A stretch of DNA of 64,000 nt from Thermoanaerobaculia bacterium (lineage in GTDB: Bacteria > Acidobacteriota > Thermoanaerobaculia > Gp7-AA8), in assembly GCA_038244715.1 (NCBI GenBank), contig JBBRTE010000016.1, positions 13,212 through 77,211 of the forward strand. Reading direction: 5' to 3'. The notes under the pieces were generated by a model. The model was not told the DNA's origin. It saw nothing but the letters and a program-made list of their open reading frames with translations, and did not search any database. The position numbers and the translations under genes were made by a program. Of the stretch, positions 1 to 64,000 are shown in pieces. Within the stretch, counting starts at the first letter, position 1, and every line of letters starts with the position of its first letter.

Positions 1-1651
1 CAGTGATCGTGATCGGCGCCGAGGTCGCTGCCGCGGCGAGCAAACCGATGTTGCATGTGACCGGACCCGTACCGGCGCATCCCGTCTGCGACACGAATGT
101 GGCGCCGGACGGGATTGCGTCCGTGACGATGACGTTATTGACGGTCGCTCCCGTGAAGTTCGTAACCTTGAGTGTGTACGTGACCGTGTCGCCGAGCTTG
201 ATGACATCGGTGGAGGCGGTCTTCGTGATGCCAACAGAGACTTCCTTGAGTGGGACGGCAACCATTGCCCATCTCTGTGCGCCCGCCACCGGCGTCCACG
301 ACATCGTGGTGTTCGGGTAGCCGCGGGATCCGCTGCCTGCGCCGGAGAAGTTCGTGATCGGGGCGGCGGCGTTGGTTACGATCGCATAGCGACTGTCCTG
401 CCGGGCACCTGCGGTCAGCGCCGTGTTGGTGTTGTAACCGATGACGTCCACGACATAGTCGGAGGCCAGGTTCGTAACGGCGACCGACGGCGTTGCCGAG
501 TTCGCACTGTTCGTGACGACGGCTCCGGTAGATACGTTCTGATCCACACCGCTGAACGTTTGCGCACCGGCCACGACGTTCACATTCGCGCCTGCGTTAC
601 TCACCGAGACTGTGATTTGATGGATACCGGCCGCCGGCGCCGCGAGTCCCCACAATTCAGTCCTCACTGCCGTTCCGCTGTCGATGCTGCCCAGCAACGT
701 CATCAGAACATTCGGACCGCCGCCTTCGGTGCCGTACCGGACGCTGTTGACGACCGAAGCACCGGCGCTTTTGTCGATCGACACACCGACGACGAGGTAA
801 CGGTTCGCTGCACTCGTCGTGTTGTGATTCCAGGAGCCGACAACGGGGTTTCCCGCGGATGCGAACGTAGCGCTGCTGGCGGCGTCGAACAGAATCTGCG
901 GCGTCGCTGATACGAGCGGCACAGCGACAGCTGCCCACGCCTGCGCCCCACCACCGGCGGTCCAGGTCATCGTCGTGTTCGCAAAACCGGTCTTGCTGCT
1001 TCCGGCACCCGAGGCAGCCGGGGCGGCGCTTTGAACGTTGAAGCCGGCCTGGTTCGCACCAGGCGCCAACGCGACATTCGCGTTGTAGGCAACGGCATCC
1101 ACAACGTAGTCGAAGGCTGAGTTCGCCAAAACGACCGTAGGCGTCAACGACGTAGCGGTCGCCGCCACTGCGGTTCCAGTGGCGGCAGTCTGAAGGACGT
1201 TCGTGAAGGATCGCGCACCCGCAATGACCGACGTGTTCACGAGCCCGGCATTGGCAACGGTGACCGTGATGAGGTGCGTTCCCGCCGCTGGATTGGCGAG
1301 GCCCCAGATCTCCGCCCGCTCGATCGTTCCGTTGGTCGCCGATCCCAGGAGCGCCATCGCCTGATTGGGTCCGCCCGCCTCGGTGCCATAGACAACACTG
1401 GTGACCGTTTGCGCGCCGCCGTTCTTGTCGATGGCAACGCTCACAGCCACGTAGGGCTTCTTGACGAGACTGACCGTGTGATTCCAGGAGGTCGTGATCG
1501 GATTCGCCGCGGAGGCCGTGGCCGTAGCAGCGTTCGACGCGGCGTCGAACACCACCTGCGCATGGGCACGGGACGACAACGTAAGAACGGCGACGAAGCA
1601 TACGATGGCTCGCACGCTCGTCCTTCTGACGGCGGTAGTAGTAGTCTTCAC
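1..1651 (-). CDS. secreted tandem-repeat protein with C-terminal DUF11/CARDB-like domain; GTG start at 1651, 3' end runs off window
   Basis: Manual minus-strand translation in frame 3k+2 gives a signal peptide VKTTTTAVRRTSVRAIVCFVAVLTLSSRAHA, then two ~230-aa internal repeats (QVVFDAASNA..SWNH..YGTEAGGPN..WGLANPAAGTHLITVTVANAG and QILFDAASSA..SWNH..YGTEGGGPN..WGLAAPAAGIHQITVSVSNAG), then VGITKTASTDVIKLGDTVTYTLKVTNFTGATVNNVIVTDAIP, which is typical of DUF11. AAGGGG sits 7 nt upstream of the GTG. Absent from the ORF track because there is no in-window stop; the listed 657..1733 ORF is an out-of-frame artefact of this gene. Confidence 0.6.
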   Translation of the reverse strand, partial: MKTTTTAVRRTSVRAIVCFVAVLTLSSRAHAQVVFDAASNAATATASAANPITTSWNHTVSLVKKPYVAVSVAIDKNGGAQTVTSVVYGTEAGGPNQAMALLGSATNGTIERAEIWGLANPAAGTHLITVTVANAGLVNTSVIAGARSFTNVLQTAATGTAVAATATSLTPTVVLANSAFDYVVDAVAYNANVALAPGANQAGFNVQSAAPAASGAGSSKTGFANTTMTWTAGGGAQAWAAVAVPLVSATPQILFDAASSATFASAGNPVVGSWNHNTTSAANRYLVVGVSIDKSAGASVVNSVRYGTEGGGPNVLMTLLGSIDSGTAVRTELWGLAAPAAGIHQITVSVSNAGANVNVVAGAQTFSGVDQNVSTGAVVTNSANSATPSVAVTNLASDYVVDVIGYNTNTALTAGARQDSRYAIVTNAAAPITNFSGAGSGSRGYPNTTMSWTPVAGAQRWAMVAVPLKEVSVGITKTASTDVIKLGDTVTYTLKVTNFTGATVNNVIVTDAIPSGATFVSQTGCAGTGPVTCNIGLLAAAATSAPITIT

Positions 1652-1810
1652 AATGTTTCCCCTTGCTGAAGCGACTCTCGGGCGTACAGATGTTATTAGT
1701 TGTGTTGTTCGAAACACGTGCGTGCCCGCGCAAAAATTTCGTCAGGGCCCCCCGAAACGCCGGGGATCGCAGCCCAGGACTGCCTTCTGTTGTCGTTTTT
1801 GGACCGATGG

Positions 1811-2227
1811 CTACCGAAGCATTCCCCGCAACCGCCGGACGAGCACGGCAGCGAGTCGGACGATTGTCGCTGATTTGAGGCCAGATTTACTAATATTTGT
1901 AGTATCGCCCGCCGAAAGTACGCGTCCCAGAATCTCGGACAGGCGGACCGGCGCATCGCAACGGAGAGCGTTGTCTCCCCGCGTGACGATCATCGATCCC
2001 GACCGGCGAACCAACCGGTGTGCGGTCAATCCCCGAGCCGCCTTCGTGAGAACGACGTCTCCGGGGCGCAGCGACGAAGGTTCACAAGGCTCGACCCGAA
2101 TGTAGTCGCCGTCGTGTATCGCCGGATGCATGCTGTCACCCGTGACACGAAAGCGCGCCGCCCGGCGTGAGGCCAGAAGATGCCGGAGTGTCGGCTCGAA
2201 CTCGCTCACGCGGCACTCCGAACGCAA
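1811..2227 (-). CDS. S24 (LexA/UmuD-type) peptidase domain protein, possible leader peptidase
   Basis: VTGDSMHPAIHDGDYIRV...PGDVVL.K....HRLV carries the Ser nucleophile motif GDSM and a downstream Lys of S24 Ser-Lys dyad peptidases. No DNA-binding domain. Overlaps the upstream kinase-like gene by 22 nt. Confidence 0.6.
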   Translation of the reverse strand: MRSECRVSEFEPTLRHLLASRRAARFRVTGDSMHPAIHDGDYIRVEPCEPSSLRPGDVVLTKAARGLTAHRLVRRSGSMIVTRGDNALRCDAPVRLSEILGRVLSAGDTTNISKSGLKSATIVRLAAVLVRRLRGMLR

Positions 2228-3087
2228 TCGATGACGCTGCGATCAGGGAGGAAGCGGAGCGCACGCACGGGGAGGTCCTGGACGATCCGATCCAGACACT
2301 CGAGCGTGAATGCAACGGCAATCGCGTCGTAAAACGGAGGAAAGGTGCAACCGAACAGAGCAGCAGCGGCGCGAGCGGGGGGCAACGTCACCAGTTCGGT
2401 CTGCGTGGCCTGAACGAGAAGATGAATTGCTCCGAGCGGCGCGGAGCGCGGCGAGGAAAGCTCCGCCTCGCCGTGCCAGGGAGTTCCGTACATCCGCCAC
2501 TCGCCCTCCACGAAACGGACGATGACGCGGTCGTCGCTCACGATCTCGTAGTCGCCATCGGCAAGCCAGACGCGCGCGGTGGTCGTCTTTCCTGCCCCGG
2601 ACTGGCCGACGAACAGCTGTCCGCGGCCATCGCGGTCGATGATCCCGCAGCCGTGCAACTCCACTCCCCGGCCGCGGCCGAGGAGATGGGCGACGACCAC
2701 TTCATCCAGCGGATAGTCGAGAGCGTGCATTTCGGGGTTCGCGTCGAATACCTCGCGCCTTACGAGAATCCGTCCCGTTCGGAGCTCGCGATCGAAGAAC
2801 GCCGCTTTGTAGGGCACGTCGCCGAAGAGGTCACTCCAGCAGTCGATGCGGAAGCCTCCGGCGTCGTCGTATGCGCGCCACACCGCGGCCGATTCGAAGA
2901 GCATCCGGCCCGTCGGTGGCAGCGGACCATTCATCGGCTCGACGGTGATGTTCAGGTCGGGTGCGGCCGAGAGCACCGCGAAGCGGCGGACGGTCTCCGA
3001 CAGGGGGCGGCGAAGGGACTCGTCTGTGTATCCGATCCCGATCGCGATCTCAGCGATGCGGATGAACTCGCGCGGGGACACGTTCAT
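2206..3087 (-). CDS. HPr kinase/phosphorylase C-terminal-like P-loop kinase (RiPP tailoring kinase-like)
   Basis: LHGCGIIDRDGRGQLFVGQSGAGKTTTARVWLADGDYEIVSDDRVIV matches the HprK C-terminal P-loop region (GxSGxGKS/T followed by DDR). The ATG lies 17 nt after the stop of the small peptide ORF. Confidence 0.7.
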   Translation of the reverse strand: MNVSPREFIRIAEIAIGIGYTDESLRRPLSETVRRFAVLSAAPDLNITVEPMNGPLPPTGRMLFESAAVWRAYDDAGGFRIDCWSDLFGDVPYKAAFFDRELRTGRILVRREVFDANPEMHALDYPLDEVVVAHLLGRGRGVELHGCGIIDRDGRGQLFVGQSGAGKTTTARVWLADGDYEIVSDDRVIVRFVEGEWRMYGTPWHGEAELSSPRSAPLGAIHLLVQATQTELVTLPPARAAAALFGCTFPPFYDAIAVAFTLECLDRIVQDLPVRALRFLPDRSVIDCVRSAA

Positions 3088-3103
3088 TCAGGAGAAGAAT
3101 GCC

Positions 3104-3274
3104 TCACGACCCTGGGACGCTGCAGCGGGAGCTGCCGCGACAACCGAGACTGGAGGGACCCGACGCTGCGTTCGTCTTGCAAAAGCCGAGGACTGCTTCA
3201 TCCGGGCGAAGCGGAAAGCGCTTCGCTTCCGGCTTCTCGTACTGCTTTCGGTTGCTGCTCTCCTGCTTCTCCAT
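3104..3274 (-). CDS. candidate RiPP precursor peptide, 56 aa (MEKQESSNRKQYEKPEAKRFPLRPDEAVLGFCKTNAASGPSSLGCRGSSRCSVPGS)
   Basis: ATG at 3274 is preceded by AAGGGGAG, overlapping the rSAM TAA stop. The leader-like N-terminus is hydrophilic and K/E-rich; the C-terminal region has 3 Cys and a terminal Ser. The ORF exactly fills the gap between the rSAM stop (3285) and the kinase start (3087). Confidence 0.45.
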   Translation of the reverse strand: MEKQESSNRKQYEKPEAKRFPLRPDEAVLGFCKTNAASGPSSLGCRGSSRCSVPGS

Positions 3275-3284
3275 CGTTCTCCCC

Positions 3285-4565
3285 TTACCGAGCGACCGCG
3301 CTCGAGACCGAACAACTCCCACAACCACCCGTCCCGCATCCAGTCGCAGCGGGGTGAGCGGGTTCGTACGGAATAGCCGCGATCCGTTCTGCCTCACCAG
3401 ACTTCAGCGCTTCGGCGGCAACGCGTACGAGTTCGTGTAGTGAACCACCGACGCAGTACTCGCACTCGCCATGAACGCGCACCGGAATGTCGAGCGTCTC
3501 CGCCCGCAGATGCGCGACCTGACAGAGAAAGTCGACTGGCGCCTCAGCGTCGCCGTTCTCCAGCTCCCCGTTCGCGGCGCACATGCCACACATCGACTTG
3601 AGTCCGCACTCGTTGCACTTCGTGGGCCGGGTGATCGCGCGCTTCCGCACGTTGAGCAGGTACTCCTCCCAGCCTTCGCGGAAGTTGCCATCGCGGACGT
3701 TGTATTTGTCGACGTGGGAAAGCACGCAGATGGAGAGGTCACCGTACGGATCGATCGCGAACGAGTTGATCCCGCCGCCGCACTCGTAGACCTGCCGCTC
3801 CTCACCCTCGGCCAGCGTTGGCGATCCATGATCGCGGGCGAGTCGGCGCCATTCGGAAACCCGCTCCAGATTGTCGAGGTCGAGCTCGACGATCTCGGAC
3901 GGACGCAACCGCACCGCCAGCGGACTGGCCGAACAATCGATGCGCGGGTTGATCATCGCGTCAAAGGTGAATTCGACGCCGCGATCGGCCGCCATCTGCC
4001 GCATCAGCGGAATCTCGTGCTTGTTGATCGAGAGCGCCACCGTCTTCAGCTTCAGCGGCAGATTGCGCTCGAGCAGCAGGTCGATGCCGCGCAGACAGCG
4101 GTCGTAGGAGCCCGGGATGCCCGTCAGCGCTTCGTACGTTTCCCTCGTCCCGCCATAGAGCGTGATCTCGATCGTGAACGGCCGCAGGTCGGCGAGGAAG
4201 TCGGCGATCTTCTCCGTGATCAACGTCCCGTTTGTAAAGAGTGTGATCAGGAAGCCCTTCTGCTTCGCGTAGGCATAGATGTCGAGGAAGTCACGGCGCG
4301 CGAAGATCTCGCCGCCGGAGAACAGCAGCCAGAGACATCCGAGATCCGCCAGCTCGTCCAGCAGCCGCTTGTGCTCGTCCAGAGTCAGCTCGCGCGCACG
4401 GGCCACGAAGTCGCTCATCGGCAGGTTGTTGTAGCAGTGCTTGCACTCCAGCGGGCAGCGGTTCGTCACTTCGATGGTGCCGTTGACCGGAATCCGCCGC
4501 GGCTCAGCCCGGCCGTGAACCAGGATGCTGAAGTCGGTATAACTTCCCGTTTCGATCGCGCTCAT
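3285..4565 (-). CDS. radical SAM / SPASM-domain peptide-modifying maturase
   Basis: CPLECKHCY (CxxxCxxC) near the N-terminus. SPASM-type auxiliary cluster cysteines at CGGGINSFAIDPYGDLSIC and CNECGLKSMCGMC. Extra Cys-rich tail CEYCVGG...GCGTGGCGSCS. Start overlaps the PqqD-like stop by 4 nt. Confidence 0.85.
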   Translation of the reverse strand: MSAIETGSYTDFSILVHGRAEPRRIPVNGTIEVTNRCPLECKHCYNNLPMSDFVARARELTLDEHKRLLDELADLGCLWLLFSGGEIFARRDFLDIYAYAKQKGFLITLFTNGTLITEKIADFLADLRPFTIEITLYGGTRETYEALTGIPGSYDRCLRGIDLLLERNLPLKLKTVALSINKHEIPLMRQMAADRGVEFTFDAMINPRIDCSASPLAVRLRPSEIVELDLDNLERVSEWRRLARDHGSPTLAEGEERQVYECGGGINSFAIDPYGDLSICVLSHVDKYNVRDGNFREGWEEYLLNVRKRAITRPTKCNECGLKSMCGMCAANGELENGDAEAPVDFLCQVAHLRAETLDIPVRVHGECEYCVGGSLHELVRVAAEALKSGEAERIAAIPYEPAHPAATGCGTGGCGSCSVSSAVAR

Positions 4566-4864
4566 TTGGTCTTCTCGACTCCGTGCTCAACCAGATCCGC
4601 CGACGTCAGCGAGGTGAGCAGCTCCTCGAGATCAGCCCTTGCGACGTCGGCTTGGACATCGTACTCGCTACAGATGACTGTGATGATGGAATCGACGTCC
4701 CGAACGCCGTCGAACAGCTGCCAGATCCTGGCCGCCACCGCGGTGAGCACGAACACGGAGTCGAGCTCCCCGACGTGATTCCGGATGGGCACGAGGATGC
4801 TCTCGCCCCCTACCTGCCGCAGAGCAAACTCCCCACGGTGCGCAAACACTCGGCTGTCCGTCAT
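4562..4864 (-). CDS. PqqD-like RiPP recognition element (RRE) protein
   Basis: 100 aa; ILVPIRNHVGELDSVFVLTAVAARIWQLFDG...SIITVICSEYDV..ADLEELLTSL has the typical PqqD family pattern. Translationally coupled to the rSAM gene. Confidence 0.75.
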   Translation of the reverse strand: MTDSRVFAHRGEFALRQVGGESILVPIRNHVGELDSVFVLTAVAARIWQLFDGVRDVDSIITVICSEYDVQADVARADLEELLTSLTSADLVEHGVEKTK

Positions 4865-4960
4865 TCAGTTGTTGGCTTGTGACCCAATCGTTATTGTCAC
4901 ACGCTCAGTGAGAAGCGGCAACCCTGCATCCCGCCTCGTCACTCGCATGATGCGTGTTAT

Positions 4961-6076
4961 TTGACCCGGCGTCTACAATCATTCCAGATGAGCTCGAATC
5001 CATTTCCCATCGCGCCGCCTCCCGCCGAGGGTGAGGAAGCCCTGCCGCCGATCCCGAAACCGCGTCCCTCGCTCGAGGAGATCGCGGCGTGGGCGATCTC
5101 CGCCGCCCTCCTTGTTTATGTGATGCTCTGGCACCTCGTGCCGGCCGTCGTCGCCGGGCTGGTCCTCTATCTTCTTCTCGACCGACTTTCGCGCTCGTTT
5201 TCAAAGCGGATGCCGGGCACAGCCGCCCGCCCGCTGGCGCTGATCCTCGTGACGCTCGTCGGCGGCGGCGTGATCTTCGGCGTGACCGCGCTCATGGTCT
5301 CGTTCCTTCGCCACCACGTCGACAACATCCCCGCCATCATGACGAAGATGGCCGACATCCTTCAGTCGACGCGCGCGTGGCTCGGCGGCTACGGTGAGGA
5401 CCTCATCCCCGAGGTCATGACGGATGCCGAGACGATCAAGGTCGCGCTGGCCGCGTGGCTGAAGGAACATGCCGAGGCGCTGAAGCTCGCCGGGAGTACC
5501 GTCAGCATCGGTCTCGTGCACGTCGTCATGGGCATGCTGTTAGCCGTCATGGTCTTCTTCCGCCACGTGACCCACCATCCGAACCGTGTGCCCGGCACGT
5601 TGAGCGAAGCGCTGGAGGCGAAGGTCGAACGCTTCACGCACTCCTTCGCGCAGATCGCCAGCGCGCAGGTGAAGATCTCGCTGCTGAACACGGCGCTGAC
5701 CGCGCTCTATCTCCTCGTCGCGCTTCCGCTCTTCGGACGCCACATCCCGTTCGCGACGACGATCGTCTTCGTGACGTTCGTCTGCGGCCTCATCCCGGTT
5801 CTCGGCAATCTCATTTCCAACACCGTCATCGTCATCCTCTCTCTCGGCATCTCCCCCGGCACGGCCATCGCGTCGCTGTTCTTTCTCGTGATCGTGCACA
5901 AGCTCGAGTACCTGACGAACTCGCGCATCGTCGGCGGCGAGACCGATTCGCAGGCATGGGAGATCCTGCTGGCAATCCTCATCGGCGAGACTGCGTTCGG
6001 CGTCAGCGGCGTGGTGATGGCACCGATCATCTACGCGTTCATCAAGCGCGAGTTGCGCGACCACGGCCTTGTTTAG
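4961..6076 (+). CDS. AI-2E family transporter (PerM/TqsA-like); start is TTG 4961 or more likely ATG 4988
   Basis: Multi-TM protein with the characteristic AI-2E C-terminal region (GLIPVLGNLISN..., GETAFGVSGVVMAPI). Divergent from the RiPP-like operon. Confidence 0.8.
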   Translation: MTRRLQSFQMSSNPFPIAPPPAEGEEALPPIPKPRPSLEEIAAWAISAALLVYVMLWHLVPAVVAGLVLYLLLDRLSRSFSKRMPGTAARPLALILVTLVGGGVIFGVTALMVSFLRHHVDNIPAIMTKMADILQSTRAWLGGYGEDLIPEVMTDAETIKVALAAWLKEHAEALKLAGSTVSIGLVHVVMGMLLAVMVFFRHVTHHPNRVPGTLSEALEAKVERFTHSFAQIASAQVKISLLNTALTALYLLVALPLFGRHIPFATTIVFVTFVCGLIPVLGNLISNTVIVILSLGISPGTAIASLFFLVIVHKLEYLTNSRIVGGETDSQAWEILLAILIGETAFGVSGVVMAPIIYAFIKRELRDHGLV

Positions 6077-6082
6077 CGGCGA

Positions 6083-6892
6083 TTAGCGAGCGCTCTCGCG
6101 AACGATCCGGAAGCCGATGCTGAAACCGCGCAGGCGCGGCTCGTGCGTGTAGCGCAACGCGCTCCGCGCACTGTCCGCACCGAAGTACCAGCTCCCGCCC
6201 CGGATCACCCGATACGGACTCCCACACGCCTGCCGAGGATCCGTGACTGTCCTCGCGGCGTACGGACAATACTCATCCGCGCACCACTCCCAGACGTTGC
6301 CGTGCATGTCGTACAACCCCCAGGCATTGGGAGGAAACGACGCCACCGGCGTCGTCGTCCCGCGAAACGCATCGCCCGCGGCTGCCTGTCCCGCAACCCG
6401 TGCGTCGAAGTTCGCATCCGCCGGCAATAGGTGATCCCCGCGGTCATACGCCGTCGCCGAACCCGCCCTGCACGCATACTCCCACTCCGCCTCGGTCGGC
6501 AGCCGGTAACGAGGACCGCGCGACGCATTCAGCCGCCGCAGAAACTCCTGCACCTCAAACCACGTGACACTCTCGACGGGCAGCCGCGGGCCAGGAAAAT
6601 GACTCGGACGATTCCCAATCACCCGTGCCCACTCTTCCTGCGTCACCTCGGTCGCCGACAGGTAAAACGGCCGCGTGAGAATGACGTGATGCCGCGTCTC
6701 ATCCGCCCGATGTCCCGCCTCCCCGCCCGGTGATCCCATCTCGAATGCGCCCGCCGGAATGAGCACCAGCCGCACGCCGCTGCGCGGCTCGACGATCGCT
6801 TTCTCCACCCTGCGGCACGACGCGATCAGCAGAAACGCGAACGCGATCACGCCGAACGATCGACCGGTCAACCGCGCCATACGCCCGATCAT
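6083..6892 (-). CDS. formylglycine-generating enzyme (FGE)/sulfatase-modifying factor domain protein, signal/lipoprotein N-terminus
   Basis: LPTEAEWEYACRAG, HGNVWEWC and RVIRGGSW are motifs of the FGE-sulfatase (SUMF1) domain. Confidence 0.8.
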   Translation of the reverse strand: MIGRMARLTGRSFGVIAFAFLLIASCRRVEKAIVEPRSGVRLVLIPAGAFEMGSPGGEAGHRADETRHHVILTRPFYLSATEVTQEEWARVIGNRPSHFPGPRLPVESVTWFEVQEFLRRLNASRGPRYRLPTEAEWEYACRAGSATAYDRGDHLLPADANFDARVAGQAAAGDAFRGTTTPVASFPPNAWGLYDMHGNVWEWCADEYCPYAARTVTDPRQACGSPYRVIRGGSWYFGADSARSALRYTHEPRLRGFSIGFRIVRESAR

Positions 6893-6986
6893 ACGTGTTG
6901 ACCTGCATCACAGCGGAGCACCCCTGGATGACATATCTTCCGCAGTGTTCTCTCCCACCCAACAATTCAACCGGAGGTTATTGAGC

Positions 6987-7850
6987 ATGTATCGATTTCG
7001 CTCGTCCCTTGCCCTCGTGATCCTGATGGCGTCCGTTCCGCTGCTGGCCGATGGCGGAAAGGCCGATGGTTCTCTCACCGCGAACGGGAAGAAATTCGCG
7101 CTCACCCATGCCTACGCACGGAGGCACAAGAGCCCGTTCGACAAGACCAAGACCGTGGTGGAAGTGATCATCATCGACAAGGAGATCTCGGCCGAGGCAC
7201 AGTCGGATGAGTTCGAGTTCATGCGGGCGCAGGACAAACAGGAGCTGAGCGGTTTCACCGCCACCATCGACGACGACAAGGCCATCATCAGCGCCACCGT
7301 CTTCAGCCCTGCGTTCAAGAAGATGCATCAGTTCTCCGCCGTCGGCATGCAGAAGCTCGACCTGAAATCGATCACCGCCGCACGCGTGGCCGGCTCGGTC
7401 TCCATGGCCAAGCCCGACGACTTCTTCGACGAGAAGTACCAGTACAACGCCACGTTCGACGTCCCCATCGCCAAGCCCACCGGACCACCCGCTCCGCCGG
7501 TGTTGAAGGGCACTCCCCTTCCGGCCGGCGGCGGCGAGCCGGGCAAGGCCTACATGGCCTATCTCAAGCTCATGGCCGGCGGCGACATGAAGAAATTCCT
7601 CAACGCGGTGACCGCGGAGCGCGCCAAAGAGGCGTCCTCCGATCCCGATTTCAAGAAACTCTTCCCCCTGATCCAGGCGATGCAGGCAAAGAACATCAAG
7701 GTTACGAGCGGCGCCGTCGATGGCAACGATGCCACCCTCCTCGCCACCGGTAAAGACGGCGACGACGTCTCCAACGGCAAGATCACGATGGCCAAAGAAA
7801 GCGGCCAGTGGAAAGTGGCAAAAGAGGAGTGGAAAACCCAACACGAGTAA
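6987..7850 (+). CDS. secreted hypothetical protein
   Basis: ATG 6987 with GGAGG 9 nt upstream. Signal peptide MYRFRSSLALVILMASVPLLA; lysine-rich soluble domain. The listed ORF start at 6759 overlaps the FGE gene and is unlikely. Confidence 0.6.
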   Translation: MYRFRSSLALVILMASVPLLADGGKADGSLTANGKKFALTHAYARRHKSPFDKTKTVVEVIIIDKEISAEAQSDEFEFMRAQDKQELSGFTATIDDDKAIISATVFSPAFKKMHQFSAVGMQKLDLKSITAARVAGSVSMAKPDDFFDEKYQYNATFDVPIAKPTGPPAPPVLKGTPLPAGGGEPGKAYMAYLKLMAGGDMKKFLNAVTAERAKEASSDPDFKKLFPLIQAMQAKNIKVTSGAVDGNDATLLATGKDGDDVSNGKITMAKESGQWKVAKEEWKTQHE

Positions 7851-7947
7851 CAGCAAGCGTGTGGCGCCGGCGGCCTCGCCGGCGTCTTAACATCCATTCA
7901 AACGGAGCAGTGACCGGCGCGCGGTCACTGCCTCCTGCCTGCGCTCA

Positions 7948-8532
7948 TCAACCCCGCGCCGTCTCGATCTTCGCAGCCAGCACGAAATCCGCGCGCGTCA
8001 GCCCGTCGACCTTGTGCGTCCATACGGTGATGCCCACCTTCCCCCACGCCAGCGCGATATCGGGGTGATGTCCTTCCCCCTCCGCGATCGCGCCGATACG
8101 ATTCGTGAACGCCAGCGCCTGCGCGAAATCGGGGAACGCGAACTCCTTCTGCAGATGATGCTCCTCCACGATCGTCCAGCCGCCACCGAGGAGCGCGCCG
8201 AGCCGGGTGAGCTCGTCGCCGTGGAGCGCAGGAACGCCGCCGCTACACGGGATGCACGTCTCGTTCGCCAGCGAGGTCTGCGTGTCGTCCTTGCGGATCC
8301 ACGCCGCCAGCTGGTCTGCCGTCACGCGATGCCGGAACGCCTCGGCGCCATCGATGTAGATGACCGGCACGTCGTCCGTGAACCGCGCACGGAGCAGCGG
8401 ATCGTCGTCGATGTCCACGAGCGTGATGGTGAGAGGGAGATGGTGGAGGACCACGGCCGCGCGCACAGCCGCCTCGGCGGCATCGCATAGCGTGCAGTCA
8501 CGCCGCGTGTAAAACGTCACTTCATGGCTCAT
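7948..8532 (-). CDS. glutaredoxin-like (CxxC) domain fused to pterin-4a-carbinolamine dehydratase (PCD/DCoH) domain
   Basis: N-terminus MSHEVTFYTRRDCTLCDAA... is glutaredoxin-like. C-terminus ...EGEGHHPDIALAWGKVGITVWTHKV is the PCD signature. Start chosen at the internal Met because the longer ORF overlaps the divergent SDR gene. Confidence 0.6.
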   Translation of the reverse strand: MSHEVTFYTRRDCTLCDAAEAAVRAAVVLHHLPLTITLVDIDDDPLLRARFTDDVPVIYIDGAEAFRHRVTADQLAAWIRKDDTQTSLANETCIPCSGGVPALHGDELTRLGALLGGGWTIVEEHHLQKEFAFPDFAQALAFTNRIGAIAEGEGHHPDIALAWGKVGITVWTHKVDGLTRADFVLAAKIETARG

Positions 8533-8562
8533 CGAATAGACTCCGTCGCCGAGGATACCTTG

Positions 8563-9336
8563 ATGGACGTGAATCCAAATACGACACTGGACCTTCGCGG
8601 AAAGATCGTGGTGATCACGGGCGGCTCGCGCGGGATCGGCGCCGAGACGGCGAAGCGGATGGCCGAGGCAGGGGCGCGGGTCGTGGTGAACTACCACGGG
8701 AGCGAGGAAGCGGCGCAGGCGGTGGTCAACGGCATCGGCGAGCGGGCCGTGGCGATCCGAGCGGATGTGGCTGATCCCGAGGGAGTGAAGAGGCTGATCG
8801 ACGAGGTGGTGAGGCGTTTCGAACGGATCGACGTGCTGGTCAACAACGCGGCGATGTTCGAATACAACCCGTTCGACGGCGACGACTACGCGGCCTGGCA
8901 GGCCGGGTGGAGACGAACGTTCGACCTGAACGTGTTCGCTGCGGCGAACGCGGCGTGGCTGGCGATGCAGTCGATGCGGCGAGCTGGCGGGGGCAGGATC
9001 ATCAACGTAGCGTCGCGCGCTGCCTGGCGCGGCGAGACGGAGTTTGCGGACTACGGAGCCTCAAAAGCAGCGCTGGTAAACCTGACGCGCTCGATCGCCC
9101 GCGCGTGCGCGAAAGACAACATCGTCGCGAGCTGCGTCGCCCCTGGGTTCATCGAAACGGAAATGGCGAAACCAGAGCTGGAAGCGCATCGCGAAGAGAT
9201 CCTCAATCAGATCCCGCTGCGAAGGGTGGGGAGCGTGGGGGATGTCGCTGCCGTAATCCTCTTCCTCGCGTCGCCAATGGCGGATTACCTGAACGGGGTC
9301 ACGATCGATATCAATGGAGGGTCGTGGTTCCAGTAA
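8563..9336 (+). CDS. SDR family oxidoreductase (3-oxoacyl-ACP reductase-like)
   Basis: GKIVVITGGSRGIGAE (TGxxxGxG), NNAA and Y..ASKAA catalytic motifs. Confidence 0.85.
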   Translation: MDVNPNTTLDLRGKIVVITGGSRGIGAETAKRMAEAGARVVVNYHGSEEAAQAVVNGIGERAVAIRADVADPEGVKRLIDEVVRRFERIDVLVNNAAMFEYNPFDGDDYAAWQAGWRRTFDLNVFAAANAAWLAMQSMRRAGGGRIINVASRAAWRGETEFADYGASKAALVNLTRSIARACAKDNIVASCVAPGFIETEMAKPELEAHREEILNQIPLRRVGSVGDVAAVILFLASPMADYLNGVTIDINGGSWFQ

Positions 9337-9631
9337 CAGGATCCTCATCGGAACGCCGATGGAGATTCGCGGGAATCGGCGCAATGATCATAGGCTTCAA
9401 AGCCTCATTGGCGTGTCTACATCGACCGAGGAAGCGACTCTCCGCTCCTTCTCTGCGCCATTGCTTCACATCCATCGAGATCGCCTGTTGTCTGTTTGAG
9501 TAAGCGAGTGCGCCCGCCGCCTGCTATCGGTTGCAGCGGACACGCTGCCGCAACCTGGCGCGTGGCTGTGCGATACTTCGGCGCGCGGGATGGTGTCGCT
9601 GAACCGAAGGGCGTCGCCGCACCCGATCATG

Positions 9632-10150
9632 ACCCTCGAACCCGCGCTACCTGAGCTTGGGGAGCCACCTGTCCTATCGCTCGGTGCCTTCCGGCTCCGA
9701 CCGCTCCCGCCTGACGATGCTATCCAGTGGCCGGCGTATCTCTCCGATCCTCGCGTTACGCTTCACACCAGCTGGGGTTCGACGGATCTCGCCACTATCG
9801 ATACCCTTGTAAAACGTCTTCTCGCTGACTACGCCACCAAAGCCATCATGGCGATGGGCCATCGCGCGAGACGTGGACGATTGCCTTGTGGGTGTCTGCG
9901 GCTTCTCCACGTGGTCAACGGTCCATCGCGCGGCCGAGCTCGTCTACGATCTCTCGCGCGAGTGCCATTGCACTTAGTTCTTGAATTCGCGCTGGCTAAC
10001 TATGCGATGGTCCTGACGGGCCGGCTCCGAAGGGGACCGACCGCATCCGGGTCACATGGCCGGCGTCGACCAGGGCCGTCTCGAACTCAAGGGAGGAGGC
10101 AATGCGTAGAAGGCGGCATCCGCGCCGATGGACCAGGTAACGCGCTACGA
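9632..10150 (+). pseudogene. GNAT family N-acetyltransferase (RimJ/RimL-like), disrupted by at least two frameshifts
   Basis: Frame 1 gives FRLRPLPPDDAIQWPAYLSDPRVT... Continuation of GNAT motifs is only found in other frames: RWAIARDVDDCLVGVCGFSTWSTVHRAAELVYDLSRE, then PLHLVLEFALANYAM, then GRLELKGG. Confidence 0.4.
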
Positions 10151-10319
10151 GAATAGCCTGCGTACAGCAACGTCGTGAAGGGCGTGCGCAACGCGGAAAG
10201 CCGAGGGATTCCGAAAGGCGACCGGGGGCCGGAGCTCTACTGGAAAGAAGGGCGCGCCCATGTCTTACTGCGTGACTTTATGGCTGCTGCCATCGCCTTC
10301 CGGAACGCAGAGACGCACA

Positions 10320-11888
10320 TCAAAACCCCATATCCCGATGCTCGCCGAAGGTTTTCTTCAGCGTAGCCACGATCTCTCCAACCGTGCACTGCTGGCGCAC
10401 GCACTCCACGATGAACGGCATCAGGTTGCGCCCATCCCCGGCTGCGGCGTTCAGCGCCGCCCGCGCCGATTCCACGTCGCCCGTCCTGCCCGCGCGAAAC
10501 GCGTTGAGCCGCGCGACCTGATCGCGCTCGACGCGTTCGTCGATCTCCATGATCGGCAGCGTGGCCGAACCGTCGTCGACGAACTCGTTCACGCCCACGA
10601 CGATGGCCCGCTTCTCTTCGAGCGCGCGTTGCGCCTGATACGCCGACTCCCCGATCTCGTGCTGGATGAATCCCGACTCGATGGCGGCGCGCGCCCCGCC
10701 CATGGCGTCGATGCGCTCGATCAGCGCGCGCGCCTCGCGGGCGATGTCGAGCGTGCGCGCTTCGATCTCGTACGAACCTGCCAGCGGATCGGCGAAGTGC
10801 GTGACGCCGGTCTCGTGCGCGAGCACCTGCTGCGTCCGCAATGCGATCTTCGCCGACTCCTCCGTCGGAAGCGCCAGCGCCTCATCGCGCGAGTTCGTGT
10901 GCAGCGACTGGCAGCCGCCCAGAACCGCGGCCATGGCCTGGTAGGCCACGCGCACGACGTTGTTCTCCGGCTGTTGTGCCGTCAGGGTGGATCCGGCTGT
11001 CTGCGCGTGGAAACGGAGAGCCAGCGACTTCGGATCCTTCGGCGCATAGCGTTCGCGCATCAGCTGCGCCCACAGTTTGCGTGCCGCCCGGAACTTGGCT
11101 ACCTCTTCCAGAAAATCGTTGTGGGCATTGAAGAAAAAGGAGATCCGCGGAGCAAAGGAATCGATGCTCAGACCGCGGTCGACGGCCGCCTGGACATACT
11201 GCAGGCCGTTCGCCAGCGTGAACGCGACTTCCTGCACGGCGGTCGATCCCGCCTCGCGGATGTGGTAGCCGGAGACGGAGATCGTGTTCCAGCGCGGGAC
11301 TTCCTTCGCGCAGAACTCGAAGATATCCGTCACGATGCGCAGCGAGGGCGCCGGGGGGAAGATGTAGGTTCCTCGCGCCGAATATTCCTTGAGAATGTCG
11401 TTCTGAATCGTGCCGGAGAGCGCCGACCAGGCGATCCCCCGCCGCTCCGCCACCACCAGCAGCAGGGCCAGGAGAATGGAGGCGGGCGCGTTGATCGTCA
11501 TCGAGATCGACACGCGGTCGAGCGGGATGCTGTCGAACAGAAGCTCCACGTCGTCGATCGAGTCGATGGCCACGCCGACGTTCCCGACTTCCCCCCGGGC
11601 GCGTGGGTCGTCCGAGTCCATCCCGATCTGCGTAGGGAGATCGAATGCCACTGAGAGCCCGGTCGTTCCGCGCTCCAGCAGATAGCGATAACGCTTGTTT
11701 GACTCCGCGGCGGTCGAAAACCCGGCGTACTGCCGCATCGTCCACAACTTCCCCCGGTACATCGATGCCTGCGGCCCGCGGGTGTACGGAAACCGGCCCG
11801 GCTCTCCCAAGTCGGCATCGGGATTGAAGTCACGTTCTGAGAGATCGTTCGCGTCGAAAAACAACTTCTCGTCGGCCATCGGAGCCAT
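10320..11888 (-). CDS. methylmalonyl-CoA mutase family, catalytic (substrate-binding) subunit without fused B12-binding domain
   Basis: 522 aa; FPYTRG, RQYAGF and [12 protein letters not shown] are typical of MCM/ICM large subunits. Ends before the C-terminal cobalamin-binding domain. Confidence 0.85.
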
Positions 11889-11950
11889 GATAGCGGGCGC
11901 ACTTCGGGCCGCTCGGTATAATTCACTCCCTTTTTGCTCACCCCTCGATC

Positions 11951-13111
11951 ATGAGTGTCAGCGGCAACCTCAAAACAATGCTTCCGGGCGATCTGCTCCA
12001 ATGGCTGAGCCTCGGCCAGAAGAGCGGCACGCTCGTGGTCCGGAACAAGGCCGTCGAGAAAAAGATCTTTTTCGGTAACGGGCGCGTGATCTCCTCCGCC
12101 TCGAACGATCCTCGCGAGTATCTCGGCCAGTTCCTCATGAGCCACGGCTACATCACCGAACCGGAACTGGTGAAGGCGATGGAGGTCCAGTCGCAGTCGC
12201 GCATCCTCCTCGGAAAAATCCTCGTCGTCATCGGCGTGATTTCGGAGGAGGACCTGCAACGTCTCATGCGCCTCAAGGCCGAGGAGGCGATCTACGACAT
12301 CTTTCTCTGGAACGAGGGGGAGTTCGAGTTCCTCGATGAAGTTCCGGACATGGAGATGATCCCGCTCAAGGTCGACGTCACCGGTCTGATCATGGAAGGC
12401 ACGCGGCGTGTCGATGAGTGGAACCGGATCAACACGCTCATCACGCACGAGGCCCTCGTCCCGACGCTCCTCAAAGAGGTCCCCGAGGAGGCGCTGGAGG
12501 ATGACGCGGAGCGGACGGTGGTCAATGCCATCGACGGCCGGCGATCGCTCGCGGAGCTCGTGCTGGAAAGCCGGTCCTCATCGTTCAACGTCGCCTCGAC
12601 GGTCTATCACCTGACGCGCGAGGGCTATCTCTCACTCGCCGATCCGACAATCGTCCCGCTGGTTCCCCCGGATGACGCCTCTCCCGCGATCGACGCGCCC
12701 CTGCCCTCCTTCGACGAATTCTCCGAAGACGACGAGATCATGTCGATGATCACCCGCGCGCAGCAGGCCATGCGCGCCCGCGACTACGAGAAAGCACAGA
12801 GGCTGCTCAAAGCCGCGGAAAACCTCGATCCCACGCATTCACGCGTGCGCAACGCCATCAAAGGTGCCGAATCGGCGATCCTCTCCGACCTGCGCAGCCA
12901 GGGGCTGCACGACCTCAAGGTCCCTCGTGTCGCCAAAGCGCTGGAAGAGATCACCCAGATGAACTTCACGCCGAATGAAGGCTTCATCCTCTCCCGCATC
13001 AACGGCCAATGGGACCTCGGCTCGCTGATCAAGATCTCCCCGATCCGCGAACCCGATGCGATGCTCATCTTCTACAAACTCTGGAAAGACGGCATCATCT
13101 CGCTCGACTAA
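11951..13111 (+). CDS. DUF4388 domain protein
   Basis: N-terminal GNLKTMLPGDLLQWLSLGQKSGTLVV resembles the DUF4388 signature. Acidic, disordered central region. Confidence 0.55.
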   Translation: MSVSGNLKTMLPGDLLQWLSLGQKSGTLVVRNKAVEKKIFFGNGRVISSASNDPREYLGQFLMSHGYITEPELVKAMEVQSQSRILLGKILVVIGVISEEDLQRLMRLKAEEAIYDIFLWNEGEFEFLDEVPDMEMIPLKVDVTGLIMEGTRRVDEWNRINTLITHEALVPTLLKEVPEEALEDDAERTVVNAIDGRRSLAELVLESRSSSFNVASTVYHLTREGYLSLADPTIVPLVPPDDASPAIDAPLPSFDEFSEDDEIMSMITRAQQAMRARDYEKAQRLLKAAENLDPTHSRVRNAIKGAESAILSDLRSQGLHDLKVPRVAKALEEITQMNFTPNEGFILSRINGQWDLGSLIKISPIREPDAMLIFYKLWKDGIISLD

Positions 13112-13197
13112 AAGAGAGACCTGCGCCCCGATTTCGCGCGAGGCGCTTTGGACTGCGGTGGCGTCAGCCACCGCTTTGGGCGGGGCGCAGATTCAGG

Positions 13198-14295
13198 CTA
13201 CTTCCCGCTCCATGCGTCGATCATCGTCATGAACTCGCCGAACAGGTGAAACGAGTCGTGCGGACCGGGCGCCGCCTCGGGATGGTACTGAACCGCCAGG
13301 ACCGGCTCGCGGCGATGGCGGAACCCTTCCAGCGTCTGATCGTTGAGGTTGATGTGGGTCGGCTCGACGTCATTCTCGTTCAGCGAGTCGGGATCGACCG
13401 AGAAGCCGTGGTTCTGCGCGGTGATCTCCACACGGCCGTTGCGCAAGTCCTTGACTGGATGATTTCCGCCGCGGTGTCCGAACTTTAGTTTGTAGGTGCG
13501 CCCGCCGAGAGCGAGACCGAGGAGCTGGTGGCCGAGGCAGATCCCGAAGATGGGGAGTTTGCCGATGAGATGGCGGATGTTCTCCTGCGCATACGTCACC
13601 GGCTCGGGATCGCCGGGTCCATTGGAGAGCATCAGGCCGTCGAAGTGCTGCGCCAGGATCTCGTCGGCGTGGGTCGTGGCGGGATAGACCGTCACGTCGC
13701 AACCGGCGCGTGAGAGGTGGCGGAGGATGTCGCGTTTGACGCCGAAGTCGTAGAGCGCGATGCGTTTCGTAGGATTGGCAGGCGGCTCGTTGAAGTGGTA
13801 CGGACGGAGCGCCGTCACGCGCTGCACGAGGTCGAGGCCGCTCATGGACGGCGCCTGGCGAATCTCTTCGACCACGCTGGCGACGGAGCGTTCGTTCTCG
13901 CCCGTGATCATGCCGCGCATCGCCCCTTCGTTGCGGATCCTGCGGGTCAGCGCGCGCGTGTCGATGCCCTGAATCGCGCTGATGCCGGTGCGCGCGAAGT
14001 AGTCCGGAAGCGACTCCTCTGAATGCGCGTTGGAGGGCTCGGCGATGGCGTCGCGCACGACGAAGCCGGCCACCTGCGGGTGCTCGTGCTGCGCGACGTC
14101 CGTCTCGATGCCGTAGTTTCCGATGTGCGGATACGTCATCACGACGATCTGGAATCGATACGAGGGGTCCGTGGCGATCTCCTGGTATCCAGCCATCGAC
14201 GTGTTGAACACGACTTCGCCGATCGTGTTGGCGGTGGCGCCAAACGACGCCCCTTCGTACACAGTTCCATCTTCGAGAATCAAGCGGGCAGGCAT
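13198..14295 (-). CDS. carA: carbamoyl-phosphate synthase small subunit
   Basis: MPARLILEDGTVYEG start. Glutamine amidotransferase triad region GICLGHQLL ... HPE. Start set at the internal Met; the longer ORF reads into the upstream repeat element. Confidence 0.9.
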   Translation of the reverse strand: MPARLILEDGTVYEGASFGATANTIGEVVFNTSMAGYQEIATDPSYRFQIVVMTYPHIGNYGIETDVAQHEHPQVAGFVVRDAIAEPSNAHSEESLPDYFARTGISAIQGIDTRALTRRIRNEGAMRGMITGENERSVASVVEEIRQAPSMSGLDLVQRVTALRPYHFNEPPANPTKRIALYDFGVKRDILRHLSRAGCDVTVYPATTHADEILAQHFDGLMLSNGPGDPEPVTYAQENIRHLIGKLPIFGICLGHQLLGLALGGRTYKLKFGHRGGNHPVKDLRNGRVEITAQNHGFSVDPDSLNENDVEPTHINLNDQTLEGFRHRREPVLAVQYHPEAAPGPHDSFHLFGEFMTMIDAWSGK

Positions 14296-14342
14296 CGGGG
14301 GCGGATTATACGCAGGGCGGGGGCGGGTATCGCTGACTGCGA

Positions 14343-14402
14343 GCCCCTCATCCGGCCGTCGGCCACCTTCTCCCCGCTGCCGCGGGGCGAAGGACCTCAC
14401 GA
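14343..14402. repeat. dispersed ~60-bp hairpin repeat, copy A
   Basis: GCCCCTCATCCGGCCGTCGGCCACCTTCTCCCCGCTGCCGCGGGGCGAAGGACCTCACG. Contains GGCCG-T-CGGCC and CCTTCTCCCC/GGGG(C/A)GAAGG stems. Near-identical copies at 14526-14585 (inverted) and 36502-36560. Confidence 0.7.
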
Positions 14403-14525
14403 TTTCGTTTCGCCATTACTGAAGAAAAGAGTCTACCGATCGTCTCAAAGCTGTTTCAACGCCTCGTCTTAGGACGTGGCGGCGATCAGATGAGAGACAT
14501 TTCGTGCAAATCCCGAACTCCGAAT

Positions 14526-14585
14526 CGCGAGGTCCTTCGCCCCGCAACGCGGGGAGAAGGTGGCCGAAGGCCGGATGAGGGGCTG
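14526..14585. repeat. dispersed ~60-bp hairpin repeat, copy B (inverted relative to copy A, ~120 bp away)
   Basis: The reverse complement matches copy A over ~60 nt with about 5 mismatches. Confidence 0.7.
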
Positions 14586-14649
14586 ACGCTGTTGCGGGAC
14601 TGGCACCAAACGCCTGCCATCGCTAGCGACTGCGAGGCTGCGCGATGCC

Positions 14650-15873
14650 CTATTCGTGCCGCAGTGCATCCACCGGATTCAACCTTGCCGCCCGCAGGGA
14701 CGGCAGAATCGTCGCCCCAAACGACACGAACAGCGAGAACGACGCGATGATCGCAAGATCGCTCGCCCTCGTCACGAACGGAATCGACGACACGAAGTAC
14801 ACCTGCGCGATCTCCGGCGGGAAGGAGACCAGGTGATAGCGGGTGATCAGCCAGCAGATCACGACGCCCAGGAACATCCCCGTGACGGTTCCCAGAACCC
14901 CGACCATCGTTCCGTACCAGATGAAGACGCGGCGCACCGTCCGCGACTCCGCACCCATCGACGCGAGGATGCCGATCTCCTTCCGCTTCTCGTGCACCGT
15001 CATGATCAGCGTCGAGACGATGTTGAACGTCGAGACGAACACGATCAGTCCGATGACGATGAACAGCACCAGTTGCTGGATCTTCAGCATGGAGAAGAGT
15101 TGGCGGTTCATGTCGCGCCAGTCGCTGATCGCGTACTGGTGCCCGGTGCGCACGTCGATTTCGCGGGAGACTGCATCGAGATCGGCTCCCGGAACGAGCT
15201 TCACCTCCAGAAGGTTGGCCGACGCCGGGGCCTGCAGGAGCTGCTGCGCCTCATTCAGATCGATGAAGAGCCAGCGCGCATCGAACTCATAGAACCCGGT
15301 GTCGAAGACGTTCGTCACGACAAACGACTCCGTCCGCGGCAGGAAACTTCCACCATCTTCCACAGGTACGGTGACGCTGATCGAGTGCCCGGCGGACACC
15401 CCGAGCTTCGTGGCCAGATAGCGGCCGATGGCGACGCCGCGTTCCCCTTGCGCCGTGTCGAAGGCCCCACGCTGCCCGACGATCTTCGCCAGCATCGGCG
15501 AGTGCTTCGCCCGTGCCGGCTCGATGCCCTTGAGCATCGCCTCGGTTCCCGTCGCGCTGCGCTCCGTCGTCACCAGCGCGTTCTTGAAGAGCACCGGAGC
15601 CGCCTCGGCGACCCCTGGAGTGCCGCGAATCCTGGCGATCAGATGTCCGGCGTCTTCGATCGGTCCGCCCACCGAGTAGACGAAGATCTCCGCGTTGCCG
15701 CCCAGCAGCTTCTTCTGCAGGTCGCCGCGATAGCCGGTCATGAGGGCCATCGAGATCACCAGGGCCATGACTCCGATGACGAGGCCGAGGACGGAGACGA
15801 AACCGACGGCGGAGACGAGCCGGTCGGTCGGCCGTCGCAGGTAGCGCCATGCGATCTCGCGAGGAAGATTCAT
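14650..15873 (-). CDS. ABC transporter permease, LolC/LolE (FtsX) family
   Basis: MNLPREIAWRYLRRP N-terminus, large periplasmic loop, C-terminal FtsX-type 3-TM bundle ending LNPVDALRHE. Confidence 0.8.
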   Translation of the reverse strand: MNLPREIAWRYLRRPTDRLVSAVGFVSVLGLVIGVMALVISMALMTGYRGDLQKKLLGGNAEIFVYSVGGPIEDAGHLIARIRGTPGVAEAAPVLFKNALVTTERSATGTEAMLKGIEPARAKHSPMLAKIVGQRGAFDTAQGERGVAIGRYLATKLGVSAGHSISVTVPVEDGGSFLPRTESFVVTNVFDTGFYEFDARWLFIDLNEAQQLLQAPASANLLEVKLVPGADLDAVSREIDVRTGHQYAISDWRDMNRQLFSMLKIQQLVLFIVIGLIVFVSTFNIVSTLIMTVHEKRKEIGILASMGAESRTVRRVFIWYGTMVGVLGTVTGMFLGVVICWLITRYHLVSFPPEIAQVYFVSSIPFVTRASDLAIIASFSLFVSFGATILPSLRAARLNPVDALRHE

Positions 15874-15940
15874 CGGCGCGTAGTGTACGAGCAGTCCATG
15901 GCCACGGGACCAAGCATCAAACTTGCTCTGTCTCCCATCC

Positions 15941-16609
15941 ATGAACCTCAAGGGAATGATCTTCGACGTCGACGGAACGCTCGTCAACTCCAACGAGGCG
16001 CACGTCCGTTGCTGGGTGGAGGCCTTTGCTCACTTCGGCAAGGCCCTCGATCCGGAGACGATCCGCCCTCACATGGGAAAAGGCGGCGACCTTCTCGTCC
16101 CGGACCTGGTGACTTCCCGGGAGATGCGGAGGTTCGGTGAGGAGCTGAAGACGTTCCGATCACTGCTCTTCAGGAAAAAGTACCTGACTGAGGTCAGGCC
16201 CTTCCCGCACGTCCGCGGGCTGTTCGAGACACTGTACGGACGCGGCATCAAGCTGGCGCTCGCTTCGTCTGCCGACGAAGAGGAGGTGAAGTACTATTCC
16301 GGCCTCCTTGGGGTGGACGACCTGCTGGCGGGATCGACGTCAAAACGTGACGCGGACTTCTCCAAGCCCTCCCCGGAGATTTTTCTGGCAGCCCTCGCCC
16401 GGATCGGCACGGAGACCCACGACACAATTACGGTCGGCGACACGCCCTACGACATCCTGGCTTCCCATCGCGCTGCAATGGCCATCGCGGCAGTGCGGTC
16501 CGGCGGTTTCGCGCAGGACGACCTGCAGAACGCAGAATTTCTCTTCGACGATGTCGAGGAACTGGTGAGAGAGATCGATCGAATCGATGACTACTTCAAC
16601 CATGAATGA
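15941..16609 (+). CDS. HAD family hydrolase (phosphatase-like)
   Basis: MIFDVDGTLV (DxDGT motif I), S/T motif II, and K...GDTPYD motifs. Confidence 0.75.
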   Translation: MNLKGMIFDVDGTLVNSNEAHVRCWVEAFAHFGKALDPETIRPHMGKGGDLLVPDLVTSREMRRFGEELKTFRSLLFRKKYLTEVRPFPHVRGLFETLYGRGIKLALASSADEEEVKYYSGLLGVDDLLAGSTSKRDADFSKPSPEIFLAALARIGTETHDTITVGDTPYDILASHRAAMAIAAVRSGGFAQDDLQNAEFLFDDVEELVREIDRIDDYFNHE

Positions 16610-17735
16610 GCCGGCGACGGCCGGCACCGCATCCTCCCTCCACAACCGCGCAATCATCGTCGACGGTCATTGTGATACGCCCTATCGCCTCATCCGGCGC
16701 AATCTGCATCTCGAAGAGCACGATCCAGAGGCGCAGGTCGATCTGAAGTCGCTGCGTGCGAGCGGCATCACGGCGTCGTTCTTCGCCTCGTACGTGCCGC
16801 CGTTCTACGCCGGGCGCGGAGCGGCGCAGTTCGCCTACCGCCTCATCGACCTGATTCACAGCGAAGCGCGCAGAAACCCCGACGTGCTGACGTTCTGCTC
16901 GGACTCTTCCGGCATCCGCAAAGCGAAGGCAGACGGCAAGACCGCCCTGATGATCGGCGTCGAAGGCGGCCACGCCATCGAAGACTCGCTCGACATCCTC
17001 CGCGACTTCTATTCGCGCGGCGTTCGCTACCTCACCCTCACGCACGTCAACACGAACAACTGGTGCGATTCTTCGGGAGATGCTCCACGGCACAACGGCC
17101 TGACCGACTTTGGGCGCGACGTCGTGCGCACGATGAATGACCTCGGCATGATCGTGGACATCTCCCACGTCTCCGATCCCGCCTACTACGCGGTGCTCGA
17201 GACGACCCGCCTGCCGGTCGTGGCCACACACTCGTCGTGCCGCGCGCTCTGCCGCCATCCTCGCAACATGACCGACGACATGCTGCGCGATCTGGCGAAG
17301 AACGGCGGCATCTGCATGATCAACTTCTTCTCGGCCTTCCTGAACGACCGCGTGGCCGAAGTGATCATGAACTCGCAGAAGCGGGCGCGCGGTGAAGCGG
17401 AGAGCGGACCGGAAGAGATGCCCGACGACGCCACCGACTGGGACCTCTATCTCCAGTGGTTCAACACCCTGGGCTGCCCGCAGGCGACGCTCGACGACGC
17501 CGCCGATCACATCTTCCACGCGGCCGAAGTCGCGGGCATCGATCATGTCGGGATCGGAAGCGACTTCGACGGCGTCCCCGCGCTGCCCGCCGGGCTGCAG
17601 ACGGCGACCGGGTTGCCGCTGCTCACGGCCCGCCTGCTCGAGCGCGGGATGTCCGAAACGGATGTGGAGAAAATCCTCGGCCGAAACTTCCTGCGCGTCT
17701 TCGAACAGATCGAAGCGGGACGGCGGGCAGGGTAA
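16587..17735 (+). CDS. membrane dipeptidase, peptidase family M19
   Basis: AIIVDGHCDTP, GVEGGHAIE and HVSD metal-ligand motifs of renal-dipeptidase family enzymes. Confidence 0.85.
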   Translation: MTTSTMNEPATAGTASSLHNRAIIVDGHCDTPYRLIRRNLHLEEHDPEAQVDLKSLRASGITASFFASYVPPFYAGRGAAQFAYRLIDLIHSEARRNPDVLTFCSDSSGIRKAKADGKTALMIGVEGGHAIEDSLDILRDFYSRGVRYLTLTHVNTNNWCDSSGDAPRHNGLTDFGRDVVRTMNDLGMIVDISHVSDPAYYAVLETTRLPVVATHSSCRALCRHPRNMTDDMLRDLAKNGGICMINFFSAFLNDRVAEVIMNSQKRARGEAESGPEEMPDDATDWDLYLQWFNTLGCPQATLDDAADHIFHAAEVAGIDHVGIGSDFDGVPALPAGLQTATGLPLLTARLLERGMSETDVEKILGRNFLRVFEQIEAGRRAG

Positions 17736-17745
17736 ACTCCGGGCC

Positions 17746-18147
17746 ATGGCAAACGACGTCCAACAACTGCGCGACCTGACGCGCGCGTATTGGGCCGGGA
17801 AACCGGTCGAGTGCCCCAAGCACAAGGGCGCGATCATGACGGGAAGCTTCGTGCGGACGACCTTCGCCGATCACATCTTCCTCACCTGCCCGCGCGGCGA
17901 GACGATCACAATCCCGCAACGGCCGAAGCAGATGGAGTTTCATCGCCAGCAGGTCGAAGGTTTCCTCGAGAACATCGAGCGCGGCGATGCCAACCTCTGC
18001 TATCGCTGCCAGTCGGAACTGGAGGTCGAATCCTTCTCCGATCCAGTCACCGGCCTCTCCGGCTACTCATTCACCTGCGTACGCTGCCTCTCGTACGGAA
18101 CGTGGAACGGGCAGACGACGGAACTGGCAGTCGTCGACAGCCGCTGA
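17746..18147 (+). CDS. hypothetical Cys-rich protein (two CxxC-type pairs, zinc-ribbon-like)
   Basis: ATG 17746 directly after the dipeptidase stop. Motifs CPKHKG, CPRGE, CYRCQ, CVRC. Confidence 0.45.
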   Translation: MANDVQQLRDLTRAYWAGKPVECPKHKGAIMTGSFVRTTFADHIFLTCPRGETITIPQRPKQMEFHRQQVEGFLENIERGDANLCYRCQSELEVESFSDPVTGLSGYSFTCVRCLSYGTWNGQTTELAVVDSR

Positions 18148-18175
18148 ACGCGGTCGACAACCCGCTGGCGGCCCA

Positions 18176-19531
18176 CTACCAGGTCGCGATCTCTCCCACG
18201 ATCGCGTCGATCGCACGCGACACCTGGGACGACTCCGCGGTGTGGTGGTTGACGATGATCGAGAAGTAGCGGTGCGTGCCGTCGGGTGACGAGAGCATGC
18301 CGCTCAGCGCACTGACGCCGTTGATCGTGCCGGTCTTGCCGCGCAGACGATCCGCGAAGGGCAGGAGGCGCCGGCGCAGCGTCCCCTCTTCGCCCGGACG
18401 CGCCATCATCATCGACCAGATCGCCCGGCGCGACGGATCGTTGGCCCAGCGAAGGATCGAGACCACTGCGTGCGGCGTGACGAGATCATCCGGAGAGAGG
18501 CCCGATCCATCCACGAATCGAAACTCGGAACCGGCGATGCCCGCTTCCGTCGTCAGAAAGTTGCGCTCGATGTCTTCGGACGCGTCGTACGAAGCGGGCT
18601 GCGTGCCGCCGGCGGAGAGACCCTTGAACAACATTTCCGCGTAGAGGTTCTGGCTCGGCTTCAGAACGACAGAGAGCAATTGCCAGAGCGCCGGCGATTC
18701 GATGACCGCGATCTTCTCGGTCCAGACGTGCGGCGCTGTGTTGACCACGCTCGTGCCGGTGACAGCGATTCCGGCGTGTCGTAGCGCGTCCGCCAGAGCC
18801 TGCGCTGCGTAGCGCGCAGGATCGGCGATTCCCGCCAATGTCTGGAAATGCTCGGGCATCCCGCCGGTGACCGAAAGCGCGTTGGAGGAATCCGACCGAA
18901 CGAACGACTCACCGTCGCCACAGCGGACCGATGCCGTCGCCACAACGAATGCAGGATCGGTTACCAGGACCGGCGTCGCGCAGTGATCTGCCACGATGCC
19001 GGCGACGTTCTCGTTGTACGCAAGCGCGTCGGTGGGCGTGGCGTAGTCGCTGCCGAGGTTGCCGACTTTCCAGGTGCCGGGGATGGTGGTGCGATCAAAG
19101 AGCGAGACGTCAGCGATCACATCGTGCACTGTCGTGATCCGACGAGACCTCAATGCCGCCACGAAGGGCGAGAACAACGCGTCGCGGTCGAAGGTCCAGC
19201 GCCCTCCGAGAGAGGGGTCGCCGCCGCCGCGGATGACGAGGTCCTCACCCTGGAGCCAGAGTTCGGTCGGGATCCGCCGGTCCAGACCTGCGCACGAGGC
19301 AATCGTCGCCGCCGCGAAGAGCTTCCGGTTCGAGGCGGGAGTCAGCAGTGTGCGTTCGTTGCGCGCGTAGACGGTCTTGCCTGCGTCGTCGACGATGTCG
19401 ATCCCCCAGATCGCACCGGCCAGCTCCGGCGTGGACGTGATCGCCGCGATGCGCTGCGCCAGATCCGGCTGGATCGGGGTCGTTGCGCAACCGGCCAGCG
19501 CGAATGCGGCCAGCAACAGTTCTCTACGCAA
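18176..19531 (-). CDS. dacB: D-alanyl-D-alanine carboxypeptidase/endopeptidase, PBP4 family (peptidase S13)
   Basis: Lipoprotein-like signal, SNRKL (SxxK-like) active-site region, and overall PBP4 architecture. Confidence 0.75.
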   Translation of the reverse strand: MRRELLLAAFALAGCATTPIQPDLAQRIAAITSTPELAGAIWGIDIVDDAGKTVYARNERTLLTPASNRKLFAAATIASCAGLDRRIPTELWLQGEDLVIRGGGDPSLGGRWTFDRDALFSPFVAALRSRRITTVHDVIADVSLFDRTTIPGTWKVGNLGSDYATPTDALAYNENVAGIVADHCATPVLVTDPAFVVATASVRCGDGESFVRSDSSNALSVTGGMPEHFQTLAGIADPARYAAQALADALRHAGIAVTGTSVVNTAPHVWTEKIAVIESPALWQLLSVVLKPSQNLYAEMLFKGLSAGGTQPASYDASEDIERNFLTTEAGIAGSEFRFVDGSGLSPDDLVTPHAVVSILRWANDPSRRAIWSMMMARPGEEGTLRRRLLPFADRLRGKTGTINGVSALSGMLSSPDGTHRYFSIIVNHHTAESSQVSRAIDAIVGEIATW

Positions 19532-20486
19532 AGGTCATCTCCTCACCTTCCGGCGATGCCTCGAGATTTTGATGCAGCGCCGCGAGCATCGGGTTGAAAT
19601 CGAGTGACGGGAAGCGCGAGTGGAGGCGGCGTGCCGCGGCGTGCCCTTTCAGACACGCGCCGTAATCACGGGCAAAGTCATAGACCGGCGGAGACTGCGA
19701 CGCGGCGTCCGCGTCTTCCGGCGAAACGGCCTCCACCGATGAGAGATGAGCCGAAACGCGCTCGATCACCGACTCCAGGCACGTCTGCTCCGCCGCATCG
19801 AAAAGAAACAGCGCATGCGCACTGTCGAGATCGCCGCCGTTCGCCGCGACGTTTGCCGCAAGGCGCCGGCAGAGCGACTCCGAATCGGCGACGTTCCGCG
19901 TTGGAGACTCCCCGTCATCGCGAACACCACCCAGCGCGACCATCTCCCAAACACCCACCCGGAGCATCGCGTATCTCCCCTGCCCGCCGAGCAGCGCGGC
20001 CAGGCGTAGCGCAGCATTGCCGACGATGAGCGCGTGGCCGAGGTCGTGGAACGCGTCGGTTGCGACCGTGAGGTAGTCGTGCTGGAAGTCGTCGTCCAGG
20101 AAGCGCTTGGCCAGCCACCGTTCGGCACGCAGGCGGTCGCGGGTGGCAATGGCCTCGCGCAACTCCTGAATGTCGCCGCGCTGACCGGGATCCGGTTCCG
20201 GCGGATCGAGAATCGGAGGCTCGCTCCACGGCTGACGGCTCGACGCCGCATAGAGCGCGCATTTCGTGACGGCAGCATCGAAGCGCGCGCCCAGCGCATC
20301 GCGAAGGTCCCACGTCGAGAGGCAGGCCAGCAGCGCGTGCTTCGAATGCTGTGAGGGCGCGAACGCCAGCACGGCGAAGCGCGTCACTGCCGTCCAGGTC
20401 TCTTCTGCACTGTGATCGGATCGGAACGCCGCCACCGCCGCCGGAATCGCGTTGAGATCGCGTTCGATGAGAGGCTCGAAGTTCAT
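19524..20486 (-). CDS. hypothetical protein
   Basis: 320-aa ORF with coding-like composition, overlapping the dacB start by 8 nt. No recognisable motif. Confidence 0.45.
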   Translation of the reverse strand: MNFEPLIERDLNAIPAAVAAFRSDHSAEETWTAVTRFAVLAFAPSQHSKHALLACLSTWDLRDALGARFDAAVTKCALYAASSRQPWSEPPILDPPEPDPGQRGDIQELREAIATRDRLRAERWLAKRFLDDDFQHDYLTVATDAFHDLGHALIVGNAALRLAALLGGQGRYAMLRVGVWEMVALGGVRDDGESPTRNVADSESLCRRLAANVAANGGDLDSAHALFLFDAAEQTCLESVIERVSAHLSSVEAVSPEDADAASQSPPVYDFARDYGACLKGHAAARRLHSRFPSLDFNPMLAALHQNLEASPEGEEMTFA

Positions 20487-20517
20487 CGCTGGAAGGACTT
20501 CGCCGCCGCGCTCCAGA

Positions 20518-20811
20518 TTACTTGTGTTTCTTCACGGGAGGCTTGGAGACCGGCGGAGTCGCTGCGGTCGCGGTCTTCGCCGCGGTTCCGTTCGTGAGTC
20601 CGCCACCCTCCGCCTCCGAGCGCCCATCTTCCACGTCGACGGTCTGCGTCACGGCATCTCCGCCGTTCACCGTAGGCTGGCCGGCGGCGGGAGCGATCGT
20701 CTGGGTGGTCGGTGCTGTCCCGGACGCGGACGACGACTTGCCTTTGCGGCAGGCCGTGGAAAGCACGATCGTCAGCGCGATCAGGAGCAGAAGCGTGACT
20801 TGTTTTTTCAC
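20518..20811 (-). CDS. small lipoprotein
   Basis: MKKQVTLLLLIALTIVLSTAC lipobox signal, followed by low-complexity Thr/Ala/Gly-rich mature region. Confidence 0.45.
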   Translation of the reverse strand: MKKQVTLLLLIALTIVLSTACRKGKSSSASGTAPTTQTIAPAAGQPTVNGGDAVTQTVDVEDGRSEAEGGGLTNGTAAKTATAATPPVSKPPVKKHK

Positions 20812-20895
20812 GAATACCTCATCGATTGGTGGTCAACGCCGGATTCCCGCCACCATGCAATTTCCCTGACAGGATTCGCTTACAATGCGCCCCCC

Positions 20896-22509
20896 ATGGA
20901 CGCGCGAAAGCGAATCGGTGTTTTCGGCTGGGGCGTCGTCGCGCCGAAGTCTCCCGACATCGAAACCTTTGAGCGCAATCTCGAGCGCCCCGACAGCTGG
21001 CTCTCCCCATTTCAAGGATTTGGTCCGTCAAATTTCCTGGTCGGTTACCCGGAGTTCGACTTCGAAACGTACCACGATTGGTTCGACCAGCGATTCCCGC
21101 CGGCGAAGTTCTCCCAGCTCAAAGACAAGATGGGACCGATGGTTCTGTCGTGCATTGGTGCCTTCATTCAGTCCCTCAAACAAAACCCCGGCATCGAGCA
21201 ATACCTCCACGCCCTCGGCACTCAGGCCCACGTATACATCGGCACCGGCCTTGGCGAGATCACCATCACCGCGGCAGAGACGCTCGCGTACGACCGCGCC
21301 TTCCGCAAGTGGAACGAGTTCTGGGCCGCGCCGGAGCGCTGTGCGCCGCTGCGCGCACACCGCGAGGGTTCTCCCGATTCGGATGCGCCTCCCGACCCGC
21401 AGCGGCTCACGATCGGCTCCGAGAATTGGATCGACGCGAAGCACGCCTGGGAGGCGTATTGGGCGGGCCGTAGCGATGATCTCGCCGTTTACCTCAAGGA
21501 AGCAGCGGAGATTCAGTCGGAGCCTGTGCCGCCCTCGTCCGGTTCGGCGAAGCTCAGCACGATCCGCCAGAAGCTGAGCAGGATTCGCGCGTTAAACAAG
21601 AAGTGGGGGTGTCCCGACGAGCCGTGGGCAGCCGTCTCGCCCAATCTCCTCTGGAACATCGCCAACATCGCCGCGTCACAGGTCTCGATGATCGGCCGCA
21701 TCGTCGGACCGGCCTTCGCACCCGTCGCGGCGTGTGCCTCTTTCGGAATCGCGCTGAAGATGGCGATCGACGCGATCCAGCTCGGCGAAGCGAAAGCCGT
21801 CGTCGTCGGCATGACCGATCCCCCACCGCACCCGATCGTCATCTCCGCGTTCTACAACGCGAACGTGCTCTCCGCGGACGCCGATGTCTCGCGTCCCCTG
21901 ACGGCGATGAAAGGAACGCACATCGCCGGCGGCTCCTGCGTCTGGATCGTCGGCGATGCCGAGGAGTTGATGGCGCGGGGATTTCGTCCCGTCGGGATGG
22001 AGATCGTCGGCGTCGGCACGTCCTCGGACGCGCATCACATCATCACGCCGTCGAAAGGCGGGCCGCAGCTGGCGATGAAACAGGCGATGGAGACCATGGA
22101 ATCCGCCGATGTCACGACGTGGGACATGCACGCCACCGCAACACCAGGCGACGCTACCGAGATCGCCAACTCGCTGGAGTTGCTCCATCCCGGCGTGCTC
22201 TTCACGGCGCGCAAGGGAACGTTCGGACACGGCATGTCCGTCGGCGGCGGCTGGGAGCTCACCGCTCAGCACCTCGGCATGGCCAAAGGCCGTCTCTATC
22301 CCGTTCCGCTGTCTGAAGGGGAGATGCACGAAGACGTGCGGCTCCAGGACGCGAAATTCGTCTCGAACCTCGGCTGCAGCATCACCGGCCGCGGCTACAG
22401 CGGCAAGCTGAGCATGGGCGTCGGCGGCATCAACTCCTGCGTGATCAGCAGGCCGTGGGACGACGCATTCGTCGATGAGCACATAGCGTCCCCGGCAGCG
22501 ACGGGTTGA
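20896..22509 (+). CDS. beta-ketoacyl synthase family protein (KAS I/II-like)
   Basis: Active-site Cys region AACASFGIA, and His regions HHIITPS / GHGMSVGGG typical of the KAS Cys-His-His triad. Confidence 0.8.
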   Translation: MDARKRIGVFGWGVVAPKSPDIETFERNLERPDSWLSPFQGFGPSNFLVGYPEFDFETYHDWFDQRFPPAKFSQLKDKMGPMVLSCIGAFIQSLKQNPGIEQYLHALGTQAHVYIGTGLGEITITAAETLAYDRAFRKWNEFWAAPERCAPLRAHREGSPDSDAPPDPQRLTIGSENWIDAKHAWEAYWAGRSDDLAVYLKEAAEIQSEPVPPSSGSAKLSTIRQKLSRIRALNKKWGCPDEPWAAVSPNLLWNIANIAASQVSMIGRIVGPAFAPVAACASFGIALKMAIDAIQLGEAKAVVVGMTDPPPHPIVISAFYNANVLSADADVSRPLTAMKGTHIAGGSCVWIVGDAEELMARGFRPVGMEIVGVGTSSDAHHIITPSKGGPQLAMKQAMETMESADVTTWDMHATATPGDATEIANSLELLHPGVLFTARKGTFGHGMSVGGGWELTAQHLGMAKGRLYPVPLSEGEMHEDVRLQDAKFVSNLGCSITGRGYSGKLSMGVGGINSCVISRPWDDAFVDEHIASPAATG

Positions 22510-22638
22510 CGCAAAGAGTTTCGACATTCCTTCCGCTCAAGCACCCGCCGGCGAGGCCGCCGGCGCCCCACTTGAGCTTGCGGGCCGCGCCCGAGGAAAA
22601 CCCGGAATGCCCCGCCCGGAAAACGCCTTATACAGCGA

Positions 22639-22656
22639 ACTGACCGAACGGTCAGT
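22639..22656. promoter_or_regulatory. perfect 18-bp palindrome ACTGACCGAACGGTCAGT, putative repressor operator upstream of efflux operon
   Basis: 8-bp perfect arms separated by AA, immediately after a TATACA -10-like hexamer and ~50 bp upstream of the tolC-like start. Confidence 0.35.
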
Positions 22657-22703
22657 CGGTGCTGGCGAAGCTATTGCAGCCCGAGGCCGAGGCATTTTTA
22701 CGC

Positions 22704-24023
22704 ATGCTGTCGAAACGACTTTCTCTCCTTCTCGTCGCGGCCACCCTGAGTGCCACCGCACACGCGGAACCGCTCAAGCTCTCTCTCACCGACGCCATCC
22801 GCATGGCCCTCGGCAACGGGACGCAGGCTGAGCTGGCGCGCTCCAATGAGCAGATGGCGCGCATCGCACGTTCCGAGGCGTTCAGCGCACTCCTGCCGCA
22901 GGCGGACGCGCGGCTGTTGCGCTACAACCAGTCGATCAACCTCGCCACGTTCGGCTTCTCGCTACCCGGTCAGCCGCCGGTCGTCGGTCCGTTCAACGTC
23001 ACCGACGCGCAGCTCGAAGCCGCCGTGCAGGTCTTCAACCTGGCGGCGCTGCGGCGTTACGAAGCGCTCAAGAGCAGCGTGAACGCCAGTCACTTCGAGA
23101 GCGAGCGGGCGGAGAACGATGTCGCCGCGGCGGTGGCACGCCTCTATCTCGTCACTCAGCGCGCGCAGACGCAGATCGCGTCGCGCGAGGCCGACGTCGC
23201 GCTCTTCACGCGCCTGCTCCAGACCACGCAGGATGAGCTCAAGGCCGGCACCGGCACGCGCCTCGACGTTGCACAATCCAGTGTGCAACTGGCGCGCGCC
23301 CGCCAGGCGCTGCTCGCCGCGCAGAACGACCGCCAGAACGCCTCGCTAGCCCTCCTGAACGCCATCGGTGCCGACCAGTCGAACGAGGTCATCATCACCG
23401 ACAACTCCCCCGTCCCCACCACCGTCCCCGAGGTTCCCGCCTCGCTGGTCAGTGCACGCGCGCAGCGTCCGGAGCTCAAGGAAGCGGAGTCGCAGGAGCT
23501 CGCCGCACGCCTCACGGTCGATGCGGCCAAAGCCCGCATGCTGCCCTCCGTGTCGTTCGACTTCGTCGGCGACGTGAGCGGCAACCGCACCACCGACATG
23601 CACTGGACGCGACGCATCGCCGCCAACCTCGGCGTCCCGATCTTTCACGCCGACATCAACGCCAACATCGCCCGGGCGAAGGTGCAGCTCCACGATGCCC
23701 AGACCCGCCGCGAGCAGATCGGGCGCGATGTCGAGCAGGACGTCCGCCGCTCGCTGATGACGCTGCAGAACGCGGAGTCGCGCGTCGGCGTCGCCACCGA
23801 GACCGTTCAGGTCGCCCAGGAGGCGCTGACGGTCGCGCGCGATCGACGGTCTGCAGGATACGGAACGCCGGTCGAAGTCGATCGCGCGCAGGACGTCTAT
23901 CGTCAGGCACACGAGGATCTCATCGCTGCCCAGGCCGACGCGTCTGCCGCGCAGTTCGAATACGAGCACGCCACCGGCGGCATCCGCCGCTACATGACAA
24001 TCACGGCCGGAGAACATCCGTGA
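22704..24023 (+). CDS. TolC family outer membrane efflux protein
   Basis: Signal peptide MLSKRLSLLLVAATLSATAHA, then two tandem TolC-type coiled-coil/beta-barrel repeats. Confidence 0.8.
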   Translation: MLSKRLSLLLVAATLSATAHAEPLKLSLTDAIRMALGNGTQAELARSNEQMARIARSEAFSALLPQADARLLRYNQSINLATFGFSLPGQPPVVGPFNVTDAQLEAAVQVFNLAALRRYEALKSSVNASHFESERAENDVAAAVARLYLVTQRAQTQIASREADVALFTRLLQTTQDELKAGTGTRLDVAQSSVQLARARQALLAAQNDRQNASLALLNAIGADQSNEVIITDNSPVPTTVPEVPASLVSARAQRPELKEAESQELAARLTVDAAKARMLPSVSFDFVGDVSGNRTTDMHWTRRIAANLGVPIFHADINANIARAKVQLHDAQTRREQIGRDVEQDVRRSLMTLQNAESRVGVATETVQVAQEALTVARDRRSAGYGTPVEVDRAQDVYRQAHEDLIAAQADASAAQFEYEHATGGIRRYMTITAGEHP

Positions 24024-25648
24024 GCTCTGCCGTAGCAACGATGGGCGCCGCCGGGACGTTCACGGCGCGTCCGGAACGGAAGCCGGTCAACAAGTGGCTG
24101 GTGACGGTCTCGATCACCTTCGGCACGCTGATGGGAGCGATCGACGCATCCATCGTCAACGTGGCCGTCCCTCACCTCACCGGCTCCCTCGGCGTCACGA
24201 TCGAGCAGATCACGTGGGTTACGACCGGCTTCGTGATCGCTACGGTCATGGTTATGCCGCTGACCGGATTCCTGGCGCGCCTCTTCGGACAGAAGCGTGT
24301 CTACATGGTCTGCCTGCTGCTCTTCATCGTCGGCTCCGCGCTCTGCGGCATGGCCCGCACGCTGCCGATGCTCGTCTTCTTCCGCATCCTTCAGGGTCTG
24401 GGTGCCGGGGCGTTGCAGCCGACCGAGCAGGCCATTCTCCGGCAGACGTTTCCGCCAAAAGAACAAGGGATGGCGATGGCGCTCTTCGGCATGGCTGTCG
24501 TCCTCGGACCGGCGTTCGGTCCGACGCTCGGCGGTTACATCGTCGACAACTACTCCTGGCCGTGGATCTTCTTCATCAACATTCCGGTCGGTATCGTCTC
24601 GCTCATCATGGTCTCTCGTTTCGTGCACGAGCCGGAGGAGGTCCGCGCCGCGATGCACACCATGGCAGAGCGCCAGAAGAAAAACATGGACTGGGGTGGT
24701 ATCGCCCTCCTCTTCCTCGGTCTCGGCACCATGCAATACGTGCTCGAGGAGGGCAACCGCAACGACTGGTTCCAGTCCGGCGAGATCAAGATCATCTCCC
24801 TCGTCGCACTGGTCTCACTGGTCGCGCTCGTGATCCGCGAGTTGAGCGCGCGGGTGCCCGCTGTCGATTTGTCGCTCTTCAAGGACGTGGTGTTCACGTC
24901 CGGCACGCTGATCGGCGCGGTGATGTTCGCGATGCTGATGGCCATCACGTTCCTCCTCCCGCTCTTCATGCAGATCCTCCTCGGCTTTACGGCCACGCAA
25001 TCGGGGATCGCGCTCATGCCTCGAAGTCTGACCATGCTGGTGGTGATGCCGATCATCGGCAGGATCTACAACAAGGTGTCGCCGCGGCTCGTCGTCGGCT
25101 TCGGGATCGTCCTGTTCGCGTACACGGCGTGGCAGATGGGTCACTACACGCTGGCGACGTCGCGTAACGACATCATCCAGGTCCTCATCATCCAGGGCAT
25201 CGCCTTCAGCTGTCTCTTCATCCCGCTGACGACGATGGCCTTGAGCACGATCCCGAGGCATCGCCTCTCCGACGCCACGGGACTCAACTCACTGTTGCGG
25301 CAGACGGGCGGATCGATGGGCCTGGCCGTCTTCGCGACGCTGCTCTCGCGTTACGCCACCCGCGCCCGGGCCGACATGCTTCCCCATTTCAGCATGGCCT
25401 CGCCGGCGATGGCGGCACGTGTGGCCGGCATTCAACGGATGATGCAGGCGCGCGGCATCGACGCCTTTGCAGCACGGCAGGCCACCATCACCATGATCGA
25501 CGGCCAGCTACGACGGCAGGCCATGATGATCTCGTTCGAAAAACTCTTTTACCTGTCAGGAATCCTCTTTCTCTGCGTCCTTCCGCTCGTCTTCTTCCTG
25601 AAGATGCCGAAGAACACCGAGAAGATTGACGTTCATGTGGAGATGTAA
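24020..25648 (+). CDS. MFS transporter, DHA2 (EmrB/QacA) family, 14-TM drug efflux
   Basis: GTG start overlapping the TolC stop. MFS motifs GxLaDrfGrkr-like (ARLFGQKRV) and a central loop typical of 14-TM DHA2. Confidence 0.9.
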   Translation: MSSAVATMGAAGTFTARPERKPVNKWLVTVSITFGTLMGAIDASIVNVAVPHLTGSLGVTIEQITWVTTGFVIATVMVMPLTGFLARLFGQKRVYMVCLLLFIVGSALCGMARTLPMLVFFRILQGLGAGALQPTEQAILRQTFPPKEQGMAMALFGMAVVLGPAFGPTLGGYIVDNYSWPWIFFINIPVGIVSLIMVSRFVHEPEEVRAAMHTMAERQKKNMDWGGIALLFLGLGTMQYVLEEGNRNDWFQSGEIKIISLVALVSLVALVIRELSARVPAVDLSLFKDVVFTSGTLIGAVMFAMLMAITFLLPLFMQILLGFTATQSGIALMPRSLTMLVVMPIIGRIYNKVSPRLVVGFGIVLFAYTAWQMGHYTLATSRNDIIQVLIIQGIAFSCLFIPLTTMALSTIPRHRLSDATGLNSLLRQTGGSMGLAVFATLLSRYATRARADMLPHFSMASPAMAARVAGIQRMMQARGIDAFAARQATITMIDGQLRRQAMMISFEKLFYLSGILFLCVLPLVFFLKMPKNTEKIDVHVEM

Positions 25649-26875
25649 ATGACGACGACGGAAACCACTGCGCCGGCAATGCCGGACATCGCCGAGCACG
25701 AGCCGGCCATCGGCGCCTCCAGGGCGAAACGAATCTATTTCATCATCGGAGCTGCCGTGCTCCTGCTGCTGATCGGTTACGCGATCTACGCCTTTGCAGC
25801 CGCGGGCAAGGAAGTGACCGATGACGCGCAGATCTCGGCGGACATCGTTCCGGTCGCAGCACGTGTCGCCGGCCAGGTCACGGCCGTCTACATCACGGAG
25901 AATCAGCCGGTGAAGGCCGGCCAGCCGGTCGCGGACCTCGATCCATCCGATGCCCAGGTCAAACTGGCCCAGGCCGAAGGCGATCTGCAGACGGCGGAAG
26001 CGCAGGCGGCGGATGCCAATGCGCGAACGGCCGTGACTTCGGCCACCGCGCGCGGTGCGCTCACCTCCGCGGAGGGCGCCTTGCAGAGCTCGAAGGAAAG
26101 CGTCGACAGCTCCGCGGCGTCGATCACCGAGGCGCGGGCGGCGGTCTCGCGGGCATCGGCGAATGCGCAGAAGGCACGCCTCGACTTTCAGCGTGCCGAG
26201 GAGCTCGGCGGCAAGGGCGACATCTCACGGGCGCAGGTCGACGCGGCCCGTGCCGCGCACGAATCCGCCGACGCCGATGTGGCGCAGGCGCAGGCGCGCC
26301 TGATCGTCAGCAAGAACGCGCGTCAGGCCGCGCAGGCCAATGTGCAGACTGCACAGGGACGTGTGCAACAGAGCGCGCCCGTGCAGGAGCAGATCAACGC
26401 CGCCCGGGCGCAGGCCCGCCTCGCTCATGCACGCGTGACGACCGCTCAGGCCGCGCTGCACGCCGCCCAGATCAATCTGTCGTACACGAAGATCATCGCG
26501 CCACGCGACGGCATCGCCTCCAAACTCGGAGTCCATCCCGGATCGTACGTTACGGCCGGCATGCCGATCTTCCAGCTCGTCCCGAAGACGACCTACATCC
26601 AGGCGAACTTCAAAGAGACGCAGATGACCGACGTGCACCCCGGCCAGCGCGCCACGATCCGCGTCGACGCCCTCGGCCGCAAAGACTTCGAAGGAAAAGT
26701 GGAGAGCCTGTCCGGTGGCACGGGCGCGTCGTTCTCGTTGCTGCCACCAGACAACGCGTCCGGCAATTTCGTCAAGGTCGTGCAGCGTGTCCCGGTCCGG
26801 ATTTCCTGGAGCGGTCCACCCGCCGACCAGGTCCCGGTCGGTTCATCGGCCGAGGTGACGGTCTACACGAAGTAG
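25649..26875 (+). CDS. HlyD/EmrA family membrane fusion protein
   Basis: Single N-terminal TM, long coiled-coil (Ala/Gln-rich), C-terminal beta domain. Immediately follows the MFS pump. Confidence 0.85.
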   Translation: MTTTETTAPAMPDIAEHEPAIGASRAKRIYFIIGAAVLLLLIGYAIYAFAAAGKEVTDDAQISADIVPVAARVAGQVTAVYITENQPVKAGQPVADLDPSDAQVKLAQAEGDLQTAEAQAADANARTAVTSATARGALTSAEGALQSSKESVDSSAASITEARAAVSRASANAQKARLDFQRAEELGGKGDISRAQVDAARAAHESADADVAQAQARLIVSKNARQAAQANVQTAQGRVQQSAPVQEQINAARAQARLAHARVTTAQAALHAAQINLSYTKIIAPRDGIASKLGVHPGSYVTAGMPIFQLVPKTTYIQANFKETQMTDVHPGQRATIRVDALGRKDFEGKVESLSGGTGASFSLLPPDNASGNFVKVVQRVPVRISWSGPPADQVPVGSSAEVTVYTK

Positions 26876-27034
26876 CGTAGCGCCAGCGGCCCGCTGGCTG
26901 GAGCGCTGCCGGCCCGGCGGCGCGAGGTTGATGAGCCGCTCCACCCCAGGTAGAGAATCCACCCTCGCGCCCGCTCCGTCCTACAATCTCCTCCTCGCCC
27001 CCCGACAATGGATTCGAAAAGAGGAGATAGAACG

Positions 27035-27637
27035 ATGCGCTACAGAATTCTCGCTGCCACGGTCCTGATCGCGTTCACCGCCACGCTCACATTCGCTGCC
27101 GACGATCCAAAGACGAAACCAACCGCCCAGGACCAGGCGATGATGGCCGCCTGGATGAAGGCCATGACTCCCGGCGAGCCGCACAAGAAACTCGCAGCGA
27201 TGGCCGGAACTTTCGACACCACGGTCAAGATGTGGATGAAACCCGGCGCCCCCCCGACGGAAGGGACCGGCGTCTCCACGAACTCCCTGGCACTGGACGG
27301 ACGCTGGCTCGAACAGCACTTCACCGGCACGTTCATGGGCATGCCGTTCACCGGCATTGGCTACACGGGCTACGACAACATCAAACAGAAATACGTCGGC
27401 ACCTGGATGGACAACATGACGACGGCGGTCATGAACACGACCGGCGCGGCCAGCGCCGACGGCAAGTCCTACACCTTCACGTCGACGATGGACGACCCCA
27501 TGACCGGCAAGTCCACCCCGGTGAAGGAAACGCTCACCGTCACCGACGCCGACCACCAGACCCTCGAGATGTGGGGCGCGGGACCGGATGGAAAGATGTT
27601 CAAGATGATGGAGATCGTGTACTCGCGGAAGAAGTAG
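27035..27637 (+). CDS. DUF1579 domain secreted protein
   Basis: AAGAGGAG RBS. Signal peptide MRYRILAATVLIAFTATLTFA. GTW..M..G..F.G pattern consistent with DUF1579. Confidence 0.55.
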   Translation: MRYRILAATVLIAFTATLTFAADDPKTKPTAQDQAMMAAWMKAMTPGEPHKKLAAMAGTFDTTVKMWMKPGAPPTEGTGVSTNSLALDGRWLEQHFTGTFMGMPFTGIGYTGYDNIKQKYVGTWMDNMTTAVMNTTGAASADGKSYTFTSTMDDPMTGKSTPVKETLTVTDADHQTLEMWGAGPDGKMFKMMEIVYSRKK

Positions 27638-27814
27638 CCTCTCGTTCGGCATCCGGGCGCTTCTGTCCCGCTCCCGTCTGCGCAGACCGGGGCGCCTGGA
27701 TGACGTCACTCCGCGACGGCCAGCTGCCGGTTCCCTGTCTCACTCGCCGCGAGGATCTCGTCCGCGGCGGAGGGTCCGATGCGGTCGTGGCCTTGCGCAG
27801 ATCGACCGTTCCAC

Positions 27815-28219
27815 TCACGGGTGCGCAGATCCCGCGCGGATGATTCCTCCTACGAGCGTTGTGGAACCACCCTTTTCGCTTCGCGTGAATCCCGCGTTGT
27901 ACTGATGGTCGCGCTCGAAGGTCCAGCTTCCGCCAAATCCGTCGGTCGTCGGGTCGGAGAGCGTTCCCTTCACGTCATAGGTGCCGGGTGCAATCGTTCG
28001 CGTCTGGCTCTTGCCGGGCATGATGGCAAACTGCACCATCACCGGTCCCTTCAGCTCCACGGACAGGCCGAACGATGTGTTGTTCTGCAGTGTCAACATC
28101 GTCCCTTCCGCGACCGTCCCCAACGCGTGGCCGCCGCTCTTCTGATACAGCCAATAGCCTCCGGCCAGCACCGCGGCGACGACGATCAACATCATCAGGA
28201 GCGATAGAAGCGATTTCAT
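27815..28219 (-). CDS. hypothetical exported/membrane-anchored protein
   Basis: N-terminal TM/signal MKSLLSLLMMLIVVAAVLAGG. Overlaps the next gene by 4 nt. Confidence 0.45.
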   Translation of the reverse strand: MKSLLSLLMMLIVVAAVLAGGYWLYQKSGGHALGTVAEGTMLTLQNNTSFGLSVELKGPVMVQFAIMPGKSQTRTIAPGTYDVKGTLSDPTTDGFGGSWTFERDHQYNAGFTRSEKGGSTTLVGGIIRAGSAHP

Positions 28220-29325
28220 GTGCGAGTGATCGCCTTCTGCGCGATCAGCAGACGGCCGACAGTTGTGGCGACCTCCGCGGCGTACCGTCGGGTATTCACG
28301 GGAGAATCACCGCGCCGATGGGCCAGCAGATAACCGAGTTGCCGCCGCGTGAGGAGATAGGCGAACACACCTCGGATCCGGCGCGCGACCATCCGCAGCT
28401 CGGCATATCCGAATCCTTTCCGCAGAGGTTGGCGCACATAGGCTACCGATCTTGAAAGTGGCAGTCGCTTGAGCTTCGAATTCGCGACGAAGAGAACGAA
28501 CCACTCCACGAACATTGTGACGAACGCCGCACCGACGAAGAGATACGGCGCCGCACGTCCGCTGCCATCGAGTCTCCAGATCCACGCCGTGAAACGGTCC
28601 ATGGACGAAGTCGAGTAATTCCAGAGGCCATGGTCGACGATCATCCAGAACGTCACGAAGAGCGCAGGCAAGGGAGCGATCACACGCAGCAGTTTCCAGC
28701 GGCTCATCCAGATCCACCAGCCGATGGCGAGGCAGATGAAGCCTGATGCCGCACCGTGACCGATGAAGTGGCCGCGCGCATCCGGTGTCAGCGGAATCCC
28801 GAGAACATGAATCCCGATCGCGTCGCCGTAGGACCGCGTACGCCAGAGCGAGTCTTCGACGAATCCGAAGCCGCTGCCGAGAGCGATACCGAGGACCATG
28901 AGGTCGCTTGCGCCACTCGACCAGCGTCCGCGCCATGGCAGCACCACCAGCAGGAGCAGAAGCGGCAGGATCTTTAGTGGCTCCTCCGTGAGCGGCGCGA
29001 CCACCGCTGCACGAAACGTCAGGGAAACCCCACGGAGAAGCACGACCTCGATCAGCCACTGCAGCGCGAGGATGCCGTAGGCGCAGAGCACGCCGGCGAG
29101 GAACGCATCGTAGATCGCCGCCCATCCCACTCCGCGAACCGCCCAGCTCACGAGCGCGACGCCGATGAGGAACGCGAGATGGTGCACATACGGACGGCCG
29201 TCCTTCGCCCCGAAGATGATCGCCAGTCCCGCGACGATCCGCACGAACAGAAAGACATCGCCGGCCGTTCGCCGCAATGATCCCGGCCGCGCCGGCAGCG
29301 TCTCAGGCGCCATTACGGTGGCCAT
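28216..29325 (-). CDS. PrsW-like intramembrane protease family protein
   Basis: Polytopic membrane protein with TEEPLK (EExxK), FGFVED and HFIGHG motifs resembling PrsW. Confidence 0.45.
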   Translation of the reverse strand: MATVMAPETLPARPGSLRRTAGDVFLFVRIVAGLAIIFGAKDGRPYVHHLAFLIGVALVSWAVRGVGWAAIYDAFLAGVLCAYGILALQWLIEVVLLRGVSLTFRAAVVAPLTEEPLKILPLLLLLVVLPWRGRWSSGASDLMVLGIALGSGFGFVEDSLWRTRSYGDAIGIHVLGIPLTPDARGHFIGHGAASGFICLAIGWWIWMSRWKLLRVIAPLPALFVTFWMIVDHGLWNYSTSSMDRFTAWIWRLDGSGRAAPYLFVGAAFVTMFVEWFVLFVANSKLKRLPLSRSVAYVRQPLRKGFGYAELRMVARRIRGVFAYLLTRRQLGYLLAHRRGDSPVNTRRYAAEVATTVGRLLIAQKAITRT

Positions 29326-29993
29326 GGCTTCACTGTCTGCGATCCATCGGGATGCGTAATCACAACCTGGCCCGGTTGATATTCGACGAAGTCGCCGGGG
29401 CCGGCGCCCACATCTCCTGCGGTGTCCGGACCCGAACCTCCCTGAGAGCCGCCACCGGAGGGATGCGTCCCGCCTGATGGCGAGGCTGGCGAGGATCCCC
29501 CACTGGAGGGTCCGGAACTCGAGGACCCGCCTCCGCTCCGATCGAGGCCGCCGCCTTCGCTGCCCATCCCCGGAATGGTCCCGACGTCCATCGGCATCTC
29601 TCCGTCGGGCGTGAAGATGTCGCGGGTCTCGCCGAGGCCACCATCGGTCTGCGGATCGATCACGCCGTCGGAGAGTCCCTTTCCGACAGTTCCGTTAATG
29701 TCTTTCAGGACGTCGTCCGTCCACTTCTCGAACTCCTTCCGCAGTTCGTCCGCCTGTTTCCTGGCCTCCTCGATCGTCGAGGGGACGATGTCGTCATATT
29801 TGTCTTTCGCCCACTTCGTCAGCTCCTGCTGCATCTCTTTCGCCGCCTGGCCGAAGGGATCGAACTTCTCCTTCTCCTTATTGAAAAGGTCTCGGAGACC
29901 GTTGTATGCGCCGGTGAGCAGGCTGCCAAGCGGTGGCCAGAGCGACGAGAAGTCGCCACTGAGAAAGGCCTCCAGTACGTGCAGCGGTAGCAT
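29313..29993 (-). CDS. hypothetical protein with charged helical N-terminus and Gly/Ser-rich disordered C-terminus
   Basis: ORF overlaps the PrsW-like gene by 13 nt. K/E-rich segment then GGGSSSSGPSSGGSSPASPSGG low complexity. Confidence 0.4.
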   Translation of the reverse strand: MLPLHVLEAFLSGDFSSLWPPLGSLLTGAYNGLRDLFNKEKEKFDPFGQAAKEMQQELTKWAKDKYDDIVPSTIEEARKQADELRKEFEKWTDDVLKDINGTVGKGLSDGVIDPQTDGGLGETRDIFTPDGEMPMDVGTIPGMGSEGGGLDRSGGGSSSSGPSSGGSSPASPSGGTHPSGGGSQGGSGPDTAGDVGAGPGDFVEYQPGQVVITHPDGSQTVKPWPP

Positions 29994-30097
29994 CGCCTCG
30001 GGCTCGTCGATCGAAAATTGGGGGGAGCACTATTCTTCGTCCAACGACCGCCGGAGTCAACTTCCGGACGAGAGTCGCACTGCTGCACCATTCCCAC

Positions 30098-30766
30098 CTA
30101 CGCCGACGCCTGTCCGGTGTCCTTCAGAATCGTCTGTCCTTTCACCAGCCAGGCGACGGCAAAGGCGACCACTGCCAGTGTCTCCGGCCAGAAGATCGGA
30201 AGACCGCTTTTCGTCAGCTGTGCGATCACGATCCCGACGCAGGCGATGGCCATGACCGCTCCGCACCCTTTGTAGATCCGGTTCCGCAGGATCTTGCGGT
30301 GACCCGGAATCTCGGGACCAAACGCGTCGAACCGGAAGTAGATCAGGTAGATGCAGATCGCAAAGAACGCCATCACGAAGTACATGTGGAAACCGAGCTG
30401 GCCGTGGATGATGTAGCACTTGTCGTTCTGATTCGGAAACCGCGCCAGAATCGATTTATCGAAGTTCGGATCCATGGGAAACAGACCGATTCCGATGCCG
30501 GCCAGTCCCGCGCCAACCGCCGCGATTCTGTCGCGTCGCGCCGGAGTGCGATAACAGGTGAGCAGAACACCGATGAGCACGAGCGTCGACACGAACACGT
30601 CGTGCATGCCGGTGTAGTAGTACGCGCTGATCGAGGCGCGACCCGAGATGTGCTCAATCTCGCGTGCGCCGATGCGTACGAGGAAGGGCATGATCAGTCC
30701 GATCCAGCCGATCATCTGCCGCAGGGTTAAATACGACACCACGAGTTCTTTGTCCGCTGGTTTCAT
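30098..30766 (-). CDS. hypothetical membrane protein
   Basis: Start at the internal Met MKPADKELVVSY; about 6 predicted TM helices. The N-terminal extension of the listed ORF is R/G-rich junk. Confidence 0.5.
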   Translation of the reverse strand: MKPADKELVVSYLTLRQMIGWIGLIMPFLVRIGAREIEHISGRASISAYYYTGMHDVFVSTLVLIGVLLTCYRTPARRDRIAAVGAGLAGIGIGLFPMDPNFDKSILARFPNQNDKCYIIHGQLGFHMYFVMAFFAICIYLIYFRFDAFGPEIPGHRKILRNRIYKGCGAVMAIACVGIVIAQLTKSGLPIFWPETLAVVAFAVAWLVKGQTILKDTGQASA

Positions 30767-30963
30767 CCTGCTGTCATCCTTTCCGAAGCGCACCCGTTCG
30801 CCCCCACACGCACACGACGATCCTCGGCACTCGCGACGCAAGCGGACGGTTCGTCGCCGAGGTGTGATGACAAAACGTGTTGGGGGCTCAAGGAAGGGAG
30901 GGTGCGCGGCACACGTCTTCCCTACCCATCCCAAGCACACGTTTCCGGTATTGTGCGATTGCG

Positions 30964-31605
30964 ATGGACGCGAGCGCCGACTCCCGCCGCCTCCCCACCT
31001 ACTTCCTCTGGTCATTCTGGATCGGCGTGGTGTTCTTTTCGATCTACCCGACGATGAACTGGGTTACCTCTCTGCGGGCGGCGCCCCTACATCTGTACGT
31101 CCCGCTCGAGCTGCGGATTCCGCTCCTGCCCTGGTTCATCTGGCCGTACCTATCCATGTACTTGCTGTTTGTGCTGCCCCCGTTTCTGATTCCGGCGGCG
31201 AACATGCCGGCGCTGGGGAAGCAACTCATCGCCGGGCCGGTGATCAGCGCGGTGATGTTTCTTATCCTCCCTGCGCAGCTCGGATTTGCGCGGGCGGTGC
31301 CGGTTCAGGAGCCTTACGCGTCCGTCTTCGCCGTCATGTTTCGTATTGATCGTCCGTACAATCTCGTTCCGTCGCTGCATGTGATCTTTTCGACGGCCAT
31401 CGCGATGGCGTGTGCCGATTTTGCGCGGCCGCTGGTGCGCATCGCGGTGCTGGTATGGCTCGTTTTCATCGTTTCGTCTACTGTTCTCGTTCATCAACAT
31501 CATCTGCTGGATGTGATCGCCGCGCTGGCGATCGTGGTTCTCCTGAGACGACGTTACGAGGTGCGCCCATGCGAAAGTGCCTACTCATCACCGGAATGCT
31601 GCTAG
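30964..31605 (+). CDS. PAP2 superfamily membrane phosphatase-like protein
   Basis: PSLHV (PSGH-like) and HQHHLLDV (SRxxxxxHxxxD-like) motifs in a polytopic membrane protein. Confidence 0.55.
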   Translation: MDASADSRRLPTYFLWSFWIGVVFFSIYPTMNWVTSLRAAPLHLYVPLELRIPLLPWFIWPYLSMYLLFVLPPFLIPAANMPALGKQLIAGPVISAVMFLILPAQLGFARAVPVQEPYASVFAVMFRIDRPYNLVPSLHVIFSTAIAMACADFARPLVRIAVLVWLVFIVSSTVLVHQHHLLDVIAALAIVVLLRRRYEVRPCESAYSSPECC

Positions 31606-32183
31606 CCCTCCCCCTCTTTGCCACGGATTCATCGGTTGGTGAATCCGATCATGAGATTCATCAGGAACTGCGCGGCGTGCTCACGACCGTGGAGCATGCC
31701 ATCAACACGGGAACGTTCGACGCGATGCTGCCTGTCATCAGCAGCGATATCCGGGCCACGACGATCACGCAGGAAATGATGTCGACGCGGCCCGAGGTGT
31801 CGGCGTACTTCAAGAAGTGGTTCGGGAAGGGCGGGTTTCTCAAGAAGCTCGACATGCACTTCAACGCGGACACGCTGACCGAGCTCTCACCGGACAAGAC
31901 CTGGGGCATCGTTCGCGGCTCGGGCATCGAGAACTACACGTTGTCGGATGGGCGCTTCTATCCGATGAAGACGCGCTGGACTGCGGTGCTGCGCAAGGAG
32001 GCGGACGGGCACTGGCGGCTCCGCGCGATCCACATCGGCACGAACTTCCTCGACAACCCGATCCTCGATGACGCGAAGCGCGCGGTCGTTCGTTATTCGA
32101 TCATTGGCGCATTGATCGGTCTGGCCGGCGGCCTCCCCCTAGGAATCTTCCTCGGCCGCAAACAGCGCGCGGCTCGCGGGTGA
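31569..32183 (+). CDS. secreted NTF2-like/DUF4440-like protein with C-terminal TM anchor
   Basis: Signal MRKCLLITGMLLALPLFA; ...GHWRLRAIHIGTNF; terminal hydrophobic IIGALIGLAGGLPLGIFLG. Confidence 0.45.
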   Translation: MRKCLLITGMLLALPLFATDSSVGESDHEIHQELRGVLTTVEHAINTGTFDAMLPVISSDIRATTITQEMMSTRPEVSAYFKKWFGKGGFLKKLDMHFNADTLTELSPDKTWGIVRGSGIENYTLSDGRFYPMKTRWTAVLRKEADGHWRLRAIHIGTNFLDNPILDDAKRAVVRYSIIGALIGLAGGLPLGIFLGRKQRAARG

Positions 32184-33065
32184 GCCCATCGGCGGCGCTG
32201 GCTGCACGCCATGCCGCCACAGGCTGACGTAGATCTGCCAGAACGACGGCTGCGCCGGATCGTCGTCGACGAGCTGCGGCAGCGCCGTCCACGGCGCGCC
32301 GGGATGGCTGTGATGCGCGAGGTGGTACTGATAGTTGAGCGTCAGCCAACGCACAGGCGCCGGAACGCGCAGGTTCCACGCACCGCGCTGCACGTCGCGC
32401 TCGCTCCAGGCGTGATCGACGTATTGCAGCGCCGACCAGTGCATCGCGAACAGCCAGTGCGCGAGGAGCCATCCCCGCCATTCCAGATGAAGGAGTCGCC
32501 AGAGCGCGACCTGGTAACCGAGCGCGCAGGCGACCTCGAGCCACACACGGAGCGGCGGGAGCTGCACGATGTCCTTGACGTGCTCGCCGAACCCGAGGCG
32601 GGGTGCGATGCGCTCGATGAACATTCGCGAGCGATAAAACGGCGTCGCGATGACGTAGAGCACGTTCGACAACACGACGCAGAACCAGTAGAGGCCGAAG
32701 AGATTGCCCACGTAAAGCATGACATTCCGCCTCAGCCTCGACTCGCCCGGCAGGTAGTAGTCGTAGAGATCCCGGTCCGTGCGGTTGCGCACGTGATGAC
32801 CGAGGTGCGCGGCGCGCTGCAAGGTGAAGGACGTGGGGAACATGCAGCTGGCGAGGAAACCGAAGAAATCGTTGCGACGACTCTTGGCCGACGCCACACC
32901 ATGCACTGCCTCGTGCATCAGCGCGAAGGGAACGTTGTTGATGAACGCGAACGCGATGCACGCCAGCAACACGACCCACCACACTCCGTGCGACGCGAGC
33001 CAGAGCGCCGCGGACGTAGCCAGCACGGCAGCTGCGAGAACGAGCCAGTTCAGGCGTTCTGGCAT
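32139..33065 (-). CDS. fatty acid desaturase family membrane protein
   Basis: Three His boxes HEAVHG, HLGHH and HLAHH. Start at internal Met MPERLNWLVLAAA. Confidence 0.8.
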   Translation of the reverse strand: MPERLNWLVLAAAVLATSAALWLASHGVWWVVLLACIAFAFINNVPFALMHEAVHGVASAKSRRNDFFGFLASCMFPTSFTLQRAAHLGHHVRNRTDRDLYDYYLPGESRLRRNVMLYVGNLFGLYWFCVVLSNVLYVIATPFYRSRMFIERIAPRLGFGEHVKDIVQLPPLRVWLEVACALGYQVALWRLLHLEWRGWLLAHWLFAMHWSALQYVDHAWSERDVQRGAWNLRVPAPVRWLTLNYQYHLAHHSHPGAPWTALPQLVDDDPAQPSFWQIYVSLWRHGVQPAPPMGSPASRALFAAEEDS

Positions 33066-33706
33066 TTCTTCAGCACCGGCCGCGTGCCCCAATGCCCGTG
33101 GCGGAGGATCGATTGGCCGATGTATCCGGCGGTCGGAACGATCAGTGAGAGCACGAGGATCATCGTAAAGGCGAGCGGAAACCAGCGTGCGTCGAGGATC
33201 TCCACCAGCGAGATGCCCGCGCCGTAGATCGCACCGAATCCTCCGAAGAACCACGGCGCGTAGTCGAGCGCGATATCGAGGTCTCGCCTACCGTCGGCCC
33301 ACGGCTGGTTATAGACGCGCAGGATTCCCGATTGCAGCGCCTTCACGTCATAGAGCAGGTTCACGAGGCCCAGGACGCAACAGAGAATGATGGCGTTGCG
33401 CGCTACGTCCCGGAGGTCGTGCGCCGGCTCGCCGTGCACGAGCCATCCCAGCATCGCCGTCGCGGAGCCAAAGACGAAGCCGTGATGCGGACGAAAGCGG
33501 CCGAGGCGCAGGCGGGTGTTGAGCTCCCAGACCTTGAGGACGTTCGTGCCGATACCCGGGATGATGTACGCCCAGAGAATCGGAATCAGCCACGCCACCG
33601 CGATCCGCTCGGGATGGTCCGCGTACTCGACGCGCCATAAGAGAAACGATAGCGGCGCGAGCGCGAGGGGCGCAGCGTACTGGTAGATCGATAGCGTCCG
33701 TTTCAT
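33050..33706 (-). CDS. hypothetical polytopic membrane protein
   Basis: Start at internal MKRTLSIYQYAAPLALAPLSF. ATGA overlap with the upstream rSAM. Confidence 0.5.
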   Translation of the reverse strand: MKRTLSIYQYAAPLALAPLSFLLWRVEYADHPERIAVAWLIPILWAYIIPGIGTNVLKVWELNTRLRLGRFRPHHGFVFGSATAMLGWLVHGEPAHDLRDVARNAIILCCVLGLVNLLYDVKALQSGILRVYNQPWADGRRDLDIALDYAPWFFGGFGAIYGAGISLVEILDARWFPLAFTMILVLSLIVPTAGYIGQSILRHGHWGTRPVLKKCQNA

Positions 33707-35034
33707 CGCAGTCCGAAGCGCATCCCGTGCTTCTTCGGGATCTCTTTCCTGAACAGTAGCGTGTACTTCCAGAACGCTCCCACCCGCGCGAGCGATCGCA
33801 GGTGCGTCTGGATATCTGCGAAGCGGTGGAAGAGCGACGGAATCGTGTTGAACCGTGTCCGCGCGGCGTGGCATGCGTCGGTCAGCTCCTGCGGCGTCAT
33901 CAACTTCGGCACGAACGCCGCGCCATTGAACCGGTACTGCGGATGCAGCCACCATTTCCCATCCCACAACAACCGTCCCTCGGCCTCCAGCTTGTTGTAG
34001 AGCGGAGTATTCGGATACGGCATCAGGATGTTGTACGCGGCCAGGGTGAAGCGGCTCTCCAGCGCGAAGTCGACGGTCGCTTCGATCGACTCCTTCGTGT
34101 CGTGGTCATAGCCGAGGGTGAAGGCCGCCCAGCTCTGCATGCCGTGCTCGCGGAGGATGCGCACTTCTTCCTTGTACTTCGTGAAGCGCGGCAGATTGGG
34201 TGCCTTCTTCGACTCGCGCAGGCTGTCGGCAGTGATCGTCTCGAAGCCGGTGACGTTGCCCCAGTTGCCGGCGCGCTCCAGGAGCTTCATGAGCGGCAGG
34301 TTCCGCGTGATGTCCAGGCTGGCCTGGCTGACCCAGTGCAGGTTCATCGGGATCAGTGCGTGGCAGAACTCAGCCAGCGCCTTCTGGTCGCTGGCGATGT
34401 TGTCGTCGATGAAAAAGATGAACTTGCGATCCTGCGCCTCGATCTCGCGGAGCACGTCGTCGATCGCGCGGTGATAGTGCTTTCTGTCGAAATACTGACT
34501 GACCGCGCAGAAGGTGCACGCGAAGCGACAGCCGCGCACGTACTGCATGAGCGTCAGCGGCAGGTAGCCCTTGCCTTTGAAGAGATCGCGGCGCGGGAGG
34601 ACGCGGCCGATCTGTCCGACGCCCGGCGGGCCAACGTAACGCGGCTTGAGCCGGTCGTACCGCGCATCGTCGACGACGTCGGCCCACACGGTCTCGGCAT
34701 CCCCGAGGAAGAGGCTGTCGGCGTGCTCCGCCGCTTCCTCAGGCAGCAGCGTGATGTGCATGCCGCCGAGGATGACGGGGACGCCGCGGAGGCGGTATTC
34801 GGCGGCGATCTCGTACGCACGGCGCGCGGTGTAGGTCTCGACGGTGATCGCTGCGAGGTCGGTCGGCTCGTCGAACGGGATCGACTCCATGCGATCGTCG
34901 TAGAGGACGCATTCGACGTCGGGGGGCGTGAGCCCGGCCAGCACCGCCAGCATCAGCGGCTCCATGCGCCCTTCGTCGACATAGAGACTGTGCTCCATAC
35001 GGCCGATGTTCGGCTTGATGAACGTAATCTTCAT
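33703..35034 (-). CDS. B12-binding domain radical SAM protein (class B rSAM, DUF4070-type C-terminus), paralog 1
   Basis: N-terminal B12-binding fold (VILGGMHITLLPEE), CRFACTFC radical SAM cluster, C-terminal LAAYNILMPYPNTPLY region. Confidence 0.85.
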   Translation of the reverse strand: MKITFIKPNIGRMEHSLYVDEGRMEPLMLAVLAGLTPPDVECVLYDDRMESIPFDEPTDLAAITVETYTARRAYEIAAEYRLRGVPVILGGMHITLLPEEAAEHADSLFLGDAETVWADVVDDARYDRLKPRYVGPPGVGQIGRVLPRRDLFKGKGYLPLTLMQYVRGCRFACTFCAVSQYFDRKHYHRAIDDVLREIEAQDRKFIFFIDDNIASDQKALAEFCHALIPMNLHWVSQASLDITRNLPLMKLLERAGNWGNVTGFETITADSLRESKKAPNLPRFTKYKEEVRILREHGMQSWAAFTLGYDHDTKESIEATVDFALESRFTLAAYNILMPYPNTPLYNKLEAEGRLLWDGKWWLHPQYRFNGAAFVPKLMTPQELTDACHAARTRFNTIPSLFHRFADIQTHLRSLARVGAFWKYTLLFRKEIPKKHGMRFGLR

Positions 35035-36332
35035 GCGCCGAGCCGCCGGTACTGTTTCTTGTAGATCTCGCGCCGGGAGATGACGTTGGCTACGGTGATC
35101 ATCCCGCGCCGGAACAACGAGAAATCCGTTTCCGCGCGCAACACACGATCGCTGATGGAGCGCCAGGTGTAGAAGCGGCGCTTCGCTTCGAATACGCCTT
35201 CGATCAACTCCTCGGGGCGCATGCCGCGCGGCTCGAAGATCGCATCTCCGTATCGGTATCCCGCGGTGAGCCACCACTCGGGCTTGAGTAGCCGCCCCTC
35301 CCGCATCAGGCGGTCGTACAGCGCCGAGCCGGGAGTGGGCGTGAGCGGATTGAAGTTGGCGAGCTCGAGACGGGACTCCAGCGCGAAATCGACGGTGCGG
35401 CTCATGCTGTCATTCGTGTCGGCGTCGTAGCCGAAGACGAACGTGCCGTAGATGCCGATGTTGCGTGCGTGCAGCGCGTGGACGACGCGCTCGTAGGAGC
35501 CGCTGACGCTGTTCCACGACTTGTTCATTTGCCGCAGACTGTCGAGGTTCAGTGACTCGAATCCGATGAGGACGAACTCGCACCCGGCGGCAGCCATCCG
35601 ATCGAGCAGCGACTCATCGCGCGCGACGTCGATGCTGATCTGACACGACCAGCGGCGTTTCATCGGCGTCAGCGCATCGAGGAGTGCCAGCAGTTCGGAT
35701 CGGCGTCCGAAGAGGTTGTCATCGACGAAGAAGATCAGTCGCCCCGAAGGCAGCGTCTCGATCTCCTCGATCAAGCCGTCGAGCGGCCGCACGCGCAAGT
35801 CCGTTCCGTAGAAACTGTGAATGGAGCAGAAGTCGCACGCGAAGCGGCAACCGCGCCCGTACTGCACCAGCTCGACCGGCGCGTAGTTCTTGCCACGATA
35901 GATCGAGCGGTCGAGCCTGTAGTCCGAGAGCGTTCGCTCATTGCCGCCGGAGTAGCGCGCATGGAGGTCACCGGCTGCGAAGTCCGCCAGAAGACGCTCC
36001 CACGACCCTTCCGCGTCGCCGATGACGACGGCATCCGCATGCAGCAGCGCTTCGTCTGGAAGGAAGGTCGGATGATAGCCACCCATGACGACCGGGACGC
36101 CGCGCGCGCGATAGGTGTCCGCGATCGCGTACGCACGATGGGCGGTGAAGGTCTCGACGCTGAGCGCGACGAGGTCGGCGCTCTCGTGCAACGGAACACG
36201 CTCCGCCTTCTCGTCGTAGAAGCGCACGTCCCATCCCGGCGCCCGCGCGGCGAGGATGCCCATCGCCAGCGGAGGCATCGCGTCCGACGAGCGATAGTCG
36301 CCGAGGTTCGGGCGGATGAGGGTGAGCCTCAC
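35031..36332 (-). CDS. B12-binding domain radical SAM protein, paralog 2
   Basis: VVMGGYHPTFLPDE, CRFACDFC, FNPLTPTPGSALY; ATGA coupling on both sides. Confidence 0.85.
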   Translation of the reverse strand: MRLTLIRPNLGDYRSSDAMPPLAMGILAARAPGWDVRFYDEKAERVPLHESADLVALSVETFTAHRAYAIADTYRARGVPVVMGGYHPTFLPDEALLHADAVVIGDAEGSWERLLADFAAGDLHARYSGGNERTLSDYRLDRSIYRGKNYAPVELVQYGRGCRFACDFCSIHSFYGTDLRVRPLDGLIEEIETLPSGRLIFFVDDNLFGRRSELLALLDALTPMKRRWSCQISIDVARDESLLDRMAAAGCEFVLIGFESLNLDSLRQMNKSWNSVSGSYERVVHALHARNIGIYGTFVFGYDADTNDSMSRTVDFALESRLELANFNPLTPTPGSALYDRLMREGRLLKPEWWLTAGYRYGDAIFEPRGMRPEELIEGVFEAKRRFYTWRSISDRVLRAETDFSLFRRGMITVANVISRREIYKKQYRRLGA

Positions 36333-37564
36333 AGCAGTGCCGCCTCCGGTTGCGCGGGAAGTTGCGAGATCTGTGGCGCGCCGGCCGCCTCGCCTCCGTT
36401 CTTTTCAACATTGCCGGCTCGGCAGTCCGCGGCTTCCGCGCCGAAAGCCCTCACCGGCGAGGCCGCCTGTCCTTCTCTCTCCACTTCGCCAGAATCTCCA
36501 CCGCGAGGTCCTTCTCCCCGCGCAGAGGGGAGAAGGTGGCCGACGGCCGGATGAGGGGCCGGGTCGGCTCCATTCAGCGGCGTGTCGTCGAAGGACACAG
36601 CGTAGATTCTTGCTGGATAGCTGACCGGTTTGAATCGCTCGAGCGCCTGCAGCAGCGGATGCCCCGCATGGAGTCCAATGCTGGCTGCCGGCGTCCGGCA
36701 ATGCGACAGCAAGTCCTGCATCAGCTCGTAGGCGCCTTCCCGTACCGATTCCGACATCGCCAGGAACGCGATGAACGTCTGGTCGAGCGCTCTTCCTTCG
36801 CGCGGCAACGGGATGCGACGCAGCGCGCGCGCATAGAGATTTCTGAACGGTAGAATAGTTCCGAGGGGACGCCGGTAACGCCGGGCCACGATCTGCTTGA
36901 ATGCGCGCTGGTCCCACAGCGCCGCCACGGCCCGCAACTCGCCCTCTCGCTCCGCCACGTAGAAGTCGAGGCGCCGAGCGAGAGCTGCGTCGAGGACTGG
37001 AGCGTATTGAAACCGCGCGGCCTGGCGATTGTGGAACGCCACGATCTCATCGGCATCCCCCTCTTCCGCGCGACGCCAGAGCCCGCGGTGTTTTCCCCGC
37101 GCGACCGCGAGTGCGAGCGTCCGGTACTCGCCCTGGAAGTGATACGGCGGAATCCCGGCGATACCGGACTCCAGCAGCCGTCGCGCAATGCGGTTCTCCG
37201 ATCCGACCACGGTGAACCAACACGGAACCTTTCTCGGCGCAAGCCGGGTGATGGATGCGTAGCCACCTCGCAGATGACGGATGCGCCGGCGGTGGGGAGG
37301 GTTCACGCGTAGGCCGCCGAGATACCCGAGCTCTTCGCGGCGTCCATTCAAATACGCCGGGATCATCGCCACCGTGTACATGCCCACGACGTCTCCGGCT
37401 TCTTCGGCGATGACGGCCCAGTCGCGACCGAAGAGATTCTCACCCGCGAAGAACGACGGCTCGCGCTCGATCGCCATCTCGACCCAGCCCGGCATTGCGT
37501 TGTCTCTCAGCATCGCCCGAATCTGCGCGTCATCCGCCTCGGTCGCGATCCGATACGTCGTCAT
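36329..37564 (-). CDS. tandem GNAT-fold acyltransferase-like protein; C-terminal ~80 aa is encoded by repeat copy C
   Basis: N-terminal RIATEADDAQIRAMLRDNAMPGWVEM... has a GNAT-like fold and there is a second similar half. The low-complexity tail GHLLPSARGEGPRGGDSGEVEREG... coincides with the dispersed repeat. Confidence 0.5.
   Translation of the reverse strand: MTTYRIATEADDAQIRAMLRDNAMPGWVEMAIEREPSFFAGENLFGRDWAVIAEEAGDVVGMYTVAMIPAYLNGRREELGYLGGLRVNPPHRRRIRHLRGGYASITRLAPRKVPCWFTVVGSENRIARRLLESGIAGIPPYHFQGEYRTLALAVARGKHRGLWRRAEEGDADEIVAFHNRQAARFQYAPVLDAALARRLDFYVAEREGELRAVAALWDQRAFKQIVARRYRRPLGTILPFRNLYARALRRIPLPREGRALDQTFIAFLAMSESVREGAYELMQDLLSHCRTPAASIGLHAGHPLLQALERFKPVSYPARIYAVSFDDTPLNGADPAPHPAVGHLLPSARGEGPRGGDSGEVEREGQAASPVRAFGAEAADCRAGNVEKNGGEAAGAPQISQLPAQPEAALL
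36502..36560. repeat. dispersed ~60-bp hairpin repeat, copy C (inside the 3' end of the GNAT-like ORF)
   Basis: Reverse complement GGCCCCTCATCCGGCCGTCGGCCACCTTCTCCCCTCTGCGCGGGGAGAAGGACCTCGCG. Perfect 10-bp stem CCTTCTCCCC/GGGGAGAAGG. Confidence 0.7.
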
Positions 37565-38907
37565 CGCACTTCCAGCAATTTGCCCTGCCAGGTCTCGTCG
37601 CCGAGGGGATGGCCATTCCGTTGCGAGATCTCGTTGCGGTGCATCGCGTTCACGATGAAAAAATTGCGGAGGACGAACGCGTCATGGAAATGGCGGGTGC
37701 TGCGCCGGGCGATGTTGGCCCAACCATAAAAACGACGGCGGGCGGAGACACAGCCGGCGGTCACATCCTCCGGCGTCATCCCCTTCGGGGCGAACGGCAC
37801 CGCGTTGTACCGATACTCCGGATCCAGCCACCATGCCTCGAAGCGCAGTCTCCCCTCGGCCTGCAGCCGTTTGTACAACGGCGTGCCCGGGAACGGAGTC
37901 AGGTGGTTGAACGCCGCGATGTACATCCCCTCCTCCGTTGCGAAGTCCACGGCCTGGTCGAACGACTGCAGCGTGTCGTGCTCGTAGCCGAAGATGAAGG
38001 TGCCGTAGACGAAGATGTGATTGCGGCGGAGATTGGCAAGAGCCTTTGTGAAGCCGCCCTTCATCGCGTTGAAGCGCTTGTTCATCAGCTTCAGGTTCTC
38101 CTCGTCGAGGCTCTCGAAGCCGATCAGAACGCCGCGGCAACCGGCTCGATACAACTCGGCGAGAAAGCCCTCGTCGTGGGCCGCGTCGATACTCATCTGC
38201 GTGATCCAGCGAATATTCAGCTTGCGCAGCTCTTCCAGAAGCGGCCGTCCCGATTGCAGTTCGCCGGCAAAGTTGTCGTCGACAAAGAAAAAGAGTTTCT
38301 TCTCGTCCTTGATCGATGTCAGCTCGCGGATGACGTCGTCGACCTCACGCCGCCGGTAGGTGCGCGAATAGAACGTCTGGATCGCGCAGAACTCGCATGG
38401 GAATCGGCACCCGCGACCCGTCTCGATGAGTCCGATGGGCAGGTAGCGCTTGTCGCGGAAGAGACGCCGGTCGACGCGAATCGTCGTCAGAGAGGGCTGA
38501 CCTCCCTGATAGCGGCGCTGCAGCGTTCCATGCTTCAAGTCGTCGATCACCCGCGCCCACACCCCCTCGGCCTCGCCGATGACGATTGCGTCTGCGAAGC
38601 GCGCGACTTCATCCGGCATCAGCGTGGCGTGGAAGCCGCCCATGATCACGGTGACGCCGCGCCGTCGGTACTCGCTGGCGATCTGGTAGGCGCGGGCCGC
38701 GGTGTAGGTCTCGATGGGGATGGCCACGGCATCCGTCGGCGCATCGAACCTGATCGGCTCCATCCGGTCGTCGTAGAACGCGACGTCGACATCCGCCGGC
38801 GTGAGACCGGCCAGGACGGCCACCGGCAACGATTCCATCTGCCAGGAGCGGACGTACTTCTCGCCTGCGCGGTGACCGACTGCCGGGTGGACGAACGTCA
38901 GCCGCAT
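37561..38907 (-). CDS. B12-binding domain radical SAM protein, paralog 3
   Basis: VIMGGFHATLMPDE, CRFPCEFC, FNHLTPFPGTPLY. Start at internal MRLTFVHPAVG. Confidence 0.85.
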   Translation of the reverse strand: MRLTFVHPAVGHRAGEKYVRSWQMESLPVAVLAGLTPADVDVAFYDDRMEPIRFDAPTDAVAIPIETYTAARAYQIASEYRRRGVTVIMGGFHATLMPDEVARFADAIVIGEAEGVWARVIDDLKHGTLQRRYQGGQPSLTTIRVDRRLFRDKRYLPIGLIETGRGCRFPCEFCAIQTFYSRTYRRREVDDVIRELTSIKDEKKLFFFVDDNFAGELQSGRPLLEELRKLNIRWITQMSIDAAHDEGFLAELYRAGCRGVLIGFESLDEENLKLMNKRFNAMKGGFTKALANLRRNHIFVYGTFIFGYEHDTLQSFDQAVDFATEEGMYIAAFNHLTPFPGTPLYKRLQAEGRLRFEAWWLDPEYRYNAVPFAPKGMTPEDVTAGCVSARRRFYGWANIARRSTRHFHDAFVLRNFFIVNAMHRNEISQRNGHPLGDETWQGKLLEVR

Positions 38908-40253
38908 ACGGTCTTGCTCATCACGGAGAGGTGCCAGTCGCAGTTGTAGAAGCGCTGCAGATGATGCGCGTAGAAGCGATAGCCGAGGTTCGCGGCGATC
39001 CCGAGAGGATCGAAGGCGCGAGCGCGCCACAGTCTCGAGGCGATGGACCGGTATCGATAGACCTTCTTCCACGCCACCTCGTGACCCGCCGAGAGTTGCT
39101 GCACGGTCATGTTGCGCGGCTGAAAGACAACATGTTGACCATCGTAGAGCTCCCAGTTGCGTGTGAGGATGCGGCCTTCACTCGCCAGCCGTTGGTGCAG
39201 CGGCGTTCCGGGAAAGGGCGTGAGGATCGCGAACCGCGGGAGGTCGATGGCGTTGTCGATCGCGAACGCCGCCGTGCTCTCGAAGACATCGAGGTGGTCG
39301 TGATCGAGGCCGAAGACGAAGCAGCCCTGGATGGCGATGCCGAGGTCGTGGAGATGGCGGATGAGCGAGGGATAGTCGACCGAACCGTTGAAGCGCTTAT
39401 TCGCATCACCGAGACTGCCGGGCGTAATGCTCTCGAGGCCGAGGAGGAGTCCGCGGCAACCGGAGCGGGCCATGAGCTCCATCAGATCGGGATCATGAGC
39501 GATGAGCACGGTCGACAGTCCGAACCAGCGCACCTTCAGCGGGATCATCGCGGTGAAAAGCTCGCGCGCGTAGGCCTTGTCCGCGACGAGATTCAGATCG
39601 ATGAAGAGGATGCGCTTCTGTCCGACGCGACGGATGTCTTCGACGACCCACGACACCGGCTTCTGAAACTGGCGACTTCCCCACGCGGTCGGCGCGATGC
39701 AGAACTCGCAGTCGTGACCGCAGGAGCGCGTGGCCTCAAAGACTGCCTGCGTCAGGAAACGCCTTCCGTCGAAGAGGTCGCGGCGCGCAAACGGCATGTC
39801 GCGCTCGAGCGAGAAATCGAGGGCCTGGCGGTACTCGGACTGGAGCTTTCTGTCGCGGAAGTCCAGCAGCAGTTTCGGCCAGGTATCTTCCGCGTATCCG
39901 ACCACGATCGCGTCGGCGTGACCGGCGGCTTCGTCGGGAACGAGCGTGACATGCGGTCCGCCCAGAACGACGGTCTTGCCCTCGGCGCGGAAACGTGCGG
40001 CCAGCGCGTACGCGCGTGGAGCCGTGCCGGTGATGACGGTCATCCCAACGAGATCGGCGTCGAGTTCGTCCGGAACGTCCTCGATGCCTTCGTCATAGAG
40101 CTTGATCGTCGCACCAAGGTCTGCCGGCACGAGTGCCGCGAGCGTGGTCAGCGTCAGCGGCTGATACCGAAGGGATTTGCGGAAGATTCCGTTGCGATGA
40201 CGGTAGAGGGGACCCTTGGGCGAGATCAGTGCGAGTTTCAAAGAGACCTCCAC
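38898..40253 (-). CDS. B12-binding domain radical SAM protein, paralog 4
   Basis: VVLGGPHVTLVPDE, CGHDCEFC, FAILTPFPGTPLH. Confidence 0.85.
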   Translation of the reverse strand: MEVSLKLALISPKGPLYRHRNGIFRKSLRYQPLTLTTLAALVPADLGATIKLYDEGIEDVPDELDADLVGMTVITGTAPRAYALAARFRAEGKTVVLGGPHVTLVPDEAAGHADAIVVGYAEDTWPKLLLDFRDRKLQSEYRQALDFSLERDMPFARRDLFDGRRFLTQAVFEATRSCGHDCEFCIAPTAWGSRQFQKPVSWVVEDIRRVGQKRILFIDLNLVADKAYARELFTAMIPLKVRWFGLSTVLIAHDPDLMELMARSGCRGLLLGLESITPGSLGDANKRFNGSVDYPSLIRHLHDLGIAIQGCFVFGLDHDHLDVFESTAAFAIDNAIDLPRFAILTPFPGTPLHQRLASEGRILTRNWELYDGQHVVFQPRNMTVQQLSAGHEVAWKKVYRYRSIASRLWRARAFDPLGIAANLGYRFYAHHLQRFYNCDWHLSVMSKTVCG

Positions 40254-41557
40254 GCGTGCAGAAGCACCGGTGGTTTGATGTCTCCGAGGCGCGCCCCACG
40301 CGCGAGCTCGGCGTCCAAAAAGCGTTCGTGCAAATCGTGCCGGGGGACCAGCCGACGCGGCCGGAGCTGACCAAGACCACGGGCGTACGCGTACTGAGGA
40401 TTGGCGCAGAGCCGCCTGTCGACGACGTCAACATCGACGTCCGAGTCCGACATCAACACGTATCCGCCCTCGTCCCGATCGGGGGAAAGGATGCGGAACC
40501 CGGGGACATCCTCGAGGCAGGCAGAGACAAACGTCTCCGTCAGTTTCTCTCCGACGAGGTCGGAGACCACACCGCTGCGGCCGATGAACTCGAGACCGTC
40601 CTCACAGCGCACGAGGTCCCCGGTGCGGTACCGGTACAAGCCACTAGCCGTGGTGACGATGACTTCGTAGGTTTCACCGCGAACCAACTCGTCCGAGAGG
40701 TAGAGCCGGCCATCGCGTTCGAACTCGAAGAACCCGTGCGACGTGAGTTGGGCTCGTCCCTTCGCATCGGGAACGGTCACCACGCACTCGGTCGAGATCA
40801 GTCCTTTCGGTTCCAGGTGCGCGTGAGGCAGGCGCTTCGCGAGCACGTCGAAAAAGGGGCGGGACGCACCACCGGCCCAGCAACTCACGACCTTGAGCCG
40901 CGGCCAGAGCCGGATCGGATCCGAGAGCCCGGGCTCGTCGAGCAAACGCAGGAGAAAGGTGGGACTCCAGACCGAGATCAGCTCGAGGTCGTCCGCTTCG
41001 GCGAGATGGCGAACGGTCGCGGACCGCCACTGGGCAACATCGGTGATCGCGGCCACGCTCAGGGGAACTGCGCTTCGTTGCATCACGACGGCTGCGGCCT
41101 CGGCGCTGAGGTACGCGCCATCGGGAAGGCCGAGCGGAATGCCGGCGACCGACTCGTGCGGGCGGGTGGCGGGGCTGATGGATAAATAGGCGCGGCCGGT
41201 GATCGCGTGGCGCCTCACGGTCTCGACAAGCCAGGGCAAAACGGCGCGCTGGAAATCGCGGAGGCCTTCCGCCGAGTACGGAATCAGTTTGGACGCCCTG
41301 GTGCTTCCGCTGGTCCGTTCCCAGGCGACGGGTCTCCCCGCGAAGAGGACGTCCGCTTCGCCGTCGATGATGCGATCGATCCACGGTTGCAGATCGTCGT
41401 ACGAGACCGGGGGAACGTTGACGCGGAAGTCGTGAAGGTTTCGCGGCGAACCCAACTGCCTCAGGTACTCACTATTTGCATTCGCCTCCAGCAGTGCCGG
41501 GAGCCAGTGCTCGGCCGAACGCGACGCGATCAGGCGGGCCCATGAGTCATCCGCCAT
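40238..41557 (-). CDS. GH3 family adenylate-forming amide synthetase-like protein
   Basis: SGSTRASKLIPYS (ATP/AMP motif SGTT-like), YRYRTGDLV, and overall GH3 auxin-responsive-promoter family layout. Confidence 0.7.
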   Translation of the reverse strand: MADDSWARLIASRSAEHWLPALLEANANSEYLRQLGSPRNLHDFRVNVPPVSYDDLQPWIDRIIDGEADVLFAGRPVAWERTSGSTRASKLIPYSAEGLRDFQRAVLPWLVETVRRHAITGRAYLSISPATRPHESVAGIPLGLPDGAYLSAEAAAVVMQRSAVPLSVAAITDVAQWRSATVRHLAEADDLELISVWSPTFLLRLLDEPGLSDPIRLWPRLKVVSCWAGGASRPFFDVLAKRLPHAHLEPKGLISTECVVTVPDAKGRAQLTSHGFFEFERDGRLYLSDELVRGETYEVIVTTASGLYRYRTGDLVRCEDGLEFIGRSGVVSDLVGEKLTETFVSACLEDVPGFRILSPDRDEGGYVLMSDSDVDVDVVDRRLCANPQYAYARGLGQLRPRRLVPRHDLHERFLDAELARGARLGDIKPPVLLHAWRSL

Positions 41558-42266
41558 TGGCGTGTTTCCCGAACAGCTTTAACGTCAGGCTCTTCATGTT
41601 GTGCGGTTCGAGCTCGCAAAGGCAGACCAGTTCGTGGCCGCGCCGAAAGCCGGGATTGCGGGAGAGGAAGAATCGTACGTCGTCCCTGTCGAGGTCCGCC
41701 GGCCTCGGCGACGCGATCTCGCTCTTGAGATGACCGCGGGAGCGGCGAAACTCGACCACGCCGGTGGCCGGGTTGTAGTCGTGGGGAAACATCTCCTTCG
41801 CCAGCACATCAGCGAGCGGCTTCAAATCGCTGCGGTCGACATTCCAGTGCGGATAGAACGATTTTCCGAACAACGGCAGATAGCGAAACGTCCGGTGCCC
41901 TTTGACCAGCAGAAGCCAGTAGATGAGAAGGTCTGGCCGCTCGCGCTTGAGCTCACCCATGCGCGTGATCCAGTCGAAGGCGAGCGCCTGCTGTCCCCAG
42001 TGTGCGCGGTCGACGATGGTATCGCCGGAGTAGACGATGCGGATCGTGCGCGACTGCCACTCGCGCTCGAAGAATCGCATCGTCGTGAAGCCGACCAGCC
42101 GGTCCGCCTCATGAACGAGGAGAACCTCATCCTTCTTCGCCAGATCAGAGAGGAATAACTCTTCGTCAGTCCCGTCGTAGTTGGCGAGGTAGAGGCCAGC
42201 CATCTCGCGTTTCAGCGCTTCGGTCAACGCTGATGCCGCGGCGAACGACGTCGTGTATGCAGTCAT
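41547..42266 (-). CDS. GNAT-fold N-acyl amino acid synthase / autoinducer-synthase-like protein (FeeM-like)
   Basis: 239 aa; ...LLVHEADRLVGFTTMRFFEREW...RIVYSGDTIVDRAHWGQ... resembles the LuxI-like/FeeM GNAT branch. First gene of the overlapping operon. Confidence 0.45.
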   Translation of the reverse strand: MTAYTTSFAAASALTEALKREMAGLYLANYDGTDEELFLSDLAKKDEVLLVHEADRLVGFTTMRFFEREWQSRTIRIVYSGDTIVDRAHWGQQALAFDWITRMGELKRERPDLLIYWLLLVKGHRTFRYLPLFGKSFYPHWNVDRSDLKPLADVLAKEMFPHDYNPATGVVEFRRSRGHLKSEIASPRPADLDRDDVRFFLSRNPGFRRGHELVCLCELEPHNMKSLTLKLFGKHANGG

Positions 42267-42336
42267 ACCTTCCGCTGGTGGCGAAGACTAAAAATACCAC
42301 GGCGTCGCGGTGTGGCGGAGGTCCTTCCGCAAAGCC

Positions 42337-43092
42337 TCAGCGGGGCGGTAGCTGGATGACGTTGAACGACGCTCCCTGCGGATCGGCCAGCACCGAGAAG
42401 CGTCCGGCGCCCGCGATGTCTCTCGGCTCCATATACACCTTGCCGCCGAGCGTGGCCGCTTTCTTCGCCGACGCGTCGCAATCACTGACGGCGAAGTACG
42501 GCCACCAGAGCGGCGGCATGCCCCCCATCTCCGGCCTGATCTGCATCATCCCGCCGATGGGCTGCGATCCGACGTAGATCTCGGTGTACTCGGGGCTTGG
42601 TTTCAGCGTCCAGCCGAAGAGCTTCGTGTAGAAATCCCGTGCTGCCTCGATGTCTTTTGTCAGCAGCTCATTCCAGCAGATCGTCCCCGTCTCGTCACGG
42701 ACGGTGGCACCGACGTGTGTCTTGGCCTGCCACAGACAGAAGACCGCGCCCTGCGGATCGGCGATCACCGCCATCCGTCCGAAGTCCATCACGTCGAACG
42801 GCGGCACGATCACGTGCGCACCGAGGTCCGTCGCTTTCTTCGCAGTCGCATCCGCGTCATCGACGTTCACGTACGTCGCCCAGTTCGGCGGTGCATCGGT
42901 GTTCGCGTAGATCGCCGCGGCATCCTTCCCGCTCTTCTGGAGCATCGTGTAGACGCTTCCGTCCGGCATCGGATTGTCCTTCACCGACAGCCCCATCAGC
43001 GATGAGTAGAACGTTTTCGCGGCGGCAGCATCGCTCGTTCCGAGCTCATTCCAGCAGAACATCCCCGGTTCGTATTTCTCGACTACAGGCAT
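42337..43092 (-). CDS. VOC (glyoxalase/bleomycin-resistance/dioxygenase) family protein, two tandem domains
   Basis: Duplicated ...CWNEL....AK.FY..LFGW.....P......Y.... pattern. Confidence 0.75.
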   Translation of the reverse strand: MPVVEKYEPGMFCWNELGTSDAAAAKTFYSSLMGLSVKDNPMPDGSVYTMLQKSGKDAAAIYANTDAPPNWATYVNVDDADATAKKATDLGAHVIVPPFDVMDFGRMAVIADPQGAVFCLWQAKTHVGATVRDETGTICWNELLTKDIEAARDFYTKLFGWTLKPSPEYTEIYVGSQPIGGMMQIRPEMGGMPPLWWPYFAVSDCDASAKKAATLGGKVYMEPRDIAGAGRFSVLADPQGASFNVIQLPPR

Positions 43093-43174
43093 GAGTTCTC
43101 CTCCAAAGCTTCGGATTCTACGCCTCTTGACTTAATTAGCCATTTTGCTAATTATACGGGTCGAGGAGAATCCC

Positions 43175-43501
43175 ATGGCTACTGGAAAACCAGTCAAGAC
43201 CCACGTGACGTATCGTCCGAAACCGGGCAGTGAAGCCGCCCTTTTTGCCCTCGTCCGCAAGCACTGGCCCGCCATCTCGGGAACGGGCCTCGTCACCAGC
43301 GAGCGCGCCGTCGTCTACCGGGCCATCAACAAGCGCAGCGGCCATGAGTACTTCATCGAGATCTTCAGCTGGCGCGACGAGGAAGCCTCGACGATCGCGC
43401 ACCAGACTCCCGAGGTGATGGCGGTCTGGGAGCCGATGGGTCCGCTCATCGAGTCGATGGAGATCGCTGCAATCGAGGGGGTCAGTGCCCAGGAAACTTA
43501 G
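43175..43501 (+). CDS. hypothetical small protein (ABM/Dabb-like fold?)
   Basis: GAGGAG RBS before ATG 43175. 108 aa, no strong motif. Confidence 0.4.
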   Translation: MATGKPVKTHVTYRPKPGSEAALFALVRKHWPAISGTGLVTSERAVVYRAINKRSGHEYFIEIFSWRDEEASTIAHQTPEVMAVWEPMGPLIESMEIAAIEGVSAQET

Positions 43502-43793
43502 TTCCGAAGCGCGCCTGGCGGCGCTGGAGGAGGTGTTCCGGGCACTGGCGCACCTCGCCCGCCGCCAGATTCTTCTGACGATGCACTTCCGCGGCGACCA
43601 GATGACGGCGGGTGAGATCGCGGGGCGCTTCGCTCACTCGTGGCCGACCACCACGCGCCATATCCGCGTCCTGGAACTGGCAGGCCTGATCACGCAGACG
43701 AGGAGCGGCCGGGAACGGATCTACCGTCTCGACCGCGACCGTCTGGCGATGGTCAATGAGTGGCTGGGGTGGTTTGAGAAGGCGCCGGAGTAG
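43485..43793 (+). CDS. ArsR/SmtB family transcriptional regulator
   Basis: Winged-helix HTH region QMTAGEIAGRFAHSWPTTTRHIRVLELAGLI. Confidence 0.8.
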   Translation: MPRKLSSEARLAALEEVFRALAHLARRQILLTMHFRGDQMTAGEIAGRFAHSWPTTTRHIRVLELAGLITQTRSGRERIYRLDRDRLAMVNEWLGWFEKAPE

Positions 43794-45528
43794 CGGCCAG
43801 CTTCAGGCCGGTCGCCTGTTCGATCTCGGTCGGATCGTCGAGCAGAATCCAGGTCAGGATCGCCACCGGTAGCGACCCGTTGGCGATGAGATCGTCATGG
43901 AACTGGCCGAGCCGGAACGAGGATCCCTTCGCATCGCGGTAGCGGCCGAGAAGCCGCATGATCTGCCACTTGCCGGTGATGTAGCTGATTTTCTGCGTCG
44001 GTGAGGACGCAGCTCCGGCCGCCTCCCCTTCCGCCGCTTCCTTGTCGAGGCCACCGCCGTCCATGAAGTATTCGACCGCGCGCTCGAACGGCCAGCGACC
44101 CGTGTGCAAGTTGACGTCGACGCCGATCCGCGCGGCGCGGTATCGCGAGAGGCGCAATACCTGCGCGGCGCCAGCCGACTCCGGCGGATACATCCCCTCG
44201 CGCACCAGCATCTCCTCCGTGTACAACGCCCATCCCTCGACGAACACGTTCTCGCCGTGATGCCGGCGGATCTCGTTCTTCAGGTGATTGGCGATCGACA
44301 GCTGGAGGAAATGTCCCGGAATCCCTTCGTGGCCGAGAATGGGACGGGGGTCTTCGATCGCGGCGCGGATGTAGAAGTTGTGACTCTGCGGGTTGTACGT
44401 CGGGATGAAGTAGAAGCCGCCGTCGTCCGCGTCGTAGATGCCGGGCGGATTCATGAATCCCCCCGGACTGGTCGGCTTGAATGCCTCGGGAAGCTGGCGG
44501 ATCTGAAACGAGCCGAGGTACGGCGGGAGCGTGACGAGATTCCTGGCCTTGAGAAAGTCGATCATCTCCTGCTCACGGCCTTCGTACGCGGCGAGGAACG
44601 CCTGCTGATCGGCAGGGATGTTCTTGACGCGCGCCGGATTGGGATCCGCGAGCGAGGGATCGATGAGCATCGCCTCGAGCGCGCGATAGCGGCCCAGCTC
44701 GACCTCGCCGAGGTGAGCGACGTCGCGCGAATCCATAGGCAGGAGGAGGATGTGCCGAAGCATGTAGTTGTAGTTCGCTTCGCCCATCGGTTTCCATGGG
44801 GTCATCTGCGGGAGGCGTTTCTCGAGCCAGTCCGCGAACCCGTGGATGGAGGCGACCGCTTCCTCCCGCGCTGCGTCGAGGGATGTTCGCTCCTCGGCCG
44901 AGAGATCGCCGGCGATCGTCATGAGGCTCGAGGAAAAGAGCGGATCGATGGAGCGCGCCGAGTCGATGGCCAGCTGGGCGTAGAGGCGGACCGGATTCTT
45001 CAGATTGCGCTGACCCTGTTCCATCATGGCCGGCATCGCCTTGAGGCGCGCCGTCGCGGCGAGCGCGCGCGTACGCGCCGGTGCGTAGTCTTTCTTCAGG
45101 AGCGAAAAGATCGCGTTGCTGGCCTCCCCAACATAGACCTGCGGATCGGTTTCCTCCGGCTTCTGAACGCGTTCCGGGAAGTCGTCGCGCTCGAGCTGCG
45201 AGCGGAAGAGGAGCCAGTCGATGATGTCGTCCTTCGCCCATCCGCTGACGTTCGCGGCACGCATGCGATCGAGCAGGCTGCGGACGTGAGCGGCATTCCG
45301 CGCGATGGCCGCAGGCGAGAAATCGTCGAGCTTGTCATCGGCCGCGTGAAAACCCTGATCGCTGGCGGTAACTGGATAGACCTGTTTCTGCCATTCGTAG
45401 TAATCGTGCGCGATCGTACGCACCTCGGCAGGAGTCAACGGTGCCTCCTTCGCAACGGGCTTTTTCGGAGCGCCGAATCCAGAGACGGCGACGAGCAGGA
45501 TGAAGGCGACGGCAGCGGTGCGTTTCAT
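43753..45528 (-). CDS. DUF885 family exported protein (putative metallopeptidase-like, HExxxH)
   Basis: Signal peptide MKRTAAVAFILLVAVSGFGA; ILGHEGIPGHFLQ motif; ~590 aa, typical for DUF885. Confidence 0.7.
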   Translation of the reverse strand: MKRTAAVAFILLVAVSGFGAPKKPVAKEAPLTPAEVRTIAHDYYEWQKQVYPVTASDQGFHAADDKLDDFSPAAIARNAAHVRSLLDRMRAANVSGWAKDDIIDWLLFRSQLERDDFPERVQKPEETDPQVYVGEASNAIFSLLKKDYAPARTRALAATARLKAMPAMMEQGQRNLKNPVRLYAQLAIDSARSIDPLFSSSLMTIAGDLSAEERTSLDAAREEAVASIHGFADWLEKRLPQMTPWKPMGEANYNYMLRHILLLPMDSRDVAHLGEVELGRYRALEAMLIDPSLADPNPARVKNIPADQQAFLAAYEGREQEMIDFLKARNLVTLPPYLGSFQIRQLPEAFKPTSPGGFMNPPGIYDADDGGFYFIPTYNPQSHNFYIRAAIEDPRPILGHEGIPGHFLQLSIANHLKNEIRRHHGENVFVEGWALYTEEMLVREGMYPPESAGAAQVLRLSRYRAARIGVDVNLHTGRWPFERAVEYFMDGGGLDKEAAEGEAAGAASSPTQKISYITGKWQIMRLLGRYRDAKGSSFRLGQFHDDLIANGSLPVAILTWILLDDPTEIEQATGLKLAATPAPSQTTPATH

Positions 45529-45665
45529 GCGCGGGAGTGTAACGCGGCTCGTGCACCCGCTTTGCAGCGGATCACCGGCATGACCGACAAGGAAGAGCCG
45601 CAGAGCTACGGAAGCCAGGACGAGGGCGTGGCCGGCAAGACCGCCTGACGGGAAGAAGTAGCCGA

Positions 45666-46061
45666 TCAGCGCTCTCCGGCGGTCCACTTCTCGGACACCG
45701 CGCGGCCTTTGGCGAGATCATCGACGACCAGGATCAGCTGATGATCGTGATCGGAGTAGAGCACCTCGATATTGACGCCGGCGTCCGCCATCTTCCGCGC
45801 GAGCTTCCCCAGCTGTCCGGGCTCGTCCTGGTTGAGCCGTTGCACGACGACGTCATTCACCGACGCGACCTCGATGCCTGCCGCGGTGAGCGCCGCCCGT
45901 GCCGCCTCCCCGTCGTGCACGAGGAAGTGCGCGATCCCGCGGCCTTCGACCACCCACGCGCCGCCGCCCTCGACGCTGACGCCAGCCCGGCCGAGCACCT
46001 CGCCCATCCCGGCGAGTGCGCCGGGGCGATCTGCGAGCGTGATCGCCAGATCCTTCATCAT
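45666..46061 (-). CDS. ACT domain protein
   Basis: Two short ACT-like beta-alpha-beta-beta-alpha-beta units (MMKDLAITLADRPGALAGMGEVL..., RLNQDEPGQLGKLARKMADAGVNIEVLY). Confidence 0.55.
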   Translation of the reverse strand: MMKDLAITLADRPGALAGMGEVLGRAGVSVEGGGAWVVEGRGIAHFLVHDGEAARAALTAAGIEVASVNDVVVQRLNQDEPGQLGKLARKMADAGVNIEVLYSDHDHQLILVVDDLAKGRAVSEKWTAGER

Positions 46062-47278
46062 TCGTAGCGCAGTGCTTCGATCGGATCGAGTTTCGAGGCC
46101 TTCGCCGCCGGATAGATTCCGAAGATGATGCCGAGCACCGCGCAGAACGTGAAGGCAAGCACGATGGCCCACAGCGGCGTGTGAACCGGAGGAAGCTCGA
46201 TCCAACGTTTCAGCACCAGCCTCACCAGCGCCGCAGCTCCGTAGCCTCCGGCGATACCGATGCATCCCCCCAGACCGGACAGCGTGACCGCCTCGATAAG
46301 GAACTGGATCATGACGTCGTAGCGCCGCGCACCGATGGCTTTGCGGATCCCGATCTCGCGCGTCCGCTCCGTTACCGAGACCAGCATGATGTTCATGATG
46401 CCGATCCCGCCGACGAGGAGCGCAATCCCGACGACGGCCCCCATGATGCCGGTGGTGGTGTTGAGGATCGTGGAGATCGTCTTCATCAGTTCTTCCTGCG
46501 ACGTGATCTGGAAGTCGTCCGGCTGCCCTTTCTTCAGATGATGCCGGGTGCGCAGGATCTCGCGGACCTGCTCCTTCGCGAGGTCGATGTCATCACGCGT
46601 GCGAACCTGCAATGCGATCGGAATGTGCTGCATTCGATCGGGCCCGTAGAGCATCTGCGCCGTCGCGAATGGGATGTAGACCACGTCGTCGGGATCGCCG
46701 CCGACCGAAGAACCGCGCTTCTCCATGACGCCGACGACGGTGAAGTTGTTGTCGTCGAGCCGGATGTCCTTGCCGACCGCGTCGATCAGTCCCAGCTGGC
46801 GTGCGGCCTCGCTGCCGAGAACCGCGACGCGCTTCTTGGCCTCCTCGTCGAGGGTGCCGAAGAAGCGCCCGTGGTCGACGAACTGCTTGGCGACATCGGG
46901 ATAGCTCTGGTTGACCCCATAGAGCGTGGCATCGTGGCGCGTGTCTCCGTTTTTCAGCGAGACGTTCGAGATGAAGAGAGGCGTGAAATCGCGGATCGCC
47001 GTCGCCCGCTGCCGCACGGCCACCGCGTCGTCATACGTCAGCGACGGCACCGGGAGGAACGGGTTTCCACGGGCCGCCGAGAAATCGGGAACGACCCGGA
47101 CGAACGTCGCTCCCACATTCTCGAGCTGACTGGAGATCTGGTACTGCATCCCCTGCACGAGGGAGACGACGGCGATGACCGCGGCCACTCCGATCATCAC
47201 GCCGAGCGTGGTGAGGATCGAGCGCATCTTGTTGGCGCCGATGGCACGGAGAGCGATCTTTACGTTTTCGAAAAACAT
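46058..47278 (-). CDS. ABC transporter permease, MacB/FtsX family
   Basis: N-terminal TM, large periplasmic domain, C-terminal FtsX 3-TM region ending KLDPIEALRYE. Confidence 0.85.
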   Translation of the reverse strand: MFFENVKIALRAIGANKMRSILTTLGVMIGVAAVIAVVSLVQGMQYQISSQLENVGATFVRVVPDFSAARGNPFLPVPSLTYDDAVAVRQRATAIRDFTPLFISNVSLKNGDTRHDATLYGVNQSYPDVAKQFVDHGRFFGTLDEEAKKRVAVLGSEAARQLGLIDAVGKDIRLDDNNFTVVGVMEKRGSSVGGDPDDVVYIPFATAQMLYGPDRMQHIPIALQVRTRDDIDLAKEQVREILRTRHHLKKGQPDDFQITSQEELMKTISTILNTTTGIMGAVVGIALLVGGIGIMNIMLVSVTERTREIGIRKAIGARRYDVMIQFLIEAVTLSGLGGCIGIAGGYGAAALVRLVLKRWIELPPVHTPLWAIVLAFTFCAVLGIIFGIYPAAKASKLDPIEALRYE

Positions 47279-47332
47279 CGGCGTCGAGTCTACGTGATAC
47301 GGCGGCGGGCAGGAACGGTTTCGGACTCGCCC

Positions 47333-49729
47333 TTAGACGAAGCCAACGCGGCGCATCAGCTCGAGGAAGCGCGGATCGTTGCGGTACGCGTCGAATTTCG
47401 GCTCGGTCTTGAGCGCAACCAGGAACCCGGAACGGTCTGAAAAGGCCCTGTCGAGTGAGGCAAACATCGCATCGCGGTCGTCGAGACCGAGGTGAACGAT
47501 CGCCAGGAGGAAGGGATCGACGTACGCGTGCTTCGAGAGCTCCTGTAACCGGACGATGATCGCCTCGGCCGCCTTCCGATCCCCCTGTTTGGCATAGTCC
47601 CATCCGAGTTCCGAGAGCAACAGCGCAGACTCCGCGCCTTCCACTCGCGGAGCCTTCCCGATTGCGGAGATCGCTTCGGCATACTGTTTCTTCTGCCCGT
47701 AGGCGCGTCCAAGTCCCCAGAACGCAACCGGGTTTCGGGGCTCGATCTCGATGGCGTCCGCAGATTCGCGCACGGCGGCGTCGTAGCGGCGTGCGTAGTA
47801 GGAATTGCAGGCCAGTTCGGTGTGCAGCGCTGGAGAGAGAGGATCAGAAACGAGTGCCCGCCGGATCTCGCGCTCGGCGTCACTGCTCCTTCCGGTGCTT
47901 TCGAGAAGATGCGACGTGCAGGAGAACGTCTCGATCGCGGCAGGCTTGAGTCCGGCCCCTGACGTCATCTCACGCTGCGCGGCCGCCCAGTCCCAGTCGT
48001 AGATGAGATTCACGAGCCCGAGGTCGATATGGGCATCGGGAAGTGCCGGATCGAGCTGAAGGGCGGTCATGGCGAACGTCTTCGCCAGTGGCATGGTCTC
48101 CTTCGGCGCTTCGAAATAGAGACCCAGCTCGAGATAGGCCTGGGAGAGATCGGCGTACGCAACCGCGTACCGTGGATCGAGGGCCACCGCCTTCCGGTAG
48201 CACTCGATGGCCTGGTGCAACGCATCGGGATAGCCGCGGGCGGCCAGGAATCGTCCCTTCAGGCGAAGACGATAGGCCTCGGGACTCGCGGTCTGCGGCT
48301 TCAGCAACTGCTGCTGATCGCGAGGACTGAGGCGGATGCGGAGATTTTCGACGACGTCCTGACTGATATTCGACTGCATGCTGACGAGCTCGGACGCCGC
48401 CTGTTCGTAGCGGCGCGCGAAGATCACGGTCCCGTCGTCGCCGTCGATCAGCTCAACATTCGTCACGTACCGGTTGCCGGCCTGCACGACCGCGCCCGTG
48501 AGCACGGCTCCGACGCCGAGTTTCCTGGCCACGCTCTGCACGTCGAACGGCTTCCCTTTGAACTGGAAGACCGAGTTGCGCGACATCACCTTCAGATTCG
48601 GAATCGCGGAGAGCCCGCTGATGAGGTTGTCTACGAGGCCGTCGGAGAGGTAGTCGTTTTCTCCATCTCCGCTGTGATTGGAGAACGGCAACACCGCCAG
48701 GGTCCGAATCGTTTTCGACGTGGACGGCGCCTGGGAGCGATGGATCGTAAGGTACGCGGCCGCCCCGCCGAGCAGCACCAGCAGGACCGCGCCGGCCAAC
48801 ATCCATTGCCTGCCGCCACGACGGATCCCGGCGGGAGCCATCGTCACCGTCGCCCCCGAAGAGACGGACGGTGGCGAGAGTCCCGTAGCGAGCGATCGCC
48901 GAACGTCTTCAAGATCGACCCTCAGCTCGCGGGCGTACTGGTACCTGCGATCACGATCCTTCTCCAGGCACTTCCGCGCGATGCGATCGAGCTCGACGGG
49001 CGCTTCGTGGTTGTATCGGGCAATGCCCTCCGGTGGCGCATGGACGATGTTGTCCAGCAGTGCCGTGGCCGTCGAACCGGAGAACGGCCTGCGTGCGGTC
49101 AGCATCTCGTAGAGGACGACGCCGAAGGAGAAGATGTCGCTGCGGGTATCGACGTCCTTTCCGAGAGCCTGCTCCGGACTCATATACGGCAGCGTTCCCA
49201 GGACGGTGCCCGTTCGGGTCTGCGGCTCCGTGGCGTGGTCCGGGTCGATGGAGGGCGGCGCCGCGATCTTGGCCAGACCGAAGTCGAGGATCTTCACGTG
49301 TCCGCGGGCGTCGAGCATGATGTTCGACGGCTTGATGTCGCGATGCACGATGCCCTTTTCGTGCGCGGCGCTCAGGGCGTCCGCGATCTCGACGCCGATT
49401 CCGACGATCGCGGCCAGGTCGAGGGTTCCCTTCGCGATCTCGTCCGAGAGCGTGCGTCCCTCCACGTACTCCATCACGATGAAGCTGGTGTCGCCGTCCG
49501 TCCCCAATTCGTAGATGTGGCCGACGTGCGGATTGCTCAGCGATGCTGCGGCGCGTGCTTCCTGACGGAAACGGCGCATCCTCTGCTCGTCACCTGCGAG
49601 CGCGGGAGGCAGGATCTTGATCGCGACCCTGCGGCCGAGGTGCGTGTCTTCAGCTAGGTAGACCTCACCCATTCCGCCGGAGCCAAGCAGATGCAGCAGC
49701 CGGTAGTGAGAGATGGCCTGTTCAGTCAT
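47333..49729 (-). CDS. serine/threonine protein kinase with transmembrane segment and C-terminal TPR repeats
   Basis: GSGGMGEVY glycine loop, [13 protein letters not shown] catalytic loop, DFG, then TM helix and TPR-like repeats. Confidence 0.85.
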
Positions 49730-49863
49730 GAATCAAGTGAGACTGACCATACGCCGGAGGCGCGGAGCAGGCAAGATGCGGTCATCGACCCGGAGTCGGT
49801 TGGACTCGCCAGTCCGACGATCTCACGACCTGGAGGCCGGACGGAGAGTCCGGCCTCGGTCCT

Positions 49864-50565
49864 TCAGGCTGCCGGGCGTGCCGCATCGACGATGCGTCCG
49901 TCACGGATGTGGATCGCGCGCTGCGCTTCCCGGGCGACGTCATCCTCATGCGTGACCATGATGATCGAGTTGCCGCGCGACGACAGCTCCCGGAAGAGGT
50001 CGAGAATCTCACGGCCGGTCTGCGAGTCGAGGTTTCCCGTCGGCTCGTCGGCGAGGAGCAGCGACGGCTTGTTGACGAGGGCCCGGGCGATGGCCACGCG
50101 CTGACGCTGACCACCGGAGAGCTCGTTCGGCTGGTGATTCATCCGATCGCCCAGTCCGACTGCCGTCAGCGCTTCCTCGGCCATGATCCGCCGCTCGGCG
50201 CGATTGATCTTGGCGTAGACCAGTGGCAGCTCGACGTTCTGCAGAGCGGTCGTACGGGAGAGCAGGTTGAACGTCTGGAACACGAATCCGATCTTCTTGT
50301 TGCGCACCGCGGCCAGCTCGTCGTCGTTCATCGATTCGACCGGTACGCCGTCGAGGATGTACTGCCCCGCCGTGGGGCGATCGAGGCAGCCGATGATGTT
50401 CATCAGCGTCGACTTGCCGGAGCCGGATGGTCCCATGATGGCGACGTATTCGCCGTTTTCGATCACGAGGTCCACGCCGCGGAGCGCGAAGATGTCCTGC
50501 GGTCCGAGTTGATAGGTGCGCGTCAGACCGCGCATTTCGATCAGGTGTTTGCCGTTCTCACTCAC
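49864..50565 (-). CDS. ABC transporter ATP-binding protein (MacB/LolD-type)
   Basis: Walker [10 protein letters not shown], signature LSGGQRQR, Walker B LLLADEPT. Confidence 0.9.
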
Positions 50566-51806
50566 TTTGAGGCCGTCCCGTTTTGAGGAGTAGTTGACTC
50601 TTCTTTCGTCACTTCTACGGAATCACCGTCTTTCAGTTTCTTCAGCGTGCGGAATGGTCCGGTGACGATCTGATCCTTCGCCGTCAGCCCCGAGGTAATC
50701 ACGACATGCGTGGTGTTGCTGACGCCGGTCGTGACCCGGGTCAGTTTTGCTTTGCCTTCCGCCACGACGAAAACGTACTTCAGCTTCGGTGCCTTCTCGT
50801 CCTCGTCTTCGGTGCCTGTCTTCGACTTCGCCAGCGACGGCGGGACGCGCTCGACGACGCTCTGAATCGGCACCGAGATGGCGCTCCCGGCGCTGGTTGT
50901 GACGATCGAGACCTGAGCGCTCATGCCAGGACGGAGGCGATCGTCGGGATTGTCGATCTGGACCTTGACCTTGAAGTAGCGCATGCCAGCCCCGGCGCCC
51001 TGTTTGAGGGCAGCGGAACTGCCGATTTCCGCGACATGTCCGGAGTACTCCTTCTCCGGGATGGCGTCGACGTGAACCTTCGCCGGCTCGTTCAACCGGA
51101 TCCCGGTGATCTCGGTCTCGCCGACATCCGCCTCGACGAGGATCTCGGAAAGGTCGGCGATGACGGCGATGACGGATCCGGGATTGTTCATCGTTCCGGT
51201 GATGACCACTTCGCCTTCATGGGCGTTGAGCTGCACCGCCTTGCCGGTGATGGGCGAAAGGATGGTCGTGTGATCCAGATCCGTCTGCGCCTGCTGCAAC
51301 AGCGCCTCGGCCTGATTTACACCCTGCCTCGAGGAGTCGTAACCGGCGACGGCATTGTCGTGACTCTGCCGGGCCTGGTCGAAAAGCTCCTGCGCCTGAA
51401 TGCCCTGCTTCTGCATGTTCTGCGCACGTTTGTACGCGGTCTCGGTCGTGGCCATAGCGGTCTTTGCGCGCACCACTTCGATCCGGCTGTTGGAGACCGC
51501 TGCCACCGCGCGGGCATGCGCAGCCTGATAGGCCGTCTTCTCCAGATCGACCAGTCGCTGTCCCTTGCGGACACTGTCTCCTTCGAGGAAGTAGATCTTC
51601 TCGATCTTCCCGACGATGTGCGCGCTGATGTTGACTTTGACCCTGGGATTGATCTCGCCGGGAGCGGTGACGATGGCCTGGATGTTCCGGGCCGTCGCCG
51701 GCTCGATGTAGACCTTCTCCCCTTTCGAGCCTCCGCCACGAACGCTGGCGAAGATGATCGCGCCGACGAGAACCAGCGCGCCGATGATGATCAGAGTGCG
51801 CTTCAT
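50562..51806 (-). CDS. efflux transporter periplasmic adaptor (MacA/HlyD family)
   Basis: N-terminal TM anchor, coiled-coil, lipoyl/beta-barrel domains. ATGA coupling to the ATPase. Confidence 0.85.
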
Positions 51807-52570
51807 TTATTGGCACGCAGCGACTGCAGAGCTGGTCCGATCAGCTTCAGGCACGTCGCGAGGAGCCAGAGACCGATGATGATCATCGCCGACTTCGCCT
51901 TCGACAGTCGCGAAACATACGCGAATCCGATGATGAGAAGTGCGAGGTACCAGATCGTGAAGAGATCGAGCGATGAGAGGAGCGCGAACGCCATCGGATT
52001 CGTTTTGTAATCCACGAGGAAGCCGGGGTTCGAACGGACGATGGTAGCCAGCGCCTGGGCGGGAACCATTCCGCCGCGCGCCACGATGATGATGACGGTC
52101 ACGATGCTCTTGATGATGCTCGGCATCGATGCATAACAGGTCACCGCGAACGCCTGCTTGAAGTCTCCCTCGCCACCGAAGAGGCGAAAAACCACGAGCA
52201 GGATGCCCGCGATGATCAGCAGAAAGATCGTGCCGATGACCGGTGAGATGTACGAGAAGACCTTGCCGAAGGTGTTCGTCATTTTCACCGCTTTGTCGAT
52301 CTGCTCCGCCGAGACGTTCTTGTTCTGCTCCATCGCTTCGCGCGTCGCGGAACCGAAGTCGACATGCTGGGCGATGACGAACCCGGCGCCGAGCGAGGTG
52401 ATCAGGATGAGAACGAGCGGCAGCACCCAGTCCGGCCTCCGGGCGATCGATGCAAAGGTCTGATTCGGCGAGAAGAGAACGCCGATCACCCGCTGCAGCG
52501 AATTGGGCGGCGGACCGGCGTCGATCACCGGTGGGGGCGTACCACGTGCGTCATCCTGACCTGTCGTCAT
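51803..52570 (-). CDS. Yip1 domain membrane protein
   Basis: 5-TM small membrane protein between the TolC-like and adaptor genes. Confidence 0.5.
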   Translation of the reverse strand: MTTGQDDARGTPPPVIDAGPPPNSLQRVIGVLFSPNQTFASIARRPDWVLPLVLILITSLGAGFVIAQHVDFGSATREAMEQNKNVSAEQIDKAVKMTNTFGKVFSYISPVIGTIFLLIIAGILLVVFRLFGGEGDFKQAFAVTCYASMPSIIKSIVTVIIIVARGGMVPAQALATIVRSNPGFLVDYKTNPMAFALLSSLDLFTIWYLALLIIGFAYVSRLSKAKSAMIIIGLWLLATCLKLIGPALQSLRANK

Positions 52571-52573
52571 GGC

Positions 52574-54316
52574 TCATTTCTCCTCAGGCGTGTTGTCGTG
52601 GGATGAAAAGTTGAGCCAATTGTAGCGGTTGAAGTTCGAGAAAATCGAAGGTTCCTGAACGGGCGGTTCATCGACCGAGATGTTGCGCGTGTCGAGAAGG
52701 TCGCCGACGGCGTGGTGATAGGCCGCGATCGCCTTGTTGTACCCGACCAGGGCCTGCAGTTCGCGGGCACGGGCATCCGAAAGCTGCTGCTGGACCTGCA
52801 GCACCTGGAAGTTGGTCGTCATGCCGTTCTCGTAGCGCTTCCGCTCGGCGTTGACGTTCTCTTCCGCGGCTTCGCGCGCCGTCCGGGTGGCAGCGATGTC
52901 CTTGGCCGACGTGTCGATGGCGCGCGCGGCCGTGCGCACGTCCACCGAGATGTTCTGGCGCGTCTGCGCCTCGATGCTCTGGGAGGCCTGCAGGTCGAGG
53001 CGCGCCCGGTTCTTCTCCGCGCGTGCGGCATAGTTGAAGATCGGCACGCCGATCGTTACGCCCACGTTCCAACCGGGGAAGTCGTTGCGGAAAACCTGCT
53101 GCACGGCGGAGTTGAAATTGGTCGAGGCGAGACCCGAAGCGGGATTGATGACGGTGCCCGCGGCGCCGGCAACGTTGTATCCAAGGTTCAGGTCGAACTG
53201 CGGCAGGACCTGATTGCGGGCGTAGTTGTAGGTGACGCGGCGAGTGGCCGTTGAAAGCGCGTTTTCCTTGATCTCGGGCCGGAGCTCATACGCGCGGGCC
53301 ACCGACTCCTCGACGTTGACATTCATCGGCGCATAGCCGATCGAATCGGTCGGGATGATGGGACGGTCCCAATCTTCCGGCGCCACGTTCAGCAGCGCGC
53401 GCAAACGATCCTCGGCAGCGCGGACACTGGCCACTGCGTTGATGAGGTTCTCTTCGCTCGTCGCGATCTGCACGCGCGGCTGGAGGATGTCCAGCGGCGC
53501 GGAGGCGCCCACGTCGATGCGGATCTGGGTGATGCGCGACTGGTCGCGGGAGAGGAAGAGTGCTTCCTTCACGACGTCGATGAAGCGTCGTGTGTAGATG
53601 AGATCGTAGTAGGCCTGCTCGACCGCCGACGTGCTGTCGAGGAGCAGTCCGCGGAAAGCCTCGCGGCCGATACCGAGGTTGTTGCGTGCGATGGTGATCC
53701 CGCGCCGTGTGACGTCGACGCCGAAGTTGCGGGCCAGCGGCTGCGTGAACCCGAGACCGAGACCGGTCGAGAAACCCGGGCTGATCGTCGTGCCGGCGCC
53801 GCTCCGGGTGAAGCGCTGATTGTTGGTCGAGATCGAGAAGAGGCCACCGGTCGGGATTGTGTCGCGGAGAAAGGCGTTTGCGTTCGTGGTCCCGCCTCCG
53901 CTGGCATCAAATGCGGAGAGCGCCGGACTCTGGTTGCTCGTACGGCTGAGCGTCGCGCCAGCCAGCGGATCGAAGATGCCGTAAGCGCCCATCACCTGCT
54001 CGCCCGACATCTGCAGGTCGTAGCGCTGAATCTGCAGGCCGATGTTCTTCTGCAGCATGGTGTGGATGGCGTCGTCGAGCGACAGACGCATGGCCCGCGG
54101 ATTGTTCGCGTCCTTGTCCGTATCCGCCGTCACGGAAACCGTCAGGGTACGGTCGGTGTTGGAAGTGTCGACGTTCTCCTGCGCCGGATCCGTGGTCACG
54201 GTGGCCGGCTGCGGCGCGGAAGTCTTCGTCGTAGTCTTTTTCGTCGTCTGCGCCGAAAGCGACACGGCGCTCGTCACGCAGGCAATGATCAGCAACCGTC
54301 GAACAGCGGTATTCAT
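52574..54316 (-). CDS. TolC family outer membrane protein
   Basis: Signal peptide MNTAVRRLLIIACVTSAVSLSA. Duplicated TolC repeats, terminal coiled-coil regions. Confidence 0.8.
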   Translation of the reverse strand: MNTAVRRLLIIACVTSAVSLSAQTTKKTTTKTSAPQPATVTTDPAQENVDTSNTDRTLTVSVTADTDKDANNPRAMRLSLDDAIHTMLQKNIGLQIQRYDLQMSGEQVMGAYGIFDPLAGATLSRTSNQSPALSAFDASGGGTTNANAFLRDTIPTGGLFSISTNNQRFTRSGAGTTISPGFSTGLGLGFTQPLARNFGVDVTRRGITIARNNLGIGREAFRGLLLDSTSAVEQAYYDLIYTRRFIDVVKEALFLSRDQSRITQIRIDVGASAPLDILQPRVQIATSEENLINAVASVRAAEDRLRALLNVAPEDWDRPIIPTDSIGYAPMNVNVEESVARAYELRPEIKENALSTATRRVTYNYARNQVLPQFDLNLGYNVAGAAGTVINPASGLASTNFNSAVQQVFRNDFPGWNVGVTIGVPIFNYAARAEKNRARLDLQASQSIEAQTRQNISVDVRTAARAIDTSAKDIAATRTAREAAEENVNAERKRYENGMTTNFQVLQVQQQLSDARARELQALVGYNKAIAAYHHAVGDLLDTRNISVDEPPVQEPSIFSNFNRYNWLNFSSHDNTPEEK

Positions 54317-54466
54317 GTAAACCCTCCTGGACACGCCTCTTCTACGCAACACCATCTTGATTGTTTCGGGCGCGCGTCACTCCACAGCGACGCCCGAAAG
54401 GACGCGATTTGGCGCGCATTGTAGTCTGCACACCCTACGTTTGACGCCGGGAAACGTCGAATGTCG

Positions 54467-55516
54467 CTACGACGGCGTCGCCGATGGCACCGGCGCCCCG
54501 GCGAAGTGACACGCGGCGAACTGACCCGGCTTGTGCTCGATGAGCGGAGGGACGACCTCCCCGCAGATCGGGAACTGCGCGATCGGACAACGCGTATGGA
54601 ACACGCAGCCACTCGGAGGATTGAGCGGCGTGGGGATATCACCGTGAAGAATGATCCGGCTCTTGTGCCTGGTGGGATCCGGAATCGGGACGGCCGAGAG
54701 CAGCGCTTTCGTGTACGGATGCAACGGGTCGGCGTAGAGCTCGCGGCGCCCCGCCAGCTCCATGATCTTGCCGAGGTACATCACGGCCACACGGGTTGAG
54801 ATGTGCTCGACGACCGACAGATCGTGCGCGATGAAGAGATACGTCAGCCCAAGTTGTTCCTGGAGATCCTGCAGCAGATTGACGACCTGCGCCTGCACGG
54901 AGACGTCGAGCGCGGAGACCGGCTCGTCCAGCACGAGGAACTTCGGATTCGTCGCCAGGGCGCGCGCCACCCCGATGCGCTGCCGCTGCCCGCCGGAGAA
55001 CTCGTGCGGATAGCGCTTGCGATAGTCGGGGCTCAGCCCGACCGTCTCGAGCAACTGCGCGACGCGTGCGTCGCGATCGCTCGATGACAGCCGAGCATGA
55101 ATGATCAGCGGCTCCGCGATGATCGTGCCCACCGTCATCCGCGGGTTGAGCGACGCATAGGGGTCCTGAAAGACGATCTGCATGTGCCGCCGCATCCGGC
55201 GCATGTCGCCGGAGTCGAGTGTGAGGACGTCGTCGCCTTCAAAGACGACACTTCCGGACGTGGGCTCGATCAACCGGAGGATGCAGCGTCCGACCGTGGT
55301 CTTGCCGGAACCCGACTCGCCGACGAGACCGAGCGTCTCTCCGCGGCCGATGTCGAAACTGACGCCGTCGACCGCCTTGACCTGTGCCACAACGCGCGCG
55401 AGCACGCCGCGCTTGACCGGAAAATGCTTGGTGAGGTCGCGAACCTCCAGGAGCGGCTCGCCTGTTCCCAGCGGGAGCGCGGGCGGCTGCAGAGTCGCGA
55501 CGGGATCGATGGTCAC
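54467..55516 (-). CDS. oligopeptide/dipeptide ABC transporter ATP-binding protein (OppF/DppF-like), GTG start
   Basis: Walker [18 protein letters not shown], and C-terminal CxxC region [13 protein letters not shown] characteristic of Opp/Dpp ATPases. Confidence 0.85.
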
Positions 55517-55540
55517 GACCGGGCTTCTCCGTTTGAAACC

Positions 55541-55652
55541 GAATGTTGAATGTTCAAGCTTAAATGTTCAATGTTGAATGAGGTGTGCTTCACGACCAGA
55601 TCTCGTACCCATTCAGCATCCAACATCCAACATTGAACATTCAACATTTTCA
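55541..55652. repeat. AT-rich heptad-repeat palindrome (ATGTTGA/ATGTTCA units in inverted arms) between oppD-like and oppF-like genes
   Basis: Left arm GAATGTTGAATGTTCAAGCTTAAATGTTCAATGTTGAATGAGG; right arm CATTCAGCATCCAACATCCAACATTGAACATTCAACATTTTCA; ~30-bp spacer. Locally about 35% GC in a high-GC genome. Confidence 0.7.
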
Positions 55653-56683
55653 ATTCTCTCCAACCCGCTCCGGATCGGCCTGATCTCCGTGCAGATAGCA
55701 CCGCGCGTCGTGGCCCGGCGCGACGATCATCCGGGCCGGCTCGTTGCCGAGGCAGATGTCCATGACGTCGGGGCAGCGGGGGTTGAACTTGCAGCCGCGC
55801 GGCAGGTTCGTGATCGGCGGCACCATTCCCTTGATCGTCGGCAGACGGTGCGGCGCGGAAGGATCGCCACCGCGAACGCTCGGCAGCGACTTGAGCAGAC
55901 CGCGCGTATAGGGATGAGCGGGATTGGCGAACAGGTCGCGCACCGGCGCCTCCTCGACGACGCGGCCCGTGTACATCACCACCACGCGCTCGCAGAACTC
56001 TGCGACGACGCCGAGATCGTGCGTGATGAGCAGGATCGCCAGGCCCAGCCGCTGCTGGAGTGATGCGAGCAACTCCATGATCTGGGCCTGGATGGTCACG
56101 TCGAGCGCCGTGGTCGGCTCGTCGGCGATCAGTAGTTCCGGATCGCACGACAGCGCCATGGCGATCATCACGCGTTGTCGCATGCCGCCCGAAAGCTGGT
56201 GCGGATAGTCGTCGAGGCGCTTGATCGGATCGGGGATCGAGACCAGTTCCAGCATCTCCCCCGCCCGCTTCCACGCCTCCTTCTTCGACACCTTGTTGTG
56301 AATGCGCACGGCCTCGGCCACCTGCGCGCCGATCTTGAAGACGGGATTCAGCGACGTCATCGGCTCCTGGAAGACCATGGCGATGTCGTTGCCACGTACG
56401 GTGCGCATCTCGCGCTCGGAGAGGTCGGCAAGGTTCCGTCCCTTGAAACTGACGACGCCGGAGGTGATGCGACCCGGCGGGGCGACCAGACGCATGATCG
56501 ACATCGCCGTCACACTTTTGCCGCAGCCCGACTCCCCGACCAGCGCCAGCGCTTCCCCTTTGCGGACGTTGAAGGAGACATTGTCGACCGCGTGGACGAG
56601 TCCGTTGGCGGACGGGAATGAGGTGCGGAGGTTCTTCACCTCGAGGATGGCCTCGCGCGGGTCGACCTCGACATCGGCCACGC
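55650..56683 (-). CDS. oligopeptide/dipeptide ABC transporter ATP-binding protein (OppD/DppD-like), GTG start at 56683
   Basis: Walker [19 protein letters not shown]-terminal [17 protein letters not shown] sits 5 nt before the GTG. The longer listed ORF N-terminus is R-rich and lacks an RBS. Confidence 0.8.
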
Positions 56684-56785
56684 GCGCTCCGGGGCTTCCG
56701 AGAGGCTGACCCGTCTGGCCGTTGGCGATCGTCGGATGCTCAGTCACGCGAGTTGGAATCGTAGCAAGAATGGTGTCAGCACGCG

Positions 56786-58450
56786 CTATCGCCGTCGGAA
56801 TCGGAGCAGCGTCGCCCGCGCCTCTGGAACACCAAGCGCGAGGGCCGCACCGAAGTAAGCGACTCCGAATGCGCCGGCTGCGAGCAGGGCTTCGACGATG
56901 TGGCTTAACGGGAGGTGCGGCGTGACAAGAGGCGCCACGTAGTGATCGCACGCGATTCCGGCAACCGCGGCAAGCAGACCCGCGCCCCAGAGCCGCATCA
57001 GGAACGATGGCGCCAGTTTGACGAAGCCGACGCGACGCGCTAACGCACGCCGCAGCATCGCGAACTCAATCCAACCCGCCATCCCCGCCGAGGCGGTGAG
57101 ACCGATCACACCCAGCAGCGAGGTGCCTTCGGGAAGTTGCGGCAGCGGCATGTGAAGAAAGAGGATCAGGTCAATGATGTAGGGACGCAGCGGAAAGGCG
57201 AAGAGGAGTCCGAGCACGGCCGTCAGACTTACGCGCAGGATCGCAAAGCGAAGGGGTGTCTTCGGATCGCGCAGCGCGTAAAACACAGAGGAGTACAGCC
57301 GCCCAAGAGTGACGGCGAGCATGCCGAACGTCGAACCGACGAGGATGTACCAGACATAGAGCGAGTCATCGCTGCGGAACTGGCCCGTCTGATAAAGAGC
57401 GGCAACGAGCACGCGGCCGATGAAGATGAAGGCCATCACCGTCGGCACAACGAAGAAAGCGATCTGGCGCAAACCACGATCGAGCCGCTTGCGCAACGCC
57501 GTATTGATCTCTTCCTCGGTCCCTACCGCACCGGACATCTGCGGCAACTCGGCTGCTGCCACTGACATCCCGAACAGACTGATCGGCAGGAAGTAGATCG
57601 TCTGGGCATACGACAGAGCCGCCACCGCTGCCGTGCCGAGATAACTGGCGATGACCTGGTCGATATAGCCGCTGAGCTGGACGACCCCGCGCCCGATCAC
57701 CACCGGACCGAAGCTGCGAATGACTTCGCGCACGGGCTCGAGCGCGACCTGCAACGAGAGTCGAATCCGTGGCGCGTACTTGAGAACGAACGGGACCTGA
57801 ACTCCGAACTGAAGAGCGGAGCCAACGACCGTTCCCCAGGAAAGAGCGATCGCCAGTCCGCTCTGGGACGAACGACCGCCGAAGAAAACCAGCGAGGCGA
57901 TCATCGCCGCATTCCAGAACACCGGCGCGACGTAGGACAGGAAGAACTTGTGATGGCTGTTCAGGACACCGAGACACCACGCTGACAGGACGAGAAGCCC
58001 GGTGGACGGAAAAAGGATCTGGACAATTCGGATCGTCAGCAAACGAACTTCGCCGTGAAAGCCCGGCGCGATCAGATCGATGATCCACGGAGTGAGGATC
58101 ACGCAGACGACCACGATGAGGCCCACGACGACCGCTAGAAGCGACAGGATCACGCCGGCGAGGCGGCCGGCCAACTCGTCGTCGTCCTTCGCGATCAACT
58201 TGGCGTAGACCGGAATAAACGACGCTGAGAGGACGCCTTCCCCGAAAAGATTCTGCAGAAAGTTCGGGATTTTCAGTCCGGCCTTGTATGCGCCCGCGGC
58301 CGCCGAGTTGCCTAGATAGTGGGCAAAGACACGTTCCCGAACGAGACCGGCCACCCGGCTGAGCAGAATGCCGGAGGCGACAAGAACCGCGAACCCCGCG
58401 GCGCGCGGTTTCGCTTTGATGGGAACTTCCGGTTGAGGATCGGTATTCAT
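56786..58450 (-). CDS. murJ: lipid II flippase MurJ (MviN)
   Basis: 14-TM MOP-family protein with typical N-terminus [19 protein letters not shown] and 554 aa length. Confidence 0.85.
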
Positions 58451-58518
58451 CGCTGATGAGGCGCGCGAAGCCTATTGCGGAATTCGCGCCTGAACCGCGC
58501 GGTACCATACCGCGACCC

Positions 58519-59682
58519 ATGCAGGATCATCACCCGATCCGGATCGCAGGCGCCGGCCCCTCCGGCCTCACCGCAGCAATCATCCTCGCCCGCGCTGGCA
58601 GGTTCGTCGAGGTCCATGAGGCCAAGCGCGACGTGGGGACGCGCTTCATCGGCGACCTGCAGATCATCGAGGGAGCATCCGAGAGTGAGCCGGTGCCCGC
58701 GTTTCTCGACCGCCTCGGCATCGAGCGCAATTTCTATTTTCGTCCCGCGACGTCCGCCACCTTCTACGACCATCGGCAGAACGCCCGCGTGATCCGCAGC
58801 GATCAACCGTACGGATACTTCATCCACCGCGGTGCGGAAGAGGGAACGCTCGACCGCGGACTGCTCGCGCAGGCGCAGCAGGCCGGGGCGAAGATCGTGT
58901 TCAACAGCCGGCTGGCGATCGATCAGGCCGACATCGTCGCCACCGGGCCGGCATCTCCGGATGGACTCGCGAAAGAGATCACGTGGAAGGTGGCCAACGC
59001 GGAAAACAAATCTCAGGAGCTCGTCGACGTCTACTTCAACCACAAGCTCGCTCCGGGCGGCTACTCCTATCTGTTCATCCTCGACGGCGTGGCCACCTTC
59101 GGCTGCGCGATCGTGGCCGACTTCAAGCAGATCGACTCCTACTTCGATCACTCGCTCGCCGCTGCCCGAAAACTCCATGGCTTCGACGTACCGTCCGACG
59201 CGCGGACCGGCTACTCGTACATGAACTTTCATCTGAAGCGCGCGGCGACTGCGAACGGGTCGCGGTTCGTCGGCGAGGCCGCCGGATTTCAGGACTACCT
59301 CTTCGGACTCGGCATCCGCTACGCGATCACGAGCGGTTCGCTGGCCGCGCAGAGCATCCTCGAGAATCGCGATTACGACGAGCTGTGGAAGCAGGATCTG
59401 CGGGGAAAGCAGGAGACGAGCCTCGTCAACCGGTTTCTGTACGAAGCCGGCGGAAACTTCGGGCTGTCGATGTTCGTGCGGCAGGCCGGCCGGGCGAAGG
59501 ATTTTCATCGCTACCTGAGCGGATGGCATCGCCATACCTGGTGGAAGTCGATGCTCGCGCCGCTCGTGCGCCGCTTCTGGAAGCATGACGGCCGTTGCCT
59601 TCACAAGCCCGGCCCGCATTGGTGCCGTTCGCGCGATACCGAGATGAAGGTTCCGGCCCTTGGACCCGTCGAGTTGAAATGA
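58519..59682 (+). CDS. FAD-dependent oxidoreductase, geranylgeranyl reductase family-like
   Basis: IRIAGAGPSGLTAAIILARAG Rossmann motif; VGEAAGFQDYLFGLGIRYAITSG resembles the GGR GDAAG motif region. Confidence 0.65.
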   Translation: MQDHHPIRIAGAGPSGLTAAIILARAGRFVEVHEAKRDVGTRFIGDLQIIEGASESEPVPAFLDRLGIERNFYFRPATSATFYDHRQNARVIRSDQPYGYFIHRGAEEGTLDRGLLAQAQQAGAKIVFNSRLAIDQADIVATGPASPDGLAKEITWKVANAENKSQELVDVYFNHKLAPGGYSYLFILDGVATFGCAIVADFKQIDSYFDHSLAAARKLHGFDVPSDARTGYSYMNFHLKRAATANGSRFVGEAAGFQDYLFGLGIRYAITSGSLAAQSILENRDYDELWKQDLRGKQETSLVNRFLYEAGGNFGLSMFVRQAGRAKDFHRYLSGWHRHTWWKSMLAPLVRRFWKHDGRCLHKPGPHWCRSRDTEMKVPALGPVELK

Positions 59683-60566
59683 CCAGCGACATTCTTCCGC
59701 CTCCCCTGTCTCCCTCGGTGGATGAGGCGTACGCGTTCTGCCGCGCGATCGCTCACAAGTACGGTTCCAATTTTTCGGTCGGCTTCCGCTTCCTCCCTCC
59801 GGTGAAACGGCGGGCTGTCTATGCGGCGTATGCCTGGTGCCGCTGGGCTGATGACATCGCCGACGAACCGAGCGAATCGCCCCAATCCGTTCTCGAGCGG
59901 TTGAAGGGGTGGCAGGACGAGCTCGACGCCACGTACACGGGGACGCCATCCCACCCGATCACCATCGCGCTCGCCGACGCGTTGCAGCACTTCGCCATTC
60001 CGAAGAGCGCGTTCGTTGCCCTGGTCGACGGCTGCCGGCAGGACATGGTGAAGACGCGTTACGAGACCTTCGACGAGCTGCTCCAGTATTGCGAGCTGGT
60101 GGCGTCGTCCATCTCCGACATCTCGCTCGCGATCTACGGCTACCGCACGCCGGCTGCGATCGACCACGGCCGCAAGCTGGCCACCGCGCTGCAACTCACG
60201 AACGTCACGCGCGATGTTGCCGATGACCTCGATCGTGACCGAGTCTATCTGCCGCAGGAGGAATTGCGGCGCTTCGGGGTCACCGAGCCCGATCTGTTCG
60301 CGAGGCGCGACACCGACGCCATGCGCCGGTTGATCGAGTACCAGATCGACCGCGCCGCCGGATATTTTCGTCTGGCCGAGCCGCTCATCCACGAACTGTC
60401 GTTCGATGCACGCTTTCCGACCCTGCTGATGGGCGGGGTCTACGCCACCGTCCTGGAGAAGCTCCGCCGCGATCCGCTGGTCGTTCTCCGGAAGCGGCTG
60501 TCTCTCACGCGTGTTCAGAAGCTCACGGTCATCGCACGGCGGCTCGTCCGTCCTCACTTCGCGTGA
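59679..60566 (+). CDS. squalene/phytoene synthase family protein (CrtB/HpnD-like)
   Basis: YAWCRWADDIAD (first Asp-rich motif) and NVTRDVADDLDRDRVYLP (second Asp-rich motif). ATGA overlap with the upstream reductase. Confidence 0.8.
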   Translation: MTSDILPPPLSPSVDEAYAFCRAIAHKYGSNFSVGFRFLPPVKRRAVYAAYAWCRWADDIADEPSESPQSVLERLKGWQDELDATYTGTPSHPITIALADALQHFAIPKSAFVALVDGCRQDMVKTRYETFDELLQYCELVASSISDISLAIYGYRTPAAIDHGRKLATALQLTNVTRDVADDLDRDRVYLPQEELRRFGVTEPDLFARRDTDAMRRLIEYQIDRAAGYFRLAEPLIHELSFDARFPTLLMGGVYATVLEKLRRDPLVVLRKRLSLTRVQKLTVIARRLVRPHFA

Positions 60567-60601
60567 AACGTGCGACGATCAGGCTTCGTCGTAGAAACGG
60601 T

Positions 60602-61375
60602 ATGTCGCGCGCGTTCACACTGGTTCTCCTGCTCGTCAGCGCGGTTGGAGCCTTCGCCTCCGACGCGCCGCCACCGAGCGTGAGCGTTCTGATTCCCGTC
60701 GTCGGAAGTGTCGTGGGAATCAACAATGTCCACTGGAAGACCGACGTCGATCTCTTCAACGACGGGCGGTCCGAGGCCAACGTCATGCTGTCGCTGCCGA
60801 CGGCTCCGGATCAGCCGTTCATCTTCGTGACCATTCCTCCAGGTTCCGCGCAGCACTTCAGCGACATCGTCGCGCAGACGTTCGGCATGGACACGCTCTC
60901 ACCCCTCAGGATCACAACGGTCGACAGCAAGCGTTCGGTGAGGGTGGCGGCGACCGTCTACTGCATCCATGACGGAGAGATCTCCCGGCCGGAAACGATC
61001 GCGATCACCTACGGCGCCACCTACTTTCCGTTGCGCAGCCTGAACGGGCTCTCCTTCAGCGATGCCTTCCGCACGAACGTCGGCCTGGCCAATCTGGGAG
61101 ACCACGAGGCCGCCTTCACGCTGGCGCTGCAGCGCGTACCAGGTCGGAATGTCGCCGTCACGCGTTACGCGGTTTCGCCGAACACCCTCGTCCATACGTC
61201 CGTGCAATCGCTGTTTCCGATGATCACCAAGGGCGATGACTTCATCGTTCTCGTCGAGACGAGCGCGCCTGACACCTATGTCTATGCGTCCGTGATCGAC
61301 AACGAGACGAATCAGACTCACTTCATCCAGCCGTCGTTCACCGCTCCGCTGGCTCAGGAAGCGCTGAACCACTGA
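60602..61375 (+). CDS. secreted hypothetical protein
   Basis: Signal peptide MSRAFTLVLLLVSAVGAFA; beta-rich composition. Confidence 0.5.
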   Translation: MSRAFTLVLLLVSAVGAFASDAPPPSVSVLIPVVGSVVGINNVHWKTDVDLFNDGRSEANVMLSLPTAPDQPFIFVTIPPGSAQHFSDIVAQTFGMDTLSPLRITTVDSKRSVRVAATVYCIHDGEISRPETIAITYGATYFPLRSLNGLSFSDAFRTNVGLANLGDHEAAFTLALQRVPGRNVAVTRYAVSPNTLVHTSVQSLFPMITKGDDFIVLVETSAPDTYVYASVIDNETNQTHFIQPSFTAPLAQEALNH

Positions 61376-61396
61376 CTCGCGGTATTCTTCGCCGTC

Positions 61397-61561
61397 ATGG
61401 ACGAGCCGGACTACCTCATCTGTCTCGATTGTGAGACGCCGACCTATCAGTTCGAGTTTGCCAACGGCAAGCTGGCCACGGTCATCTGCAACACGTGCGG
61501 GAACGATTCGATCTCTGAGTTCATGACCGAGGCCGAGTTGGAAGAACAGTCCGGCGGATGA
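61397..61561 (+). CDS. small zinc-ribbon protein (54 aa; CxxC...CxxC)
   Basis: MDEPDYLICLDCETP...VICNTCGNDS. Stop overlaps the udk ATG (ATGA). Below the ORF-track length cutoff. Confidence 0.4.
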   Translation: MDEPDYLICLDCETPTYQFEFANGKLATVICNTCGNDSISEFMTEAELEEQSGG

Positions 61562-62178
61562 AGACTCCTGTGATCATCGGCATCGCCGGCGGCACCGGCT
61601 CGGGCAAGACCACCGTAGCCCGTGCCATCTACGACCGCGTGGGCAAGGATCGGATCGAGTGGATCTCGCACGACTCTTATTACCGCAACTTCGACTTGTT
61701 CTCGCCGGAGGAGCGCCACCAGATCAACTTCGATCATCCCGACTCGCTGGAAACGGAGTTGCTCGTGCGGCATCTCGACGTCCTTGCCAAGGGTTCCTCG
61801 GTCGACGTGCCCGTCTACGAATTCGCCACGCACTCACGTAACCCGGAGAAGACGCAGCGAGTCGAGCCGCGCAAGGTGATCATCGTCGAAGGAATCCTCG
61901 TGCTGGCGGAACCGGAACTGCGGAAGAGGATCGACATCAAGCTCTTCGTGGATACGCCGCCCGACATCCGCTTCCTCCGACGACTGACCCGCGATATCGA
62001 ATCACGGGGACGAAGTCTCAAGTCCGTGATTGACCAGTACCTGACGACCGTGCGGCCGATGCATGAGGAATTCGTGGAGCCGTCGAAGCGGCATGCCGAC
62101 CTGATCATTCCCGAGGGCGGAGAGAATCAGGTGGCACTGGACGCGATCATCTCGAGGGTGGAGCACCTGCTCGCCTAG
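61558..62178 (+). CDS. udk: uridine kinase
   Basis: P-loop IIGIAGGTGSGKTT, DSYY, and a highly conserved Udk layout. Confidence 0.9.
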   Translation: MKTPVIIGIAGGTGSGKTTVARAIYDRVGKDRIEWISHDSYYRNFDLFSPEERHQINFDHPDSLETELLVRHLDVLAKGSSVDVPVYEFATHSRNPEKTQRVEPRKVIIVEGILVLAEPELRKRIDIKLFVDTPPDIRFLRRLTRDIESRGRSLKSVIDQYLTTVRPMHEEFVEPSKRHADLIIPEGGENQVALDAIISRVEHLLA

Positions 62179-62292
62179 TTATTTGAGTTTGGATCACGCG
62201 CAACCAGCGACCACTCAGCAGGTTACAAAATTCACCGCGGAGCGGAATGGACGACGGCGTTCCTACCGTTTCGATGTGCTGCCGTAGCGGCG

Positions 62293-62321
62293 TTGACCGT
62301 CGTTCCGGCGCTCCATAGAAT
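62293..62321 (+). promoter_or_regulatory. sigma70-type promoter for rpsU (TTGACC - 17 nt - TAGAAT)
   Basis: -35 TTGACC at 62293-62298 and -10 TAGAAT at 62316-62321 with a 17-nt spacer, about 40 nt upstream of rpsU. Confidence 0.5.
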
Positions 62322-62363
62322 CACAACCCACAGTTACTGCTACACAGAAGGGGGGGATTGGGA

Positions 62364-62570
62364 TTGCCTCTGGTGCACGTCAAAGAGGACGAGAGCTTTG
62401 AGAACGCGCTTCGCCGTTTTAAACGGAAATGCGAAAAGTCGGGGATCCTCTCCGAGTTGAAAAAGCGGCAGCATTACGAAAAGCCCAGCATGAAGCGTAA
62501 GAGAAAAGCGATCGCGGCGCGGAAGAAAGTGTTGCGGAAACTCGCCGAAGAACGTCGTACAGGTTACTGA
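62364..62570 (+). CDS. rpsU: 30S ribosomal protein S21
   Basis: [48 protein letters not shown]... is alignable to bacterial S21 (MPVIKVRENEPF...RRFKRSCEKAG...). TTG start with AAGGGGGGG RBS. Confidence 0.85.
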
Positions 62571-62593
62571 GTCGCACGCAGTGCTGCTCACAA

Positions 62594-62628
62594 GGGGACC
62601 CGCGGAAACGCGGGTCCTTTTTGTTTTT
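62594..62628 (+). terminator. intrinsic terminator after rpsU
   Basis: GGACCCGCG-GAAA-CGCGGGTCC stem-loop followed by TTTTTGTTTTT. Confidence 0.75.
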
Positions 62629-62680
62629 GTCGAAACGTCAGAACGGAATAGCGTGCCCGGCTGTCACGTCTAGCAAACGA

Positions 62681-64000
62681 GTGAATCCCCTCCCTCTCCA
62701 GCAACTCGAGCTCGACCGCGTCCTCACGCTCATCGCGATGGAGGCAAAGAGCTCCCTCGGCAGGGCGAACGTCGAACGGCGCCGCCCGTTCCGTACCCTC
62801 AGAGAATGCGAGGCGGCGCAGGCCGATCTCGCAGAGATGGTCCGTTTCTTCCTCACCGAGGGGCTGTTGCCGCTGGCCGGCCTTGCCGACGTCGCGCCGC
62901 TGCTCGATCGCGATTCGATCCTCGACCTCGACCTCGACGAATCGTGGATCGTGCTGCGCAGCGTGCGCGCGACGCAGGCCATCCGCGAGACGTTCCTGCG
63001 CACCGACACGTTTCCCCGCCTCGCCAGGCATGCGGAAGGCATCCCCGACCTGAGCGCGCTGATCGCGAAACTCAACAAGTACTTCACGCGCGACGGAAAG
63101 CTGCGCGAAGAGGCATCCGCCGAGCTCCGAGCCATCCGTCTGCGGATGCAGGGGAAACGCGCCGCCATTCAGCGCGTCCTCGTCGACATCATGAACAAGA
63201 GCGCGGACGCGATCCAGGAGCCGCTCATCGTGATGCGCGGCGACCGTTACTGCGTCCCCGTCCGTGCCGATCACCGCAACGCCGTTACGGGAATTCTCCA
63301 CGAACGCTCGGGATCCGGGGCGTCGTTCTTCATCGAACCGATGCAGGCCATCGAGCTGAACAACGACCTCGCCGATCTGCTGATTCAGGAGCGGGAGGAG
63401 ATCGCGCGCATCCTGCGTTTCATCTCGGCTGCGATCGCCGACGAGGCGGAGCCGATCCGCGATGCGACGCGTGTCGGAGGCGAGTTTGACGCACTGCAGG
63501 CCTGTGCTCAGTTCCATCAGCTCGTCGGTGCTTCGCGGCCCACGTTCAGCGACGATCACTCCCTGGAGATGATCGAAGGGCGCCATCCCCTCCTCGACGA
63601 GCGACTCGCTTCGGCGCGGGCGGAAGCCTTCGGCGAAGAACCATCGGATCGCAAGGTCATCCCTATCTCGGTCAAGCTCGATCGGTCGAGTACCGCACTG
63701 GTCATCAGCGGGCCCAATGCCGGTGGCAAGACGGTCGCGCTGAAGACCACGGGGCTCCTCGTGGCCATGGCCATGAGCGGGCTCCCCGTCGCCGCCGCGG
63801 ACGGCACCGTGATCCCGGTCGTCGACGACTTTCACGTGCTCATCGGCGACGACCAGAGCGTGCTGGAACATCTATCGACGTTCTCCGCCTATCTGGTCCG
63901 GCTACGTCGCGTCCTCGAGCGCGCCACGGACCGGTCCCTGGTTCTCCTCGACGAGCTCGGATCGGGCACGGACCCTGAGGAGGGCTCGGCGATCGCGACG
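62681..64000 (+). CDS. mutS2: endonuclease MutS2 (partial, continues past window end), GTG start
   Basis: VNPLPLQQLELDRVLTLIAMEA... N-terminus and ISGPNAGGKTVALKTTGLLVAMAMSG Walker A of the MutS domain V. No stop in window, so absent from the ORF track. Confidence 0.85.
   Translation, partial: MNPLPLQQLELDRVLTLIAMEAKSSLGRANVERRRPFRTLRECEAAQADLAEMVRFFLTEGLLPLAGLADVAPLLDRDSILDLDLDESWIVLRSVRATQAIRETFLRTDTFPRLARHAEGIPDLSALIAKLNKYFTRDGKLREEASAELRAIRLRMQGKRAAIQRVLVDIMNKSADAIQEPLIVMRGDRYCVPVRADHRNAVTGILHERSGSGASFFIEPMQAIELNNDLADLLIQEREEIARILRFISAAIADEAEPIRDATRVGGEFDALQACAQFHQLVGASRPTFSDDHSLEMIEGRHPLLDERLASARAEAFGEEPSDRKVIPISVKLDRSSTALVISGPNAGGKTVALKTTGLLVAMAMSGLPVAAADGTVIPVVDDFHVLIGDDQSVLEHLSTFSAYLVRLRRVLERATDRSLVLLDELGSGTDPEEGSAIAT

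Follow-up and report, generated by a model that had tools for sequence, protein, structure and literature searches.

Inverted tandem-heptad hairpin between oppD and oppF in a Thermoanaerobaculia genome and its probable kinship with intervening-sequence-like stem-loops

An inverted pair of tandem heptad arrays lies between an oppD-like and an oppF-like gene in the 64,000-nt stretch of DNA analysed here (the window), which belongs to a MAG of the Thermoanaerobaculia (Acidobacteriota). On balance, this hairpin is probably best regarded as a gene-less, partly decayed, selfish or near-neutral IVS-like heptad stem-loop that is tolerated in the oppDF mRNA, and not as a regulator dedicated to opp. Inverted heptad stem-loops of this class are abundant in many Thermoanaerobaculia and occur also in Cyanobacteria, Bacteroidota and Gemmatimonadota. 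The architecture of the class is fixed and consists of G-rich tandem heptads, a loop and a complementary array, usually starting from or just past a stop codon. To judge from the sequences, the full form appears to carry a gene for a PF05635 protein (S23p, four-helix-bundle, Avd-like) in its loop, the same design as in the ORF-bearing IVS of 23S rRNA. The anatomy of the hairpin, its syntenic conservation with turnover of the unit, the dispersal of the class, the rule that the G-rich arm comes first, the link to PF05635 genes and a copy read in frame within a gene were all observed directly.

Both flanking minus-strand ORFs contain PF00005 and PF08352 (oligo_HPY, Opp/Dpp-specific), and the GC content at the hairpin is 0.475 as against 0.60-0.69 in the flanks, which bears out the initial impression of an AT-rich heptad palindrome between two Opp-type ATPase genes. 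The closest homologues of the OppF are Thermoanaerobaculia or Acidobacteriota MAG proteins, and the window OppF is 100% identical to the database protein P0001. The true start of oppD probably lies near 56.7 kb, its orthologues in the related loci L001 and L003 being 352 aa long. The preliminary description gave the intercistronic region as 112 bp, an interval that does hold the hairpin and that takes in the oppD stop codon; the gap between the two genes is in fact 133 nt (55517-55649). The Shine-Dalgarno-like GGAGAAG and the GTG start that had been noticed after the hairpin were both found there on the minus strand. The coordinates of all features are shown in Table 1.

Table 1. Features of the oppD-oppF junction and one further gene in the window
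Feature	Position	Strand	Remarks
oppD-like ABC ATPase ORF	55650-56951	-	PF00005, PF08352; listed ORF extent
oppD stop codon TGA	55650-55652	-	Within heptad-like unit TTGAAAA, directly 5' of the first arm
Whole predicted stem-loop	55534-55656	-	MFE fold; few outer pairs beyond the heptads, GAAUUGA with UCGGUUUC
5' arm	55610-55648	-	AATGTTGAATGTTCAATGTTGGATGTTGGATGCTGAATG in mRNA sense; about 5.6 heptads; G > C
Loop	55581-55609	-	29 nt; GC like the genome; not conserved among relatives
3' arm	55542-55580	-	CATTCAACATTGAACATTTAAGCTTGAACATTCAACATT in mRNA sense; complement array, one degenerate unit
Shine-Dalgarno-like GGAGAAG of oppF	55524-55530	-	Outside the stem
oppF-like ABC ATPase gene	54467-55516	-	GTG start 55516-55514; PF00005 and PF08352
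Flavoprotein-like gene	58456-59682	+	Weak NAD/FAD-binding matches

A repeat search placed two 39-nt arms, 82% complementary, on either side of a 29-nt spacer, and TRF reported period 7 in both of them (5.7 and 5.6 copies), in agreement with the four to six heptads per arm and the spacer of about 30 bp first described. Read in mRNA sense, the 5' arm consists of the units AATGTTG, AATGTTC, AATGTTG, GATGTTG and GATGCTG and a final AATG; the 3' arm includes one non-heptad unit, AGCTTAA. With up to 2 mismatches, ATGTTGAATGTTCAA occurs three times in the 64-kb window, always within the hairpin (0 in shuffles), and the 15-mer core has no other site in the window. The hairpin is the single heptad array in the whole 64 kb. 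The mRNA strand folds with an MFE of -54.4 kcal/mol (z = -6.6), a value equalled in 0 of 200 shuffles, so that the stem of about 40 bp proposed for the mRNA is upheld. The opposite strand folds with an MFE of -46.3 (z = -6.15); the energy edge of the sense strand comes down to three G-U pairs of a decaying copy. An Rfam scan of positions 54000-57500 gave chance-level matches elsewhere, none on the hairpin and no rRNA match. A consensus scan of positions 54300-57000 revealed no promoter, no terminator-like site and no U-tract at the hairpin, and no PF05635 gene or fragment was found in the 64-kb window.

The junction was compared in 28 syntenic loci which, with the window, make a set of 29; the oppD stop and the oppF start were located in each. 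A heptad array lies between oppD and oppF in 19 of the 29, as a two-armed hairpin in 18 and as a 5' arm only in L024. A random AT-rich spacer, which the preliminary description would have accepted had the motif been absent elsewhere and from the syntenic position in relatives, is thus not what is seen. Six units are used at these orthologous sites: AATGTTG (window, L001, L002, L004, L005, L006, L008, L010, L016 and L019), GATTGAG (L011 and L014), AAATTGA (L003, L015 and L017), GGCAGAA (L018 and the single 5' arm of L024, which is taken into the oppD reading frame), CGCAGAA (L020) and ATGCAGA (L028). The complementarity of a hairpin's own arms is 82-100%, with a mean of 0.95 in the 17 hairpins measured, as against a mean of 0.57 when arms of differing unit types are compared with each other. 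Watson-Crick pairs occupy 545 of the 582 stem positions of these 17 hairpins, and the hairpin of the window is the worst paired among them (82% Watson-Crick versus 90-100% in the others). The non-Watson-Crick positions in mRNA sense include 7 G-U and 13 A-C, and either the sense or the antisense folding energy may be the lower one, depending on the locus; on these grounds there is no sign of selection on the mRNA strand.

The loops of the relatives measure 16-133 nt and are mutually unrelated, and outer stems of unique flanking sequence are present in L001, L015, L016, L017 and L018. The oppD stop is located 0-6 nt ahead of the array or within it, and the hairpin is placed without exception after the oppD stop and ahead of the oppF ribosome-binding site, which stays free. 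In a rough OppD+OppF tree the basal lineages are without the hairpin and the unit types are scattered; the lineages that bear it include some whose OppF is only 81-91% identical to that of the window. L007, where the hairpin is absent and the two genes overlap, branches within a group of close hairpin-bearing relatives, which indicates that it lost the hairpin. Clean loss is seen in L007, L013, L023 and L027, where the flanking genes then abut or overlap. Only degenerate edges of the hairpin are left at this junction in L009, and in L012 its place is taken by another hairpin, which has 31-nt arms and no heptads. Two readings of the surrounding frames were dropped. Annotations of 390-410 aa for OppF in relatives are not ORFs read back through a stop-free 3' arm, since about 45 N-terminal residues of these proteins form a genuine, conserved extension, and the hairpin lies upstream of it. 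The other reading was a small ORF that traverses the hairpin and stops at the oppF start. It is open in the window and in L001 but is not conserved, as no frame stays open in perfect AAATTGA arrays.

The preliminary description suggested a search for the motif over the whole genome. A search for TGTTGAATGTTSAA in all 163 fetched loci located it at the oppD-oppF locus only, and it is the architecture, not the motif, that is dispersed. Period-7 arrays of at least three copies number 87 in 377 kb of Thermoanaerobaculia loci (0.231/kb) and 23 in 904 kb of loci from other phyla (0.025/kb), an approximately 9-fold enrichment in Thermoanaerobaculia; for periods 5 and 6 the two sets are alike. The arrays in the Thermoanaerobaculia loci are inverted pairs of many units, among them GGGAGTC, GTTGTCG, GGCTGTC, GAGTGCT, GAGTCCT and CTAGGGA. 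The AATGTTG unit is AT-rich and, within this family, confined to oppD-oppF, the units at other sites being GC-rich. The G-rich array forms the 5' arm in 40 of 40 inverted pairs at 12 or more distinct sites, and likewise in the hairpin of the window; owing to the symmetry of an inverted repeat, this order is valid on both strands. Most inverted pairs start no more than about 10 nt from, or overlap, the stop codon of the gene reading into them. Genome-wide presence or absence was considered as a strict rule and holds in part only: L012, L022, L023 and L025 have no heptad hairpin at oppDF yet contain other arrays, and L008, L014 and L019 show the reverse. In L006 a genuine terminator with a GC stem and a U-tract adjoins the heptad hairpin, which marks terminator and hairpin as separate things.

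Pairwise blastn comparison of close relatives showed that the syntenic alignments break exactly at the hairpins. L007 is without all four hairpins of L005 and L010, all three hairpins of L006 are missing or replaced in L009, and the window is without four of the five hairpins seen at syntenic sites of its relatives. The flavoprotein-like gene of L010 contains a heptad hairpin that is read in frame and translated into an insert of 52 residues. At the same position of this gene L009 has a translated non-heptad palindrome, and L007 and the window have short plain linkers. Long palindromes without heptads thus occupy some of the sites (L012 at oppD-oppF, L009 elsewhere), and this suggests that hairpins may come before the heptads, which may be a mutational overlay. 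No flanking direct repeat indicative of a target-site duplication was found when the filled sites of L004 and L005 were compared with the empty site of L007. Multiple near-identical copies, as in a MITE, were not found in the window and the 163 loci, where the motif is present at oppD-oppF only, nor was a genome-wide consensus of the REP/BIME kind, the units being locus-specific.

Gene-bearing forms were found between macB-type ATPase and permease genes in L012, L015, L016, L023 and L024, where a heptad pair encloses a "loop" of 400-510 nt that encodes a protein of about 130 aa. These proteins match PF05635 (23S rRNA intervening-sequence protein) with E = 1e-26 to 1e-34 and also TIGR02436 (four helix bundle protein); they match bAvd-like weakly. 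Because the five cassettes lie at one syntenic site they were counted as one event, and generality was therefore tested by scanning JGI metagenome contigs with the cassette protein alignment, which gave 80 PF05635 loci. Among the 68 with at least 150 nt on both sides of the gene, period-7 arrays are present on both sides in 44, on one side in 18 and on neither in 6, so that 62 have at least one flanking array. Over the 80 loci the period-7 density is 3.27/kb within 300 nt of the PF05635 gene and 0.38/kb in the rest of the contigs (8.6-fold), and periods 5, 6, 8 and 9 are not enriched near these genes. Upstream arrays contain more G than C in 59 cases versus 11, and downstream arrays more C than G in 68 versus 19. 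Units bearing TGA that close all three frames are a tendency and not a rule, as GCAGAA-type and GGGAGTC-type units are without a stop and, of the 70 upstream arrays near PF05635 genes, only 33 shut every frame.

A heptad bracket around the PF05635 gene is present in five of six named plasmid records (Nostocales, Riemerella). The units are GTCAGGA in Nostoc punctiforme pNPUN02, GGGTGTA in Calothrix brevissima, CAGAAGT in Trichormus variabilis, GGGAAAA in Nostoc ATCC 53789 and GGTTCAA in Riemerella; Gemmatirosa shows partial similarity only. In L093, L121 and L137 the arrays beside the PF05635 gene are built of GGGGACT-type units. In the compact cassettes of Nostoc punctiforme and Trichormus variabilis the 5' array fills the interval between the upstream stop codon and the ATG and contains AGGAG, and the last part of the ORF overlaps the 3' array. 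Decayed PF05635 genes were also sought in short and medium loops by a profile search of six-frame translations, and none was found. In the metagenomes, the search for PF05635 cassettes beside oppD or oppF gave only generic ABC-ATPase neighbours of about 30% identity. As neither the window nor the short loops contain a PF05635 remnant, the link between gene-less and gene-bearing forms rests on their shared architecture and shared genomes, and the two may be related by descent.

Among long simple repeats, heptamers are reported to be the most over-represented in many bacteria, with polymerase slippage as the proposed cause, and their genome-wide over-representation is credited to a 2007 study (PMC4679880, PMC4692102). 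Xanthomonas has 70-75 convergent GGGAATC pairs per genome; they are transcribed, their function is unknown, and in two species they largely share the same neighbouring genes (Rehm et al. 2015, PMC4692102). The arrays described here resemble these and the GGGGA(C/T)T repeats of Nostoc in being intergenic tandem heptamers, there mostly of about four units, and resemble those of Xanthomonas in forming convergent inverted pairs capable of stem-loops (PMC4692102). They differ in having their own unit at each site, whereas Xanthomonas has one dominant G-rich unit genome-wide that is read as G-quadruplex-forming, a structure which the AT-rich unit of the window cannot form; no connection to PF05635 is drawn in that study of Xanthomonas and Nostoc heptamers (PMC4692102). 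The TAACTGA repeats of Beggiatoaceae and cyanobacteria (MacGregor 2015, PMC4679880) are likewise intergenic heptamers with stop codons near gene boundaries, in 2-6 copies, but they are directly repeated, lie immediately ahead of start codons, include only one inverted case and use a single unit genome-wide.

The nearest characterised counterparts of the hairpin are the IVS stems of 23S rRNA, which RNase III cuts (PMC4990558). The 23S rRNA IVS of Coxiella is regarded as a selfish element and has a 28-bp terminal stem, an S23p ORF and, in its 5' part, tandem GACAGAT heptamers of strain-variable copy number; RNase III cuts it where the first repeat begins (PMC4990558). Like the ORF-bearing 23S IVS of Coxiella and Leptospira (PMC4990558), the hairpin of the window has a long terminal inverted-repeat stem, about 39 bp as against a criterion of at least about 20 bp. 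An S23p/PF05635 ORF within the stem is found in the cassettes of the relatives, the copy in the window having no ORF and a loop of 29 nt. PF05635 itself resembles Avd of diversity-generating retroelements (PMC10053308). Unlike the 23S IVS, which occupy helix 45 or helix 25 of 23S rRNA, the hairpin of the window is located in an mRNA intercistronic gap between protein genes. No paper generalising the heptamer-PF05635 link or describing such cassettes in mRNA was found in the literature covered, subscription journals lying outside that coverage.

Other palindromic and repeated elements share single features with the heptad hairpins. The STRR of cyanobacteria are tandem heptanucleotides in non-coding DNA of heterocystous species, the plasmids of which bear heptad-bracketed four-helix-bundle genes. 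They were reportedly described by Mazel et al. in 1990 as a few genome-wide unit families, which, together with the different host phylum, sets them apart from the arrays reported here. Correia/nemis elements of Neisseria and other MITE-type hairpins are short palindromic insertions that are transcribed together with adjacent genes and form long hairpins, and their processing by RNase III alters mRNA stability. These elements have a conserved sequence, many copies, unique terminal inverted repeats and target duplications, in contrast to locus-specific hairpins with tandem-heptad arms and no visible target duplication. Rickettsia palindromic elements are selfish and can sit in frame within protein genes and be translated, as does the copy in the flavoprotein-like gene of L010; they have a conserved consensus in place of heptad arrays and belong to a different phylum.

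The readings first offered for the hairpin included an iteron-type binding array and an attenuator, and neither gained support. An array bound at the DNA level by a regulator of opp or of the efflux cluster would account for short direct repeats in two inverted blocks that are AT-rich in a GC-rich genome, but it is highly improbable in view of the six unit types at orthologous sites, the dozens of other sites with unrelated units in the same genomes and the position between two presumably co-transcribed genes, where the consensus scan gave no promoter-like site. It is very unlikely that the hairpin serves as an intrinsic terminator or attenuator reducing read-through into oppF. The hairpin is very stable and lies directly past a stop codon, and GC-rich bacteria have been proposed to possess terminators that lack a U-tract, which counts in favour of this function; against it, the stem is AT-rich and very long, there is neither a U-tract nor a consensus terminator, and the consensus scan detected no promoter belonging to oppF itself. 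Members of the class also occur inside a translated gene (L010), and in L006 a separate, genuine terminator stands beside the heptad hairpin.

An intercistronic RNA element selected by the host, which would tune how stable or how well translated oppD and oppF are relative to each other, as a REP-like 3' stabiliser of the oppD segment or as a processing site, is a credible if unlikely alternative. The array is retained at this junction in 19 of 29 loci, with OppF identities down to 81-91%, and such retention across much of the class could mean a benefit to the host; the position is always between the oppD stop and the free oppF ribosome-binding site, and the non-heptad hairpin of L012 suggests that a hairpin as such is retained there. 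This is opposed by the four clean losses, the decay in L009 and the basal lineages without a hairpin, by the recurrence of the architecture at numerous unrelated junctions and, in frame, within a gene, and by G-U pairs without bias to the mRNA strand. OppD and OppF would moreover be expected in equal amounts, so that a device for differential stability has no obvious purpose. A pure by-product of mutation, in which slippage favouring 7 nt fills tolerated hairpins and spacers and the PF05635 genes are unrelated passengers, is rather unlikely as well. It agrees with the prevalence of heptamers among long simple repeats in many bacteria and their attribution to slippage (PMC4679880, PMC4692102), with locus-specific units of which the first often overlaps local sequence or the stop codon, and with the non-heptad palindromes at some of the same sites. 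Slippage alone does not account for inverted pairing, however, and leaves unexplained the G-rich arm that comes first in 40 of 40 pairs, the 8.6-fold concentration of period 7, and of no other period, near PF05635 genes, and the simultaneous absence of all copies in close relatives.

For the preferred reading of the hairpin as a tolerated IVS-like stem-loop, the following course of events is proposed. The oppD-oppF transcript would run through the hairpin and form there a double-stranded stem, about 39 bp long. As it does with the stems of IVS, RNase III would probably cut this stem and separate the oppD and oppF parts of the mRNA, while the oppF ribosome-binding site would remain outside it; such RNA processing would be the most plausible consequence of the hairpin at the RNA level. 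The sequence of the unit probably turns over by replication slippage. The strand-symmetric mismatches (7 G-U versus 13 A-C), together with the inconsistent sense and antisense energies, point to upkeep of the complementarity at the DNA level, and a strand-symmetric process such as template switching between the arms probably keeps the arms matched. As to the order of the arms, a C-rich arm transcribed first might offer a single-stranded loading site for Rho and thereby cause polarity, in which case only G-first pairs would survive in operons. Speculatively, a telomere-like origin, in which the two 3' ends of a break each gain G-rich units, would also give the G-first topology.

A wider reading is put forward as a tentative possibility: inverted heptad stems may be the hallmark of selfish "intervening sequences" of several phyla that reside in mRNAs, between cistrons and in frame in genes, as well as in 23S rRNA, and whose Avd-like PF05635 pentamer recognises, maintains or spreads the arrays. 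If true, this would explain the 35-year-old puzzle of STRR and over-represented heptamers, the G-first topology and the simultaneous loss of all copies in some close relatives, which would have lost a factor acting in trans. On this view the hairpin of the window would be an orphan in decay, left in a genome that has ceased to support the family.

The hairpin is real and ordinary in its local role, and the class to which it belongs is poorly understood and apparently under-described. Taken alone, the hairpin of the window is a tolerated operon insertion and little informative on the regulation of opp. When genomes of these lineages are annotated, palindromes of AT-rich or low-complexity sequence at junctions between genes should not be taken as regulatory sites, nor unusual repeat-encoded linkers or tails as real protein features. 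The accumulation of heptamers, recorded as STRR since 1990, and the role of the S23p/four-helix-bundle IVS protein appear to be two faces of one element. If this unity holds, "intervening sequences" would no longer be confined to rRNA, and both puzzles would become testable by simple experiments. The main value of the finding lies in this cross-phylum link between heptamer repeats and IVS-protein cassettes.

The two Opp-type ATPase genes of the window have no adjoining permease or binding-protein genes. They belong to a conserved cluster of murJ, oppD, oppF and the genes for an outer-membrane efflux protein (OEP), Yip1, a MacA-like adaptor and MacB-type ABC proteins, and the order murJ-oppD-oppF-OEP-Yip1-MacA/MacB is the same in L001, one of the syntenic loci from related genomes (L001-L028).

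Coordinates of features in the window, the syntenic loci and the control loci
Feature	Sequence	Positions	Strand
Conserved cluster with both Opp-type ATPase genes	window	49864-58450	-
Flavoprotein-like gene	window	58456-59682	+
Variable linker of flavoprotein-like gene	L010	5734-5878	
Variable linker of flavoprotein-like gene	L009	6101-6183	
Variable linker of flavoprotein-like gene	L007	6005-6026	
GC-stem/U-tract terminator	window	62590-62625	-
GC-stem/U-tract terminator	L006	665-700	
OppF N-terminal extension	L005	9855-10000	
OppF N-terminal extension	L007	9854-10000	
OppF N-terminal extension	L011, L013-L020, L027		
AATGTTG 5' arm	L001	3986-4024	
Non-heptad hairpin	L012	9900-9975	
GGCAGAA 5' array	L024	9950-9986	
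Heptad-bracketed PF05635 cassette	L012	15456-15940	
Heptad-bracketed PF05635 cassette	L015	5731-6230	
Heptad-bracketed PF05635 cassette	L016	13523-13990	
Heptad-bracketed PF05635 cassette	L023	15442-15928	
Heptad-bracketed PF05635 cassette	L024	15750-16323	
Inverted heptad pair (Gemmatimonas)	L033	15135-15291	
Inverted heptad pair (Blastocatellia)	L041	11215-11278	
Inverted heptad pairs	L079	2955-3030, 13725-13790	

At the oppD-oppF junction, L012 has no heptad arrays (tandem 7-nt repeats) but a non-heptad hairpin with 31-nt arms (CTCAATGGAGGACAGGCACTCGTGCCTGTCC …). L024 has lost the 3' arm, and its remaining 5' array is now part of the oppD reading frame at the 3' end. The AATGTTG 5' arms of L001, L004, L005 and L010 carry a recurrent G-to-C variant, TGTTCAA, in the unit whose TGA would shut the third reading frame, so that one frame stays open through the array; this is not true of AAATTGA arrays. 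Many OppF orthologues share a conserved N-terminal extension of approximately 45 aa (M-PDKPFIPGDDKVAPAITGGL…), which is missing from OppF of the window, L001, L004, L006 and L008. Very closely related loci differ in having or lacking the extension, a pattern suggestive of recombination at the oppD-oppF junction.

The linker of the flavoprotein-like gene is short and plain in the window and L007. In L010 it is a heptad hairpin (two inverted arrays around a loop) translated in frame as a 52-aa insert, first rich in Gly/Ser/Arg and then in Pro/Thr/Ser, and in L009 a palindrome without heptads, also in frame. A classical terminator, with A- and T-runs on either side, is conserved in the window and L006. 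In L006 the adjacent site holds a hairpin of GTTGTCG heptads whose outer stem is CTAGCGCGCG; the window lacks this hairpin.

In five of the related loci, inverted arrays of GAGTGCT, GAGTGCC or GTGTGCT units enclose a gene of the PF05635 (23S rRNA intervening-sequence protein) / TIGR02436 (four helix bundle protein) type. As an insertion co-oriented with the surrounding operon, this cassette separates the macB-type ATPase gene from the permease gene; its 3' array encodes the C-terminal tail (…STQHSALST…) of the PF05635 ORF. Such bracketing extends to PF05635 genes in general: inverted period-7 arrays were found on both sides of the PF05635 gene in 44 of 68 metagenome loci (set L084-L163), with an array density of 3.27/kb at these genes vs 0.38/kb elsewhere; strongly expanded arrays of 13 to approximately 20 units occur in L094, L125 and L157. 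PF05635 genes of Nostoc, Calothrix, Trichormus and Riemerella (named plasmid records, L164-L169) are also bracketed. In the control set drawn from other phyla, only Gemmatimonadota and other Acidobacteriota showed inverted heptad pairs. The pair in Gemmatimonas has the unit GGGACTG / CCCCAGT, which matches the cyanobacterial STRR1 unit.

Alignment breakpoints between close relatives coincide exactly with heptad hairpins. Comparison of whole loci with L005, L006 and L010 revealed that hairpins are absent together: L007 lacks all four and L009 all three. The window retains one of five. This simultaneous difference between close relatives, a pattern that is not strict across all loci, suggests a genome-wide factor that maintains or purges the hairpins.
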